NCBI GenBank assembly: GCA_963848295.1
Contig: CAWKDB010000010.1
Span: 4,064,001 to 4,128,000, forward strand
Source of the DNA: an uncultured delta proteobacterium
GTDB taxonomy: Bacteria; Myxococcota_A; Polyangia; Haliangiales; Haliangiaceae
DNA: 64,000 nt
Direction of reading: 5' to 3'
The notes under the pieces are model-generated. The model worked only from the letters and a program-made list of their open reading frames with translations. It made no database searches and was not told the origin of the DNA. Below, piece after piece: positions 1 through 64,000 of the stretch. A program made the translations under genes and the position numbers. How positions within the stretch are numbered: position 1 is the first letter of the stretch; every line of letters starts with the position of its first letter.

Positions 1-2097
1 CAGGCCATACGTCGACGCCGTCGTGTGGCGCTCGGCTTGGAAGACGTCGATCGAGTACATGCCGCCGTCGGTCAAGCCCAGCGTCGCCGCCTCGCCGCCT
101 GCCGGCGTGTTCGTCAGTTGCACGCTGCCAGGGGTCTTGCCGTGGACGCCGCCGATGTCGACGACGAGCTGGCCGTTGATGAACACCCACACGTCATCGT
201 CGCCGTCGAAGCTGAACGTCGGCTGCGTGGTCTTGTCGTACGTGAACGGATAGTGGAGCTCGCTCGTGAACGAGAAGTTGTGCGCGTTGCCGTCGCCGGC
301 AGTGTCGGTCTGGATCGACGACGATCCGGGTGCGTTCCACCCGAGGTTGTCGACCGGGAAGAAGTAGTCGTTGCTGTACGAGTAGACGTTCGGCGAGGTC
401 TCGGTGAGCGTCAGCGTCGTCGGGTTCCCGCTCGTATCGAGGAAGACCTCGCTGTCGAACGGGTTCGTCGAGCCGGTGCCGTTACAACCAGTCTGGTGAT
501 ACCACCAGCAGAAGTCGGTCGAATTCGTCAGCGCCTGCGGGTTGCCGATCTTGTTGAACACCGGCTCGCCGTCCGCGCCGAGCGCCGACTTCACCAGCTT
601 GGTCTCGACGCCGGTGTTGTAGTTCTGGAAGTCGGGGCTGCCGGCGCCGGGGCTCAGCGTCAGGAACGTGTTGTAGTAGTGCATATCGCGATACAGGATC
701 GGGATCGTCAGCGTCGATGCCGGCGTCTGGTTCGCGTTGGTGCACGACCAGCCCGACTCGATCTTGCAGTTGTGGTCGCAGCCGTCGCCGTCATTGAGGT
801 TGCCGTCGTCGCACTGCTCGGTGCCAAACACGAGGCCGTCGCCGCACACCGCGGTGCACTGACCGCCTGCGCACTTCGGCTCGATCGTGCAGGTCGGCGA
901 GCAACCGTCGTACGGGATGCGGTTGCCGTCATCGCATTCTTCGGCGGGCGGCTCGAAGGTGCCGTTGCCGCAGTGCGCTTGCGTGCATACGTTGCCGCTG
1001 CAGTTCCATCCGGTCTGCACCGTGCACGTCGCGGTGCAGCCGACGCCGGTGCCGTTGTTCACACCGAGGTCGCAGGCCTCGGCACCGGCCTGGATGCCGT
1101 CGCCGCAGGTCTTCGCGACGCACCTGAGGCCGGAGTGCGGGCACACCCAGCCGGCTTCGAGCATGCACGTCCCCGAGCAGCCATCGTTGGACGTGGTGTT
1201 GCCGTCGTCGCACTGCTCGCTGCCCTCGACCTTGCCGTCGCCGCACACCACGGTCGACACGCACATCTGTCCGGCCATCGGACAGTTGAAGTTCGCTTCG
1301 AGCTGACACGTGCTGCTGCAGCCGTCGCCGGACATCGCGTTGCCGTCATCGCACGTCTCGCCGATGTCGTAGTCGATGACGCTGTTGCCGCAGTACTCGA
1401 CCAGGTTGCACTTCATGCCCGCCGTCGGGCAGCTGTAGCCGGTCTCGATCACGCACGAGCTCGAGCAGCCATCGCCAGAGGACATGTTGCCGTCATCGCA
1501 CTGCTCGCCCGAATCGATGATGCCGTCGCCGCAGATCGGAACCGGCGCCATCACGCACGCGCCGCCGGTATTCGGGCACGTCCAGCCCGGGGTGACCTGC
1601 GAGCAGTCGGCCGCGCAGCCGTTGTTGCCGGTCGTATCGCCGTCGTCACACGCCTCGTTGGCCTCGACGACGCCGTCGCCGCACACGATCGTCGAGATAC
1701 ACGGCTGACCCGCGGTAGGGCAGACGTAGTTCGGTTCGATCTGGCACGTGCCGGAGCAGCCGTCGCCAGGCACGCCGTTGCCGTCGTCGCATTGCTCCGG
1801 CGCCGTGACGATGCCGTCGCCGCAGTACAGCTCCTGGATGCACGGCTCGCCCGCGGTCGGACAGAACCAACCTTTCTCGTCCTGGCAGGTCGCGCTGCAA
1901 CCGTCGCCTGACGTCGTGTTGCCGTCGTCGCACTGTTCGCCGGTTTCGACCACGGAGTTGCCGCACGCCGGACCGTTCGGTCCGCCGGCGTCACTGCCGC
2001 CGCTGCCATTGCTCCCAGCATCGGCCGGATTGTCAGGAGTGTGAGAGCCACAAGCTGCGATTGCGAGAACGGCCAGCATTGACATCCGTCGGAGCAT
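1..2097 (-). CDS. Lipoprotein with ~9 DUF4215 (Myxococcus Cys-rich) repeats and a fibro-slime/PA14 domain; 3' end runs off the window
   Basis: Missing from the ORF track because there is no stop in the window. Manual translation from ATG 2097 gives MLRRMSMLAVLAIAAC (lipobox), then repeats CGDG/CGNS..EQCDDGN...DGCS, then the fibro-slime signature HNFSFTSELHYPF..FDGDDDVWVFINGQLVVDIGGVHG. Confidence 0.9.
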   Translation of the reverse strand, partial: MLRRMSMLAVLAIAACGSHTPDNPADAGSNGSGGSDAGGPNGPACGNSVVETGEQCDDGNTTSGDGCSATCQDEKGWFCPTAGEPCIQELYCGDGIVTAPEQCDDGNGVPGDGCSGTCQIEPNYVCPTAGQPCISTIVCGDGVVEANEACDDGDTTGNNGCAADCSQVTPGWTCPNTGGACVMAPVPICGDGIIDSGEQCDDGNMSSGDGCSSSCVIETGYSCPTAGMKCNLVEYCGNSVIDYDIGETCDDGNAMSGDGCSSTCQLEANFNCPMAGQMCVSTVVCGDGKVEGSEQCDDGNTTSNDGCSGTCMLEAGWVCPHSGLRCVAKTCGDGIQAGAEACDLGVNNGTGVGCTATCTVQTGWNCSGNVCTQAHCGNGTFEPPAEECDDGNRIPYDGCSPTCTIEPKCAGGQCTAVCGDGLVFGTEQCDDGNLNDGDGCDHNCKIESGWSCTNANQTPASTLTIPILYRDMHYYNTFLTLSPGAGSPDFQNYNTGVETKLVKSALGADGEPVFNKIGNPQALTNSTDFCWWYHQTGCNGTGSTNPFDSEVFLDTSGNPTTLTLTETSPNVYSYSNDYFFPVDNLGWNAPGSSSIQTDTAGDGNAHNFSFTSELHYPFTYDKTTQPTFSFDGDDDVWVFINGQLVVDIGGVHGKTPGSVQLTNTPAGGEAATLGLTDGGMYSIDVFQAERHTTASTYGL
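760..1965 (-). repeat. Coding tandem repeat: about nine Cys-rich DUF4215 units
   Basis: Recurrent gttgccgtcgtcgca (CDDGN) and gccgtcgccgca (CGDG) blocks roughly every 130-150 bp. Confidence 0.8.
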
Positions 2098-2242
2098 TAC
2101 CGCCCACGCTACGCTATGTGGAGCCGCTTTTGGGTAGCGCACGGTGTGGACGGATCGGCAGCACACTCCGACGGAGATGTGGTCTCAGGGATACTCGTAA
2201 CGCCGCGAGGCGAGTCGACCCAGCTCGCGCGACTGAGCTAGG

Positions 2243-4822
2243 ATGCCTCGCGCCCCGATGCCGGATCGCACGCTCGTCGCCTCCGCCACGAACTTGTTGA
2301 CGCGAGGGTTCCTCGTCGTGCCCACCGACCGTGAGTCGCGCGCCGGCGACCCGGTCAACGCCCTGTTCTTCGTCGCGCGCGCGCTGCAGCGGGCGATCGC
2401 GTTCAAGCAACCGGCGCGCGCGGTCGCGGTGGTCGAGGCGAACCCCGATACCTCGAAGTGGCCGGCGATCCTCGTCGAGCAAGTCGCGCGGTTGCCCGAG
2501 CTGTGCGCGGCGTACGGCCTCGAGGTCGTCGCCACGACGGGCGAGGTTCACGCGGTCGCGAGCTACACACGCGCCGCGCTCGATGCCGGCGACGACGTCG
2601 TCGTGGTCGGGGTCGACAAGCGCTATGCGCAGCTCGTCGGCGACCGCGCGTGGTGGTACGACGCGGCGAAGGACGCGCGCTACACGCCGGAGATCGTGAT
2701 GAAGCGGTTCGGCGTGGCGCCCGACAAGGTCGCGGGCTGGCTCGGGCTCGTCGGGGACGAGGATGCACTGCCCGGTGTCAAAGGCATCGGCGCGAAAGGC
2801 GCGACGACGCTGGTCGAGACCTACGGTTCGATCGAAGGCGCGATCGCCGAGCTCTCGCGGATGGAGGGCCGGCTCGGCAAGGCGTTGCGCGCGGCCGGCG
2901 ACGATGTCGAGCGCGAGCTGGCGCGGGCGACGCTCGATCAGGCCGTGGCACTACCTCGGCCGCTCGCCGAGCTCGCCTACCGCGTGCCGGATGCCGCCGC
3001 GCTCAACCCGTTGCTCGATCATCTCGGCTTTGCCGAGCTGCTCGTCGCCGAGGGTGGCGCGATCCATGTCGAGGTCTGCGAGACCGGCGACGAGGTCGGA
3101 GCGGCGCTCGCCCGGATCGGCGGCGCCACCGTCTGCATCCACGCGGTGCTCGAAGATCCGGCGCCGGTGCGCAGTGCGCTCGTCGGCGTCGCGTTGACGA
3201 CAGGCGAGGGCAGCGCGTGCTACGTGCCGTGTGCGGCCGCCGGCTGGCCCGGGCTCGCGGCCTGGCTCGCGGATCCGAGCATGCCGAAGGTCGGCCACGA
3301 TCTGGTCGGGACGATGGTGGCGCTGCGGCGGCTCGGCGGTTCGCTCGCAGGTATCGCCGGCGATGCGATGTGCGCGTCACACCTCACGCAACCGAGCAAC
3401 TGGGCGCCGCACGATCTCACGCTCGTCGCGAAGCACGTGCTCGGGCGCGCGCTGCCCGATGTCGACGTCGTGCGCGGTGTCGGCCAGAAGCGCAAGGCCT
3501 GGGCGGCGCTGCCGGTCGAACGAACCGCGGACTTCGCCGCGCACTACGCCGACGCGGCGCTCCGCGTGTGGAACGAGCTCGCGCCCGGCGTCGATCGCGC
3601 CTTGCTCGCCGAGTACCTCGAGCTGTCCGAGGCGCTCGTGCGGATGGAGCTGACCGGGCTGATCGTCGATCCGGCCGAGCTCGACCACGCCGAGCGTGCG
3701 TTCGCCGCGATCGAAGCCGAGCTCACGCAACAGATCGAGGCGCTCGCCGGCCATGCGTTCAACATCAACTCGGGCAAGCAGCTCGGCACGGTGCTGTTCG
3801 AGGAGCTGAAGCTGCCGGTCGTCAGTCACACGAAGACCGGCTGGAGCACCGCGATCGAAGCGCTCGAGCGGATCGAGCACGCGCACCCGATCGTGGCGCT
3901 CGTGATTCGGTGGCGCCTGCTGCGCCGGTTGCGCGATAGCTGGGTGATCGCGCTGCGCCGCTGCATCGACGACGACGGCCGCGTGCATTCGCGATGTCAC
4001 CCGGCGCGCTCGTTCTCCGGCCACCTGATCAACACGAACCCGGACCTCGCGCGCGTGCCCGGCCGCACGCCCGAGATGAACATGATCCGCCGCGCGTTCA
4101 AGGCGGCGCCGGGCCGGCTGCTGATGTCGGTCGACTTCAACCAGCTCGGCCTGCACGTGCTCGCGCACCTGACGAAGGATCCGGCGCTCGTCGAGCCGCT
4201 GCGCCGGCGCGACGACATGCACGCGCTGACCGCCTCGGCGGTGCTCGACAAGCCGCTCGAGGCGATCACGGCCGACGATCGCCAGCTCGGCAAGGTCGTC
4301 AACTTCGCGACGTTCGCCGGGCAGGGCGCGAGCGCGCTCGCGCTGCAGCTCGGGGTCACCGCGCAGGAAGCGAAGGAGCTGATCGCGCGGTTCGATCGCC
4401 GCTACGCGTCGGTCCGCGCGTTCCAGGACGAGCAGCTGCGGCTCGCCCGCGAGCGCGGCTACATCGTGACGATCGCCGGCCGGCACTGGCCGATCGGCGG
4501 CCTCGAGTCGCTCGATCCGCACGATCGATCCTACGCCGAGCGGCTCGCTCGCCGCGCCACGCACGAAGGCTCGGTGTCCGACGTCTCGCGCCGCGCGCTG
4601 CTCGACGCCGATCGCGCGCTGCGCCGCGAAGGACTCGGCGCGGTGCCACTGCTGCAGATCCTCGACGAGGTGCTGTTCGACGTGCCCGAGGCCGAGCTCG
4701 CGGTCGCCGCGCGCGTCGCGTCGGAGGCGATGCGCCATGCGTTCGAGCTCGAAGTGCCGCTTGTCGTCGGCGTCGAAGTCGGTCGCAACTGGGCCGACCT
4801 CGAGCGGTTCACGGTCGCCTAA
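2243..4822 (+). CDS. polA: Divergent DNA polymerase I-like protein (family A, full three-domain layout, many conserved residues substituted); true start may be ATG 2258
   Basis: H3TH motif LVGDEDALPGVKGIGAKGA; thumb FNINSGKQLGTVLFEEL; motif A SVDFNQLGLHVLAHL; motif B RQLGKVVNF; motif C LLQILDEVLF; C-terminal LEVPLVVGVEVGRNW. Confidence 0.9.
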   Translation: MPRAPMPDRTLVASATNLLTRGFLVVPTDRESRAGDPVNALFFVARALQRAIAFKQPARAVAVVEANPDTSKWPAILVEQVARLPELCAAYGLEVVATTGEVHAVASYTRAALDAGDDVVVVGVDKRYAQLVGDRAWWYDAAKDARYTPEIVMKRFGVAPDKVAGWLGLVGDEDALPGVKGIGAKGATTLVETYGSIEGAIAELSRMEGRLGKALRAAGDDVERELARATLDQAVALPRPLAELAYRVPDAAALNPLLDHLGFAELLVAEGGAIHVEVCETGDEVGAALARIGGATVCIHAVLEDPAPVRSALVGVALTTGEGSACYVPCAAAGWPGLAAWLADPSMPKVGHDLVGTMVALRRLGGSLAGIAGDAMCASHLTQPSNWAPHDLTLVAKHVLGRALPDVDVVRGVGQKRKAWAALPVERTADFAAHYADAALRVWNELAPGVDRALLAEYLELSEALVRMELTGLIVDPAELDHAERAFAAIEAELTQQIEALAGHAFNINSGKQLGTVLFEELKLPVVSHTKTGWSTAIEALERIEHAHPIVALVIRWRLLRRLRDSWVIALRRCIDDDGRVHSRCHPARSFSGHLINTNPDLARVPGRTPEMNMIRRAFKAAPGRLLMSVDFNQLGLHVLAHLTKDPALVEPLRRRDDMHALTASAVLDKPLEAITADDRQLGKVVNFATFAGQGASALALQLGVTAQEAKELIARFDRRYASVRAFQDEQLRLARERGYIVTIAGRHWPIGGLESLDPHDRSYAERLARRATHEGSVSDVSRRALLDADRALRREGLGAVPLLQILDEVLFDVPEAELAVAARVASEAMRHAFELEVPLVVGVEVGRNWADLERFTVA

Positions 4823-4855
4823 GAAGGCGACACGCACGTCGGTGACGCGCAGCGA

Positions 4856-5242
4856 TCACATGCGCTGCCACAGCACTTCGGTGCTCGCAACACGCGTTTG
4901 CGCCGCATCGTCCCAATGCACCCACACGGCGAGATTCCGTTGCGGCCGATCGGCATAGATCGTCCAGGAATCATCGTCCTCGTCGAGCTCGAGCGGATGG
5001 CCAAGCGCGCGCAGCTCGGCGATAATATCGTCTAGCTCGCGCCGGGGCTCGCGCGAGGTCAGGAGACGCGGCGCGACGATGTCGTGCAGCTTCGCAGCCA
5101 ACCGCTCTGATGCGAATGGCATCGCGCTCGGTTCCCGCCAGCGCCCGAAGAAGCTTGGCAGAAGCTCCGCGAGCCAGCTCCGCACGGTCCATCGGCGCTC
5201 GTACGAGAAGTTGTTGGCGTGGAATTCGGACGGAACCGGCAC
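4856..5242 (-). CDS. Hypothetical protein (128 aa)
   Basis: Protein-like composition; fills the gap between polA and the kinase; TAGATT hexamer 7 nt upstream of the GTG. Confidence 0.55.
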   Translation of the reverse strand: MPVPSEFHANNFSYERRWTVRSWLAELLPSFFGRWREPSAMPFASERLAAKLHDIVAPRLLTSREPRRELDDIIAELRALGHPLELDEDDDSWTIYADRPQRNLAVWVHWDDAAQTRVASTEVLWQRM

Positions 5243-5283
5243 GGTCGCGAATCTACAGCCGCGGATGTCACGGCGCTAGGTGG

Positions 5284-6948
5284 CTAGCGGCGCTGCGCCG
5301 CGATCAGCTTCGTGTCCTCGTCGATCGGCTCGGCCCACGGATGCTCGCGCAGGATCGCGCGCGCGCGTTGGCGCAGCTCGTCGGGTAGGGCGGCGCGCTG
5401 GGCCTGTGCGAACGCGGTCGCGAGCTCGGCGGCAGTCTGGAACCGCAAATCGCGAGACTTCGCGAGCGCGATCGCGAGCACCGCTTCGAACGCGGGCGGC
5501 ACGCTCGTGATCGCGCCGGGCCGCAGCGGCATCTGGTGCACGACCATGTAGAGCACCGACGCCATGTCGCGCCCGGTGAAAGGCGCCTGACCGGTGAGGC
5601 TGCGATAGATCACGGCACCGAGCGCGTAGACGTCGGCGCGATGATCGACCTGATCACCCTTGGCTTGCTCCGGCGCCATGTACGCGGGCGTGCCGACCAC
5701 GCCGCCATGGGTGAGCGTGCCGCTGCCTTCGCCGAGCTGAGCGACGCCGAAATCGAGCAGCTTCCAGCCGGCGTCCTCGGTGAGAAATAGATTCTGCGGC
5801 TTGATATCGCGATGCACGATGCCGGCCTCGCGCGCGAGCTCGAGCACGCCGGCGATGTGCTCGACGAGGGTCTCGAGTCGCTGCGGTGACAGCCGCGCTT
5901 TCTTGCGCAGCAGATCGTTGAGCGGTTCGCCGCGCAAGCGCTCCATCGCGAGGAACGGTACCGGATCCTCCGGCGTCGACGCCTGCAGCACGCGCACGAC
6001 ATGCGGTGACTCGAGCGAGCTCGCCGCGCGGACCTCGCGCAAGAACCGTTCGACGTAATCGCGTGCGCCGAGCAGCTCGCGCCGCAACAGCTTGACCGCG
6101 CCAGGATCGCCGGTCGTCGTGTGCGTCGCTTCGTAGACCTCGCCCATCGCGCCGCGGCCGAGCACGTTGTCGAGCGCCCACGAGCCGACGACGTGGCCTG
6201 TGAACCGGCCGGGCCCGCCGATCTTCAACGCGCGATCGAGCTCGTGGCGCAGCTCGTTGACCTGCTCGGCGCGTTGCGCCGCGAGGCGCGTCGCCTCTTG
6301 CAGCTCGCTGATCGCTTCGAGCGAGGCGCGCCGTCCGTAGCGCGCCATCAGGAACCCGAGCACGTAGCCCCACTGCAACGTGAGCTGTCCCGCGATCTGC
6401 GCGGGGATCGACGTCGAGTGCCGCACCGGATACAGCCCCGGATCGTGGATCACCCCGGCGATCACGAGCCCGGCGACGAGCCCGTGGCCGCCAGCGGCGA
6501 GCACGTAGATCGCGGTCGCCGCCGCGATGCTCTCGGTCCGGCAGAAGAAGTACAGCCCGAGCACCGTGAACAACGGCGCGGCCGAGAACTGGCCGACGTA
6601 CAGGATGCCGAGCTGACCGCACAGCACGCACCACAACGCGAGCGCGGACAACTTGCGCGAGTCGAATCGATTCGGGTCGCGCAACTCGGCGTAGAGCCAG
6701 ACGCTCGCGAGCATGCCGATGCCGACGAGCGATAGCAGGACCGCCGCGATCCGGCGATCGCCGGGGATCGCGAGCGCGAGCACGAACACGCCGATGCCGA
6801 GGCCCCAGCCCATGCGCAGGAAAGCGCGCGTACGCTCGACCTCTTCAGTGCGCAGTGCATCGGTCGCGGTCGTCAGCGTCGTGCGCAGGTAGTGCGAGCC
6901 ACCCGCGGTCTGGCCCGGCTCGGTCGAGCCTGATTGGGTCGGGCTCAC
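5284..6948 (-). CDS. Ser/Thr protein kinase with N-terminal multi-TM region and C-terminal kinase domain (554 aa)
   Basis: GTG at 6948 overlaps the upstream TGA (GTGA); ~6 hydrophobic segments, then GRGAMGEVY, AVKLL, HRDIKPQN, DFG, GTPAYMAPE. Confidence 0.9.
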   Translation of the reverse strand: MSPTQSGSTEPGQTAGGSHYLRTTLTTATDALRTEEVERTRAFLRMGWGLGIGVFVLALAIPGDRRIAAVLLSLVGIGMLASVWLYAELRDPNRFDSRKLSALALWCVLCGQLGILYVGQFSAAPLFTVLGLYFFCRTESIAAATAIYVLAAGGHGLVAGLVIAGVIHDPGLYPVRHSTSIPAQIAGQLTLQWGYVLGFLMARYGRRASLEAISELQEATRLAAQRAEQVNELRHELDRALKIGGPGRFTGHVVGSWALDNVLGRGAMGEVYEATHTTTGDPGAVKLLRRELLGARDYVERFLREVRAASSLESPHVVRVLQASTPEDPVPFLAMERLRGEPLNDLLRKKARLSPQRLETLVEHIAGVLELAREAGIVHRDIKPQNLFLTEDAGWKLLDFGVAQLGEGSGTLTHGGVVGTPAYMAPEQAKGDQVDHRADVYALGAVIYRSLTGQAPFTGRDMASVLYMVVHQMPLRPGAITSVPPAFEAVLAIALAKSRDLRFQTAAELATAFAQAQRAALPDELRQRARAILREHPWAEPIDEDTKLIAAQRR

Positions 6949-8693
6949 GCGACCGCCTCCCACGGGTGCTTCGCGATCAACGCGTCGGCGCGCTTGCGCA
7001 GCTTTCCGTCGAGCTCGCCGGCGAGGGCGTGCGCGAACGCATCGGCGAGCGCGTGCCCGGTAGCCGAATCGATCGTCGGCGGACTTCGCGAGCGCGAGTG
7101 CGACCCAGCGATCGACATCCGCGCCGATCGGACCGAGCGCACCCGGGCGCGCTGGCATGCGGTGGACCACCGCATAGAGCAGCGCGGGCGTATCCGGCGC
7201 GGTGAACGGATGGCGCCCGGTCAGGCAGCGATACACGACCGCCGCGATCGCGTAGAGGTCGGCGCGCGCGTCGACCCGCTGGCCGCGCGCTTGCTCCGGC
7301 GCCATGTAGCTCGGCGTGCCGACGATCCCGCCCTGAGTCAACGTCCCGGAGTCGTCGGCGAGCGTCGCCACGCCGAAGTCGAGGATCTTCCAGCACGCGC
7401 CGCCGCGCTCGTCGCGAAACAGGTTCTGCGGCTTGAGATCGCGATGGACGATGCCCGCCGCGCTCGCGGCATCGACCCCCGCGCCGACGTGCTTGCACAG
7501 CTCGAGCACCTCCTCGGTCACGAGCCGGCTGTCTTGGCGAAGTAGATCCGCGAGCGTGTGACCGGTCAGCCGCTCCATCGCGAGGTACGGGACGCCGGCA
7601 TCGGGCGCCGCGGCTTCGAGCACGCGCACGACGTACGGCGACGCGAGCGCACCACTCGCTCTCGATTCGCGCAGGAACCGCGCGACGTGCGTCGGATCCG
7701 CGAGCAGCTCGCGGCGCAGCAGCTTGACCGCGGCGGGCTCGTTCGTGGTGGTCGTGGATCGCTTCGTAGACCTCGCCCATCGCACCTCGCCCGAGCACGT
7801 TGCCGAGCTTGAACGATCCGACGGTCTGATCGGTGTGACGGCCGGGACCGCCGACCCGCAGGGCTCGCTCGAGGTCGGCGCGTAGCTCGTCCATCAACGC
7901 CTTGCGCTGCGACGCGAGGCGAGTCGCGCGTTGCAGGCTCTCGATCGAGTGGCGCGACGCCCGGCGCAGCGCCCGCGCCGTGATGTACGCGAGCACGTAC
8001 GAGCCGAGCACGGCGATCGACGCGGCGGCGAGGGTCAGGCGTGACGTCGCGACATCGGTCGCGAACACGCCCGGATCGGCGATCACGCCGGCGACGATCA
8101 GGCCCGACGCGATCGCGTAAGACGTGAGGCCGGTGGCGAGCAGATAGCGCGCGGCGCGCTCGGCTTCGCTGCGCGCGGTGAAGTGAATGCCGACCACCAT
8201 GATCGCGGGCGCGGCGGAGTACACGCCGAAGAACAGGATCGCGACGTGCGCGTTGATGATCGCGAGCACGCCGAGCACGAGCAGCGCGCCCCTCGCCGTA
8301 GCGCGCCGGATCGGCGAACCGGCGCCAGAAGTAGAAGCTCATCACGATGCCCCACACCATCGCGGCGATGAACGCGATCGTCATCGCGCGCGGCGCCTCG
8401 ACGAACGGCACCGCACCCATCGCGCCGAGGCTCGCGAGCCAGCCGAGCGAGATGAACTGGCGAGTGCGCCGGACCTCGTCCTCGAGCAACGCGTCCGCCA
8501 TCGTCGTCAGCGACATCGACGAGCCGCGGGTCGCGCCGCTGACCTGCGCGGCCGATCGCTTGACCCGCTCGATCGGGCTGCGGGGCGGCGCCGGCGCGGG
8601 GTTCACCAGCCCGGGTCGATCGCCGACCGTCTCCCGGCTCTCGGTGGCGGCACGCGCAGGCCGGCCGTCATCGGTCGGAACGCGATCTGCCAT
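6945..8693 (-). pseudogene. Paralogous multi-TM Ser/Thr kinase interrupted by three +1 frameshifts (sequencing error or recent pseudogene)
   Basis: Pieces lie in ORFs 7566-8693, 6977-8278, 5284-7785 and 6945-7175. Removing one duplicated base near each of 8290, 7751 and 7065 gives a continuous protein with GRGAMGEVY, HRDLKPQN, DFG and APE. Confidence 0.8.
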
Positions 8694-8779
8694 CGCTACG
8701 ATTGTATCGCGAAGCTTGGAGACGCCATCACGGGCCGACGCGGATCAGAGGGTACCTCGTCCCGGCCACCAGCCGAAAG

Positions 8780-9157
8780 TTAACACGCCTCGCCGTAACA
8801 CGCCGCTCCGCGAATCACGCGCCCGGAATCGTCGAGGGATAGCACTTCGGTGACCAAGCGCCGCGCGACGCTCCGGTAGTGGATGACGATCGAGCGAACG
8901 CCGGCATAGACGCCGAGTAACTCGAACCGGATCGGCGGCTGCATCCCGAGCGCCGGTCCCCAGTACGCGCGAATCGCCGCCTTGCCGCGCAACACGCCGC
9001 TCGGCTCGTTCATCCGCTCGATGATCACCGGCGACGCCATCTCGAAGTCATCGCTGTAGTGCGCGAGGATGCGCTCGAGATCGTGCGAGTTCCACGCGGC
9101 GACCCATTCGTCTGCGAACGCGCGCGCGGTGGCCATCGGGATGACAACGGACGACAT
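8780..9157 (-). CDS. SnoaL-like / NTF2-family protein
   Basis: FADEWVAAWNSHDLERILAHYSDD...LRGKAAIRAYW pattern. Confidence 0.9.
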   Translation of the reverse strand: MSSVVIPMATARAFADEWVAAWNSHDLERILAHYSDDFEMASPVIIERMNEPSGVLRGKAAIRAYWGPALGMQPPIRFELLGVYAGVRSIVIHYRSVARRLVTEVLSLDDSGRVIRGAACYGEAC

Positions 9158-9178
9158 CCCCGAGTCGTAGCGCGAATC

Positions 9179-9688
9179 TCAGTCGTTCTGCGCGCCTTGC
9201 GCGATCCAGCGCCGCACGATGTCGCGCGTGGTGACCGCGAGCGTGACCGCCGAATCCGACGGCATCGAGTGCATGCAGTCGCCGCCGGTGCACGCTTGCT
9301 CGAACATGCACTGATCGCCGTCGAGCTTGTGCATCAGATAGCTCATCGACGGATCGCCCGGGGTCACGAAGTTCATCGAGTGCAGCTCGCCGCTCGAGAT
9401 CGAGACGATCGAGGCGAACACCGTGCCCGAGTCCGACCCATTCGCGGTCGACGCGCCGAGGAACACGCTGCCGGTCGGGTTGTCCTGCGAACCGTGACAC
9501 GCGCTCGTCCCGCAGTTGTCGTTGAACACCTTCATCACGTCGGCTTGGAACGACACCGTCGGCGCCATCAAGTCGGTCGACGTCGGCACCGCGTACTCGA
9601 CGCACGGCCCGGCATCCGGAGTCCACACCGGCGGATCGGTGCCGCACGCGCCGGTGATCAGCGCGAGCGCGAGCGCGGGCCGAAGCAT
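9179..9688 (-). CDS. Lipoprotein with CX4CH motif (putative c-type cytochrome)
   Basis: Lipobox ITGAC; CGTSACH; VTPGDPSMSYLMHKL..MP..IVRRWIAQGA resembles a planctomycete-type cytochrome c. Confidence 0.75.
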   Translation of the reverse strand: MLRPALALALITGACGTDPPVWTPDAGPCVEYAVPTSTDLMAPTVSFQADVMKVFNDNCGTSACHGSQDNPTGSVFLGASTANGSDSGTVFASIVSISSGELHSMNFVTPGDPSMSYLMHKLDGDQCMFEQACTGGDCMHSMPSDSAVTLAVTTRDIVRRWIAQGAQND

Positions 9689-11025
9689 CAGGCGATGGCC
9701 CCAGAGACGACCTTGCCGAACGCGATCGCCGACTCGATGAAACCGTCGTCGATGCCGACTGCGCCGAGCACGGTCTTGCCGAACGACGCGAGCGTATCGA
9801 CGGGGGCGACGTCGCCCGAGCCATCGGCTTGACCGGCGCCGCTCGACGAGTTGATCGACACCGCGCCGTAGTCGCCCGTCGTGAGGGGAGCGACGCCGCC
9901 GATGATCCCGCCCTTGAACGGCTTGCCCATCGCCAGCGACACCTGGTGATTCGGGTTGTGCTGGCGACCGTCGATGTTGCCCGGGCCGATCGTCCGGCCG
10001 AATACGTTGAGCGTCACGAAAGACACCTGGTCTTGCAGGCCGACCGCCGCCAACGACGACATCAACGATGCGATCGACGCGAACCCGGTCGTGGTCTGCG
10101 CCGCTTCGCCCGCGAGGGCGGTGTCGTTATGGTTGTCGCCGCCAAACGGAATGTGGATCGCGATCACCGGCGTGACGCTCATCTGGATCAGCGCGACCGC
10201 CGCGGTGATCTGCGATGCGACGGTGTTGTCGGCGATCGACGACAGCGCCGAGAGCAGATCTTGGCGAATGCCGCGGAGCTGCTGCTGCGAGAGCACGAGC
10301 GAGTCGATATAGGCCTTCTGTGCCTTCGTCGCGCCGCCCGAGAACGCATCGTTGATCTGCGCGAGCGTCTGATCGCGCAGGCTCTGCAGATTGGTCAGGT
10401 TCATCAGCGGACCGTCGGGATTCGTCAGCGTCGCCTTGAGTGCGAGCGGAGGGATCAGCGGCTGGGGCTGGCCTTGGAACGTCAGCCCTTCACTCGGCGT
10501 GCTCGCCCCGAGCGTGATCGGTTGCTGCTGCAAGGTGCCGAGGCACGGAGCGAGCTGCTTCGACAGCAGCGACGGCAACATCTCGTTCGGCGTCGTCGTG
10601 CCGAGCAAGCCGAGCACGTCCGGCTCCTTCGGATGGACCGGCGTGTTCGTCATGATGTGCCAGACCGCCATCCGATCGAGCACGTTCTGCGGCAGCGTCG
10701 CCCACGGCAGCGCCGCGGTCGTCGCCTGACCGCCGATCGTCAGCGGCGTCTCCGGCATCAGGACCGGATCGAGGCAGTGCGCGATGTTCTTGTCGGTGTA
10801 CGTGCCCGGCGCGTTCGCGTTGAGCGGATCGCCCAAGCCCGACGTTCCGAAGATGACGTACTGCGCCTTCGACTTATCGCCGCACGTCGGGACCGTGCCA
10901 TCGGCGAACGCCCGGCGGCCTCTCAGCAACACCGAGGCGGGGATGCCGGTGACGAGCGCGCGCAGGCCGATGTAGCTCGCACCGAACAGCGCCGACGACA
11001 ACATAGATCTACGGTTGATCTTCAT
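9688..11025 (-). CDS. Tat-exported DUF1501/DUF1552-like protein
   Basis: INRRSML twin-arginine signal; GGDNHND and NVFGRT..GRQHN motifs. Confidence 0.7.
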   Translation of the reverse strand: MKINRRSMLSSALFGASYIGLRALVTGIPASVLLRGRRAFADGTVPTCGDKSKAQYVIFGTSGLGDPLNANAPGTYTDKNIAHCLDPVLMPETPLTIGGQATTAALPWATLPQNVLDRMAVWHIMTNTPVHPKEPDVLGLLGTTTPNEMLPSLLSKQLAPCLGTLQQQPITLGASTPSEGLTFQGQPQPLIPPLALKATLTNPDGPLMNLTNLQSLRDQTLAQINDAFSGGATKAQKAYIDSLVLSQQQLRGIRQDLLSALSSIADNTVASQITAAVALIQMSVTPVIAIHIPFGGDNHNDTALAGEAAQTTTGFASIASLMSSLAAVGLQDQVSFVTLNVFGRTIGPGNIDGRQHNPNHQVSLAMGKPFKGGIIGGVAPLTTGDYGAVSINSSSGAGQADGSGDVAPVDTLASFGKTVLGAVGIDDGFIESAIAFGKVVSGAIA

Positions 11026-11034
11026 GGCGGCTCC

Positions 11035-13059
11035 TTACATCCCGATCCCGATAAAGGACGGCGACAGACACGCGGCGACGAACGTCGAACGCAGCGCATC
11101 GGTGGCGCTGTAGCCCTGCTGCGTCGCGGTGGTGAAGTGATCTGTGAGCGCCGTGTTGACGAGCGCGGCGCGCGGGTCCGACGAGGTCAGACCATCGACG
11201 ATCGAGACGAAGTCGTTGATCGCGGCCGCTGGTTGGCTGCTCGACCACTGCTTGGCGCCCGGTTGACCAGGCGTCGGTACGCCATCGACGACCATCTGCG
11301 CGATCTGCACGCAGATGTTCTCGGCACCGCCGCGGTAGAACAGCGTCGGTTGGTTCGGCAGCACCGGGATCGTGGCGCCTCGGCCGTAGCCGTCCGACGG
11401 CATGCCGCTCACGATCTGGGCGATCGTCGAGAGCCCAGCGGTCTGATCATCCTCGTCGAGCTGACAGATGTCGACGAACCCTAGCCGGTTGTCGAGCGCG
11501 GCGCACAGATGATCGCGGCGGGTCACGGCGATGACTTCGCCGTTCGTCGCGTTGGTCTTGGTCGCCGACGCGTTCGTCGTGATCGGTGACGCCAGCAGCT
11601 CGGCGATCAGCGGACTCCATTCGAAGCCGTTGGCGAAGTCGGCGACGATCTGCTGGAACACCGGATCGGTCGGATCGCACGGCGCCGAGTTGACGTAGTA
11701 GCAAAGCTTCTCCGCCCACGCCGAAGCGACCAGCGGGTGCGACGCGAGGATGTTCGCGAAGTCATCGATCGTCGACATCGGTGCGATCACACCCTGGAAC
11801 GCGAACAGGCCGGGCTGCGCCTCGAGCGTCGGATCGGTCTGGGGCACGTAGAACCACGAGTACGTGCTCGACAGGATCGAGCGCGTCGGGTCGAGCAGTT
11901 GATGGCAGCTGAAGCAGGCCGAGCCGGGCGCGGCGTGCTGCATGTCGAGGCCGGGCGTCGAGCTCGGCGTCGTGCCGTCGGTGCCGTCGATCGCCATGCC
12001 GGTCGCCACGATCAGGGTCTGGTTCGTGGTGACGCGCATCTGGTTGCTCGAGTTCGTCGGCCAGTTCGCTTGGAACGCCGGCGTGCCGAAGAAGCCGGGA
12101 TGCGGCGTGCCGAGCACGAGCTCGCTCGTCGTGCGCAGCGTCGGGAGATCGTAGAAGCTCGTCGTCGACTCGCCGGCGTTCGGCGGTCGCACCGTGATCA
12201 GCTGCCATGTCGTGTAGTCGGACGGCGAGAGCTGCCAGCCGGTGCCGTCACCGTTCTTGATCCCGCAGTTGTTCGTCGTGCTCCCCGGACCCTCATGCGC
12301 CGGGATCACGCCGTACATGATGTCCCACAGGTTGTTCGAGTTCGCGTTGACCGAGACCGGGTCTTGGCCGTTGCACGTCGTGTCCGGGTACTTCAGCTTC
12401 GGTAGCTCGGGGTTGTAGAAGTGCATGTAGTGGACGGGGTCGTTCGGATCGAGGCTCTCCGCGATCGGGATCGGACCGGCCGATGCCTCGAGCGTGATCA
12501 TCAGCTTCGGGTTCTGCTTCGCGAACGAGTCGGTGACCTTCGCGTTGTCATCGGCGCGATGCGTATCGAGGTACGCGTAGAGCTGCATCAGCGCCGGCGT
12601 CATCATCACTTGCTTGGTCGTGAACGCGTTCGTCAGCGGCTGACCGCCGTTCGTGATCCCGAGCACCGTGCGCGCGAAGCTCTCGCGGACGTTCTGGACG
12701 AGCAGCGGGAGCTGCGTGCCTTTGCCGATGCCGTTTGGCGGTGAGATATCGACGAAGTCGCCGACGCCGATCTGCGTCTGTTGAAACGCGAGCTCGAAGA
12801 ACACCATCATCTTCTGCTGGTATTCGGGGAGCGCCATCCAGCCTTGGATCAAGCCGGTGAGCGCGGTCGGGTCCGCCGTCACCGCCGCGACCTCCGCGTC
12901 GGTCGGCGCGAGCCCGACGAGGATGTTCTTGACCTTCGCGACGTACACCGACGGCGGGTCCGGCACGAACGGCGGAGTCGTGTCGTAGGTCGGTCCTGCG
13001 CAACCGGCGAGCGACGCGCAAACAGCGAGGGTCAAGGTAGGGCCTCTCATCCGCTGCAT
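11035..13059 (-). CDS. Lipoprotein with CxxCH, DUF1588/DUF1585-like (start 13059 or 13050)
   Basis: Signal MRGPTLTLAVCASLAGC; CFSCHQLLDP; LVGLAPTDAEV and WAEKLCYY segments. The sigma54 site at 13132-13147 argues against the longer ORF start at 13140. Confidence 0.75.
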   Translation of the reverse strand: MQRMRGPTLTLAVCASLAGCAGPTYDTTPPFVPDPPSVYVAKVKNILVGLAPTDAEVAAVTADPTALTGLIQGWMALPEYQQKMMVFFELAFQQTQIGVGDFVDISPPNGIGKGTQLPLLVQNVRESFARTVLGITNGGQPLTNAFTTKQVMMTPALMQLYAYLDTHRADDNAKVTDSFAKQNPKLMITLEASAGPIPIAESLDPNDPVHYMHFYNPELPKLKYPDTTCNGQDPVSVNANSNNLWDIMYGVIPAHEGPGSTTNNCGIKNGDGTGWQLSPSDYTTWQLITVRPPNAGESTTSFYDLPTLRTTSELVLGTPHPGFFGTPAFQANWPTNSSNQMRVTTNQTLIVATGMAIDGTDGTTPSSTPGLDMQHAAPGSACFSCHQLLDPTRSILSSTYSWFYVPQTDPTLEAQPGLFAFQGVIAPMSTIDDFANILASHPLVASAWAEKLCYYVNSAPCDPTDPVFQQIVADFANGFEWSPLIAELLASPITTNASATKTNATNGEVIAVTRRDHLCAALDNRLGFVDICQLDEDDQTAGLSTIAQIVSGMPSDGYGRGATIPVLPNQPTLFYRGGAENICVQIAQMVVDGVPTPGQPGAKQWSSSQPAAAINDFVSIVDGLTSSDPRAALVNTALTDHFTTATQQGYSATDALRSTFVAACLSPSFIGIGM

Positions 13060-13131
13060 GACCGACGTGCGCGCTTGTCGGTTAAAAGAATCTTTAGGGG
13101 TCGATCGCGTAGCTCGCATGATCGGTGCAGT

Positions 13132-13147
13132 CGCAAGCATCGTGCCT
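13132..13147 (-). promoter_or_regulatory. Sigma54-type -24/-12 promoter for the 13059-9179 operon
   Basis: Minus strand reads AGGCACGATGCTTGCG, matching GGCACG-N4-TTGC. Confidence 0.65.
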
Positions 13148-13341
13148 GCGAGATCGACCGCGCTTACCCCGTCGCAGGTACCTCGTGTTCCCGGTCGTCG
13201 CGCCGGCGGCCCGATCGAGCGACGAGCGCCGAGAACTCGCGCGTCACGACGTCGATGTCCGCCGGTGCGTCATCTCACACCGACGTTCGCGTTTAACCCT
13301 TCGACGCTCTCGCGGTTCAGCGTCACCGGCTGCGGAGACCT

Positions 13342-13746
13342 ATGAAGCCCTTCCTTTGTTGCCTGCTAGCGGCGACCGCCGCGTGCGACGTCACCGACGA
13401 TCGGCCCGAGACGCTCGCGTACATCACCGAGACGATCCTGGCTCCGAGCTGCGGCACCGCCGAGTGCCACTCGTCGATGGTCAAACAGAAGGGCTATGCG
13501 TTCGACAGCGTCGAGAATGCCCAGGACGCGATCGCGAGCCTGCCGCTCATCGATGTGTGCGCCACGCCACCGTGCGCCGGCGCAGACGCCAATTCCTACT
13601 TGCTGACCGTGATCACGACGAAGGATGTCGAGGGCGATCGCATGCCGCTCGACGAGCCGCTCGCGAACAAGGACATCGTCCTGATCGCGAATTGGATCAC
13701 GGATGGCGCCGAGGGCTACACGCCGCCTTCGCCGGGACAGAACTAA
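13342..13746 (+). CDS. Small lipoprotein with CX4CH motif (putative cytochrome c)
   Basis: LAATAAC lipobox; CGTAECH; RMP..IANWITDGA. Confidence 0.75.
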   Translation: MKPFLCCLLAATAACDVTDDRPETLAYITETILAPSCGTAECHSSMVKQKGYAFDSVENAQDAIASLPLIDVCATPPCAGADANSYLLTVITTKDVEGDRMPLDEPLANKDIVLIANWITDGAEGYTPPSPGQN

Positions 13747-14864
13747 TGAGCCGTTTCACGCCGGCACTGGCTCTTGTAGGCGCGCTCGTCGCCGCTCAGG
13801 CGGGGACGGCGCGCGCGTATCCGCAGTTCCAGCTCAGCAAGGACCAGACCTGCACGTCGTGCCACGTCAACCCGGCCGGCGGCGAGCTGCTCGACGAGAA
13901 CGGCTTCGCGACCGCCGACACGATGTCGCAATGGGGAACCGCACCCGAGTTCTTCTACAACAAGATCCCGACGCCGAGCTGGCTCGAGCTCGGTGGTGAC
14001 CTGCGCGGCGCCGGCGGTTTCGATTCGGGCCCACCGCGCACCGCCGTCGTGTTTCCGATGCAGGCCGAGATCTACGCGAACGCGACGTACGAGTCGCTGT
14101 CACTGCATGTCACGGCCGGCCTCCGCGATCCGCAGTACGACAACACCACCGCGACGTTGTTCGCGTCGCGCGAGCACTGGCTGGAGTGGCGACAGCATCC
14201 GGGTCGCGACGACGGGCTCTACGTTCGCGTCGGCCGGTTCATGCCGGTGTTCGGCCTGCGCTTCGCCGAGCACCCGGACTACGACCGGCGATACGGCGGC
14301 ACGCCGCTCTACGGTGAAGCGTACGGCGCCGCGGTCGAGTACGTCGATCCGAGCTGGGAAGTCCACGCGACCGGGTTCATCCACGATCCGCTGTTTCCCG
14401 ATTCGGTCGAACGCGGCAATGGCGCGACGCTGTACGCCGAGGCGCGGCTGACCCAGACGACGTCGCTCGGCATCGAGGGCAAGCTCGACGTCACGTCCGA
14501 CGATCGCAAGGAATACGGCGGCGTGACCGCGAAGCACTACTTCGCATCGCCGAAGATCCTGCTCGAAGGCGAGGTCGAGGTCGTGCATCAGAAGATCGAC
14601 ATCGGCGGCACCGATAACCAGCTCGTCGGTTACTTGCTCGGCTCGTACTTCATCGGCTCGTTCATGGTCGATCTCGGCCTCGGCGCGTACGAGCCCGACG
14701 TCAAGGTCCGCTACCTCGACATGGAGGCCGCGGATCTCAACGTCCACTGGTTCATGACGTCCCACGTCGAGCTGATCCTGACGAATCGCTTGCAGATGCT
14801 CGAGCTCGGCGAGGGCGGCAACAGCTCGGGCTACTCGCTGCTGCAGTTCCACTATCGGCTGTGA
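13746..14864 (+). CDS. Outer-membrane beta-barrel with N-terminal CxxCH heme motif
   Basis: ATG 13746 overlaps the upstream TAA; signal peptide ..ARA-YPQF; CTSCHVNPAGG; alternating strands ending LLQFHYRL. Confidence 0.8.
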   Translation: MSRFTPALALVGALVAAQAGTARAYPQFQLSKDQTCTSCHVNPAGGELLDENGFATADTMSQWGTAPEFFYNKIPTPSWLELGGDLRGAGGFDSGPPRTAVVFPMQAEIYANATYESLSLHVTAGLRDPQYDNTTATLFASREHWLEWRQHPGRDDGLYVRVGRFMPVFGLRFAEHPDYDRRYGGTPLYGEAYGAAVEYVDPSWEVHATGFIHDPLFPDSVERGNGATLYAEARLTQTTSLGIEGKLDVTSDDRKEYGGVTAKHYFASPKILLEGEVEVVHQKIDIGGTDNQLVGYLLGSYFIGSFMVDLGLGAYEPDVKVRYLDMEAADLNVHWFMTSHVELILTNRLQMLELGEGGNSSGYSLLQFHYRL

Positions 14865-14894
14865 CCTAGGAACCGGCCGCACCGCGACCTACGG

Positions 14895-15305
14895 CTAGCC
14901 ATCCCACGGTAAGGTCCGTGCGCGCAACGCCGCGACGCCGGCGGGGACGAGGTCGCGTTGCGCGAAGCACGTCGTGATCTCGCCCGCTACTCCGATGCAG
15001 ACCAACCCGTTCGTATCGTCGACGACGACCGACGACATCACGTCGGTGAGCGTGAACGTCGCGCGTTCGGTGGGTCCAAGCCAGTTCGGAATGCTAGCCG
15101 CCAAGAAGCATGGGCCGGTCACCGACGCGCTGCACGTGCTCTTGCCGCATGCGCGCTCGGTCTCGTACGACGCACAGCCGATGCCGATGTTGTCATCGAT
15201 CGCGAACGTGGAGTAACGCTCCGCGAGGTTGTCGGCGCTGACTGCAGGCGAACCCGAGCTGCACGCGGTCATGCTCGTCGCGATCAAGAGGACAGTCCAG
15301 CGCAT
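14895..15305 (-). CDS. Hypothetical Cys-containing lipoprotein
   Basis: MRWTVLLIATSMTAC lipobox. Confidence 0.6.
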   Translation of the reverse strand: MRWTVLLIATSMTACSSGSPAVSADNLAERYSTFAIDDNIGIGCASYETERACGKSTCSASVTGPCFLAASIPNWLGPTERATFTLTDVMSSVVVDDTNGLVCIGVAGEITTCFAQRDLVPAGVAALRARTLPWDG

Positions 15306-15384
15306 GGCTCATCATCCGCGTCCTGCGCGGTGGTGGCCGTGAAGCTCTTGTTAAACAGGTAGGGTCCCGAGGTATCGTCGCGCC

Positions 15385-17382
15385 GTGCTGCGTGCCGTCG
15401 CTGTAATCGCTCTGGCGGGCTCGTGTGGTTCGCAGAGCGAACCGCTCGCGACGAAAACCGCCGCTGCAAAGTCGCCTGCCGCACGGGCCGGCGGCCCGAT
15501 CGTCGGCGAGTGTCCGGCGAGCCGCGGCGTCGCGTGTTGGACGAGCGTCGATGGGTTTCGCTCGCTACAGCCGCTACCGATCGGCAATCCGCTGCGCGCG
15601 GTCCACGTCATGCCCGATGGCGACGCCTGGATCGTCGGCGACGACGCCACGTTGTTGCGAATCGCGCACGGCGACAACCAGGTCACGCGGATCACCGTGC
15701 CGGACGTGCCGACGGTGGCCGCGACACTCGACGCGGTCGAGAGCGGCACGTCGAAGGACTTCCCGGGAAGCGAGCTGATGAAGCTCGACTTCAAGGCGAT
15801 CGTGGCCACCGGCCCGAACGACGTGTGGATCGCGGAGGGCGACCGCAGGGTCGTGCACTGGGACGGAGCGGCGTGGCGCCACTTCGCGCTCGACGGCTTT
15901 GGTGCGGGCGGCGACAAGCTGATGCTCGCGGCGAACGGTACGTTGTGGTCGATCGGGCACATCGTGATCTTCGGCGATACCCAACAGCCGACGCTCGTCG
16001 ATCCGCAGCAGGACACGCCGACGCGAGGGCCTACGATCCCGAACACCGACTCGATCGCCGCGATCGCGCGCAATGGCGACGAGGTGTGGGTCGCGAGCGA
16101 TAACGGCTCGGTGCTTCGCAGCCGCGCGGGTGCCGCGTTCCAGCCCGTGGCGATCGCGCACGACCCGGGGTCGCTACGCTCGATGTGGCTCGATCCGAAC
16201 GGCGGCGCCGGATTCCTGATCATCGGGGGCGAGCTGTTCGAGGGTGCGGGTGACCGCTGGAAGCCAGTCGCGAAGCTGGCGAATGATGCGAACGTCGTGT
16301 CCGCGGCGCCGGGAGGTGACCCTGCGTGGATCGTCGGCGAGCACGCCTGGCGCTACACGCACGGCGCGCTGAGTGAAGTCCCGATCGACGGGCTCACACC
16401 GGGCGATCACACCGTGCTCTCATTCGGTGCCGATCGGTTCGAGGCGGTCGACGTGGGCGCGGCGGATGACGTGTGGATCGTCGGTCGAGCCGGGATGATC
16501 CTCCACTACGACGGCAAGTCGTTGGTCGAGCTGGCACCGCGGGCGAGTGAGGAGAGCGCGATCGGCGTGGTGTGGACCGGCGACGACACTTGGCTCGCCG
16601 GGTTCGCAGACGGGATGCTCGTCTCCGGCAACCTGCGTGGCGGCATCGTCGGCCACGAGCGCGGTCCGCTTCGCGATCCCAAGGCGATGGCGCGGACGGT
16701 CTCGGGCGACGTGATCCTCGCGGGCTGCCACACCGAGATGTTCGCGCGCGGCGGCGATGGCGAGTGGAAGAAGCTGCCCGAGCTCGATGCGTGCGTCGCG
16801 GCGGTCGGCGGCGCCGATCGCGAACATCTGTGGGCGGTCGGTTCGGCGGATCTCGTCGACGGCAAGGCGTGGCGACTCGAGCATGGCCATTGGCACGCGG
16901 TGCCGACCGGGATGGGCGAGAACGACAGCCTGCGCGACGTCGCGGTCGCGAGCAACGGCGACGTCTGGGTGGTCGGCGATGGCGCGGTATTCGTCGCGCG
17001 CAAGGGAGGCGCGCTCGTTCGGATCCAGAGTCACAAGACCGACGACTATCGCGGCTTGTCGATCCGCTCCCCGGACGACGTGTGGATCGCGACGAACGCG
17101 AACGACCTCGGCTCGGCTGGAACGCTGCTCCACTGGGATGGCAAGACGTTCGAACGCTTCGATCACGTCACCGCGAACTACCTCGATGCCGTCGTCGCGT
17201 TGCCCGGTGGTGCGGTCTACGCGGTCGGGCTCGGCGGCGTCGCGGCATACAGCGCCGACGGCAAGACGTTCCGCGCGATGCAGACCGACAGCACGGCGTC
17301 GCTCACCCACCTGATCGCGAACGCCGCCGGCACGGCCATCGTCGTCGGCGATTACGGCACGATCATGCAGCGAGGACCGTGA
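15385..17382 (+). CDS. Lipoprotein with beta-propeller repeats (D-V-W-x-V-G..L-H-W/Y-D-G type)
   Basis: ALAGSC lipobox; repeated DVWIVG / HWDG motifs. Confidence 0.8.
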   Translation: MLRAVAVIALAGSCGSQSEPLATKTAAAKSPAARAGGPIVGECPASRGVACWTSVDGFRSLQPLPIGNPLRAVHVMPDGDAWIVGDDATLLRIAHGDNQVTRITVPDVPTVAATLDAVESGTSKDFPGSELMKLDFKAIVATGPNDVWIAEGDRRVVHWDGAAWRHFALDGFGAGGDKLMLAANGTLWSIGHIVIFGDTQQPTLVDPQQDTPTRGPTIPNTDSIAAIARNGDEVWVASDNGSVLRSRAGAAFQPVAIAHDPGSLRSMWLDPNGGAGFLIIGGELFEGAGDRWKPVAKLANDANVVSAAPGGDPAWIVGEHAWRYTHGALSEVPIDGLTPGDHTVLSFGADRFEAVDVGAADDVWIVGRAGMILHYDGKSLVELAPRASEESAIGVVWTGDDTWLAGFADGMLVSGNLRGGIVGHERGPLRDPKAMARTVSGDVILAGCHTEMFARGGDGEWKKLPELDACVAAVGGADREHLWAVGSADLVDGKAWRLEHGHWHAVPTGMGENDSLRDVAVASNGDVWVVGDGAVFVARKGGALVRIQSHKTDDYRGLSIRSPDDVWIATNANDLGSAGTLLHWDGKTFERFDHVTANYLDAVVALPGGAVYAVGLGGVAAYSADGKTFRAMQTDSTASLTHLIANAAGTAIVVGDYGTIMQRGP

Positions 17383-17383
17383 C

Positions 17384-18601
17384 GTGGCGCGCACGATGTG
17401 CAACCGGTGCCGGCGGCCGGAGACCGTGTGTTACTGCGCGGCGCTGCCTCGGCTCGAGACGACGACGCGGATCGTGATCCTGCAACATCCGCGCGAGCGC
17501 GACATGCCGATCGGCACGGCGCGGATGACGATGTTGAGCGTCGCGAACGCGTCGCTGCGCGTCGGCATGACGTGGACGCGCGACGAGCTTGGCGACGTGC
17601 TCGATGATCCGGCGCGACCTGCGATCTTGCTCGCGCCCGGCCCCGACGCGCGCGACATCCTCCGCGATCCGCCGGCCGGGCCGGTCACGCTGATCGTCGT
17701 CGACGGCACGTGGGCACAGGCGCGCAGCCTGCTCAATCGCAACCCGTTGCTCCAGACGTTGCCGCGCTACGCGTTCACGGCGCCCGAACCGTCGCGGTAT
17801 CGGATCCGGCGCGAGCCGAAGCCGGAGTACGTCTCGACGATCGAAGCGGTGATGCACGTGCTCGGCGCGCTAGAAGGCGATCCCGAGATCGCGCGTGCGT
17901 TGCTCGATCCGCTCGATGCGATGGTCGATGCGCAGCTGCATTGCCAGGCGATCGCGCCGCGACGGTCGTCGTATCGCCGGCCGCGCGGACCGAAACCGCC
18001 GGCGCCGTCGCGCGTGCCGCGCGCGATCGCGAGCCGGTTCGGCGATGTGGTGTGCGTCGTCGGCGAGGCGAACGCGTGGGCGTACACGCGCGGCAAGCCC
18101 CGGCTCGACGGAACCGCACCGCCATTCGGCGGTGCTGCCGGCCGGGTGCGGGCCCCGGCCGTCGGCGAGCTCGTCCATTGGGTCGCGCACCGCCCGAGCA
18201 CGGGCGAGACGTTCGAGCGCGTGATGGCTCCCGCCGGCGAGCTGTCGCCGAATACGCCGTTTCATATCGAGCTCGACGAGGCGCGACTGCGCGCCGGAAG
18301 TGCACGCGCGGACATGGTCAGCGAGTTCTCGCGGTTCTTGCGCCCGCGTGACGTCGTGTGCGCGTGGGGCCACTACCCGCATGCGTTGTTCATCGCGAAC
18401 GGTGGCGCGCCGTTCGCCGAGCCGCTCGATCTCCGCGCGGCGGCGCAACGCATCGCGAACCGCAAGATCGGCACGCTCGAGGCGTTCGCCGCGACGCTGG
18501 CGGCAACGCCGCCCGCGCCGATCGCGCTCGGTCGCGCCGGCCGCCGGCTCGCGATGCTCGTCGAGATCGTGCGCGATTGGCATCGCGCCGCGTCTACGTG
18601 A
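17384..18601 (+). CDS. DTW-domain protein (tRNA acp3U aminocarboxypropyltransferase family) fused to a degenerate DEDD-exonuclease-like domain
   Basis: CNRCRRPETVCYC zinc motif, ILQHPRE, LIVVDGTW, YRIRREP..STIEA; extra ~190-aa C-terminal domain. Confidence 0.85.
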   Translation: MARTMCNRCRRPETVCYCAALPRLETTTRIVILQHPRERDMPIGTARMTMLSVANASLRVGMTWTRDELGDVLDDPARPAILLAPGPDARDILRDPPAGPVTLIVVDGTWAQARSLLNRNPLLQTLPRYAFTAPEPSRYRIRREPKPEYVSTIEAVMHVLGALEGDPEIARALLDPLDAMVDAQLHCQAIAPRRSSYRRPRGPKPPAPSRVPRAIASRFGDVVCVVGEANAWAYTRGKPRLDGTAPPFGGAAGRVRAPAVGELVHWVAHRPSTGETFERVMAPAGELSPNTPFHIELDEARLRAGSARADMVSEFSRFLRPRDVVCAWGHYPHALFIANGGAPFAEPLDLRAAAQRIANRKIGTLEAFAATLAATPPAPIALGRAGRRLAMLVEIVRDWHRAAST

Positions 18602-19214
18602 GCTTGCGCGCCTTCGCTGCGCGTCGCCGCGAGATCTCGACGCCGACTGCTGCAAGCCCTCGCGCGTTCGCGACCGCGAGCACGCTGCCGACGCCGCAGA
18701 ATGGATCGACGATCGTCGTGGCGCCGATCGACGCCGCGAACCCGACCGCGGCCTCGCACGCCGCCGCGCCCATCGCGCGCGACCAACTCATCGCGCCGAG
18801 CGAGGGCAAGACGTCGGGTGTCGAGGCACCCGGTGCGAGCCGCCGCGCGCGACTGACGCACAGGCAGTGCGCGTAGGCCGGACGGCCGAACGTCGTCGTG
18901 CCCGGTGGCACGCGACACACGACCTTGTGCCACAGGAGATGAGAGCCCGCCGCTTCCGCGCCGACGAGCACGAGATGGCCCTTGTCGATCCACCGACCGT
19001 CGTGCTTGACGTCGGTCTGATAGAAGATCGCGACCGTATCGTCGGCGACGGCGCGGCACGCGAGCGCGACGGTGTCGACGAACCACGCGCGCCACCCGGC
19101 GACACCGAGCGCAGGCAGCTCGCTGTGATCCGGCAGCGACGTGATGATCGCGTGATCGGCCGGCAATCGATCCGCGAGAAACGCGATGCCGTCGCCGTGG
19201 TGGACCGTCCTCAT
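18594..19214 (-). CDS. SAM-dependent methyltransferase with beta-class N4/N6 DNA-methylase-like motif order (206 aa)
   Basis: Start ATG 19214, MRTVHHGDG..AIITSLPD; C-terminal IVDPFCGVGSVL..GVEIS. Confidence 0.8.
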   Translation of the reverse strand: MRTVHHGDGIAFLADRLPADHAIITSLPDHSELPALGVAGWRAWFVDTVALACRAVADDTVAIFYQTDVKHDGRWIDKGHLVLVGAEAAGSHLLWHKVVCRVPPGTTTFGRPAYAHCLCVSRARRLAPGASTPDVLPSLGAMSWSRAMGAAACEAAVGFAASIGATTIVDPFCGVGSVLAVANARGLAAVGVEISRRRAAKARKLT

Positions 19215-19313
19215 CGCACGCTGCGGCGAGTCTACTTCCGAGTCCAGGTAAGCCTCATACACACCTGTACGACACCATGGCGCTCGTTGTCTCGATCGCG
19301 TGCGCGTGAGATC

Positions 19314-21533
19314 GTGATCGATGTGGGACCACGAACGAAGCTCGCGATGGCGCTGCTGCTTTCGTTCGCCGGCTGCATTCGCCCCGATCTCGTCGCGTGC
19401 GGCGATCTCAGCTGCCCGCGCGGCTCGATGTGCGTGAACGACAGCTTGTGCGCAGCGCCCGATCAAGTCGCGGCGTGCGACGGCGTGGCCGATGGCACGA
19501 TCTGCCACGCATCGAGCGGCGACGGCAACTGCTCGCAGGGCGTGTGCGCGCCGAGTGTGTGCGGCGACGGGATGGTCACCGGGCTCGAGCAATGCGACGG
19601 CGACACCATCCCGGTGGGTTGTACCGATCTCGGCTACTACACCGGCACCGTCGCGTGCACGAAGTACTGTTCGGTCGATCGCTCGGGCTGCAGCGGCCGA
19701 TGTGGTGACGGGATCGTGCAGGCCAACGAAGGCGAGCTGTGCGACAGCAGCCCTCCCGCCGGATCGTGCATGGACTACGGCGAGGATGTCGGCGAGCTCG
19801 CGTGCAGCGCGGGCTGTGGCATCGGACTCGCCGATTGCGGGCGACTCGATTGGTTCCCGACGAAGTCGATCGAGACCACGACGATCGCGATCGCCGGTGC
19901 GCATGGCTGGCTCGCCTACGTCGACACCGCGGGCCACGCCTATGCCGTCTACGATCATCACGCGATCGAGCATGACGGTACGTTCGCCGCGGTCGCGGTC
20001 GCAGATAGCTCGATCTGGGCGATCGGCCCGACGACGGTCGCCCAATGGACCCCCGCGACCGGCTGGATCGACAGCGCTGCACCGTGGCCCGCGACGAGCA
20101 CGGTCGGCAGCGCCTGGGCATCGGACGCGCTCGGCTTGTGGGTCTCGCTCGGAGGTGTCGTGCCGGTGTGGCAGCTCGCAAACGGCACGTGGTCGATGGT
20201 CACCGGGCCGTGGGGCCAGTCGGTGACGTTCGAGAACACGCGCTCGGTCGTGATGATCTCCGCCGACCAGGGGCTCGCGCAATTCGACGGTACGTCGTGG
20301 ACCGCGTACGACGGCCCGACGGGCACGGATTCGGTGGCCGAGGACGATCTCGGTCGGCTGTGGGCGATCTCGGGCACGGTGCAAGGTACGCCGATGCCAA
20401 CTCCACCAGCAGGTACGACGCTGTCGCTGCGCACGAACGGTGTCTGGGCGGACGCCGGGATCGGCTTCTACGGCTACATCGCGGTCGCGCCGAGCGAAGG
20501 CGGCATGTTCATATCGGGATTCGGCATCCAGCTCGAAGGCGTCGGCCAAATCCCGACGGTCGTGTCTGCACTCGTCTCGGTCGGGCAGGCGCCGTTCTCG
20601 ATCAGCTGGTCGGGTGGGCCGCAGGATTTTCCGGGGCTCGCCAGCGACGGAGTGTCGCCGTTTGCGATCGAGGCTGCTGCTCCGATTCAAACGCTGGACG
20701 GCCAGTGGGTCGGCTTGGGCTCTCCGTACGAGATCGCGTTCGGGCACGCGCACGGTGGCCGGCTAGTGGTCAGCTACGCTTCCGGCAATGCCGTCGATGC
20801 ACTCGACGAACACGGCAACCTCGACCCGATCACGCTGCCCGACGGCGTCGCGGGTTGCTCGCTCGTCGCGGTCTCGCTCAGCGGCAGGCTGTATTGCTAC
20901 GACGGTGCGAGCCTGTGGGAAGGCGCCGTCTCCCAGGCCCTCGCATCGGCGAATGCGATGTGGGTCGCAGGAGACGACAGCGCGGTGGCCGTCGGCGGGA
21001 ATGACTTGTTTGCTTCGCGCACGAGCGCGGGCTGGAACGTCAGCGCGCCAGCGATGTCGTTCTCGGCGATCGGCGGCAGCGCGTACGATGATCTCTACGC
21101 GATCGCGACCGCCGACGGTGGCACGCCCGCGCTGTGGCACTTCGACGGCACGGCGTGGACCGCGGTGACGTCCGGCGACGCGGGACTATCACAGCTCGTG
21201 GTCGGCGCGACGCGGGTCTACGCGCTCGATGCGAGCGGCCTGATGGCGTTCGATCGTGCGACCGGCACCGTGAGTCATCCGACGTTGCCATTCGCGTTCT
21301 CGCAGATCACCGGCGACAGCGGCGACGAGCTATTCGCGATCGCGAACACCGCCTCGCCCTCGAGCCTGTGGCACTACGACGGCACGTATGCGTCGCCGAT
21401 GCGCGCCGCGGATACGGTCAACGGGATCTACGCGTTCGGAGATCAACTCGTGATGTTCACCAACACTCCGATTCACGATGGGCCGCCGAACCTGGTCGCG
21501 CTGTATCGCCTTGCGCGAACCGCTAGCTGGTGA
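19314..21533 (+). CDS. Cys-rich (DUF4215-like) lipoprotein with C-terminal beta-propeller repeats
   Basis: LLLSFAGC lipobox; CGDG..EQCDG repeats; LWHFDG/LWHYDG repeats. The first ~338 codons of ORF 18300 are antisense shadow. Confidence 0.8.
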   Translation: MIDVGPRTKLAMALLLSFAGCIRPDLVACGDLSCPRGSMCVNDSLCAAPDQVAACDGVADGTICHASSGDGNCSQGVCAPSVCGDGMVTGLEQCDGDTIPVGCTDLGYYTGTVACTKYCSVDRSGCSGRCGDGIVQANEGELCDSSPPAGSCMDYGEDVGELACSAGCGIGLADCGRLDWFPTKSIETTTIAIAGAHGWLAYVDTAGHAYAVYDHHAIEHDGTFAAVAVADSSIWAIGPTTVAQWTPATGWIDSAAPWPATSTVGSAWASDALGLWVSLGGVVPVWQLANGTWSMVTGPWGQSVTFENTRSVVMISADQGLAQFDGTSWTAYDGPTGTDSVAEDDLGRLWAISGTVQGTPMPTPPAGTTLSLRTNGVWADAGIGFYGYIAVAPSEGGMFISGFGIQLEGVGQIPTVVSALVSVGQAPFSISWSGGPQDFPGLASDGVSPFAIEAAAPIQTLDGQWVGLGSPYEIAFGHAHGGRLVVSYASGNAVDALDEHGNLDPITLPDGVAGCSLVAVSLSGRLYCYDGASLWEGAVSQALASANAMWVAGDDSAVAVGGNDLFASRTSAGWNVSAPAMSFSAIGGSAYDDLYAIATADGGTPALWHFDGTAWTAVTSGDAGLSQLVVGATRVYALDASGLMAFDRATGTVSHPTLPFAFSQITGDSGDELFAIANTASPSSLWHYDGTYASPMRAADTVNGIYAFGDQLVMFTNTPIHDGPPNLVALYRLARTASW

Positions 21534-21543
21534 CCACGCTGCC

Positions 21544-23436
21544 TTACGACCGACCGGACTGGTCGCGCTCGAGCTCGGCGAGCCGCCGTTGCGCAGGCCG
21601 CCACCGCCAGGCGATGTTGAGTGCGAAGCCGAGGTTCGCCGTGCTTATCGCGTAGAGCCGGAGCTCGAGGTGCGTCGCTCCAAGCACGAAACCGATCAGG
21701 TAGCCGATCGCCGCGAACGCGAGATAACGATCGACCATGATCGCGGCAGTCGACGCGACCACGAACCATAGAAATATCATCAGCACCTGGACGATCGATG
21801 CTTGGAGCCCGAGGGCCCATCCGCCGAGCGCCAGCGCGCCCTGTGCGACAAACATGAACCCGACGGTCATGAACGTCTTGCGATCGACCGACGTCATCGG
21901 AACCGGGCCTCGCGCTCGCCACCCCGCCGCGGCCGTCACGACGACGAGGAACACCCCCGCCCAGATGACTTGGTCTGCGTGCGTTTCGATCGCGTTCCCG
22001 GAGAACATCGCGCGCACGAGTGGTGCGAGCCAGAAGAAGCCGCCGAGCACGATCCCGGTGATCCAGCGTACCCGGCTGTTCTTGAGCGGATCTAGATCCT
22101 CGCGTATGTGCTCGAGGGCGTGGCGTCGCGTGATCGCCGCCGCTTCAGCAGCTTGCGCGCGCTCGAGCACGAGCGCCGGCGGTTCGGATAGCTCGTTCAG
22201 CAACCGGAGCGCGGCGCTGGGCTGGTCGTGTGCGAGCTCGAACTCGGCGACGGCACAGGTCGCACGCATCAACCCGGAACGCGCTTCGGCATTGTCGCGC
22301 CACACCGCGAGCGCCTCGTGGAAGCCGAACCTGCAGATCGCGAGCTGGCGATAGAGCTCCTCGCGATCACCATCGCCAGCGGTCTTGACCGCGGCGAGCA
22401 GCGCATCGACTTGTTCGCCAGCACGCGCCGCGAGCTGCGCCGACCCGCGATGCTCGAGATAATGCTGGAGCGCGAGCTGCATCGCATCGATCGAATCGAA
22501 CCGTTTGTTCGGGTCGGAGTCCATCGCACGCATGCATATCTGTGCGAGCTCTCCGGGTGCATCGGCGGGTAGGGCCGGCGTCGAGCTCACGATGCTCGCG
22601 ATCGTCGCGTAGACGTCGGAGCCCGTGTGCGGCGGTCGGCCTGCGAGCAGCTCGAATAACACCGCGCCTGCGAGATAGACGTCGGTGCGTTCCGAGATCG
22701 GCGTGCCGTCGCGACCCAACATCTCGGGCGCCATGTAGCAAGGCGTGCCGGCGAGCTCCCAGGTAGATCCGAGCCTCGGGAAGCGGCCGGTGTCGTCCTC
22801 GCGCAAGCTCACCGCGATGCCCCAGTCGAGCAGGTAGACCTCGCCGAAGCTTCCGATCATGACGTTGCTCGGCTTGAGATCGCGATGGACGAAACCGCGG
22901 CTGTGAGCGAAGCGCAGCGCGTTCATCACTTGATGCAAGATCTCGACGTTCCGTGCGAGCACATCGGTCGTGCCGAACCGACTGCGAATCTCGGCCGGGT
23001 CACCGAGCAGCGTGCTCCATTCGACGCCATCGATCCGCTTGAGGATCAATACCGGCAGGCCGGCGTCGTCGGTGCCGAGGTGATGGATCGGTACGATGTT
23101 GGGGTGCTCGAGCGCGCCGGTGACCCATGCCTCGCGCAGTAACTCGTCGGCAGCGCCGGCTGCGCGGCCCGCCTTGACGGTCTTGACCGCGACCATTCGG
23201 CCGAGCGCGACTTGCTCCGCTTCGCGCACGACGCCCATCCCACCCTCGCCGATCACGCGACCGGTACGCAGCTCGACTGCTCGTCCACTCGCGATCACCT
23301 GCGCGAGCAACGCCTTGGCTTGCTCACCTTGCTCGTGCGCCGGCACGATCGTCTGCTCCGGCAGGGTCTCGCTCACGATCAGCTTGCTGCGCAGAGTGTC
23401 GAGCCACCCGTCGAGCCCATCGTCGCGTTTGGTCAC
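21544..23436 (-). CDS. Ser/Thr protein kinase, N-terminal kinase domain with C-terminal multi-TM region
   Basis: GEGGMGVV, VAVK, HRDLKPSN, DWG, GTPCYMAPE; ~5 TM segments at the C terminus. Confidence 0.92.
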   Translation of the reverse strand: MTKRDDGLDGWLDTLRSKLIVSETLPEQTIVPAHEQGEQAKALLAQVIASGRAVELRTGRVIGEGGMGVVREAEQVALGRMVAVKTVKAGRAAGAADELLREAWVTGALEHPNIVPIHHLGTDDAGLPVLILKRIDGVEWSTLLGDPAEIRSRFGTTDVLARNVEILHQVMNALRFAHSRGFVHRDLKPSNVMIGSFGEVYLLDWGIAVSLREDDTGRFPRLGSTWELAGTPCYMAPEMLGRDGTPISERTDVYLAGAVLFELLAGRPPHTGSDVYATIASIVSSTPALPADAPGELAQICMRAMDSDPNKRFDSIDAMQLALQHYLEHRGSAQLAARAGEQVDALLAAVKTAGDGDREELYRQLAICRFGFHEALAVWRDNAEARSGLMRATCAVAEFELAHDQPSAALRLLNELSEPPALVLERAQAAEAAAITRRHALEHIREDLDPLKNSRVRWITGIVLGGFFWLAPLVRAMFSGNAIETHADQVIWAGVFLVVVTAAAGWRARGPVPMTSVDRKTFMTVGFMFVAQGALALGGWALGLQASIVQVLMIFLWFVVASTAAIMVDRYLAFAAIGYLIGFVLGATHLELRLYAISTANLGFALNIAWRWRPAQRRLAELERDQSGRS

Positions 23437-23450
23437 TCCCCCTACGGTAC

Positions 23451-23588
23451 ACCGACATCGAGATCGCGGCCGATGACGCGGTGCCGTACAGCGAGGTCGT
23501 CAAGGTGATCGACGAAGCTGCGAAGGACGGCTTCGTCGACTGGCGATTGACGACGCCGGCTCGACTCGCGGCGCGACCCTCGCTCTAA
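23451..23588 (+). pseudogene. C-terminal remnant of an ExbD/TolR-family gene
   Basis: Manual translation TDIEIAADDAVPYSEVVKVIDEAAKDGFVDWRLTTPARLAARPSL*; no start codon or TM segment. Confidence 0.65.
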
Positions 23589-23620
23589 TAAACAGCGAAG
23601 CGCTCGTATAGGATGGCGGC

Positions 23621-24571
23621 ATGCGGATCGCTATCGTCTTCGCGGCGTGCGCTGTCATGACCCCCGCGACATCGGCGGCGGACGTCCCGACGAAGCTCGC
23701 CGGGAAGCCGACCGCCTTGCTCGGCGATCACGTCGAGGTCGCGCTGCCGGTTGGCATGAAGCTCGAAGCGCGTGGCCATAGCATCATGGCCGCCGACCAA
23801 GCCGGCGAAGATGAGACGCGCGCCGTGCTCGACGACGGTAGCGCTCGCCTCGTGATGATGGCGTACGAGCTCTACGCGACGACCGGCCCCGACTTCAGAG
23901 CCGCGGCGATCGCCGATGCGAAGGCGCAGCTGCCGAACGCCATGGTCGAAGCGGTCGCGCTCGCCAAGCCGCTCGCCGGCTTTGCCGCGGCTCCGCCGAC
24001 GAAGGGCGACCAGGACGCGAACCTCATCTATATGATGTGGCTCGGCAACGCCGATGCGACGGTGCAGGTGCTCGCGTTCTATCTCAACCCGGCCGGGGCG
24101 AAGGCGACCGGCAAGTGGCTCGCGCTCGCGAAGAAGATCGCGGCGACCGCGGTCGCGGGCAAGCGCGTGCTCGCGACGAAAGCCGGCGACCGCGCGTTGG
24201 GGGACCTCGTGGTCGCGCTTCCCGACGGTTGGGCGGTCACGCCGCAGCCCGGGCCAGACTTCATCGTGTTCCACCTGCGCAAGACCGCCGTGCTCGGTAC
24301 GTCGCCCCCCCGCTGCGGCGTCTACGTCGGCGGCTTCGCGTCGTATCAGTATTCGCAGAATGGAATCGAGGCAGCTCACGTCAAGAAGCTGGCCGGCAAG
24401 CTGATGGGCGCGAAGGTCGACTGGTATGTCTGGACCGCGAATGGGAGCTCGACGACCGAGGCGATGACGAAGGGCTTGAACGGCGAGACCGTGCACGTGT
24501 TCTGCTCGGCATCGGCCGAGGGCGAGCTCGCCGATCTGCGCAAGCTCGCCGAGACGCTGCGCCACAAGTGA
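23621..24571 (+). CDS. Secreted hypothetical protein
   Basis: Signal peptide; good codon bias; TAGGAT 6 nt before the ATG. Confidence 0.8.
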   Translation: MRIAIVFAACAVMTPATSAADVPTKLAGKPTALLGDHVEVALPVGMKLEARGHSIMAADQAGEDETRAVLDDGSARLVMMAYELYATTGPDFRAAAIADAKAQLPNAMVEAVALAKPLAGFAAAPPTKGDQDANLIYMMWLGNADATVQVLAFYLNPAGAKATGKWLALAKKIAATAVAGKRVLATKAGDRALGDLVVALPDGWAVTPQPGPDFIVFHLRKTAVLGTSPPRCGVYVGGFASYQYSQNGIEAAHVKKLAGKLMGAKVDWYVWTANGSSTTEAMTKGLNGETVHVFCSASAEGELADLRKLAETLRHK

Positions 24572-24576
24572 CCGCC

Positions 24577-26058
24577 ATGAAGCTGCTCGTCACGCCCGCC
24601 GCAATCCAGTTCACGTCCGAGCTCGCAGCATCGGGTCATCACGTCATGACCTGGGACTTCGCCGCGCCGGATCCGCAGGCACACCTCGTCATCGTGTCCG
24701 GCCTCGACGAGATCGGTCGCGGCGCGGCGGCCGGCGTCCACCTGCTCGCGATTGTCGAGCCGGCCGAGATCGCGGACCTCGCATCACGCCCGAGTCGGGT
24801 CGCCGACTTCGCGGTCACACCGCTGCGACCGAGCGAGCTCACGGCGCGCGTCGGCCGGATCTGCGCGCTGCCTTCGCTGCCGAAACAACAGATGAGCGAG
24901 CTCATGGCGCTCGCGGTCGAGAGCACGAGCGATGTCGTCGAGATCTCGACGCCCGCGGCTGTGCTTCAGTACGTCAACCCCGCGTACGAGACGTCGCTCG
25001 GATTCGCCCCCGTCGAAGCGATCGGCAAGACACCGGCGCAGCTCGTGCGCAGCGACGCGCATTCCCCGGAGTTCTTTCGCGAGCTCGATCGGACGTTGCA
25101 AGCCGGCACGCCGTGGTCGGGCACGCTGATCTCGAAGGCGCGTAACGGCCGGATGGTCCACTTCGACACGACGATCACGCCGATCAGCGACGCGAACGCA
25201 CGCATGACCCATCACATCGCGATCAAGCGCGATATCACCGACGAGATCGAGCGGCGCGCGGCACTCGATGCCTCGAATCGCGAGCTCGAAGCGCTCCGGC
25301 TCGATCAGGCCGTGTCGCGCGCGAAGCACGAGGAGGAGATCGCGATCGCGACCCACGTCCAGACGTCGATCCTGCCGCGGCTGTTCGATCTACCCGGGTT
25401 CGTGGTCTCGGCGGCGATGATCCCGGCGACTCAGATCGGCGGCGACTACTACGATCTCCACGTAACGCCCGACGCGGCGTGGCTCGCGATCGGCGACGTC
25501 TCGGGGCACGGCCTCGATGCCGGCCTCGTGATGATGATGATGCAGAGCGCGATGGCCGCGATCGTGCGCGTCGATCCGAACGCCCGCCCGTGCGAGATGG
25601 TCGGGGCGCTCAACGACGTGCTGTTCGATAACATCCGCCGCCGGCTCGGCACGCGCGAGCACGTGACGTTCACGCTGTTGCGCTTGTCGCCCGACGGCGG
25701 CGTGACCTACGCGGGTGCGCACGAAGACATCTTGTTGTGGCGCGCGAAGACCCGGCGGTTCGAGAGCATGCCCACGCCGGGTGTGTGGCTCGGCGCCCGA
25801 TCGGGGATCGGCGACGTCACGATCGACTCGGCGTTCCAGCTCGAGCACGACGATGTCGTCGTGCTCTATACCGACGGCGTGATCGAGGCGCGCGACGCCG
25901 CAGGCCGACAGCTCGATCTCGACGGCCTGCGCGGAATGGTCGAGAAGGTCGTCGACCAACCGGTCGAGGCCATTCGCGATCACGTCATCGCCGGAACGCG
26001 GGCGTGGATGGCCGAACAGCTCGACGACATCTCGGTCGTCGTCTTGCGTCGAGATTAG
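24577..26058 (+). CDS. PAS-domain PP2C/SpoIIE (RsbU-like) phosphatase with degenerate N-terminal receiver
   Basis: PAS YVNPAYE..AIGKTP..KRDIT; PP2C IGGDYYD, IGDVSGHG, LYTDGVIEA, DDISVV. Confidence 0.9.
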   Translation: MKLLVTPAAIQFTSELAASGHHVMTWDFAAPDPQAHLVIVSGLDEIGRGAAAGVHLLAIVEPAEIADLASRPSRVADFAVTPLRPSELTARVGRICALPSLPKQQMSELMALAVESTSDVVEISTPAAVLQYVNPAYETSLGFAPVEAIGKTPAQLVRSDAHSPEFFRELDRTLQAGTPWSGTLISKARNGRMVHFDTTITPISDANARMTHHIAIKRDITDEIERRAALDASNRELEALRLDQAVSRAKHEEEIAIATHVQTSILPRLFDLPGFVVSAAMIPATQIGGDYYDLHVTPDAAWLAIGDVSGHGLDAGLVMMMMQSAMAAIVRVDPNARPCEMVGALNDVLFDNIRRRLGTREHVTFTLLRLSPDGGVTYAGAHEDILLWRAKTRRFESMPTPGVWLGARSGIGDVTIDSAFQLEHDDVVVLYTDGVIEARDAAGRQLDLDGLRGMVEKVVDQPVEAIRDHVIAGTRAWMAEQLDDISVVVLRRD

Positions 26059-28280
26059 GGCGACGCGGCGAGCGCGGCCTCGCACTCGGCCGCTAGCACG
26101 CCCGCGCCGAGCTTCGGGTCGGCCGCGGCGGCATGGTGCAGCGAGTCGAGGGCGCGGCGCAGCGCGGCTCTTCGGGTCGCGCCGTCGGTCGTGCGCGCGA
26201 CATAGTCCTTGTCGAGAATGCCGCGATCGTAGAGCGCGAGTCCGCGGGTCGGCGCGAGCGCGATCGCTCGTGCGTAGGCGGCGTCGGCGTCGGCGAGCTT
26301 GCCTTGGCCTCGCAACGCGATGCCGAGCGCGACGAGCACGTCGTAGCTCGGGTGCGTGATCGGCGAGAGCTGGGCGATCGCATCACCGAACCGATCGACT
26401 GCGAGCAGGGCCAGGGCGAGATCGAGGCGAGCCTCGTCCGGCGCTCCACGTAGCGCGACCGCGGCCCCGAGCCGGTCGAGCGCGAATGGCCATGCGCCCC
26501 GCTGGATCGCGCGCACGCCGAGCGCGAGATCGAGCGCGAGCGAGTCGACCTGTTCGTTCTCGGCTTGATGCAGGTCGTAGTCGGCGAGCGCCGGTCGACC
26601 CAGATCGCGGATCGCTGCAACCACGAACGCTGACGCCAGCTCGCTCATCCGCGCGAGCCCGAGCTGAGCCTCGGCTTCGCGCTCGATCGCCCGGTCGCCG
26701 TGTGCCCGATCGAACAACGCGATCGCGAGCCCGAGGTGGGCGCTGTCGACGTCGCCGTGCGCGAGCAGCTCGCGCCAGGTTTGCTCCGCGGCCGCGCCAT
26801 GGCCCGCGTGCCATTCGAGCGCACCGAGGTTCGATAGCGACCGCGGATCGCCGGCTCGCTGATACGCCGCGCGCGCTTCGTCGACGAGGTCGCAGCGCTG
26901 ATAGCTGAGTCCGACCATGTACGGCGCCATCACCGACGTGCGCGCGAGCGCCGCGAACCGATCCGCGGATCGCCGACACGTCGTGGCGTTCCAGCCCGCG
27001 CGGTCTCTCGCTTCGAATTCCGCGACGGCGGCGCGCAGCGCGTCGGGGTCGTGGTCCGCCACGCTCACCGGGCCCGAGCTCGGGTCGGGCCAGACCGTCA
27101 CCGGATCGGGTCGCAGCTCGTCGTCCGCGGCGAAGTGCGTTGGATCGAGCGTCGCGCGCTCGCGCTGGCACAGCTGTGACCAGTCGTCGTGGATCGCGAG
27201 CTCGCTCGCCTTCGCGACGCACGTCGTGTACAGCTCGAGCGCGCGAGCCGGCGATCGTGCGAGCCCGGCGAGTCGCGCTGATGCCGCGACCACCGCCTCC
27301 GGGTCCGCCGTCGCGACCACCGCCTCGTACTCGCGCTCGGCTCTCGCATCGTCGTGAGCCTCGCGCTCGAGATCGGCCGACGCGAGCTGCGCCATCGCGT
27401 GCAGGTGCCGGGTCGGCGCTTGGGGCGACGGAATGTCCTCGAACGCGCGGTTCGCGCTGGCGAGCGCGCTCGATGCCTCCGTGACGAGCTTCGCGTCGCG
27501 TTTGACGGCCGCGCTCGGACGGCCGACCTGGTTGCGTGCCGGCGGTGCGACGCACAGCCCGTCGATCGGCTTGACCGGGCACGCCTTGCGCCACAACAAG
27601 ATCCCGAGCTCGGCGTACGCGTCGACGCGCCGGTCCAAGCCGCCGCGCGTGCCATACGTCTTCAGGTAGTCGCGCAGGCGCTTGATGGCATCGTCCGGGC
27701 CGCGCCGCTCGTAGATCGGAGTGAGCGACAACGTCAGCGCAGCGGCCGTGTCCTGGTCCCGGAGACTGAAGTTCCGCGAGAACTGCCTGACGTCCTCGAT
27801 CACCTTCGCGTCCTCGCCGAGAGCCTGCCGCAAGTAGCTCGCGTCGCTGCTGGCCATACGCGCGTCGGCCTCGCCAGCGTACTTGGTCGCATACGTCTCC
27901 AGCCAACTCGCCGCCTCGTCGAGCTTGCCCACCTGCGCGGCGACCCGCGCGGCGCGCACCATCGCCTTTGCTGCCAGCCGCGATCGCGGAAACCGGGCGA
28001 TCACGGTGCGAAACGCAGCGGTCGCCGCATCGGGGCTTCGACCCTGTTCGAAGCAGACGCCGGCGTTGAACTCGGCCTCGTCGGCGCCGTCGCGCGCGGT
28101 CGGCGCGAGCCGGTACAGCTCGAGGAACGCGTTGCCACACGCGACAAACAGCGCGGGAGCGCGCGCATCGGTCGCCGCGCGATCTGCTTGCTCGGCGTGC
28201 AGCCGTGCGTCTTGCAACGGGTCCGCGCGCGCTGCACCCACCGTGCAACAGATCACCGCCGCGATCGTTCCCCTCGTCAT
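26055..28280 (-). CDS. Secreted TPR protein resembling myxobacterial gliding-complex TPR proteins
   Basis: Signal peptide; TPRs such as AEFNAGVCFEQG and VALGIALRGQGKLADADAAYARAIAL. Confidence 0.75.
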   Translation of the reverse strand: MTRGTIAAVICCTVGAARADPLQDARLHAEQADRAATDARAPALFVACGNAFLELYRLAPTARDGADEAEFNAGVCFEQGRSPDAATAAFRTVIARFPRSRLAAKAMVRAARVAAQVGKLDEAASWLETYATKYAGEADARMASSDASYLRQALGEDAKVIEDVRQFSRNFSLRDQDTAAALTLSLTPIYERRGPDDAIKRLRDYLKTYGTRGGLDRRVDAYAELGILLWRKACPVKPIDGLCVAPPARNQVGRPSAAVKRDAKLVTEASSALASANRAFEDIPSPQAPTRHLHAMAQLASADLEREAHDDARAEREYEAVVATADPEAVVAASARLAGLARSPARALELYTTCVAKASELAIHDDWSQLCQRERATLDPTHFAADDELRPDPVTVWPDPSSGPVSVADHDPDALRAAVAEFEARDRAGWNATTCRRSADRFAALARTSVMAPYMVGLSYQRCDLVDEARAAYQRAGDPRSLSNLGALEWHAGHGAAAEQTWRELLAHGDVDSAHLGLAIALFDRAHGDRAIEREAEAQLGLARMSELASAFVVAAIRDLGRPALADYDLHQAENEQVDSLALDLALGVRAIQRGAWPFALDRLGAAVALRGAPDEARLDLALALLAVDRFGDAIAQLSPITHPSYDVLVALGIALRGQGKLADADAAYARAIALAPTRGLALYDRGILDKDYVARTTDGATRRAALRRALDSLHHAAAADPKLGAGVLAAECEAALAASP

Positions 28281-28373
28281 GCCGCTTCGACAACGGGCGC
28301 CCCGATCGGTTGCGTCAAAGGTGGTTGCAGGCCCGCTCGTGGTTCACGCCCGCGATCGGCTAACCTTCGACGC

Positions 28374-29132
28374 GTGTACGCCCGAGTAGCGCTCGCCGTC
28401 GCCTTGACCGGATGTGCGTCGTGGCTCCCTGCGCCGGCGCCGGTTCACACGCTCGCGAGTCGCGCGTATCCCGACAAGCAAGCGCGTTGCCTGCTCGTGT
28501 TGTTACCCGGGATGGGCGACTCCGACGCCGACTTTCGCGACCACGGGTTCATCGATGCGATTCGCGCGCGCAAGCTCTCGGTCGACACGATCAGCGCGAA
28601 CCTGACACTCGGCTATTACGCGCGCCGGACGCTGTTCGAGCGGATCGAGACCGACATCCTCGTGCCGGCCCGCGCGGCGGGCTACAGCCAGATCTGGTTC
28701 GGTGGAGTGTCGATGGGCGGGCTCGGCTCGGCGCTCGTCGCGGAGCGTCACGCGCGCGAGCTCGCCGGCGTGATCCTGATCGCGCCGTACCTCGGCGACG
28801 ACGACCTGCTGACCGAGATCGCCCGCGCCGGGGGGCTCGCCCACTGGCAACCGCCCGCGACGATCCCGAACAACGACGACCAGCGGGAGCTCTGGCGCTG
28901 GCTGAAGGACGTGACCGAGCACCCCGACACCGGGCCGCCGATCTATCTCGCCGCAGGCGATCAGGACAAGCTCGCGCTCGCTCATCATCTGCTCGCCACG
29001 CAATTGCCGAAGCAGCGCGTGTTCCACACCCGTGGCAACCACGACTGGGGCCCATGGTCGGTGCTGTGGGCCGACTTTCTCGATCACTCCGACTTCCGGA
29101 CGCGCTGCGCCGAGCCGTCACGTCGTCCCTAG
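28374..29132 (+). CDS. Alpha/beta-hydrolase (esterase) lipoprotein
   Basis: GTG 28374; ALTGC lipobox; LLPGMGD, GVSMGG nucleophile elbow, GNHDW. Confidence 0.85.
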   Translation: MYARVALAVALTGCASWLPAPAPVHTLASRAYPDKQARCLLVLLPGMGDSDADFRDHGFIDAIRARKLSVDTISANLTLGYYARRTLFERIETDILVPARAAGYSQIWFGGVSMGGLGSALVAERHARELAGVILIAPYLGDDDLLTEIARAGGLAHWQPPATIPNNDDQRELWRWLKDVTEHPDTGPPIYLAAGDQDKLALAHHLLATQLPKQRVFHTRGNHDWGPWSVLWADFLDHSDFRTRCAEPSRRP

Positions 29133-29182
29133 TTCGCGATGCGAGCGAGCGCGCGATGTTACAAATCCTCGACTCTCACGCT

Positions 29183-29198
29183 CGGCATCCTCCATGCA
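29183..29198 (+). promoter_or_regulatory. Possible sigma54 -24/-12 promoter
   Basis: CGGCATCCTCCATGCA (GG-N10-GC) in the intergenic region upstream of 29274. Confidence 0.35.
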
Positions 29199-29273
29199 AA
29201 CTAGCTCGCTCATGCGATTGCTGCGTGGCCATCTAGATGTTCGTCCACGGTCCGTTCGAGCGTGGGGTGACGT

Positions 29274-30020
29274 ATGAGCGCCGGGCCTGGCGCTGGCACG
29301 GCGCGAATCCGTATGGACACGAAGCAGGCGCTGTTCTTCGTCGCGTACTGCGTCGTCCTGGCAGCCGTGGGCATCGTTCTGTTGATGAACTCGACCGCGC
29401 AGGTTGTCGGCGTAGTCCTACTCGTCTGCAGCGCCCTCGTCTTCTATGTCAAGGTGCTGTCGGGTTCGGGCAGCGCTCCGTGCACGAGTTGCGGAGCTGC
29501 GCTCGGCGACCTGCAGAGGCGTAAGCGGAACCCGTCGATCCTGTGCACGTCGTGCCTCGCGTTCCACGAGGGTGAGGCCGGCAAGTTGTGGGCCGTGGAG
29601 CCCGATAAGATCGCGAAGACCCCGCTGTTTCCCGTCCGCATGCCCGAGCAGATCACCTGGCCGGCCGGTTGTGTCGTGTGCGGGACCGCGGCCACTCGCC
29701 ACCTTGTCGCGAAGAAGTTGCGAGTCAACGTCGGCAAGTCGCTGTCGAAGACCGCGGGCTTATCGTCCGTCGCGGCGGCGGTGGGAGGCACGGCGGTTGC
29801 CGTGTCCACGACCGAGACCTCGCTCTCGGTGCCGCACTGCAACGATCACGACGATGGGGCGAGCCTGCAGGAGAGCGTCGACGGACGTGCGATCGATATC
29901 GTGTTCCGCTCGTTGCCGTACCAGCGGCTGTTTTGCGAGACCAACTCGATGGTCTCGGTGCCGCTCAACCACTACACGCGCTCGACCGGTCAACTGGCCC
30001 GGTTGTTCAAGAAGGCCTAG
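29274..30020 (+). CDS. Membrane protein with two N-terminal TMs and several CxxC zinc-ribbon motifs
   Basis: CTSC, CTSC, CVVC, and HCNDH motifs. Confidence 0.7.
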   Translation: MSAGPGAGTARIRMDTKQALFFVAYCVVLAAVGIVLLMNSTAQVVGVVLLVCSALVFYVKVLSGSGSAPCTSCGAALGDLQRRKRNPSILCTSCLAFHEGEAGKLWAVEPDKIAKTPLFPVRMPEQITWPAGCVVCGTAATRHLVAKKLRVNVGKSLSKTAGLSSVAAAVGGTAVAVSTTETSLSVPHCNDHDDGASLQESVDGRAIDIVFRSLPYQRLFCETNSMVSVPLNHYTRSTGQLARLFKKA

Positions 30021-30104
30021 GCAACTCGAGGCGAGCTGCAACAGGTGCAGCCCTGTTGCGTTGCACCGGGTGTTGCGTTGCACCTGCAGGCCGCTCGAGC
30101 TCCG

Positions 30105-30587
30105 CTACTTTGCCTTGGCGAGCGGACAGCCGAACCGGGTCACGCGCAGCGCGCCGAACACCGCGACCCCTTTGTTGGTCTCATCGGCCGCCCCGACCGT
30201 CGCTCCGTCTTCGCGCGCGCTTCCGAGGTGCGCGGTGCACTGCGCTTCGATCTCGATCTTGCCCATTACCGTGACGTTCGCGCGGAAGCAGTACCAGCCG
30301 TTCGGGTTCTCGAGCTTGATCGTGGTCTTGCCCATGACGTTCACCGCGGGCTTCACCATGATGAGCGCTGGCTTTGCGGTCGGCTTGTCGTTGTCGCTAT
30401 TGCCCGACGATCCGATGCCGAACACTTTGACGCCGGTACCGAGGACCGAGGCCGCGTGTGTGCCCTTCTTGAACGGCGAGTCTTTGCCCCACGAAGCGAT
30501 GCACTGGTCGATCGAGTCCTGATCGTCGGCGAAGCCGGTGCTCGAGAACAGCATGATGGCGATGGCTACAAAGATGGCTCGGTTCAT
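30105..30587 (-). CDS. Secreted hypothetical protein with 4 Cys
   Basis: MNRAIFVAIAIMLFSSTGFA signal; GGAG upstream. Confidence 0.8.
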   Translation of the reverse strand: MNRAIFVAIAIMLFSSTGFADDQDSIDQCIASWGKDSPFKKGTHAASVLGTGVKVFGIGSSGNSDNDKPTAKPALIMVKPAVNVMGKTTIKLENPNGWYCFRANVTVMGKIEIEAQCTAHLGSAREDGATVGAADETNKGVAVFGALRVTRFGCPLAKAK

Positions 30588-30691
30588 CGTGGCTCCTGGT
30601 TGCGATGGCCATTCATAGATCATCGCAGTGCCGGCGGCGAGGGGTCTTTCGCGGCCCGAACCGGCGGAACCGTGCTACCGGCGATCGTGCG

Positions 30692-32581
30692 CTAACGATC
30701 GCGAGCGAGCTGCGAGAACAGATCGCGCACCGCCGGGGCGACGTCGGCGACCTCGGCCGGGCCACCGCCGTAGCGACGGACGATCGCGACGAGCTCGTCG
30801 CCGAACCGGGCGATGCGGTTCGGGCCCAAGCCCGGAATCCGCGCGAGCGCGGCGAGCGAGTCCGGTCGATCGCGATCGATCGCGAGGATCACGCTGCGCT
30901 GAAACACCATATACGCTTTCCACCGGAGCTCGCGGGCCATCCGATTGCGAAAGCGATCGAGCTCGACCGTGATGCTGCTCGTTCGCGATCCGTTCCGGCC
31001 GCGCCGCGCATGCGTGGTGCGCGGTGCGCGCGACTTCGCCGCGGAGGGCAGGGTGACGGTCGGATACTTCCGCCCGCGCCGCACGAGCCGTCGCTCGCGA
31101 ATCAGCGACTCGATCGTCGCGGCGATGTCCGCCTCGGAGCACGCGGCGAGCGCGCCGTGTTGCGCGAGCCGATCGAGCCCGTTCACGACGACCGGCTTGG
31201 CCTGGCTGCCGCGCAGCGCCTTCGCGAGCGTTCCTCTGCCGACCGCGCGGCCGTGCGCCGCGAGCGCGGCGACGATGATCTGCTGCTCCGCGGAGCCGAG
31301 CGCGGATCCGGGCGGCTCGGTCGCGGGTATCGACTCCGCCGTGGGATCGCGACAGGCATCGCAGCGCTCGCAGGCCGGCTGGTCGTCGCTGCCCATGAAG
31401 TGCGCGCACAGCACGCGCTGGCGACAGGTCCACGTCGTCGCATAGGTCGCGACGGCGTGCAGCGACTCTTCGAGCAGCGCGAGGCGCTTGCCGGTCGCGC
31501 CATGCTGCACGATCCGGCGTTGCGTCATCAGATCGCCCGCGCCGAACAGCAACAGGCAATGCGCCGGCGCGCCGTCGCGGCCCGCTCGCCCGGCCTCTTG
31601 GTAGTACGCCTCGAGGCTGCCGGGCGCCCCGAAGTGCACGATGACGCGCACGTCGGGATAGTCGACGCCCATCCCGAACGCGTTGGTCGCGACGAGCACA
31701 CGCACGCGTCCGAGCGAGAACCCCGACTGTGCACGCTCCCTCGCGAGCGCGGTGCGTCCGGCGTGATAGTGGCCGGCCGCGAAGCCGGCGCCCTTCAACG
31801 ACGCGGCGACCTCCTCGGCTTTCTTGCGCGTGCTGCAGTACACGATGCCGCGGCCCGCACCGGTGCGGCTGCGTAGCCCCGCGCGGTCGAGCGCGTCGAT
31901 CGTCGCCGCGAGGCGCGGGTGATCGCCTCCCGCTTTCTGTCCGAGCCGCGCGACCTCGAACGAGAGGTTCGGCCGGCGAAAGTCCCCGCGGATCTCGGCC
32001 GGTGTGCGCAGCTCGAGCGCGCTCGCGATCTCGGCGAGCACGCGAGGCGTCGCGGTCGCGGTGAGCGCGATCATCGGCACGTTCGCCACCGCGCGCAGCT
32101 CGGCGAGCCGCATGTACTCGGGCCGAAAGTCGTGTCCCCACTGGCTCACGCAGTGCGCTTCGTCGATCGCGATCATCGCGATCCGCGCGCGGCCGAGCAG
32201 GCGCTTGAACCCATCGAGCACGGCGCGCTCGGGCGAGACGTAGAGCAGCGCGAGCTCGCCGCGGACCAACCGCGCGATCGTTTCGGCGCGAGCCGAGTCC
32301 TCGCACTGGCTATGCAGCGCCGCGACCGCGACGCCGCGGCCCGCGAGCGCGCTCACTTGATCGTTCATCAACGCGATCAGCGGCGAGATCACGATCGTCG
32401 TGCCCTCGCCGCGGCGCGCGCGCACGATCGCGGGCACCTGGTAGCACAGGGACTTGCCGGCGCCGGTCGGCAGCAGGACGAGCGCGTCGCGGTCCGCGAG
32501 CAGCGCGTCGATCGCTTCGCCCTGGCCGTGGCGAAACGCGTCGTGGCCGAACACGTCGCGCAGGACCTCGAGCGCGCTCAT
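30692..32581 (-). CDS. recQ: ATP-dependent DNA helicase RecQ (with RQC and HRDC domains)
   Basis: LPTGAGKSLCYQ, DEAHCVSQWGHDFRP, YYQEAGRAGRDG, Zn motif CR..CERCDAC, C-terminal HRDC. Confidence 0.95.
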   Translation of the reverse strand: MSALEVLRDVFGHDAFRHGQGEAIDALLADRDALVLLPTGAGKSLCYQVPAIVRARRGEGTTIVISPLIALMNDQVSALAGRGVAVAALHSQCEDSARAETIARLVRGELALLYVSPERAVLDGFKRLLGRARIAMIAIDEAHCVSQWGHDFRPEYMRLAELRAVANVPMIALTATATPRVLAEIASALELRTPAEIRGDFRRPNLSFEVARLGQKAGGDHPRLAATIDALDRAGLRSRTGAGRGIVYCSTRKKAEEVAASLKGAGFAAGHYHAGRTALARERAQSGFSLGRVRVLVATNAFGMGVDYPDVRVIVHFGAPGSLEAYYQEAGRAGRDGAPAHCLLLFGAGDLMTQRRIVQHGATGKRLALLEESLHAVATYATTWTCRQRVLCAHFMGSDDQPACERCDACRDPTAESIPATEPPGSALGSAEQQIIVAALAAHGRAVGRGTLAKALRGSQAKPVVVNGLDRLAQHGALAACSEADIAATIESLIRERRLVRRGRKYPTVTLPSAAKSRAPRTTHARRGRNGSRTSSITVELDRFRNRMARELRWKAYMVFQRSVILAIDRDRPDSLAALARIPGLGPNRIARFGDELVAIVRRYGGGPAEVADVAPAVRDLFSQLARDR

Positions 32582-32731
32582 CTCCACCCGGTAGCATGAG
32601 GCTCTGTCAGTCGGCAGGCGATCGAGCGAACGGGCGACCACGGAAATCTGAAAGCCGCCGCAGAGAAGTGAGGTTCAGCGCGCGCCGCCGACCCGAACCG
32701 CGGGCCCGAGCTTTGCACCACCGGGGCGAAT

Positions 32732-33919
32732 ATGCGGACGCCTAGCCTTTTCGTGATCCTCGTCGCTGGATGCACGTCGCCGTCATCGCCCAAGACGCCG
32801 CCCGGCTCGGTCGACTTGCAGATGAACGACCTGTCCGTGATGTTGCCGTTGCCGCAGACCCAGGCCGAGATCGACGCGATGCTGACGCCGATGTCGCCCG
32901 CGGTCGGCGGCGCCTTGCTGCCCCAGGCGACGCTCGCCGCGGCGCAGGTCGGCATCGACTCTACGCAGTTGCACGCGGTCGCGTTTCGCTTCGATCCGTG
33001 CTTCGGTCAGCTCGGCGCGATCACCGATCCGTCGACCTGTGACAACCAGTTGCGCGTCGTGTTCCAGCCGATCTTCGTGGGGACCGACGGCGACATCACG
33101 ACGGCCGCGGATCAGGCGGTCCACGCGTTCTACTCGATCACCCGCGATCAGCTGATCGCCGCGGTCGATGAGATGGTCGCCGCGCGCGAGGACGACGGCA
33201 TCGACTACGACCTCGGCCCGCTCGCGCCACACCCGGTCGTCGCGAGCGAAGGGCTCGATGGCGCGCTCGCGCAGAAGCTGTTCGCGATCGTCACGAGGTA
33301 CGCAGGCGGCAGCGAGCTCGAGCGGATGACCGCGTTCGAGGTCGAGCTCGTCGCGGGCGGCGAGCCGGTCGTCGGCCCGGGCGAATTCTGGCAGTTCGAG
33401 TCCTTCGACATCGCATCCGGCGCGGCCACGCCGCGCCCGATCGCTACGCTCCCCGGCGACGTCAACACGATGACGCTGTCGGCCGCGGTCGACCCGCTCG
33501 AGTCGAGCGGCTCGCCGTCGACGACATCGACCGACAACCTCGCGGTCGTCGAGAGCATGACGATGGCCAGCGCCGCGACCACGGCCGAGCGCCGGACCGC
33601 GTTCGACGCCGCGCTGCGGGTCCTGAACCCGCACGACAATTCACCCGACACGATCGATTGCGCGAGCTGCCATCTCGCGCAGCCCGCGGTCACCCTGGTC
33701 GGCGTGCCGCTCGGCATGACCGTGACCGGCGACAGCGCCGCGTTCGTCGCCAGCCCGGGGATTCCGCTCGCCGATCTCGCGCAGACGACGCAGCTGGACA
33801 GCGACGGCGTGCTCAATATCCACGCGTTCAGCTATCGCAACGCCGATCCGATGATCAACCAGCGCGTGATCAACGAGACCGCCGCGAACCTCGCGTACCT
33901 CGAGACGGTATTGCGGTAA
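32732..33919 (+). CDS. Lipoprotein with single CxxCH motif
   Basis: LVAGC lipobox; TIDCASCH. Confidence 0.8.
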   Translation: MRTPSLFVILVAGCTSPSSPKTPPGSVDLQMNDLSVMLPLPQTQAEIDAMLTPMSPAVGGALLPQATLAAAQVGIDSTQLHAVAFRFDPCFGQLGAITDPSTCDNQLRVVFQPIFVGTDGDITTAADQAVHAFYSITRDQLIAAVDEMVAAREDDGIDYDLGPLAPHPVVASEGLDGALAQKLFAIVTRYAGGSELERMTAFEVELVAGGEPVVGPGEFWQFESFDIASGAATPRPIATLPGDVNTMTLSAAVDPLESSGSPSTTSTDNLAVVESMTMASAATTAERRTAFDAALRVLNPHDNSPDTIDCASCHLAQPAVTLVGVPLGMTVTGDSAAFVASPGIPLADLAQTTQLDSDGVLNIHAFSYRNADPMINQRVINETAANLAYLETVLR

Positions 33920-33938
33920 CGAGGAGCGTACTCGCCGG

Positions 33939-35336
33939 TCAGCGCGCGCGCAGCCAGGCCAGCGCGATGCCGATCCGCTCGCGGCCCTGCGGCGGCGACG
34001 CTGCGAGCTTGTCGAGCAGGAGCTTGGTCATCGCGGCCCGGCCGCGACGATGCGCGAGCCGGACCAGCGCGGCGGTGCGAACCTCCGGCGCAGGATCCCG
34101 CGTTGCCAGGACATCGAGCGCGGGCTCGTCGAGCTCGCCGATGATCACGAGCCGGACGGCGGCGGACGCGTCGGCGCCGGCGCGGGCGACGAACGCGTTG
34201 TGGCGCAATCCGCACGTCACCTTGCGTTCGAGGAGCGTTTGCAGCGCCGCGGCGCGTACACCGGGATCGACGTCGCGCGCCAGCGTGCACAGATCGATGG
34301 CGGTGTCCGCCGATGGTGCATGCTCCACCGCCCGCGCATAGGCCACGCGCACCGCGGTCACCGGGTCGGACGCCGCGCGCGGCGGATGGTCGCAGTCGAG
34401 CTCGGCGAGCGCTTCGATCGCCGCGGCCCGCACCGCGCCGTCGACGCCGTGGGCGAGCTCTCGAATTTGCGCCGCGACCGCAGGGACGTGGGGCTCGTGC
34501 TCCGAGACGAGCCACCCGCCGATCGGGGTCAGCGTCTCCGCGCACGCGGCGCGCACGGATGGATCGGCGTCGCGAAATCCGCGGTCGAGCAGCGGCGCTG
34601 CGACGCCGAGGTCCTTGCCGGTCGCGGTGCGAAGAATCGCCGCCGGCACGGCCGCGCACACCGCGCGTCGCGTCGCGGGTGTGCCGGCCGCGAACCACCG
34701 CGCGAGCGTCGCACCGGTCTCGCCCTGACTCGGACTGACGTCGGGAAACAAAGCGATCAGCGCGGCGCTCGGCGTGCCGGCGCTCGCCGCAAACGCGGCG
34801 CGCACGATGTCGTCCGTTCGGGCCGGGACGGTCGCGAGCAGCGAGGCTTCCGCGGTCGCGACCGTCGGCCGAGCGATCAGGTCACCAGGCAATTGCGCGA
34901 CCACGCGATCGACGACCGCGGGATCGTGGCCCCACACGAGCGCCTCGACCGCCGCGACCGCCGTATCCGGATCGGTGGCCGCCGTGAGCTCGCCGACATC
35001 CGCGATCAGTTGCGGGTCCGCGACCTCGCGGTGAGTCGAGTAGTAGCGGAATGACCAGATCTGGTTCGCCGCGGCGATCGCGTCGACTTGTGCGGCGCGG
35101 TCCGCACTCGTGAGCGCCGCGTGTAACACCGCGGTCATCACGGCACGGACGGCGTCGGCGCGATCGGCGGCATTGGCCGCGCTCGCGAGTCGCGAAGCCT
35201 GTCGCGCGATCGCGTCGGGCTCTTGCGGCGACGTGGCAAGCTCCGCCGGTGCCGGTGGTTGCAGTGCAGGCGGCGACGCGACGCGCGCCGAGCCGCAGGC
35301 CACCAACACCAGGGTCATCGCTCGGCGCATCTGCAC
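33939..35336 (-). CDS. HEAT-repeat lipoprotein
   Basis: LVLVAC lipobox; repeated D-P-x-V-R-A-A motifs. Confidence 0.75.
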   Translation of the reverse strand: MQMRRAMTLVLVACGSARVASPPALQPPAPAELATSPQEPDAIARQASRLASAANAADRADAVRAVMTAVLHAALTSADRAAQVDAIAAANQIWSFRYYSTHREVADPQLIADVGELTAATDPDTAVAAVEALVWGHDPAVVDRVVAQLPGDLIARPTVATAEASLLATVPARTDDIVRAAFAASAGTPSAALIALFPDVSPSQGETGATLARWFAAGTPATRRAVCAAVPAAILRTATGKDLGVAAPLLDRGFRDADPSVRAACAETLTPIGGWLVSEHEPHVPAVAAQIRELAHGVDGAVRAAAIEALAELDCDHPPRAASDPVTAVRVAYARAVEHAPSADTAIDLCTLARDVDPGVRAAALQTLLERKVTCGLRHNAFVARAGADASAAVRLVIIGELDEPALDVLATRDPAPEVRTAALVRLAHRRGRAAMTKLLLDKLAASPPQGRERIGIALAWLRAR

Positions 35337-35337
35337 T

Positions 35338-35363
35338 CGTGCTAGCTCGGACGGGCTAGCACG
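35338..35363. other. Inverted repeat / hairpin directly upstream of the HEAT gene
   Basis: CGTGCTAGC-tcggacgg-GCTAGCACG, perfect 9-bp arms. Confidence 0.6.
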
Positions 35364-35435
35364 TCGCTCGGAGGCTCGCGCAACACATCTGTTACACCGT
35401 CGCGTTCTGGTTCGCTGCTCACAAGCAGCGAGCTT

Positions 35436-36104
35436 TCATTTGAACGAGCTCGATGCCGGGCGCTGCCGCGAATCGCCAGGTGGTCTCGTCGGCTGATATG
35501 TGCCGTCTGTCATGACGAAGCGGCGACGGATCGGCGGGCTCGCTCGGCGGGGCTTGTCGCTCGGCGGTTGAACCGATGTCTGGGCGAACGCGAGTGCGAG
35601 CGGTCTGCCGGGCTCGGTCGCAACGAGCTCGACGCCGTCCGCGGTCGAGAACCCGCCGCCGGTCGCGGAGATCATCGCGATCTCCCCGCGCCAGATCAGT
35701 TTCGGTCGACCGCCATCGAGTGAGACCACGGCCCAGCGTTCCCACTTCGTGTTCGCGGCATCGGTCTGACCCGTCCGCACGAACGCCGCGGGCAGCTTCG
35801 CGGACGCTGGCACGTTCGCGGTCGGTGCGACGCCGGGGGTGCCGCGCACGCGCGTCGGCTCGCCGAGGAGGTCGACAACCGCAAGTAGATCGACGGTTTC
35901 GGCCCGTCCGAGATCGAGCGTCCACGCCGGGCACTTCGCCGGGGCACCGCATTCCTTCTTCGCGGTGACGATCGCGTGCTGCTCGCCGCTCTTGCCCGTG
36001 AGCTCGACGCTCGCTCGAACCTCCGATCGCGGCTGCGGTGGCGGATCGGCGCACACCGCAGGTGGTGATCCGGCGACGACAAGCGCGAGCATGAATCTGC
36101 GCAT
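35436..36104 (-). CDS. Secreted hypothetical protein
   Basis: ATG 36104, MRRFMLALVVAG signal; TATGCT 6 nt upstream. Confidence 0.65.
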   Translation of the reverse strand: MRRFMLALVVAGSPPAVCADPPPQPRSEVRASVELTGKSGEQHAIVTAKKECGAPAKCPAWTLDLGRAETVDLLAVVDLLGEPTRVRGTPGVAPTANVPASAKLPAAFVRTGQTDAANTKWERWAVVSLDGGRPKLIWRGEIAMISATGGGFSTADGVELVATEPGRPLALAFAQTSVQPPSDKPRRASPPIRRRFVMTDGTYQPTRPPGDSRQRPASSSFK

Positions 36105-36226
36105 CGCGTCAGCATAGTCGCGAAGCCGTTCGGCTGCTGGAAGTGACGAGGCTTCGCAAGGCGATGTTCGTGGAGGCGAGCGAGATCCAGTTGCGCCGCC
36201 CGCGCCCGACGCGTTACGAGCCAGGA

Positions 36227-38638
36227 GTGCGCTACTTGATCGCCGTGCTCGCGCTAGCGGGATGTGGCTCGCCGCCATGCGGCAACGGCGTGACCGCGTC
36301 GCAGCTCACGCTGCAGAGCGCAGACATGACGGTCGTGATCGCGACGCATCCGTACTCGCTGACCGTGCTCGATGCGAACGGCAACACGCTCGTCGACCAC
36401 GGCGCGCTCGGCTGGACGTCGGGGACGATGGGCATCCAGAAGGCGCTCTACAACGGCTACTTCTCGTTCTACCCGACGTTCGATCCTTGGCGCGACACGT
36501 TCGACGTCGTTGCCGCGACCCAAACCGATCAAGAGCTCGACGTCACGCTCCACGGCAGCGATGACGAATGCATCACCGTGTCGCACGTGATCCGCGCGGG
36601 CGCGCTCCGCGTCGAAGCACATCGCGGCGGCGACGAGCCTCGCGCGTGGCAGATCGGCTTCGCTTCGCCCGCCGACGAAGGCTTTCTCGGCCTCGGCGAG
36701 CGTTACGATCATGTCGATCACCGCGGGTTCGCGGTCTACAACTGGCCGGAAGAAGGCGGGTTGACGATGGGCGAAGCCGTGCCGCCCTCGGACACCAACC
36801 CGTATCCGAACGGCGGCACGATGACGTACTACCCGGTGCCGTTCTTTCTCTCGACAGCAGGCTACGGCTTCTGGCTCGACACGACCTACTTCAACCAATT
36901 CGAGCTCGCGTCGGAGTCCGACGATGCATGGCGCGCGTGGGAGGTCGGGCCGACGCTCGCGTTCGAGATCTACGTGCCGATCGCGGGCGATCCGCGGCCG
37001 TGGCCGCTGCAAGTGATCGACACGTTCACCGCGAAGACCGGCCGACCGATGATTCCACCCGACTGGAGCTTCGGACCGCGGCGCCGGATCGATCGCGGCA
37101 ACCTGGTCGACGGCGTCCCCGAGCTCCAAGCGATGCGCGATCAAGGGCTCGCGATCACGTCGGCCGACGACACGTTGCACTTCGCGCCGAACGGCGACGA
37201 CCTCGGTAACGAAGCGGCGCTGACCGCGTGGGTCCAGTCGGCGACCGCGCTCGGCTACAAGATGATCGGCTACTACAATCCGTACTTCTCGAGCGATCCG
37301 ACGAGCCCGCTCGCGAGCGTCACCGCGACCGGCGTCGCGAACGACTACTTCTTGAAGGCGAAGGACGGCACGCCCGGCGAGGTCACGTTGATCAGCGGGC
37401 AAGCGTTGACCGTCTACACGATCGACCCGACGTTTCCCGACGCGGTCGCGTATTTCACGGATCAGTTTCAGCGCGCACTCGATCTCGGCTACGCCGGTTG
37501 GATGTACGACTTCGGCGAGTACGTGCAGCCCGACTGGACCTCACACGATGGCTCGACCGGGTTCTCGCTGCACAACGAGTTTCCCGTGCTCTACGACCAA
37601 GCCGCGCACGATGCGCTCGAGCAGATCCGCCCGGGCGATTGGTATTACTTCTCGCGCTCCGGCTACACCGGGGCTCAGCAGTACGCGCCGATGACGTGGT
37701 CGGGCGATCCCGACGCATCGTTCGGGCTCGCCGAGGGCTTGCCGGCCCAGGTCCGCGCAGAGATCACGCTGTCGATGTCCGGCGTCGCGCACGTCGGCTC
37801 GGACATCGGCGGCTTCAAATGTCAGAACAATGGGCCGGACACCGCCGACGGCGAGCTGATCGCGCGCTGGATCGAAGCGGGCTCGTTGTCATCGGACATG
37901 CACGATGAAAACGCGTGCTCCGGCGGCGGGACGAAGGCGACGATCTGGACGTCGACCGACGCGCAGACCGCATGGAAGACGTACGCGAAGCTGCACACGC
38001 GACTCGGCCCGTACATGTCTGCGCTCGCGTTCCAGGCGCACGCGACCGGCACGCCGCTCGTGATGAGCCCGTGGCTCGTCCATCCCGAGCGCCGCGATCT
38101 TGCGACCGTCGACGACGCGTTCTACTTCGGTCCAGGCCTCTACGGCATCCCGGTCGTGACGCGCGGTGCGACGACGGTCACCACCGCGCTGCCACCGGGC
38201 GAATACGTCGATTGGCGCGATGGCACGCTCTACGACGGCGGGACCACCGCGACGCTGCCTGCTCCGCTCGACGAGCTGCCGCTCTTGCTCGTCGATGGCG
38301 CGGTGATCCCGATGCTCGATCCGACGATCGACACGCTCGCGGTGGAGACTTCGCCGACGGTGATCGGCCCGACCGATGTCGCCGATGTCTATGACGTCGT
38401 GGTCGCGATCTCGCACGCGACGGGCAGCGCGACGTTCGCGCTCGCCGATGGCAGCACGCTGTCCGCGCAATACGACGGCTCGCCGATCGCGTGCACGGGC
38501 TGCACGGTGACGCCGATCGGGACTCGAGTGCAGCGCGTGCAAGTGGAAGCGACCGCCGATGTCGACGCCGGAGGGCTCAGCCTGCATTCGGTGGGCGTCA
38601 CGCGCAGCCTGCGCTGGGACGTCTACGTGATCGACTAA
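36227..38638 (+). CDS. Glycoside hydrolase family 31 lipoprotein
   Basis: LALAGC lipobox; GLGERY, YYPVPFFLS, WMYDFGE nucleophile, WSGD acid/base, GSDIGGF. Confidence 0.92.
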   Translation: MRYLIAVLALAGCGSPPCGNGVTASQLTLQSADMTVVIATHPYSLTVLDANGNTLVDHGALGWTSGTMGIQKALYNGYFSFYPTFDPWRDTFDVVAATQTDQELDVTLHGSDDECITVSHVIRAGALRVEAHRGGDEPRAWQIGFASPADEGFLGLGERYDHVDHRGFAVYNWPEEGGLTMGEAVPPSDTNPYPNGGTMTYYPVPFFLSTAGYGFWLDTTYFNQFELASESDDAWRAWEVGPTLAFEIYVPIAGDPRPWPLQVIDTFTAKTGRPMIPPDWSFGPRRRIDRGNLVDGVPELQAMRDQGLAITSADDTLHFAPNGDDLGNEAALTAWVQSATALGYKMIGYYNPYFSSDPTSPLASVTATGVANDYFLKAKDGTPGEVTLISGQALTVYTIDPTFPDAVAYFTDQFQRALDLGYAGWMYDFGEYVQPDWTSHDGSTGFSLHNEFPVLYDQAAHDALEQIRPGDWYYFSRSGYTGAQQYAPMTWSGDPDASFGLAEGLPAQVRAEITLSMSGVAHVGSDIGGFKCQNNGPDTADGELIARWIEAGSLSSDMHDENACSGGGTKATIWTSTDAQTAWKTYAKLHTRLGPYMSALAFQAHATGTPLVMSPWLVHPERRDLATVDDAFYFGPGLYGIPVVTRGATTVTTALPPGEYVDWRDGTLYDGGTTATLPAPLDELPLLLVDGAVIPMLDPTIDTLAVETSPTVIGPTDVADVYDVVVAISHATGSATFALADGSTLSAQYDGSPIACTGCTVTPIGTRVQRVQVEATADVDAGGLSLHSVGVTRSLRWDVYVID

Positions 38639-41022
38639 GGCGAGCAGTCGCCGGGGCAGCTCACCGCGGTCTCCGGCGGATCGCAGTAGCCGTCGCCGCA
38701 CGACGGCGTGCACGTCACGTCTTGCGGGCACGAATGGCAGGTCTCGAGCGGATCGGCGATGCCGTCGCCGCACGTCGGTGCGAGCGCGCAGCTCGCTTGC
38801 GGCGGGCAGCTCGGCGTGCACGACGCCCAGCAATCGGGATCCGCGCAGCCAACGAGGCCATCGCCGTCGAGGTCGACCGCGGCGCCGCACAGATCGCTGC
38901 TCCGATCGCTGGCCCACATCAGGGTCCACGTCTGACCGAGGTACAGCATCGTCTGGCCGTGAACCGCGTCGTACGCGAGCTGGTGACCCGCTGCCATCGG
39001 CGGTGCGTTCGCGAGCGTGCGCCGCGCCCACGTCGAGCCATCCCATCGCCACAGATCGCCGAGCATCGGGCCACCGTTGACACCGCCCTGCGAGCCGCCG
39101 TAGAGCAGCACTTCGGAACGCACCGGATCGTAGGTCATCGCCGCGTCCCACCGCGGTCCCGGTGAGACGACCGGTTGGACCTGAGTCCAGTCCGCGCCAT
39201 TCCAGGCCCAGGTATCGGCCAGGTTCCCACTTGGCGTACGACCGCCGAACAGCACGACCTCGCCGCGTGCCGCATCGAACGCGATCTGAGACTCCGCGCG
39301 CGGATCGGGTCGAGTCGATCCCGAGACATCGGTCCACGTGGTGCCGTCCCACGTCCAGGTCTCGTCGTGCAACATCGTGCCGTCGTCGCCGCCGAACAGC
39401 ACGACCTTGCCGATCGCAGCATCGTAGGCGAGCGCGGCGCCGGTGTAGACGATCGGATGCACGGCCGACGCGATCGACGTCCAGCTCGCGCCGTCCCACT
39501 CCCACACGTTCGGATCGGCGAGGTCGCCGCCCCACAGCACGACGCGCTGACGGCCGACGTCATACGCGAGTGCGGCGCCATTGCGCGACGACGGCATCGG
39601 CGATGTCGTCGGACGCTCGACCCAACCGCCGCCATCGGACTCCCACACGATGCCGTCGCCGACCAAGACGACTCGGCCGCGACGCGCGTCGTAAGTCATC
39701 GCGGCGCTCTCGAGTGCCGGCGGGCCCGGATCCGGCGTCACCCCGTTCCACATCCCATCCGGCCCGAGCTGATCCGGTTGTGGCGAGGCCTGGCCGCCAC
39801 ACGCCACGATCGCGCCGCGCACCCGATCGAAGAACAGCGACGTGTACGGTGCGCTCGGCCCGGCGCCGGCGAGCTCGGTCCAGCTCACGCCATCCCAGCA
39901 CCACGCATCCGAAGAGCCCCCGGCGAGCACCACGCAGCCGCGCGTCGGATCGTACGCGAGCGCGGATGCGCCGCGCAGCGGGTTCGGTCCATCGGTCGCG
40001 ACCATCGTCCACGTGGCGCCGTCCCACTCCCAGGTCGTCCCGCCGGGCGCCCACATCACGGTGATGCCGCGCTTCGGATCGTGGGCCATCGGCGCGGTGT
40101 TGGTCGCAGGTGGCGAGCTCGCAGGAGACAGTTGCTGCCACGTCGCCCCGTCCCACTCCCAGGTATCTGCCAACGAGTCGGGAGAGACGAGCCCGCCGAA
40201 CAGCAGCACGCGATGCCGAGTGGCGTCGTACGTCATCGACGGTGCATCGCGAGGCGATGGCGACATCGGCCCGGTGACATCGGTCCAGTTCGTGCCGTCC
40301 CAGATCCACGTATCCTCGAAGGACTGGCCGAAGTCCGAGCCGCCGAACATCACGACGACGTGATGGTCTTCGTCATACGCCGCGGCCGCGCCGAACCGCG
40401 CTGCGGGCGATAGCACGGGTGTGACGTCGGTCCAGGTCGCGCCGTCCCACTCGAGCGTGCGTCCGGTGATCGAGAAGCTATTGTCGAGGCCGCCGAACAT
40501 GACGAGCCGGTCGCGCGCGACGTCGTAAGCAGCCGCTTGCTGCTCGCGTGCGATGCCGCCGAGTTGTGCGAGCTCGTGCCACGCCGGCGTCTCGGGCCGA
40601 CACGACGACGAGCAGCCATCGTGATCGCGCGCGTTGCCGTCGTCGCATTGCTCGCCCTTTGCGACATCGATGATGCCGTTGCCGCATGCTTCGTTCGACA
40701 GGCAATCCGCCGAGCATCCATCGCCGGACACGGTATTGCCGTCGTCGCAGACCTCGCCCGGATCGACGATGCCGTTGCCGCATGCGATCGGCAGACACAC
40801 GCCTTCGTGGCACGCGCCATTGACGGCGTCCGGTGCACTGCACAGAGAGTCGTCCGGCAGGCCGGTACACGCCGCGACCTGCTCGGTCGTCGTACAGCCT
40901 TGATGCGCGACGTCGCAGACAAAGCCGGCGGGGCACGTCGTCCCGTTCGAGCACGCCACGAGATCGTCGTTGATACAGCCAGTCGACCATGCGCAGACCA
41001 GAGCGAGGGCGATCGCGCGCAT
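38635..41022 (-). CDS. DUF4215 Cys-rich lipoprotein with ~12 Kelch-like blades
   Basis: WSTGC lipobox; CGNG..CDDGN repeats; 12 AYD..VVLFGG..TWxWDG..W repeats. Confidence 0.9.
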   Translation of the reverse strand: MRAIALALVCAWSTGCINDDLVACSNGTTCPAGFVCDVAHQGCTTTEQVAACTGLPDDSLCSAPDAVNGACHEGVCLPIACGNGIVDPGEVCDDGNTVSGDGCSADCLSNEACGNGIIDVAKGEQCDDGNARDHDGCSSSCRPETPAWHELAQLGGIAREQQAAAYDVARDRLVMFGGLDNSFSITGRTLEWDGATWTDVTPVLSPAARFGAAAAYDEDHHVVVMFGGSDFGQSFEDTWIWDGTNWTDVTGPMSPSPRDAPSMTYDATRHRVLLFGGLVSPDSLADTWEWDGATWQQLSPASSPPATNTAPMAHDPKRGITVMWAPGGTTWEWDGATWTMVATDGPNPLRGASALAYDPTRGCVVLAGGSSDAWCWDGVSWTELAGAGPSAPYTSLFFDRVRGAIVACGGQASPQPDQLGPDGMWNGVTPDPGPPALESAAMTYDARRGRVVLVGDGIVWESDGGGWVERPTTSPMPSSRNGAALAYDVGRQRVVLWGGDLADPNVWEWDGASWTSIASAVHPIVYTGAALAYDAAIGKVVLFGGDDGTMLHDETWTWDGTTWTDVSGSTRPDPRAESQIAFDAARGEVVLFGGRTPSGNLADTWAWNGADWTQVQPVVSPGPRWDAAMTYDPVRSEVLLYGGSQGGVNGGPMLGDLWRWDGSTWARRTLANAPPMAAGHQLAYDAVHGQTMLYLGQTWTLMWASDRSSDLCGAAVDLDGDGLVGCADPDCWASCTPSCPPQASCALAPTCGDGIADPLETCHSCPQDVTCTPSCGDGYCDPPETAVSCPGDCSP

Positions 41023-41219
41023 CGCACCATTGTACCGAACGATGTCGTGCGGTCGGCGAAATTACGTCACGAGACCGAGGCCGGTGTTCTGGAAACCGGC
41101 GTGTGCTACCAAGCGCGGGTGCGACGGGTCGTCGTGATTGCGGGCGCTAGCGGCAACGGCAAGCGTTTCTCGACCGCTCGTAATGCGCAAGCGCGACGCT
41201 AGTGAAGCGCCGATGGCTT

Positions 41220-42041
41220 TCACGACCAGACCTCGTCGAGGAACGCGAGCAGCTCGCCGTCGAGCCGCGATGGCCTGATCCTCCATTCGGCGATCGACCG
41301 CGCGGTGACGAGCCGTGCGTGAGCGAGCTCGCGCGCGATCCGATCGGCGTCGCTGAACGGGTGGATCGGATCGGACGGATGGCCGATCACGAGAGTCGGC
41401 TGCGTCAACGCGCGGCGTGCCTCGATCGGCGGGGCGACGCGACCGAAGATCAAACCGTCGAGCACGGCGAGCGACGCGATCGGATCGCGGCGCAGGAAGT
41501 CGATCATGATGTCGACGACGTGGTGGGTGCGCGGGATGTGCCGCGTGATCGCCGCGACCGCGCCCATCGAGCGATGGCTGACGCGGAGCGCGAGCGCGAG
41601 CGGCACGAACGCTCCGGCCGCTGCGGGGAGCGCGTTCTCGAGCACCGGCATCTCGAGCACGAGCCCGCACGCGCGCTCTGGCGCAGCGACCGCCGCCTCG
41701 AGCGCGACGTTCGCCCCGAGCGAGGTCCCACCGATCACGGCCCGCTCGACGCCGAGGTGATCGAGCAGCGCGATCACGTCATGGCCGAACTGCTCCATCG
41801 AATACGCGGTCATGTCGTGCGGTTGGTCGGATGCGCCGTGGCCGAGCATGTCGAGCGCGACCAAGCGGTAGCCGGCGGCTGCGAGCGTCGGTCCGAGTCG
41901 CGTGTACATCCGCCCGTCCATCAGTAGGCCGTGAGTCATCACGATCACGCGCTCGCCTTTGCCGTGCTCGCGATAGGACAACCGGCGCCCGCGATGGACG
42001 AAGCTCGGGACGGGGGCGACTTTGCGGCGAAACAGCGCCAT
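41220..42041 (-). CDS. Alpha/beta hydrolase
   Basis: HGLL, DMLGHGAS, GTSLGA. Confidence 0.88.
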   Translation of the reverse strand: MALFRRKVAPVPSFVHRGRRLSYREHGKGERVIVMTHGLLMDGRMYTRLGPTLAAAGYRLVALDMLGHGASDQPHDMTAYSMEQFGHDVIALLDHLGVERAVIGGTSLGANVALEAAVAAPERACGLVLEMPVLENALPAAAGAFVPLALALRVSHRSMGAVAAITRHIPRTHHVVDIMIDFLRRDPIASLAVLDGLIFGRVAPPIEARRALTQPTLVIGHPSDPIHPFSDADRIARELAHARLVTARSIAEWRIRPSRLDGELLAFLDEVWS

Positions 42042-42076
42042 GCAAAATGGTACCGCGAGCGGCACTGCGCTGCGGC

Positions 42077-43159
42077 CTACGAGGCCTTCGAGTCGCCGCC
42101 GGTGCGCGGAAGCTCGACGCCGAACACGCAACCTTTGCCGGGCAGATCGCGAACGCGAATCACGCCGCCGATCGCTTCGGCGCCACGCAGGCAGATCGCG
42201 AGCCCGAGCCCGAGGCCGCTGCGATCGGCGCTGCGCTGTTCGAACGGGCGAAACAGCGTCGCGGCTTTGTCTGGCGGGAGGCCGCCGCACTCATCTTCGA
42301 CTTCGATCAACACGCCGCTCGAGGTACTCGCGGTGCGCAGCGTGACATGGCTGCGTGGCTGCGTGTACTTGTAGGCGTTCTGCATGAGGTTCGCGATGAT
42401 CGACGCGAGGATCTGCCGGTCCGCCTCGACCACGGCGCCGGCGTCGTGCCGTTCGACCGTGAGTTTGTGGCCGCGCGCTTTCGCCTCCATCACTGCAGAG
42501 ACCTCGACTTCTTCGATCAACTCCGAGATCACGATCCGCTCGCGCATTCCGATGCCGGCGTTGAGCCGCACTGCGGCGAGCGAACGATCGACGAGATTGG
42601 TCAGCCGCTGCAAGCTACGCCCGAGCATCGCACCCGTGTTTCCGGAGATGTCGACGCTGCCTTCGCGGAGTGCGTCGAATGCGAGGGTCGCAGTGCCGAG
42701 CAGATTGCGCAGCTCGTGGGCCAGGTACCCGAGATCCTCGGTCGCTCGCTCGTTGCTCTCGGCCAGGAGATCGAGCTCGCGGCGCCGCCCGTACTGCGCG
42801 ACGGCCTCGGCGACCGTCTCGTCGAGACAAGCGGTGAGCGCCTTGAATTCTTGTGGTGAGATCGTGACGCGCCGTTCCAGCGCGAGCTCGCTGATCGAGT
42901 CGCACGCGTCGACACAGTCATGCACCACCTGGGCGACGGTGAAACCTCGCCGCAGCAGGTCGTCATCCTGCTTTGGTGCATCGCCATCGACAGCGCCGAT
43001 TAGCTTCGAGCGCAGCGTCGCGGTGATGTAGTCGAGGAACAGCGGCACGCCGTGCTCGAGCTCGGCGTCACTAGGTCTAGGAGCCATCCGCGCCGCGACC
43101 CGCGCCCGGCACCGCGAGATGATCTCGGCGCGGTTTGTCGCGATGAATTCGATCAACAC
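42077..43159 (-). CDS. Cytoplasmic sensor histidine kinase
   Basis: H-box LAHELRNLL, N-box NLMQNAYKY, DECGG, GLGLGL; no TM segment. Confidence 0.92.
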   Translation of the reverse strand: MLIEFIATNRAEIISRCRARVAARMAPRPSDAELEHGVPLFLDYITATLRSKLIGAVDGDAPKQDDDLLRRGFTVAQVVHDCVDACDSISELALERRVTISPQEFKALTACLDETVAEAVAQYGRRRELDLLAESNERATEDLGYLAHELRNLLGTATLAFDALREGSVDISGNTGAMLGRSLQRLTNLVDRSLAAVRLNAGIGMRERIVISELIEEVEVSAVMEAKARGHKLTVERHDAGAVVEADRQILASIIANLMQNAYKYTQPRSHVTLRTASTSSGVLIEVEDECGGLPPDKAATLFRPFEQRSADRSGLGLGLAICLRGAEAIGGVIRVRDLPGKGCVFGVELPRTGGDSKAS

Positions 43160-43327
43160 GCGGCGTGCCTACTCACGCGCGCAGCGTAACCGCTACGTGA
43201 CGCAAGCGCACGCGCCTGGCTCGCCGAGCGGCGGCGCACACCGCGACGACTTTGAAAGTACCTGGATCTATACGACTCGCTCGGCACGTGCGGTGCACTT
43301 AACCACCGACTCCTGGGGTATACCGCT

Positions 43328-46300
43328 TTGCTGTCCGCGCCCTCCCACGAACGTGTGCGATCCGCGCCTCGTCGGTCGCCGCGCTTCGGTCACCGGCGTT
43401 CCGTGGGAGATGGCGTCACCGCAGGTGAGGAGCTCCCGCTTCGCGCCGAGCTGTTCAGCGTCACGCAGCTCGAGCGCCACGCTCAGCTGCTCGCGGCGGC
43501 ACACGAAATCGGGCCGCGCACCGCCGACGATCGACTCCTCGCACGACTCGCGGCCAATCAGGCGGTGCTCGCGGAGGCCTACACGCTCGTCGCCGAAGCC
43601 GTGACCCGCGGCCGGCAGATCACACCGGCGGCCGAGTGGTTCATCGACAACTACCACCTGATCGAAGACCAGATTCGAACCGCGCGCCGCCACTTGCCGC
43701 GCGGCTACAGCCGCGAGCTGCCGCGACTCGTGCTCGAGCAGACGCCGCGAGTCTACGATCTCGCACTCGAGCTGATCTCGCATTCGCACGGCCGCGTCGA
43801 CCTCGATGCACTGCGTGCGTTCGTCACGTCGTATCAGACGATCCGACCGCTGTCGCTCGGCGAGCTTTGGGCGATCCCGATCATGTTGCGCCTCGCGCTG
43901 ATCGAGAACCTCCGCCGCGTGATCGCCGGCGTCACCGCGGGCCGCCGCGACCGTGAGCTCGCGGGCGTGTGGGCCGACAAGCTGCTCGACGTCACGCCCG
44001 ACGATCCGTCCAAGGTCGTACTCGTGCTCGCGCAATTGATCGCAGCTGATCCGCCGCTCAGCAACGCGTTCGTCTCCGAGCTCGCGTCGCGCCTGCAGGG
44101 CCAAGGCGCGGCGTCGGTGTTTCCGATGTCGTGGCTCGAGCAACGGCTCGCCGAGCGCGGCCAGACGATCGAGCATGGCTTCCAGCTCGCGAGTCAGAGC
44201 CAAGCGGCGGATCAAGTCACGATCGGGAACAGCATCGGCAGCCTGCGGTTCCTCGGCGCTACCGACTGGCGAGAATTCGTCGAGACCACGAGCGTCATCG
44301 AGCGGGCGTTGCGCGGTGATCCCGATGGCGTGTACGCGGCGATGGATTTCGCGACACGTGATCACTATCGCCACGTCGTCGAACAACTCGCGCGGCGAAG
44401 CGCGCTCTCGGAGCTCGCGATCGCCGAGGCTGCGGTCGCGCTCGCGGCGAAGGAGCCGCCGGGGCGCACGCACCACGTTGGCTATTTTCTGATAGATCGC
44501 GGGCGGCGCGAGCTCGAGCTCGTCGGGAAACAAAAAGAGCCGCGTGGCGAGGTACGAGTCGGCCAGCAACGTCGGTGGCGACTGCCGATCTACGTCGGCG
44601 CGATCGCCGCCCTTACCGCCGCGGTGACCACTGCGGCGACCCACGGCGCCGATTCGACCGCGCTCGACTCGATCGGCCGGATCGCATGGCCGATCGTGAT
44701 CGCGATCTGCGCGAGTCAGCTCGCAGTCGGCATCGTGCATTGGGCCGCGACGCTGCTCGTCCAACCGAATCTGTTGCCTCGGCTCGACTTCGCGAACGGA
44801 ATTCCCGCCGAGCACCGCACGATCGTCGCGGTTCCCACGATGCTGACCAGCACCGCGACGGTCGACGAGCTCGTCGATGGGCTCGAGGTGCGGTTCTTGG
44901 CGAATCGCGACGCGAATCTCGGCTTCGTCTTGCTCGGCGATCTCCGTGACGCGGCGACCGAGCACGTCGCTGGCGACAACGCGATCATCGAGCACGCGCG
45001 CACCGCGATCGATACGCTCAACGCGAAATATCCCGACGCGAGCCGCGGCGGAGGATTCTTCCTGCTCGTGCGCGCGCGCCGATGGAACCAGCGCGAAGGC
45101 ACGTGGATGGGCTGGGAGCGCAAACGCGGCAAGCTTGAAGACCTCAACGCGATGCTGCGTGGCGATGCAGAGCGATTCGCGATCGTAGCCGGGCCGATTG
45201 CACGGCTGCGCGCGGTCAAGTACGTCATCACGCTCGACAGCGATACCGAGCTGCCGCGCGACGCCGCTCGCTTGCTCGCCGGCACGCTCGGTCATCCGCT
45301 AAATCGCCCCGTGTTCGACGCCGTGCGCGGTCGGGTCACCGACGGCTACTCGATCCTCCAGCCGCGCGTCGGGATCACGCTCGACAGCGCGCGCCAGACG
45401 CGATTCGCGCGGTTGTTCTCCGGCGATTCCGGAATCGATCCCTACACGCGCGCGGTGTCCGACGTCTATCAGGATGTGTTTGGCGAGGGCTCGTTCATCG
45501 GTAAAGGGATCTACGATATCGACGGGGTGCGCGAGTCCACCGCCGGCAAGTTCCCGGAGAATCGCGTGCTCAGTCACGATCTGCTCGAAGGCGCGTATGG
45601 CCGCTCAGGGCTCGTCAGCGACGTGATCGTGTTCGAGGACTTCCCGGCCGCGCACGCTGCCGATGCCAGCCGGCGTGCGCGCTGGATCCGCGGCGACTGG
45701 CAGATCGCACGCTGGCTATTTCGGCGCGTCCCCGGCGGCGAGTCGCGATTGCCCAATCCGGTGTCGCGGCTCTCGCAGTGGAAGATCCTCGACAACCTGC
45801 GGCGGAGTCTCGTACCGATCGCGATGGGCGCGTTGTTCGTGATCGCATGGACGATTCCCGGAACGGCGCTGGCTTCGTTGCTCGTGCTCGCGGCGACGTT
45901 GCTATTACCCGGCGTGCTGGCATCGAGCGCGGCGCTGCTGCGCCGCCCGGCCGAGACGCCGCTGCGCTCGCACATCAGCGAGCACGGTCGCCAACTGGTT
46001 CGCCAGCTCACGCGCGATGCGTTCGCGCTCGCGTGCCTGCCGTACGACGCCGCGATCAGCGTGACCTCGATCGGTCGCGCGTGCCTGCGCGTGCTGATCT
46101 TGCGGCGCAAGCTCCTCGAATGGAAGACCGCCGCCGACGCGCAGCGGAGCGCGCGCACGACGATGCTCGGGATCTACGCGTCGATGTGGATCGCGCCGGT
46201 CACGGCGCTCGCGGTCGCCGCCGTGCTCGTTCGAACGGCGAGTGTGTGGCCGGCGGTCCCGGTGCTGGCGCTGTGGTTGTTCGCGCCGGCGTTGGTGTGG

Positions 46301-49300
46301 TGGGTGAGCCAGCCGGTCGAGACCCGGCGATCGCGGCTGTCGGCACCCGATCACGAGTTTCTCCGCGGCCTCGCGCGCCGAACCTGGCGTTTCTTCGAGA
46401 CCTATGTCACCGACGACGATCACGATCTCCCACCGGACAACGTTCAAGAAGATCCGCCGGTCGGGATTGCGCATCGCACATCGCCGACGAACATCGGGCT
46501 CGCGTTGCTCGCGAATCTCGCAGCGTACGACTTCGGCTACATCCCGACCGGCGGCGTAGTCGCGCGGACCGCCCGCACGTTCGCGACGCTCGACAAGCTG
46601 CAGCGCTATCGCGGTCACTTCTACAACTGGTACGACACGCGGACGCTCGAGCCTCTGCGCCCGATGTACGTGTCGACCGTCGACAGCGGCAATCTTGCCG
46701 GGCACCTCGCGACGCTCGCGAGCGGGCTCGTCGCGCTCGGCCACGATCGCGTCATCCGCCCGGAGCTGTTCGCCGGTCTGCGCGACACTCTCGCGATTCT
46801 CGAGGACGCCGGCGCCGATCCCACCGCGGTCACGTCCGCTCGCGCGTTGCTCGAGCTCGCGCCGATCACGCTGGCCAAGACGCGCGAAGCGCTGGTCCGG
46901 GTCTCCGCCGAAGCTCATCGCCTCGAGCTCCGCGTCGACTCGAAGTCCAAAGAGCTCGGCTGGTGGGCGCACGCATTCGACCAACAGTGCCAGCATGCGC
47001 TGACCGAGCTCGAGCAGCTCGCGCCCTGGGTCACGCTCGGACCACCGCTCGCGCCGCTCGATCGCGAGCTCCAGCAACGTCTCGACGACATCCCGACGCT
47101 CGCCGAGCTCGCACGCCTCGAAGTCACACTCGCCCCCGTGCTCGCGCGAGCACGTGCCGCAGCGGCTGGCACCGCATGGCTCGACGAGCTACGCGCCGCG
47201 GTTGCGCTTGCCTCCGAGCGCGCGGCCGCGCGGCTGACCGAGCTCCATCGCCTCGCCGCGCATGCGGGCGAGCTCGGGGATGCCGACTACGATCTACTCT
47301 ACGATCGCGGCCGCCATCTCCTCGCGATCGGGTTCAACGTCGTCGATCGTCGACTCGACGCCAGCTTCTACGATCTGCTCGCCTCCGAAGCCCGCCTCGC
47401 GAGCTACGTCGCGATCGCGCAGGGCAAGCTGCCGCAGGAGCATTGGTTTCATCTCGGGCGGCTACTCACGACCTCGGGTGGCGACCCGGCACTGCTGTCG
47501 TGGAGCGGCTCGATGTTCGAGTACCTGATGCCGCTGCTCGTGATGCCGACATACGACCGGACGTTGCTCGACTCGACCTATCACGTCGTGGTCGCTCGCC
47601 AGATCGAGTTCGGTCGCGAGCGCGACGTACCGTGGGGCGTATCCGAATCCGGCTACAACAAGACCGACGCGCACCAGAACTACCAGTACCGCGCGTTCGG
47701 CGTACCCGGTCTTGGATTCAAGCGCGGCTTGGCCGACGATCTGGTGGTCGCGCCGTACGCGTCGGCGATAGCCTTGATGGTCGAGCCCGATGCCGCGTGC
47801 GCGAACTTGCGCGTGCTCGCCGCCGACGACCGCCTCGGCGGCTACGGCTTCTACGAAGCGATCGACTACACGCCGACACGGTTGCCGCCTGGAAAGTCGA
47901 GCGTGACCGTGCGCTCGTACATGGCGCACCACCAAGGGATGTCGCTGCTCGCGCTCGCCTATGCGCTTGCGGATCGACCGATGCAACGCCGGTTCACCGC
48001 CGATCCCGCGTTGCGTGCGACCGAGCTCCTGCTCCAAGAGCGGTTGCCGCGCACCGCGACGGTCTATCCGCACCCGGCGGAGGTGTCGGCGGTGCGCACG
48101 ACGTCGAGTGAGGGCGAGCACGATCTGCGCATCTTCACGACGCCGAGCACGACGCAGCCCGAGGTCCATCTCCTGTCGAACGGCAGCTATCACGTCGCGA
48201 TCACGAACGCGGGCGGTGGCTACAGCCGGTGGCGCGATCTCGCCGTGACGCGCTGGCAAGAGGATCCCACCCGCGACTGCTGGGGCACGTTTTGTTACGT
48301 CCGCGATGTCACCACCGGCGCGTTCTGGTCGGTCGCGCACCAGCCGACGCTCAAGCCCGCCGCGAGCTACGAGGCGATCTTCTCTCAGGGTCGCGCGGAG
48401 TTTCGCCGGCGAGAAGACGAGCTCGACACGCACGTCGAGATCGCGGTGTGCCCCGAGGACGACATCGAGCTGCGGCGGATCACGATCGCAAACCTCGGTC
48501 GCAAGCGCACGCTCGAGCTGACGAGCTTCGCGGAGGTCGTGTTGACGCAACCTGCCGCCGACGCGGCGCACCGAACGTTCTCGAACTTGTTCGTGCAGAC
48601 CGAAGTGGTCGATGCCGATCGAGCGATCCTCTGCACGCGGCGCCCGCGCTCGGCCAACGAGAGACCGCCGTGGATGCTGCACCTGATGACCGTCCACGGC
48701 GCGAGTGCGCGAGAGACGTCGTACGACACCGATCGCGCCGCGTTCATCGGTCGCGATCGGTCGCCGGCGGATCCGATCGCGATGCATCGCACCGCGCTCA
48801 CGAATAGCAGCGGCGCCGTGCTCGACCCGATCGTCGCGATCCGTAACACCGTCGAGCTCGGCCCCGAAGAAACCATCCAGCTCCACATCGTCACGGGCGT
48901 CGCGGAGACGCGCGATGGCGCGATGGCGTTGATCGACAAGTACCGCGACCGGCACCTCGCGGAGCGCGTGCTCGAGCTATCGTGGACGCAGAGCCAGGTC
49001 ATCCAGCGCCGGCTCGAAGCGAGCAACGCCGATACGCGGCTGTGGGAGCGGCTCGCCGGCTACGTCATCTATCTGAACCCTGCGCTGCGCGCGCCGCGCA
49101 CGGTGATCGCGAGCAACAGGCTCGGACAATCCGGCTTGTGGGCCTACGGGATCTCGGGCGATCTGCCGATCGCGCTGTTACGCATCTCGTCGGCCGAGAA
49201 CATCGAGCTCGTGCGCCAGCTCGTGCGCGCGCACGCGTATTGGCGGCTCAAGGGTCTCGTCGTCGACCTCGTCGTGTGGAACGAGGATCCGTCCGGCTAC

Positions 49301-51997
49301 CGACAGAGCCTGCACGAGCAAGTCACGGGCGTGATCGGCGCGCTCGGCGATGCGTCGCTGATCGACAAGCCAGGTGGCATCTTTGTACGCCGCAGCGATC
49401 AGATGTCGGATGCCGACGCCGTGCTGATCCAGACGTTGGCCCGCGTGATCATCAGCGACACCGCCGGCACGCTCGGCGAACAACTCGACCGGCGGGCGCG
49501 CGCCGAAGCGATCGTACCTGCCGCGTGGCCGACGAGCCGAGAGCGGCGCCGCAGTGATACGCCGGTCGCGCTGCCCGCGATCCAGCGCCCGGATCTCACG
49601 GCGTTCAACGGCCACGGCGGGTTCACACCCGACGGTCGCGAGTACGTGATCGTCACGCATCGCGACGCGCGCACGCCGGCGCCGTGGGTCAACGTGCTCG
49701 CGAATCCGTATTTCGGCAGCGTCGTGAGCGAGAGCGGCAGCGCGTACAGTTGGTGCGAGAACGCGCACTCGTATCGGCTCACGCCGTGGGCCAACGATCC
49801 GGTGAGCGACCCGAGCGGCGAAGCGATCTACATCCGCGACGAAGACGACGGCAGATTCTGGTCACCGACGCCGCTACCGGCTGGCGGCGCGACGCCGTAC
49901 ACGACGCGCCACGGCTTCGGCTACACCGTGTTCGAGACCGCCGAAGCGGGAATCGCGTCGGAGCTCAGCGTGTTCGTCGCGACCGACGCGCCGGTGAAGT
50001 TGCTCGTCGTCAAGCTGCGCAACTCTTCGGGCCGAGCGCGGCGGCTTTCGCTCACCGGCATGTTCGAGCTCGTGCTCGGGACGCAGCGCGCCGCAAGCCT
50101 GCCGCACATCGTCACCGAGGTCGATCTAAAGACCGGCGCGCTGTTCGCGAAGAATCCATACGCCGACGAGTTCGCGCCGCGCGTTGCATTCCTCGAATGC
50201 AGCGAGGACCAGCGCACGGTCACCGGCGATCGGGCGGAGTTCATCGGGCGCAACGGCCAGCTCGAACGCCCGGCGGCGATGACCCGCGCGCGGCTCTCCG
50301 GTCGCGTCGGCGCCGGGCTCGATCCGTGCCTCGCGATGCAGACGATCATCGAGCTTGCGGACCACCAAGAGCGCGAGATCGTGTTCGCGTTCGGCTCGGG
50401 TCGCGATCTCGCCGACGCGCGCTACATCGTCGGCCGGTTTCGCGGGCCAGCCGCAGCACAGACCGCGCTCGACGCGGTGTGGTCCTACTGGAACCGCACG
50501 CTCGGCGCGGTCAACGTCCAGACGCCGGATGCGAGCCTTAACTTTCTCGCGAACGGCTGGCTGCTATATCAGGTGCTCGCATCGCGTATGTGGGGTCGCA
50601 GCGGCTTCTACCAATCTGGCGGCGCCTTCGGGTTCCGCGACCAACTCCAAGACGCGAGCGCGTTGATCCACGCCGAGCCGACGGTGCTGCGCGAGCAGTT
50701 GATCCGCGCGGCGGCGCGCCAGTTTCCGCAGGGCGATGTTCAGCACTGGTGGCATCCGCCGCTCGGGCGCGGCGTCCGCACGCGGATCTCGGATGACTAC
50801 TTGTGGCTGCCGTATGCGGTGTGTCGTTACGTCGCGGCGATCGGCGACACCGGCATCCTCGACGAGAAAATCGAGCTCATCGAGGGTCGCCCGGTCAACG
50901 CCGACGAAGACAGTTATTACGATCTGCCGACCCGGTCGGTGGAGACCGTCACGCTGTACGACCACTGCGTGCGCGCGATTCACCACGGCCTGCGTTTCGG
51001 CGCGCACGGCTTGCCGCTGATGGGCACCGGCGATTGGAACGACGGGATGAATTTGGTCGGCGAGCAGGGCAAAGGCGAGAGCGTGTGGCTCGCGTTCTTC
51101 TTGTATGACGTGCTCGAGAGCTTCACGCTGCTCGCACGCAAGCGCGGCGACGCCGGGTTCGCCGAGATGTGTTCGACCGAGGCCGCGAAGTTGCGCGCCC
51201 AGATCCGCGAACAGGCGTGGGATGGTGCCTGGTATCGTCGCGCCTACTTCGACGATGGCAGCCCGCTCGGATCGGCGAGCAATGCCGAATGCCAGATCGA
51301 TTCGCTGCCGCAGAGCTGGTCCGTCTTGTCTGGTGCAGGTGACCCGGACCGTTCGCGCCAAAGCCTCGCCGCACTCGACCAGCGCCTCGTCGATCGCGGC
51401 TTGCGCTTGATCAAGCTGTTCGATCCGCCGTTCGATCACTCGCCGCTCGAGCCGGGCTACGTCAAAGGCTACGTTCCCGGCGTGCGCGAGAACGGCGGAC
51501 AATACACGCACGCGGCGGTCTGGGCGGTGATGGCGTTCGCGGCCGCAGGAGAAACCGCGCGCGCGTGGGAGCTCTTCGACATCATCAACCCGGTGCGCCA
51601 CGGCAGCGACACCGCAGCGATCGCGACCTACATGGTGGAGCCGTACGTCGTGGCAGCGGATGTCTATACAAATCCGCAGCACGCGGGACGCGGCGGCTGG
51701 ACTTGGTACACCGGCTCGGCGGGTTGGATGTACCGGCTGATCGTCGAGTCCTTGCTCGGGATCCGACTCGACGTCGATCGGCTTCACGTCGCGCCGCTCG
51801 TCCCCGCCGCGTGGGATGGCTTCGACGTCCACTACCGCTATCGCGAGACCGTGCACCACGTTCATGTCAAGAACCTCGGCGGTGGCGGCGGCAATGTCGT
51901 TCGCGTTGTTTGTGATGGCGCCGAGAGCGCTGACAAGACGATCCCGCTGCGCGATGACCACCGAGAGCATTGGGCGACGGTCGAAGTCGGCGGTTAG
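43328..51997 (+). CDS. ndvB: Cyclic beta-1,2-glucan synthase (Cgs/NdvB/ChvB; GT84 plus GH94 domains); exact start uncertain
   Basis: 2889 aa; PAAEWFIDNY, GWERKRGKL, SHDLLEG, RRARWIRGDWQ, YDLLASEARL, SWSGSMFEYLMP, QSGGAFGFRDQLQD, GDWNDGMN, ENGGQYTH, WYTGSAGW. Confidence 0.95.
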   Translation: MLSAPSHERVRSAPRRSPRFGHRRSVGDGVTAGEELPLRAELFSVTQLERHAQLLAAAHEIGPRTADDRLLARLAANQAVLAEAYTLVAEAVTRGRQITPAAEWFIDNYHLIEDQIRTARRHLPRGYSRELPRLVLEQTPRVYDLALELISHSHGRVDLDALRAFVTSYQTIRPLSLGELWAIPIMLRLALIENLRRVIAGVTAGRRDRELAGVWADKLLDVTPDDPSKVVLVLAQLIAADPPLSNAFVSELASRLQGQGAASVFPMSWLEQRLAERGQTIEHGFQLASQSQAADQVTIGNSIGSLRFLGATDWREFVETTSVIERALRGDPDGVYAAMDFATRDHYRHVVEQLARRSALSELAIAEAAVALAAKEPPGRTHHVGYFLIDRGRRELELVGKQKEPRGEVRVGQQRRWRLPIYVGAIAALTAAVTTAATHGADSTALDSIGRIAWPIVIAICASQLAVGIVHWAATLLVQPNLLPRLDFANGIPAEHRTIVAVPTMLTSTATVDELVDGLEVRFLANRDANLGFVLLGDLRDAATEHVAGDNAIIEHARTAIDTLNAKYPDASRGGGFFLLVRARRWNQREGTWMGWERKRGKLEDLNAMLRGDAERFAIVAGPIARLRAVKYVITLDSDTELPRDAARLLAGTLGHPLNRPVFDAVRGRVTDGYSILQPRVGITLDSARQTRFARLFSGDSGIDPYTRAVSDVYQDVFGEGSFIGKGIYDIDGVRESTAGKFPENRVLSHDLLEGAYGRSGLVSDVIVFEDFPAAHAADASRRARWIRGDWQIARWLFRRVPGGESRLPNPVSRLSQWKILDNLRRSLVPIAMGALFVIAWTIPGTALASLLVLAATLLLPGVLASSAALLRRPAETPLRSHISEHGRQLVRQLTRDAFALACLPYDAAISVTSIGRACLRVLILRRKLLEWKTAADAQRSARTTMLGIYASMWIAPVTALAVAAVLVRTASVWPAVPVLALWLFAPALVWWVSQPVETRRSRLSAPDHEFLRGLARRTWRFFETYVTDDDHDLPPDNVQEDPPVGIAHRTSPTNIGLALLANLAAYDFGYIPTGGVVARTARTFATLDKLQRYRGHFYNWYDTRTLEPLRPMYVSTVDSGNLAGHLATLASGLVALGHDRVIRPELFAGLRDTLAILEDAGADPTAVTSARALLELAPITLAKTREALVRVSAEAHRLELRVDSKSKELGWWAHAFDQQCQHALTELEQLAPWVTLGPPLAPLDRELQQRLDDIPTLAELARLEVTLAPVLARARAAAAGTAWLDELRAAVALASERAAARLTELHRLAAHAGELGDADYDLLYDRGRHLLAIGFNVVDRRLDASFYDLLASEARLASYVAIAQGKLPQEHWFHLGRLLTTSGGDPALLSWSGSMFEYLMPLLVMPTYDRTLLDSTYHVVVARQIEFGRERDVPWGVSESGYNKTDAHQNYQYRAFGVPGLGFKRGLADDLVVAPYASAIALMVEPDAACANLRVLAADDRLGGYGFYEAIDYTPTRLPPGKSSVTVRSYMAHHQGMSLLALAYALADRPMQRRFTADPALRATELLLQERLPRTATVYPHPAEVSAVRTTSSEGEHDLRIFTTPSTTQPEVHLLSNGSYHVAITNAGGGYSRWRDLAVTRWQEDPTRDCWGTFCYVRDVTTGAFWSVAHQPTLKPAASYEAIFSQGRAEFRRREDELDTHVEIAVCPEDDIELRRITIANLGRKRTLELTSFAEVVLTQPAADAAHRTFSNLFVQTEVVDADRAILCTRRPRSANERPPWMLHLMTVHGASARETSYDTDRAAFIGRDRSPADPIAMHRTALTNSSGAVLDPIVAIRNTVELGPEETIQLHIVTGVAETRDGAMALIDKYRDRHLAERVLELSWTQSQVIQRRLEASNADTRLWERLAGYVIYLNPALRAPRTVIASNRLGQSGLWAYGISGDLPIALLRISSAENIELVRQLVRAHAYWRLKGLVVDLVVWNEDPSGYRQSLHEQVTGVIGALGDASLIDKPGGIFVRRSDQMSDADAVLIQTLARVIISDTAGTLGEQLDRRARAEAIVPAAWPTSRERRRSDTPVALPAIQRPDLTAFNGHGGFTPDGREYVIVTHRDARTPAPWVNVLANPYFGSVVSESGSAYSWCENAHSYRLTPWANDPVSDPSGEAIYIRDEDDGRFWSPTPLPAGGATPYTTRHGFGYTVFETAEAGIASELSVFVATDAPVKLLVVKLRNSSGRARRLSLTGMFELVLGTQRAASLPHIVTEVDLKTGALFAKNPYADEFAPRVAFLECSEDQRTVTGDRAEFIGRNGQLERPAAMTRARLSGRVGAGLDPCLAMQTIIELADHQEREIVFAFGSGRDLADARYIVGRFRGPAAAQTALDAVWSYWNRTLGAVNVQTPDASLNFLANGWLLYQVLASRMWGRSGFYQSGGAFGFRDQLQDASALIHAEPTVLREQLIRAAARQFPQGDVQHWWHPPLGRGVRTRISDDYLWLPYAVCRYVAAIGDTGILDEKIELIEGRPVNADEDSYYDLPTRSVETVTLYDHCVRAIHHGLRFGAHGLPLMGTGDWNDGMNLVGEQGKGESVWLAFFLYDVLESFTLLARKRGDAGFAEMCSTEAAKLRAQIREQAWDGAWYRRAYFDDGSPLGSASNAECQIDSLPQSWSVLSGAGDPDRSRQSLAALDQRLVDRGLRLIKLFDPPFDHSPLEPGYVKGYVPGVRENGGQYTHAAVWAVMAFAAAGETARAWELFDIINPVRHGSDTAAIATYMVEPYVVAADVYTNPQHAGRGGWTWYTGSAGWMYRLIVESLLGIRLDVDRLHVAPLVPAAWDGFDVHYRYRETVHHVHVKNLGGGGGNVVRVVCDGAESADKTIPLRDDHREHWATVEVGG

Positions 51998-53187
51998 CGA
52001 TCGCAGCTGTTCATCATCCCGCTCGCGATCGCGTCCATGAGCGCTGCGAACTGCACAGCGTCGAACGACGAGCCGCTGGTCAGCCAGTCGTGGTGTCTTA
52101 GCTCGGGTCGCTGCTCGTGGTCGTTGTCCTCGTAGTGGCCGAGCACGTCGAGGTGATCGGCGAGCCCGGCCCACACGAGCGTGCCCCACAGTTGTGAGCG
52201 AATCGGCACGACGCCGTCGTTGCCCTCGACCGCGCCGTGGAGCTCCGGTGAGTCCTTGAACGCCGCGGCAAGCGTCGCTTCGAGCGCGGGCGGCTCGCCG
52301 GCGTCACCCGTGCGGGCCGGAAGCGGCGCACAGGGATAACGCTCGTCGCAATGCGACGAGATGCGATGCATCGCGGTGAAGAGCGCAAGCGAAAGCGCGT
52401 GCATCGGGTGGCCGAACGTGCGCAGCCATTTCGTCGGCGACGGATTCGGCGACATCGAGACCGTCGACTGGTACGCGACGCCGGGGCGATCGTCGAACCC
52501 GGCGGCCATGAGGTCCATCGCCTCGGGAGCGAGCTGCAACATCGCACCTTGATCATCTTTGATCGCGTTGAGGTAGGTGCGGACCTCGGGTTTTCCCGCA
52601 TCGGCTACGAGCTCGATCAGCGAGTCGACGGACTTGTCGAGCAACCGCAGCTCGATCCCGAACGTGCGATCGCCGCGTCCGAGGATCCGGATCAGCGCGC
52701 CGGTCGCGGCGAGTGGCCGTTGGCCGAGCGAGAGTCCGATAAACGTGAACGCCGAGAGTGCGTACAGCGCACGTTGACCATGCGCGGTCGCGAAGAAGCT
52801 CGCGAGCGGCGTCCCGTAGTGCGGCGTGTTCATCGTCGTCACGCTGCGCAATCGCGGCAACCACGCCATCGCGTCATCGCCGGTCTCCAAGCGCGAGCTC
52901 GGTGATGCGACGAGTCGCGCGTCGAGCCCGCCGGTCGAATGGCCGAGCAGATGAATAGGCCCACTGCCGGTCGCCGTCTGACCGATCAGCTCGGCGAGCT
53001 TACCAGCGCGTCTCCGCACCGATGCAGTCGGCAACACGTCGACCACGTGCACCTCGGTCGACTGCCCGGCGCGGCGAAACCGCTCGGTCAGCGCGCGCTC
53101 GACGTGCGCGAAGTAGTCGTACGTGGCGAGTCGCGCGAACCCGAACATGCCGGGCGACAGATAAACGTGCTGCACGGAGCTCTGCAC
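51994..53187 (-). CDS. Lipase-like alpha/beta hydrolase
   Basis: PGMFGF, GHSTGG, NTPHYGTP, NDGVVP, ADHLDVLGH. Confidence 0.88.
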   Translation of the reverse strand: MQSSVQHVYLSPGMFGFARLATYDYFAHVERALTERFRRAGQSTEVHVVDVLPTASVRRRAGKLAELIGQTATGSGPIHLLGHSTGGLDARLVASPSSRLETGDDAMAWLPRLRSVTTMNTPHYGTPLASFFATAHGQRALYALSAFTFIGLSLGQRPLAATGALIRILGRGDRTFGIELRLLDKSVDSLIELVADAGKPEVRTYLNAIKDDQGAMLQLAPEAMDLMAAGFDDRPGVAYQSTVSMSPNPSPTKWLRTFGHPMHALSLALFTAMHRISSHCDERYPCAPLPARTGDAGEPPALEATLAAAFKDSPELHGAVEGNDGVVPIRSQLWGTLVWAGLADHLDVLGHYEDNDHEQRPELRHHDWLTSGSSFDAVQFAALMDAIASGMMNSCDR

Positions 53188-53188
53188 G

Positions 53189-53998
53189 CTATTCGGCGGG
53201 CTCGACGGCGGTGCCGCTGTCGATCGTGACCGCGCTCTGGGCGAGCAACCGGCCGTTGATCGATGCACCCGTGTTCAAGGTGATCGACGTCTGGCTCAAG
53301 ACGACGCCCTCGAGATGCGCGGTCGTCCCGACATCGACGAGGCCCGACACCTGCCAGAAAATATTCCGCGGCAGCGCGCCACCTGCGAGGATGATCTTCG
53401 CGCCGTTGCTGAGCGTCAGATTCTGCGCGATCTCGAAGATCCACACGTCAGTCGAGCTACCGGTGAGCGTGACGTCGGTCGGGACGAGCACACCCGTGCC
53501 CCAACTGTACGTGCCGGCCGGGATGGTCATCCCGCCGATGTTTCCGGCCCCGAGCTCGGTGACACTGGCGGCGCGACCGGCTGCGTCGGTGAATGCGAGC
53601 TGCATGTCGCCGATCGCCGCGGTCATGTTCGCCGGCGTCGGCACGGCATAGTCCGCCGCGTACACCTTGCCGGTGACTTGCAACGAGGTCGAGAACACGT
53701 TCGAAGGGTCGGGGCTCAGCGAGAACCCGGTGATGAAGCTTGCGGCAGCTGGGCTGACACCGACGTTTCCGGTGATCGCCGAGGTCGGCACGGTCGAGAT
53801 CCCGGTCTTCGCGAGCGCGACGAACGTCCCCGACGATCCGAGGTCCACCGCGAGGCGGCTCGGATTGCGCGGACCATCGTGAGCTCCGCTATCTCCGCCG
53901 CCACCGTTTCCGTCGGGTCCGCCGCCGTTTCCACCATTGTCTCCACACGCGACGACTAACGAGATGATCGAGAGACCGAGTGTCTTTGCGAGTTTCAT
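53189..53998 (-). CDS. Ice-binding protein (DUF3494) lipoprotein
   Basis: LVVAC lipobox, Gly/Asn linker, AKTGIS..ITGNVGVSP..VYAADY..VWIFEI..NIFWQV..GRLLAQSAVTID. Confidence 0.92.
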   Translation of the reverse strand: MKLAKTLGLSIISLVVACGDNGGNGGGPDGNGGGGDSGAHDGPRNPSRLAVDLGSSGTFVALAKTGISTVPTSAITGNVGVSPAAASFITGFSLSPDPSNVFSTSLQVTGKVYAADYAVPTPANMTAAIGDMQLAFTDAAGRAASVTELGAGNIGGMTIPAGTYSWGTGVLVPTDVTLTGSSTDVWIFEIAQNLTLSNGAKIILAGGALPRNIFWQVSGLVDVGTTAHLEGVVLSQTSITLNTGASINGRLLAQSAVTIDSGTAVEPAE

Positions 53999-54040
53999 AT
54001 GCTCGGCGTAAAGCACCTTTCGAGCCACCTCGATCGCCGC

Positions 54041-54304
54041 TCAATTCGTCGGCGGCGTCGGCTGCGCCGGCACCGGCACCGGTGGCACGGTGTGCGTGGA
54101 CTTATCGGTGCGCGTCGTCGTCTGCGATCCGTCCGGTTGGTCGACGGTCGTCGTCGTCTTTACGTCCTTGCTCTTCTCGCCGGTGTTGTCCTCGGTCTTG
54201 GTCTCGGTGCGAGTGCTGGTGCGCGAGGTTGGTTGCGGCCCACCGCACGAGGCGACGAGTGCAGTAGTGATCAGGAAGCTACATACGTTGATTGATCTGG
54301 ACAT
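54041..54304 (-). CDS. Small Thr-rich lipoprotein
   Basis: LVASC lipobox; Thr/Lys-rich hairpin-like body. Confidence 0.7.
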   Translation of the reverse strand: MSRSINVCSFLITTALVASCGGPQPTSRTSTRTETKTEDNTGEKSKDVKTTTTVDQPDGSQTTTRTDKSTHTVPPVPVPAQPTPPTN

Positions 54305-54316
54305 GCTCGCGACGTG

Positions 54317-54332
54317 TGCAAAGACCCGGCCG
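54317..54332 (-). promoter_or_regulatory. Possible sigma54 -24/-12 promoter
   Basis: Minus strand CGGCCGGGTCTTTGCA, upstream of the lipoprotein/IBP/lipase run. Confidence 0.45.
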
Positions 54333-54460
54333 CATGGCGATTCGCGAGACGCGCCGATGACGCCGCCGCTGGAACGTCATCGCCGGAGCCGAGCGCGGGC
54401 GCTCGCTGGGGCGAAAGCGCAAAGGCGATTCGGCGCGAGTCGCCGCCACGCCGACGCGTC

Positions 54461-54712
54461 TCAACTGATCTTGTTCTCGATCTTCTTGCCGGCGATCTTC
54501 ACGGCGTTGCCCACGTCCTTGATCTTCTCGCCCACCGTGTGGGCTGCATCCTTGATCTTCTCGCCCGCGGTTTGTGCCGCATCCTTGATCTTCTCGCCCG
54601 TGGTCTCGCGTGCGGCGCTTGCACCCGCTGCCGCCTTGTCGACGCCTGCCTTTGCGGCGGCTGCGGCGTGATCGATGGTGTTCTTGATCTTGTTGGTGTT
54701 GGTCATGCGCAT
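54461..54712 (-). CDS. Small LEA/CsbD-like hydrophilic protein with 11-aa repeats
   Basis: GEKIKDAAQTA / GEKIKDAAHTV / GEKIKDVGNAV; 33-bp DNA periodicity (ccttgatcttctcgccc x3). Confidence 0.75.
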   Translation of the reverse strand: MRMTNTNKIKNTIDHAAAAAKAGVDKAAAGASAARETTGEKIKDAAQTAGEKIKDAAHTVGEKIKDVGNAVKIAGKKIENKIS

Positions 54713-54983
54713 GTAGGTGTGCAATTGGCCGGCCGACGACCCAAGGTCTCGAGGTCCGGCTGCGCTCCGAGCGCTCGCGCTCGCCGGGCGAGCCCAAACG
54801 TTGGATCGGGGCGCGTGCGTCACACGTTGGTTCGAAACCGATGCCGAGGCGCACGCGTGCGCGGCACGTCCGGTGCACAGGTGAGCGCGGGTGGCGCGTC
54901 TCTCGGCGATCGCGAGCCGTCGAGGCCGTCGCGGACCGCCGCAAGGTTGTTGACCGCCGGCGGGGTGATTGCGCTAGGCGCAC

Positions 54984-54999
54984 AGGCATGCAGCATGCG
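54984..54999 (+). promoter_or_regulatory. Possible sigma54 promoter upstream of the NtrC-like gene
   Basis: AGGCATGCAGCATGCG (GG-N10-GC). Confidence 0.35.
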
Positions 55000-55037
55000 A
55001 CGTTGCGCTCGGCCTTGAGCTCGGAAGGCGAGGTTAG

Positions 55038-56435
55038 ATGCGAGGACGAATCTTGATCGTCGACGATGACGTCGACACAGCGGAGTTGCTGCGCGAGGCG
55101 TTGCGCAGGCGCGGCTTCGACGCGTTTGCGGTCCATTCGGCGCAAGCCTGTCTCGATCAGCTGCGCGCGCAACCCGCCGCGCTCGTGATCACCGACGTCA
55201 ACATGTCGGGCGGCTCGGGAATCGAGCTGTGCACGCACATCGTGCGCGACTACCCCGACACGCTGCCGATCGTGATCACCGGTGCCTCGGGGATCGAGAC
55301 GGCGGTCGCCGCGATTCGCGCCGGCGCGTACGACTACATCACGAAGCCGGTCGCGATCGACGCGCTCTCGCTCGCAGTCGCGCGCGGGCTAGACCACCAG
55401 GTGCTGCGGCACGAGCTCGCGAGCCTGCGCTCCGCGACGAGCAAGGAGCTTCCGCGTCACCGCATCGCTGGGTCGAGCCCGGCGATTCGCGCGACGATCG
55501 ACATGATCGAGCGCGTCGCGACGAGCGATGCCACCGTGTTGATCACCGGCGAGTCCGGGACCGGCAAAGAGCTCGTGGCTCGTGCGCTCCACGACGTCTC
55601 GGACCGTCGCGATAAGCCGTTCGTCGCGATCAACTGTGCCGCGATGCCGGCGGCGCTGCTCGAGAGCGAGTTGTTCGGGCACGTCCGCGGTGCGTTCACC
55701 GATGCCAATCGGTCTCGGCAAGGTCTGTTCGTTCAGGCGGGCGCCGGTACGATCTTCCTCGACGAGATCGGCGAGATGCCGCCCGAGATGCAGGTCAAGT
55801 TGCTGCGCGTGCTGCAGGAGCGAACGGTTCGCGCCGTCGGTGGTGATACCGAAACGCCGATTCGCGCGCGCGTCGTCACCGCAACCAATCGCGATCTCGA
55901 GCTCGAGGTCGCCGAGAAGCGATTTCGCGAAGACCTCTACTACCGCGTCAACGTCGTGCCGATCGCCGTGCCTCCGCTGCGCGATCGCGGCAACGACATC
56001 TTGCTGCTCGCGCAGTTCTTTCTCGAGCGCATCGCGAAACGCAGCGCCAAGTCCGTCGAGGGCATCTCCGCCCCGGCGGCGCGCAAGCTCGTCGAGTACG
56101 ACTGGCCGGGCAACGTTCGCGAGCTCGAGAACTGCATGGAGCGCGCGGTCGCGCTGTGTCGGTTCAGCGAGATCACGCTCGACGATTTGCCGAGCACGGT
56201 GAGCGCGCACAGCGTGCTCGCGACGGCGATCCCGATGCTGGCGCCCTCCGAGCTGATCACGATCGACGAGCTATCGCGGCGCTACGTGCGTCAGGTGCTC
56301 GCGGCCGTCGGCGGCAACAAGACGCAGGCGGCTCGCACGCTCGGCATCGATCGCCGTTCGCTCTACCGCCGCCTCGAGCCACACAGCGCGGTCAGCGAAC
56401 CCGAGACGAACGGCGCGGACGCGCCGACGCCCTAG
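55038..56435 (+). CDS. Sigma54-dependent response regulator (NtrC family: REC-AAA+-Fis HTH)
   Basis: ILIVDDD, GESGTGKE, ESELFGH..GAFTDA, LFLDEIGE-like, WPGNVRELEN, AARTLGI. Confidence 0.95.
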   Translation: MRGRILIVDDDVDTAELLREALRRRGFDAFAVHSAQACLDQLRAQPAALVITDVNMSGGSGIELCTHIVRDYPDTLPIVITGASGIETAVAAIRAGAYDYITKPVAIDALSLAVARGLDHQVLRHELASLRSATSKELPRHRIAGSSPAIRATIDMIERVATSDATVLITGESGTGKELVARALHDVSDRRDKPFVAINCAAMPAALLESELFGHVRGAFTDANRSRQGLFVQAGAGTIFLDEIGEMPPEMQVKLLRVLQERTVRAVGGDTETPIRARVVTATNRDLELEVAEKRFREDLYYRVNVVPIAVPPLRDRGNDILLLAQFFLERIAKRSAKSVEGISAPAARKLVEYDWPGNVRELENCMERAVALCRFSEITLDDLPSTVSAHSVLATAIPMLAPSELITIDELSRRYVRQVLAAVGGNKTQAARTLGIDRRSLYRRLEPHSAVSEPETNGADAPTP

Positions 56436-56577
56436 CGTCACGGATCGATCGTCAACGTTGCGGACGCGAAGGTGGTCGGCGTCACACACGATCCGCTCGC
56501 ATGGACCGAACGACAACCGGCTGCTGTTCACGGTTCAGCTCGACGTGATGCGTTACACCCGTGATCGAGCGAGCGAC

Positions 56578-57654
56578 TCAATACTTGACGGTCACGCCTA
56601 GTCCGACATTGGTGCCGGTGCGCGAGGTGAGCGGCGCGAAGTCGCCGTAGCTGTAATAGAAGAGGTCGGCCTTGAGCTCGCCTTCGACGTGCGTGGCGAG
56701 CATGTAGTCGAGCTTGACCCCGAACGTCTCGGACCACAGCGGCGACAGCTCGCGATCGTAGGTGATGTATTGAGCGACGGTCGTATAGTTGTCTTGATAG
56801 AACGTCGCGGCGCCCTGCGTATAGAATCGCTCGCGCAGCCGGAGCTCGAGCTTGCGCGACAAGTTCACGAAGTAGCGCGCGCCGAACGTGTGGCTCGTGA
56901 TGCCCCAATCGTCGTAATAGAATCGATAGTCGGCCTGCACCGAGCTCGCGTCGCCGACCGCGCGGTTGATCCCGGCGACGAACGCCTGGCGCCAGCGCGA
57001 ATCGGGATCGGTCTCGGGCACCCAGAACTCGGGGGCGGCGTCGATGCTCGCTCGAATCGGCACGAACCGGTAAGGGCTCGCCTGATAGCCCGATTCGTAG
57101 CCGAGCTCGTAGCTGACCTGCGCGATCGTCCGCTCGTTGATCACCTGCGTCCACGCGGCGGAGATGCTGTGGACGTCGAGCGAGCGGGAGAAGTTTTCGT
57201 CGTCGGCGCGTCCGACCGTGTTCAGCGAGAGGTTGTAGCCGATGCCGAGCGTCGTGTTCTTGTCGTCGAGTTGCTGCTCGAGCCCCACGTTGAACGTGTG
57301 CGACAGGTAGTCGTTCTCCTTCGAGAACAGGTAGCCGGCGCGCACCATCAGCGTATCGAACGTGTGCGACCCGCCGATCGTCACTTGATGTCGTGTGTCG
57401 TGGATCGTCGTCTTCGACGCCTGGCTCACCACGTCGACCGAGGCCGACGTCACGACATCGGCGAGATAGCCGAGCGTGACGCTCGTATTCGGCGCGACAT
57501 CGGCGGCGGCGGACACGACCGGCGACACGACCGTGGTGTGATCGCTGTCGGCGTAGACCTGCACCTTCGAGACGAACGACGTATCGGCGCGCGCGAACGG
57601 TGCGACGCACGCGACGACCACGCACACGCGAGCGCAGCTGGCTAGTTTCCCCAA
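56578..57654 (-). CDS. DUF3570-family outer-membrane beta-barrel protein
   Basis: TTG start with GAGG; DVVTSAS, ENDYLS, YRFYYDDWGITSHT; terminal VKY. Confidence 0.85.
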   Translation of the reverse strand: MGKLASCARVCVVVACVAPFARADTSFVSKVQVYADSDHTTVVSPVVSAAADVAPNTSVTLGYLADVVTSASVDVVSQASKTTIHDTRHQVTIGGSHTFDTLMVRAGYLFSKENDYLSHTFNVGLEQQLDDKNTTLGIGYNLSLNTVGRADDENFSRSLDVHSISAAWTQVINERTIAQVSYELGYESGYQASPYRFVPIRASIDAAPEFWVPETDPDSRWRQAFVAGINRAVGDASSVQADYRFYYDDWGITSHTFGARYFVNLSRKLELRLRERFYTQGAATFYQDNYTTVAQYITYDRELSPLWSETFGVKLDYMLATHVEGELKADLFYYSYGDFAPLTSRTGTNVGLGVTVKY

Positions 57655-57661
57655 CGGGACC

Positions 57662-57883
57662 TCAATTGCACCCGCAGCCGCCCCCCGACGAGCCGTAGCC
57701 GCCGGACGAGCCTTCGCGCGCCTCCTGCATGTGCAGATCGAGCTCGTCTTCGACCGGATCGGGTGCGAACACCATCTTGCGTTCGGCGAGCGTCGCGCGC
57801 TGGCGCGGCCTGACATGCGCGCAACCCGCGAGCGACGCGATCGCGACGAGGAGTGCGAGGCTCGAGCGTCGCCGTGGGCGCAT
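57662..57883 (-). CDS. DUF4266 lipoprotein portion (possible internal ATG at 57883)
   Basis: MRPRRRSSLALLVAIASLAGC..GGGCGCN, the typical DUF4266 C terminus; next to DUF3570. Confidence 0.75.
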   Translation of the reverse strand: MRPRRRSSLALLVAIASLAGCAHVRPRQRATLAERKMVFAPDPVEDELDLHMQEAREGSSGGYGSSGGGCGCN

Positions 57884-58676
57884 CAGCGCGAACGCCACGA
57901 GCACGATCGCACCGGTCGCGAGGCTCGCATCGCCGGTGGCGTTACAGCCGCCGCTCTCCACCGGAGGCGGCGCAGCGCCGGCCTCGGCGAGCGGCACCGC
58001 ACCGACCGCGACGTCGTCGCCCAGCGTGTCGTTCGGGAAGTTCGGGAGTCCCGTCGCCGCCGTTGCCGTCGACCGCGGCGATGTACGCGGTGATCGTGCC
58101 GGCGCCGGCCGCCGGAGCGGTCCAGCACACATCCCATTGGACCATCGCGTGGTGGGCGCCGTTATGGACCGCGGCGGTGCCGTCGTTGAGGATATAGGCG
58201 TCGACGTCCGGCGGGATCGTCTCACCGCTGGCCGCGCACGCGCCGGAGACGACCGGAACGAATTTTCCGGTCGGGTTGCCGCTATCGTCGTCGAGCTCGA
58301 GCGCGAAGCCGTTGTCGTCACACGGCTTGTACGGCGTGAGCTGCGAACCACAGACGTCTCCGAGCGAGGCGTACTGCACCGCCTCGTGCTCGTGCGTCAT
58401 CACGACGCGCAGATGGTACTGCTGGTTCGCGGCCCAGCCGGTCGTGAACAGCTCGGGATGATCGGCCTCGATGCCGAGCCCGATCGTGCCCGGCGGATCG
58501 GTGTGACACACCGCGCACGTGTGGCCGGTCCAGCGTGGCGCGCCGTCGAACACGATGCCGCCGGCACCGTCGGTCAGCACCGGATCGCCGTCGAACTGCT
58601 CGCCGGTCGGGAACGCGTGCGCGGCGGTCGCCGCGAGCCCCACCGAGATCGCTATGCCGGCGCTAAGCGAGCGCAT
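57662..58676 (-). CDS. CxxCH/Reeler-like secreted protein + MYXO-CTERM + in-frame DUF4266 lipoprotein (one +1 frameshift near 58045)
   Basis: AHA-FPTG signal, CAVCH, WTAP. After the shift: GGCNATG..IVLVAFALMRPRRR, then SLAGC..EAREGSSGGYGSSGGGCGCN. Confidence 0.7.
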
Positions 58677-59122
58677 CACTTGCACACCCCGGTGCCGGCG
58701 AGCCAGTCGTGGATCGCGACATATTGCGGGTCGCTCGTCCCGCTCCAGATCGCCCCGCCTTTGTGCTCGTAGCCCCCGAGCGCCGCCGGCAGCGGCTTGC
58801 GCAGCAGCCAGTCGTCATCGACCGAGACGTCGAACACGAACCCCGCCGCCGACGTGAAGTTCCCGTGCTGCTCGTCGTCGGTCAGCGGGGCGATCGCATC
58901 GTCGATGTTCGCCGGCGGGGTCGCGCGCAGCTTGCCGAGCGAGTACACCCGGAACGGGCTGCCGGCGTTGCCATGGCACGCGTTGTAGCTGCACTGCCGG
59001 ATCAGCACCGGCTGGACGTTGCATTGAAACACCGCTTCGTCGAGAGCGGTGGTAGGGTCCGGGGCGGGACTATTGGTCACGGCGTTACAAGCCGCGAGCG
59101 CGAGGACGCACGCGTACCGCAC
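58676..59122 (-). CDS. Lipoprotein with CX4CH motif
   Basis: GTG 59122 with GAGG; LALAAC; VQPVLIRQCSYNACHG; LLRKPL..HKGG. Confidence 0.75.
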   Translation of the reverse strand: MRYACVLALAACNAVTNSPAPDPTTALDEAVFQCNVQPVLIRQCSYNACHGNAGSPFRVYSLGKLRATPPANIDDAIAPLTDDEQHGNFTSAAGFVFDVSVDDDWLLRKPLPAALGGYEHKGGAIWSGTSDPQYVAIHDWLAGTGVCK

Positions 59123-59306
59123 GGCGTTGCCCTCGACGCCAGGACGAAACATCGCGCGCAATCTAGCGGAGACGGCGACCAGTTTCACGCACAATTCGAC
59201 AAAGACGAAAGATGCACAACACGCGCGGCGAACCGCCTCAGGGCAGTTATCTGCTGTCAGTGGCCGGCGCCAGACAGCGGCGAGGCCGAGTGGTCTGCTA
59301 CGCGCG

Positions 59307-59855
59307 ATGAGAAGAGCGGACGGGCTCTACGACATCTCGCGGCGCAAGTTCTGTGCGGTCGCGGGGCTGACGCTGGTCGTCGGCTGTATCGACAATGATG
59401 GCAGCGTCGTCCAGACCGGCCAGCTCGGCGACAACCTCAACCCCGACGCCGGCAATGGGCATCACGACGCGAACGGCGCGGTGGACGCGCAAGGTGGCCA
59501 GGATTCGTCCACCGGCATGGCGTGCACGGGCAACCCGATCGACGTCGGCGCCGCGAGCACGTTCGTCGCCAACACGCCGGTCTATCACTCGTCCGGCAAG
59601 TTCTTCGTCGTGCGCGATAGCGGCGGGCTCTATGCGCTGACCGCCGCGTGCACGCACGAAGGCGCGACCTGCGTCGTCCAAGGCAGCGATTTCTACTGTC
59701 CGCGCCACGGCGCGGAGTTCACGTTCAACGGTGTCGTCACCCGAGGCCCGGCGTTCCTTCCGCTCACGCACTACGCGATGTGCGACATGAGCAACGGCCA
59801 CGTCGGCGTCAACACATCGCAGACCGTCGCCGCGTCGGTGAGGTTGAATTCCTGA
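59307..59855 (+). CDS. Rieske [2Fe-2S] protein, Tat lipoprotein
   Basis: SRRKF..LVVGC; CTHEG; CPRHGAEF. Confidence 0.9.
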   Translation: MRRADGLYDISRRKFCAVAGLTLVVGCIDNDGSVVQTGQLGDNLNPDAGNGHHDANGAVDAQGGQDSSTGMACTGNPIDVGAASTFVANTPVYHSSGKFFVVRDSGGLYALTAACTHEGATCVVQGSDFYCPRHGAEFTFNGVVTRGPAFLPLTHYAMCDMSNGHVGVNTSQTVAASVRLNS

Positions 59856-61153
59856 TGCCGTTCCTCGCCGGAGTAGTCGTCGTGTTTGTCGGCGTCGCCG
59901 GCGGTGATCGTCGCGTCGATCATCAGGTCCAGACACTGCTCGAGCACCAGCACGTCAAGGCCGAGGCGATCGCACCCGCGCTCGTCCACACCCTCGCTCA
60001 TCACGGCGAAGGCAGTCGCGAGATCGTGCAGAAGCTCCACACCGCCGGCGTCGTCAGCGGCGAGATCGTCGAGAGCCACGGGCAATTCACGCTGCGCATC
60101 GCGATCTACAACGGCGACGGAGGCATGCGATCGTACTCCGAATCGCCGGTCGCCGGACGGGTGCTGACCAAGGGCGAGCTCGATGTGCTCGGCTCGAACC
60201 TCGAGGACGACGTGACCGCGATGGTCGCGAAGGCGGCGCACGAGACCGCACCGGCGCCCGCGGCGTCGCCGGACGAGATCGAGATGGATGAGCCAGCGGT
60301 CGCGGCGCAGGCCCGTCCAGCTCCGTCAGCGGAGCTCGGCACGACGCCCCCGGTCGCTGCCCCGGTCGAGACTCACGCCGCAGCGCCGGTCGAAGTCGCC
60401 GACGCGAACGCCGACACTTCGGATTCGGTCAGCGCCGACGAGATCGAATCGCTCACCGGTGGAGGTGGCGGCGACGCGACGCCTGCGCGGCCTCCCGAAC
60501 AAGCGCTGCACCTGCACGGCGCCGTCGGCTTGGGCTTCGCATCCCGCAGCTTCAGCGGACCCGCCACGATGCCGGGCTACGGATCGAGCGCGGTCGGTGC
60601 GATCCACTTCGAAGGTGCGGTGTCGCCGATCGCACACGCCACGCTCGCCGCTCAGGCCGAAACGACGCTCGACATGACGACGCCGGTCGCGAATGGCGTC
60701 GCGTCGACCTCGATGACGCGCTGGGAGCTGACCGCGAGCTACGCGCTGCTTCACGGCCGAATCGAGCTCTCGCCCGAGCTCGGCATCGGCCATCGCGCGT
60801 TCTCGATCGAGTCGACCGATCCGATGCGCTCACCCGACAATTCGTACGACTACGCGATCGTCGGCGTGACCGGCGGGATGGCACTCGGCCACAACCTCGC
60901 GCTACGCGGCCTCGTCGCATTCGATCCCGTCGTGTCGGGCACGGAGCCGACCGACATGGCGTTCGGCGATGCGACGCGCTGGGCCATCGATGTCGGCGGC
61001 GCGGTCGAGTTCCGCCCGTATGCGCACGTGTTCGCGCGGGCCGCGCTCGACTATCAACGTTTCTCCTGGTCGTGGAACGCGGGGTCTCGCGGCGCGGCCG
61101 GCGCGGTCGACGAGTATCCGTCGGGCACACTCGCGGTCGGCGCCGAATACTGA
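59855..61153 (+). CDS. Probable outer-membrane protein: N-terminal domain, Pro/Ala/acidic linker, C-terminal beta-barrel
   Basis: ATG 59855 overlaps the upstream TGA; amphipathic strands ending AVGAEY. Confidence 0.7.
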   Translation: MPFLAGVVVVFVGVAGGDRRVDHQVQTLLEHQHVKAEAIAPALVHTLAHHGEGSREIVQKLHTAGVVSGEIVESHGQFTLRIAIYNGDGGMRSYSESPVAGRVLTKGELDVLGSNLEDDVTAMVAKAAHETAPAPAASPDEIEMDEPAVAAQARPAPSAELGTTPPVAAPVETHAAAPVEVADANADTSDSVSADEIESLTGGGGGDATPARPPEQALHLHGAVGLGFASRSFSGPATMPGYGSSAVGAIHFEGAVSPIAHATLAAQAETTLDMTTPVANGVASTSMTRWELTASYALLHGRIELSPELGIGHRAFSIESTDPMRSPDNSYDYAIVGVTGGMALGHNLALRGLVAFDPVVSGTEPTDMAFGDATRWAIDVGGAVEFRPYAHVFARAALDYQRFSWSWNAGSRGAAGAVDEYPSGTLAVGAEY

Positions 61154-61162
61154 GGAGGCCAG

Positions 61163-61663
61163 ATGAAGTCCGTCGCAGTTGTTGTCGCGATGCTCGCCGT
61201 GATGGTGCTCGGTGAAGTCGCGCGTGCCGAGGTCAAGCAGGGCGATCACTTCACCGAGCTCGACGCGGTCACCGCGAAGGGCAAGAAGTTCCGGCTCAAG
61301 GCGATGGCCGGCAAGTGGGTGCTGTACACGTTCGGCGCGAGCTGGTGCCAGCCCTGCCACAAGGAGCTGCCCGCGTACGACCGGATCGCGCCCAAGCTGA
61401 CCGGCAAGGTGCTGTTCGTCGCGATCAACATCGACGAGAAGGTCAAGGATGGCCAAGACTTCCTCGACTCGCTCAAGCTCCACCACCTGTTCCCGGTGTT
61501 CATGTCGGACGGATCGAGCGCCGCGCTCAAGGCCTACGATCCCGACCACATGCCCTCGACGTTCGTGATCGATCCGACCGGCGTCGTCCGGCTGGTCCAC
61601 TACGGGTTCGAACCCGGTGACGAGGACAAGCTCGTCACGACCCTGATCGATCTGACGAAGTAG
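61163..61663 (+). CDS. TlpA/ResA-family thioredoxin-like disulfide reductase (exported)
   Basis: GAGGAGG RBS; signal peptide; ASWCQPCHKELP; MPSTFVID. Confidence 0.92.
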   Translation: MKSVAVVVAMLAVMVLGEVARAEVKQGDHFTELDAVTAKGKKFRLKAMAGKWVLYTFGASWCQPCHKELPAYDRIAPKLTGKVLFVAINIDEKVKDGQDFLDSLKLHHLFPVFMSDGSSAALKAYDPDHMPSTFVIDPTGVVRLVHYGFEPGDEDKLVTTLIDLTK

Positions 61664-61729
61664 GCCGACGACGTAGGTCTCGTCACTTCGGCGAGCGAAC
61701 CCAACGACGCCTGTTCAGTCTAAGCGCTC

Positions 61730-62194
61730 ATGAAGTCGTTCCCGCCGAGTGCTAGTTGTTCTGGGTGCTCTCGCCGAGACCTTCTCAAAGCCGTCGGGGT
61801 CGCGGCTGCCGGTTCGCTCGTCGGCGGTTGTGGGCAGCCGGGGAGCTCGATTCCGGTCGGCGCGTCGAGCATGTGTGGCAGCGACCTATGTCTCGATCTC
61901 ACTGCCAGCGACAACAGCGAGCTCGGGGCAGCCGGTGGGGCGGTCCTCGTGGATGCACCGAACGACACGCTCGTCGTCGTGCGCATGACCGACACGACCT
62001 ACGTCGCTTTGTCCGCGGTGTGCACGCACGCGGGTTGCGAGGTCGATTTCGACGCGTCGGCCGACCGGCTCACGTGTCCTTGTCACGGGTCGGTCTTCAC
62101 GCTGTCGGGCGCCGTCGTCAACGGCCCTGCGAATCGGCCGCTGAAAACCTACGCGGTCGCGCTGTCCGGGACGACGCTGTCGATCACGCTGTGA
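61730..62194 (+). CDS. Second Rieske [2Fe-2S] Tat lipoprotein
   Basis: SRRDLLK..LVGGC; CTHAGC; CPCHGSVF. Confidence 0.92.
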   Translation: MKSFPPSASCSGCSRRDLLKAVGVAAAGSLVGGCGQPGSSIPVGASSMCGSDLCLDLTASDNSELGAAGGAVLVDAPNDTLVVVRMTDTTYVALSAVCTHAGCEVDFDASADRLTCPCHGSVFTLSGAVVNGPANRPLKTYAVALSGTTLSITL

Positions 62195-62318
62195 AATCGG
62201 CCGCTCGCCGCAGTTGTGGGCGCGAGACGACACTGGGGGACGGAAGCCACAGCGGCGCGCGTGCAACTCCGGCAAACCCGTTCCCGCTGCGGGATCCGCG
62301 CTTGCAGTTCACTGACGT

Positions 62319-62651
62319 ATGGCGGCCTGCTCCGTCTTCTTGGTGCTCGCGTGCTTCGTCGCGCTCGTCGCCGCATCGCGTCGAGTCGAGGCCGCGCCGC
62401 GGCTCGCCCGGGCGATGAGCGTGTCCGATGGCGTGCCGTTCGTGCCGAGCGACGGCGTGCCGGTGCGTCTGGACACCGAGCCCGGGCGCCGGCTCGCGCG
62501 GGGCAGCATCTCGCCGATGCCGTCGAGCTTGTCGCCAGCGCACGCGATCTTCGGCGAGCTCAATGCGCGCCGGATGCTGACCCCGATGCCGGTGATCGAT
62601 GACGCCTGGGAGCTCGGAACGGGGCCGATCGATCTTCGCGGCCGGCGTTAG
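62319..62651 (+). CDS. Hypothetical small secreted protein
   Basis: Hydrophobic N terminus; fills the intergenic gap. Confidence 0.4.
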   Translation: MAACSVFLVLACFVALVAASRRVEAAPRLARAMSVSDGVPFVPSDGVPVRLDTEPGRRLARGSISPMPSSLSPAHAIFGELNARRMLTPMPVIDDAWELGTGPIDLRGRR

Positions 62652-62665
62652 ACGCTCGCGTGTGA

Positions 62666-63508
62666 TCAGCGCAGGTTGCGCAGCCGAAAACATTCCGGCT
62701 CGGAAGGCGTGATCGGCTCACCGGTCACGGCGTCGAGCGCGAACGGCAGGTTCGGGGCCCCGGCGCTGCCGGTGAACGTGATCTCGACCGAACCGCCTGC
62801 GGGCCAGGTCGCATCGTGGTTGGGCGGCGGGACACGCAGGCTATCGATGCAGCGGACGATCCGCACCTTGTCGCGGTCGAGGTAGATCATCGTCTGGACC
62901 GGGACGTCCTTCGCGGTGAGCACGACGTCGCGATGCACGACTCCGTTCACGGTCGTCCGGCAGCCGGCCGCTCCGCCGGGCCCCATCGCGCAGTCGCGCT
63001 CCGGCCCGTAGCCGACCTGGATCGCCTCGTCGTAGTGATGGCCGACCACGCGTCGCTGCACATCCTCGGCCGTCAGCTTCGGGGTCCCCGGGATGAAGAA
63101 CATCTCGGTCAGCGTCAGCGCGTCCTTGGTGCGCCTGAACATCAACTGACCGCGGCCCAGGCCATCGGCGCCGTCGTCGAGCTCGAAGATGTCCTTCGCC
63201 GTCGGGATCGGCCCGAGCCGATCGGCTGCCGCCGGATCGATCCCGAACAGATCGGCGTTGCGGCGGACGAAGGCGCGCAGCGCGGGCAGGTCCGCGGCGA
63301 TCAGCGCCGGGTCCTTGGTCGTCGCGCTCGCGAAGTAGCCATGCTCGTCGTAGTAGACGATCGTCCACGCCGGGTTGCGCGCGGTGAACGCGGCTTGCAG
63401 GTGCGCGCGCTCGACCGGCGTATGCTTGACGAGCACCAGCGGGTACGCCGGCGCGGCCATTGCGGCGATCGGGATCGCGACGAGCAGCGCGACGAGGGAA
63501 CGAGTCAT
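62666..63508 (-). CDS. Secreted hypothetical protein
   Basis: MTRSLVALLVAIPIAAMA signal; FVRRNADLFGI resembles peptidase propeptide N-termini. Confidence 0.7.
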   Translation of the reverse strand: MTRSLVALLVAIPIAAMAAPAYPLVLVKHTPVERAHLQAAFTARNPAWTIVYYDEHGYFASATTKDPALIAADLPALRAFVRRNADLFGIDPAAADRLGPIPTAKDIFELDDGADGLGRGQLMFRRTKDALTLTEMFFIPGTPKLTAEDVQRRVVGHHYDEAIQVGYGPERDCAMGPGGAAGCRTTVNGVVHRDVVLTAKDVPVQTMIYLDRDKVRIVRCIDSLRVPPPNHDATWPAGGSVEITFTGSAGAPNLPFALDAVTGEPITPSEPECFRLRNLR

Positions 63509-63623
63509 GCGCGAGACAACATAGCCGAATCCGCGGCGACTTCGCGTTACAACGCGGTGTCGTCGGCCACGTGCGTCTGCGCTTCGCCGCAACAGCTCGC
63601 GGCCGCGGGGTATGCTCCGAGTG

Positions 63624-64000
63624 ATGATCACGCTCTATCACCATCCGTTCACGCGGGCAGCGGGCATGCTGTGGCCGCTCGAAGAGATCGGCGTTCCCTA
63701 TGAGCTGAAGTTCGTCGACATCATGAAGGGCGAGCAAAAGTCGCCGGCGATGCTCGCGCTCAACAAGATGGGCAAGATCCCGGTGCTCGTCGACGGTGAT
63801 GCGGTGGTGACCGAGGGCAGCGCGATCGCGCTCTACCTCGCCGATCGCTACGCGTCCGGCCGCCTCGCTCCCCCGCTCGACGACCCGCGCCGCGGCACCT
63901 ACCTGCGCTGGTCGTTGTTCGCGCCGTCGGTCATTGAACCGGGTGCGATGGCGAAGCTCGGCGGCTGGGAGTTCAAGCCGTCGCAGGCCGGTTGGGGCGA
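63624..64000 (+). CDS. Glutathione S-transferase family protein (runs off the window)
   Basis: Manual translation MITLYHHPFTRAAGMLWPLEEIGVPYEL..LNKMGKIPVLVDG..TEGSAIALYLADRY. Confidence 0.92.
   Translation, partial: MITLYHHPFTRAAGMLWPLEEIGVPYELKFVDIMKGEQKSPAMLALNKMGKIPVLVDGDAVVTEGSAIALYLADRYASGRLAPPLDDPRRGTYLRWSLFAPSVIEPGAMAKLGGWEFKPSQAGWG

Follow-up and report, generated by a model that had tools for sequence, protein, structure and literature searches.

A conserved Pol I paralogue of Myxococcota with a rewired polymerase active site

Some Myxococcota genomes carry a paralogue of DNA polymerase I (Pol I) that retains the residues of nucleotidyl-transfer chemistry and in which the steric gate and several residues that read the nascent base pair have been replaced. 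We recovered this paralogue, hereafter rewired PolA, from an uncultured delta proteobacterium, where it occupies an intact open reading frame of 859 aa (2243–4822) among the reading frames of the window (i.e., the whole 64,000-nucleotide stretch of DNA that was analyzed). Rewired PolA is under purifying selection and is the product of neither chance nor decay; it is a real and selected variant of Pol I that is apparently undescribed. Its residues are numbered from ATG 2243, and the features of the gene are collected in Table 1.

Table 1. Features of the rewired polA gene and its upstream region (window coordinates)
Feature	Position	Strand	Remarks
Rewired PolA paralogue gene	2258..4822	+	854 aa from ATG 2258, 859 aa from ATG 2243; homologue starts, Pol I fold
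TAGGAT, -10-like hexamer	2239..2244	+	13 nt before ATG 2258
FEN-like 5' nuclease domain, predicted dead	2267..3046	+	arch deleted, D13->S, D115->V, D140->R; helix-3-turn-helix (H3TH) glycine motif retained
Vestigial 3'-5' exonuclease domain	3065..3592	+	DEDDy acids absent (H300, V302, T357, F431, Y435)
Thumb, duplex-gripping residues kept	3761..3928	+	N507, S510, Q513, T530, T532, S535, T536, R558, R562
ARSF motif A588-F591	4004..4015	+	in place of A-V-T-A before TGR; F591 at template-backbone contact
Motif A, D631-F-N-Q-L-G636	4133..4150	+	catalytic Asp retained; steric-gate Glu -> Gly
Motif B / O helix	4280..4321	+	R680..K684..F688 retained; Y766 -> A692 (NFATFAG)
W749	4487..4489	+	replaces template-phosphate arginine (M. 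smegmatis R802)
Helix Q, R767-LA-R770-R771-A-T-H774-E775-GS-V778..R783	4541..4591	+	N845->R771, Q849->E775
Motif C, D808-E809 kept	4664..4669	+	preceding H881 position variable: L, V, H

When rewired PolA is aligned with E. coli K-12 PolA from RefSeq, the residues of chemistry fall where the original prediction had placed them, with D705, H734, R754, K758, F762 and D882/E883 of E. coli corresponding to D631, H660, R680, K684, F688 and D808/E809. All of the changed pairs listed at that time align as well, namely E710–G636, Y766–A692, R668–H594, N675–D601, Q677–A603, N678–R604, N845–R771, Q849–E775 and H881–L807. R771 and E775 form a candidate Arg/Glu pair beneath the nascent base pair, the placement of these two residues and of F591 relative to DNA being taken from Pol I structures; helix Q, to which the pair belongs, is a single helix in an AlphaFold2 model (754–790 in model numbering).

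To gauge how firmly these residues are held, we compared 121 close homologues, 76 full-length genes of GTDB genomes (81 loci had yielded 78 genes) and 68 distant proteins. The second set was collected by short query-derived peptide patterns and is biased towards conservation; the third was collected from the most divergent member, at 46–76% identity to the query, and offers the fairer test. G636, A692, R771 and E775 are invariant in 121/121 close homologues and 76/76 full-length genes, and D631, Q634, H660, R680, K684, F688 and D808 in 121/121, 76/76 and 68/68, with E809 present in 120/121, 76/76 and 67/68; D658, which positions R680, is likewise fixed in the clade. Even at 46–76% identity the replacements E710G, N845R, Q849E, A665F and Y766A/N are fixed, position 692 being A in 63 and N in 5 of the 68 distant members. 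The residues that are new to the clade and occur in all 68 comprise W567, R589, S590, F591, G636, F691, R771, E775, V778 and R783, of which R589, S590 and F591 are also universal among the close homologues (121/121) and full-length genes (76/76); in 13 proteins of the sister clade (clade A, below), the F591 position is A or V. W749 is W in 76/76 full-length genes, 67/68 distant members and 4/7 of the most distant genome loci (Q in 3), and the same position is R in 13/13 sister-clade and 18/22 canonical proteins and Leu in E. coli.

Not every substitution seen in the query belongs to this core. Because most distant members retain R668 (48/68) and H881 (38/68), and H774 varies, these three positions lie outside the core change; in the query's own subgroup the R668 position is H, Q or E. 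The view that template-reading residues had been replaced thus holds for Y766, N845 and Q849, whereas R668 and H881 are secondary, and N675D and N678R are older than the rewiring.

Several lines of evidence bear on whether this gene has taken on a new function. Among the 76 full-length genes, dN/dS is 0.06–0.16 in the 12 closest pairs, and median dN/dS against the query is 0.27 for the polymerase domain, 0.41 for FEN and 0.47 for exo, synonymous sites being near saturation in the latter two. The host genome contains a canonical polA (contig C11) with all motifs intact and 31% identity to the rewired copy, and a stand-alone FEN-like gene (contig C10). Canonical, clade A and rewired copies occur together in 4/5 genomes checked, the fifth having the canonical and rewired copies, and a higher-scoring PolA stands beside the rewired one in Labilithrix luteola and in two single-contig genomes, as judged by score. 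In no complete or near-complete genome that was checked did rewired PolA stand as the sole polA. Neofunctionalization, as originally predicted, came unrefuted through the checks proposed for it (substitutions fixed rather than random in all three sets; dN/dS far below 1; a canonical polA present), and a long stem that is followed by short branches in the tree of the clade is in keeping with it.

The tree also points to the source of the gene. Myxococcota possess a second full-length extra Pol I, clade A (motifs DPDLQRTP, DWSQIELR and NFATIYGQG), which keeps E710, Y766, R668, N845, Q849, H881 and all nine FEN acids (13/13) and already has N675D, N678R, G763A and L764T (13/13). These last four changes and a PH motif in the exo domain are common to clade A and the rewired clade. 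In a polymerase-domain tree, the rewired clade is nested inside clade A, with support of 100 for the two together against canonical Pol I, and clade A is its direct ancestor group. An origin from the host's canonical polA was rejected (p-AU 0.0005, from a quick tree with a long branch in play). The stem of the rewired clade measures 1.19 changes per column in the quick tree and the branches after it are short, a shape that fits a change of function. The sister of the rewired clade is one metagenomic protein, P0133 (support 98); because its FEN domain has decayed and E710, Y766, N845 and Q849 are intact (VPGRT is also present), this one sequence suggests that the nuclease was lost before the active site was rewired.

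The architecture of rewired PolA is nevertheless that of a Pol I. The 859-aa frame matches the Pfam domains for the 5'-3' exonuclease, a vestigial 3'-5' exonuclease and DNA_pol_A, and the AlphaFold2 model (pLDDT 92.3, pTM 0.86) superposes on Bacillus Pol I large-fragment chains with a TM of 0.88–0.91 by target length, which indicates that the Pol I fold is whole. With a PF00476 score of 315 bits (cut-off 34), and given the fixation of D631, D808, R680 and K684 and the match in fold, it belongs to family A of the DNA polymerases. Databases label the clade's proteins 'DNA polymerase I', and the ESM Atlas, entered via homologue P0015, returned 'DNA polymerase I family' clusters only, the top one having 242 members with Myxococcota commonest.

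The 5' nuclease is predicted to be dead. The 13-aa helical arch is gone and 3/8 essential acids (D13, D115, D140) are lost; in M. smegmatis Pol1, all eight FEN acids are essential and a D130A-D155A mutant, altered at the residues that match D115 and D140 of E. coli, is nuclease-inactive (PMC7102940). The domain is nonetheless conserved in other respects, with D125-K-R, WW.D..K..RY and the H3TH glycines fixed among the 76 full-length genes, and the vestigial exo domain has a conserved SHL..PSNWAPHDL motif. The dead 5' nuclease, the ARSF motif, the change of M. smegmatis R802 to W and the descent from a second, intact clade of Pol I go beyond what was originally noted.

To ask which parts of the DNA-binding surface survive, we took the DNA contacts reported for M. 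smegmatis Pol1 (PMC7102940), those of the thumb included, transferred them to the query by alignment and counted them. The query keeps 6/6 primer-phosphate side chains, 3/3 upstream thumb template contacts, 8/8 triphosphate/metal ligands and R820 (R767), and lacks 4/5 template side-chain contacts beside the active site (S648, S748, Y750 and R802), with Phe for A643 in addition. S648, S748 and Y750 were already lost in clade A, which retains all base-pair-reading residues, such that only R802->W and A643->F are specific to the rewired clade among the template-contact changes. A template strand is probably still bound, given that R841, which contacts a template phosphate, is invariant and that the majority of distant members retain R668 and H881.

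A possible explanation for this pattern, and the one we favor at a little less than an even chance, is that rewired PolA is a ribonucleotide-accepting transferase on DNA 3' ends, with the base chosen either by nothing or by the enzyme's own Arg/Glu. It is in keeping with the fixation of metal, triphosphate and duplex-binding residues, the glycine at the steric gate, the replacement of Y766, N845 and Q849, and the presence of a canonical Pol I in the same genome. The intact thumb would likely grip the end of a DNA duplex, where one or a few ribonucleotides would likely be added to the 3'-OH, no template being read by ordinary Watson-Crick pairing. Gly at 710 may admit the 2'-OH, and removal of E710 and Y766 would open a cavity below the nascent pair, which R771, held by E775 one helical turn off, could enter to select or steady the incoming base; F591 and W749 would disfavor the usual template path, and the dead FEN domain could clamp the DNA a second time, on the downstream side of a nick, gap or break. 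The enzyme would then serve repair by processing ends or lesions, such as abasic sites and blunt or damaged ends, much as Rev1 does or the LigD polymerase, which prefers rNTPs.

Parts of this scheme have precedents in altered polymerases. Taq variants that accept rNTPs include the change E615G, residue E615 bonding to Y671 (the counterpart of Y766), and Pol theta E2335G shows strong template-free synthesis of long RNA (PMC6158600). In the Klenow fragment, Y766, R668, E710, N845 and Q849 govern base-pair checking and fidelity (PMC10520511). A narrower version of the transferase model is protein-templated: Arg771/Glu775 would pick one specific rNTP and, with the thumb and the dead FEN domain holding a break, nick or lesion, the enzyme would add it there to mark or repair the site; we consider this version fairly unlikely.

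Certain observations run against a transferase, i.e., that R841 is fixed, that R668 and H881 are mostly kept in distant members, and that 3/4 of the lost template contacts predate the rewiring. Also counting against a transferase in repair, no repair-gene neighbor was conserved across 15 and 81 loci.

The main rival, which is possible if doubtful, holds that rewired PolA remains templated and is a low-fidelity 'ribo-patch' polymerase preferring rNTPs, in which R771 and E775 rebuild the R668-E710-Q849 network. The retained template contacts, i.e., R841, the upstream contacts, and R668 and H881 in the proportions given above, speak for this hypothesis, and the charge swap of E710G plus Q849E could re-anchor R668. 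Single-subunit RNA polymerases, including that of T7, have Gly at the steric-gate position, but T7 RNA polymerase keeps the Y766 equivalent. Mycobacterial DinB2 supplies a precedent for such an enzyme (PMC4176160). Unfortunately for this model, Y766, N845 and Q849 are kept in 22/22 canonical (Y766 = F in one) and 13/13 sister proteins and are all replaced in the rewired clade; moreover, R668 is dispensable in the query's subgroup, and a bulky F591 is fixed at the template-backbone contact.

A different reaction or acceptor that uses the same two-metal chemistry is an unlikely alternative, and would include the removal, by pyrophosphorolysis, of 3' ends that are blocked or ribo, end capping with a nucleotide or cofactor, nucleotidylation of RNA ends or proteins, and production of a small signaling nucleotide. 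A non-standard nucleotide would fit an enlarged sugar/base pocket (G636, A692) that has gained fixed charged residues, and the lack of a repair-gene context and the patchy, accessory distribution (63/76 genomes in the genus, 8/41 in other genera) agree with it. Against this stand the absence of a partner gene that travels along and the strict conservation of the H3TH and of every duplex-gripping residue of the thumb, a sign that the substrate is a duplex nucleic acid.

It is quite improbable that rewired PolA is a catalytically silent scaffold that binds DNA ends or senses NTPs, i.e., an ImuB-like pseudo-enzyme, even though both of its nuclease domains are predicted to be dead. Klenow mutations at several of the rewired positions affect rate. 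Single ones also impair function by way of fidelity (PMC10520511), which counts in favor of this reading. Yet all metal and triphosphate ligands and D658 are fixed, whereas ImuB-type proteins lose their catalytic acids (PMC12926913). That rewired PolA is an ordinary spare Pol I, as its database label and fold might suggest, is hardly credible given that it falls below the NCBIfam equivalog cut-offs for Pol I (NF004397, 528 vs. 720 bits; TIGR00593, 436 vs. 600 bits), and a decaying duplicate or an assembly artifact is refuted by the fixation of the replacements across independent genomes, a cultured strain included, and by dN/dS well below 1.

We also examined the distribution and surroundings of the gene. 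In a protein search, the best 120 of 1206 matches at E<=1e-50, among 8000 candidates, are 78–95% identical over the polymerase half, and Kofleriaceae or Myxococcales predominate in the taxon-named records among these 120. Scanning GTDB genomes yielded 182 confirmed stretches; among the 80 retained are records of Kofleriaceae, Polyangiaceae, Myxococcaceae and Archangium, as well as the cultured Labilithrix luteola DSM 27648, whose rewired PolA is A0A0K1PJB3 (WP_146645358.1). The clade is present in 72/118 genomes of the host family (63/76 other genomes of the host genus and 8/41 in the family's other genera), where genomes were at least 85% complete and absence means 'not found'; the count of 118 includes two unpublished genomes, G010 and G476, on which alone no claim rests. 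Across the phylum, 12/401 sampled genomes have it. Of 1.84 billion cluster representatives, the 150 best comprise 14 of the rewired clade, several of them fragments or frameshifted, and 136 with an intact or nearly intact site, with no second, independent rewiring among them. There was no sign of a phage or plasmid origin, in that a pattern scan of IMG/VR viral contigs returned no relative and the best plasmid match, at 39%, was not a close copy; GC3 is 0.91.

No partner gene proved to be conserved across 15 loci (up to 23 kb) or 81 loci (up to 13 kb); the recurring neighbor clusters, two-component proteins (15 loci) and Ser/Thr kinases (12), are scattered, and such genes are common in these genomes. 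Nearly all genomes of the family have Ku (110/118), which occurs in all 72 carriers vs. 38/46 non-carriers, and all 8 Ku-less genomes also lack the rewired gene (nominal p = 0.0004, overstated by kinship and possibly genome size). Within the genus, at least two Ku matches occur in 41/63 carriers vs. 2/13 non-carriers (nominal p = 0.0015, overstated in the same ways). In one carrier (L213), ku and ligD lie 1–7 kb downstream of rewired polA, and this is the sole carrier locus seen with ku within 2 kb, none having been found at the others. The Ku association is at most a weak hint of a link to end repair.

With regard to expression, homologues begin at the codon equivalent to ATG 2258 and a TANNNT box lies at 2239–2244, which favor ATG 2258 over ATG 2243 as the likely start of the gene. 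A TANNNT box occurs 5–16 nt ahead of the start in 40/75 family genes, vs. 0–2/75 in five control windows further upstream, and this enrichment makes it likely that rewired polA is transcribed from a promoter of its own, with a very short leader. A generic sigma-70 scan made no call at the TAGGAT hexamer, and beyond the -10-like box neither inspection by eye nor k-mer counts disclosed a conserved RNA or operator up- or downstream.

Among described polymerases, rewired PolA is closest to bacterial Pol I (PolA1, cluster 1; cd08637), with which it shares the FEN/exo/polymerase layout, the fold, the metal and triphosphate ligands and the thumb contacts. It differs from canonical PolA1 in its Gly gate, the replacement of Y766, N845 and Q849, the ARSF motif, the loss of the FEN arch and 3/8 acids, and in never being the sole polA; at the gate and reader positions, all members examined have G, A/N, R and E. 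Like APEX/PolA2 of Actinobacteria and CHEAP/PolA3, it is an accessory chromosomal family-A polymerase beside a canonical Pol I, but those enzymes have no FEN domain, keep the polymerase motifs and are ordinary primer-extending enzymes (PMC10201439, PMC12926913). Membership in APEX/PolA2 was rejected on the Myxococcota host, the FEN-like domain, the absence from the query of a Q..LF (beta-clamp QxxLF) pattern and scores of 109–154 bits with the two best PRK14975 models, whose cut-offs are 640–871; that in PolA3 or phage PolA (DpoZ etc.) on the lack of an IMG/VR relative or close plasmid copy and the lost exo acids; and that among ImuB-like pseudo-polymerases on the fixed catalytic acids and the lack of conserved neighbors, where an operon with imuA/dnaE2 would mark that group.

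Likenesses of another kind concern the steric gate. Taq E615G and Pol theta E2335G have the same Glu-to-Gly change, but these are laboratory mutants that keep the Y766, N845 and Q849 equivalents, whereas the rewired clade is natural, selected and further changed. DinB2, of the Y family, has also lost its gate naturally and uses ribonucleotides in repair (PMC4176160), although it belongs to an unrelated fold family and is templated. Rev1, also of the Y family, is a possible functional analogue in that its arginine stands in for the template base (10.1101/2021.12.01.470840), and R771 and E775 are fixed at the right part of the site for such a pairing, as far as sequence can tell. Rev1 is, however, unrelated, dCTP-specific and rNTP-excluding, and arginine templating, shown for Rev1, is conjecture for rewired PolA.

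A full-text literature search, with most subscription journals outside its scope, found no paper on this clade. The main text of PMC10201439 does not contain 'myxo', and no such active site appears there among 19 clusters, although its dataset holds the L. luteola protein, unlabelled, as 'DNA polymerase I'. As family-A groups, the parts of PMC12926913 compared (the family-A sheet of its supplement lying outside the comparison) give PolA1, PolA1-like, PolA2 and PolA3 only, and its genome list includes Labilithrix. Within the literature searched, addition of ribonucleotides to DNA ends without normal template reading, if this is what rewired PolA does, is a job undescribed for this enzyme family.

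According to PMC10201439, the most recent of the family-wide classifications consulted, conserved catalytic residues imply that every family-A subfamily is a functional polymerase, and a selected natural clade that keeps the chemistry and drops sugar exclusion and base-pair reading contrasts with that statement. The intact parent clade and a possible intermediate allow the steps of rewiring to be ordered, and because cultured L. luteola DSM 27648 carries the gene, the enzyme is directly testable. As a natural scaffold of the Pol I type, rewired PolA may also serve template-free synthesis or synthesis with modified nucleotides, for which scaffolds are today engineered through the same Glu-to-Gly change, and it could reveal a new route by which ribonucleotides enter bacterial DNA.

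Genomes across the phylum Myxococcota carry, in addition to the canonical polA, a full-length extra Pol I of clade A whose site is intact; its motifs were checked at 18 loci, and locus L031 adds a further copy. The accessible portions of two surveys of family-A polymerases (PMC10201439, PMC12926913) hold no name for this clade. At three of 13 loci, a divergent PolX-PHP gene, in whose palm domain no Pfam match was found, adjoins the clade A polA or sits no more than 3 kb away.

Coordinates of features in the window and at related loci
Feature	Location	Strand	Remarks
Clade A polA	L031:8439-10994; also L157-L168		DPDLQRTP, DWSQIELR, NFATIYGQG
Divergent PolX-PHP gene	L162:10463-12127; L166:12025-13719; L167:5154-6752
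tRNA-Leu(TAG)	L146:4188-4271; L152:1643-1725; L154:4227-4309
Membrane Ser/Thr kinase region	window 5284-8693	-	two kinase domains; overlapping frames 5284-7785, 6977-8278, 7566-8693
DTW-domain protein	window 17384-18601	+	tRNA aminocarboxypropyl transferase family
Host ku gene	L216, about 8947-9475 (G000:C11:598946-599474)		two overlapping matched pieces, different frames

The kinase region of the window looks frameshifted, perhaps through assembly errors, and the DTW-domain protein is extended at its C-terminus by about 200 aa in which no Pfam match was found. The split of the host ku gene, which is adjoined by an Fpg-like and ligase-like gene, reflects either a frameshift or an assembly error.

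The sister to the rewired clade is a metagenomic protein (P0133) in which the FEN domain is decayed, R668 (E. coli numbering) is replaced by His and VPGRT is present, with E710, Y766, N845 and Q849 all intact; it is a possible evolutionary intermediate towards the rewired clade. Several PolA proteins (P0152, P0188, P0210, P0231, P0244, P0270, P0217 and that of locus L065) have a steric gate in which Asp replaces Glu (QIDLR, QLDLR), the remaining site being largely intact.

Because a cluster of six tRNA genes lies upstream of the rewired polA gene at three loci, being immediately upstream at L146 and L154, where tRNA-Leu(TAG) is its last member, and recurring at L152, the arrangement suggests that the gene was inserted at a tRNA site. 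Within the rewired clade, a deep subgroup (P0128, P0274-P0277) has Asn at Y766 (NFATFNG) and reads RRAAIEG in place of RRATHEG, and its base preference might differ from that of the rest of the clade.
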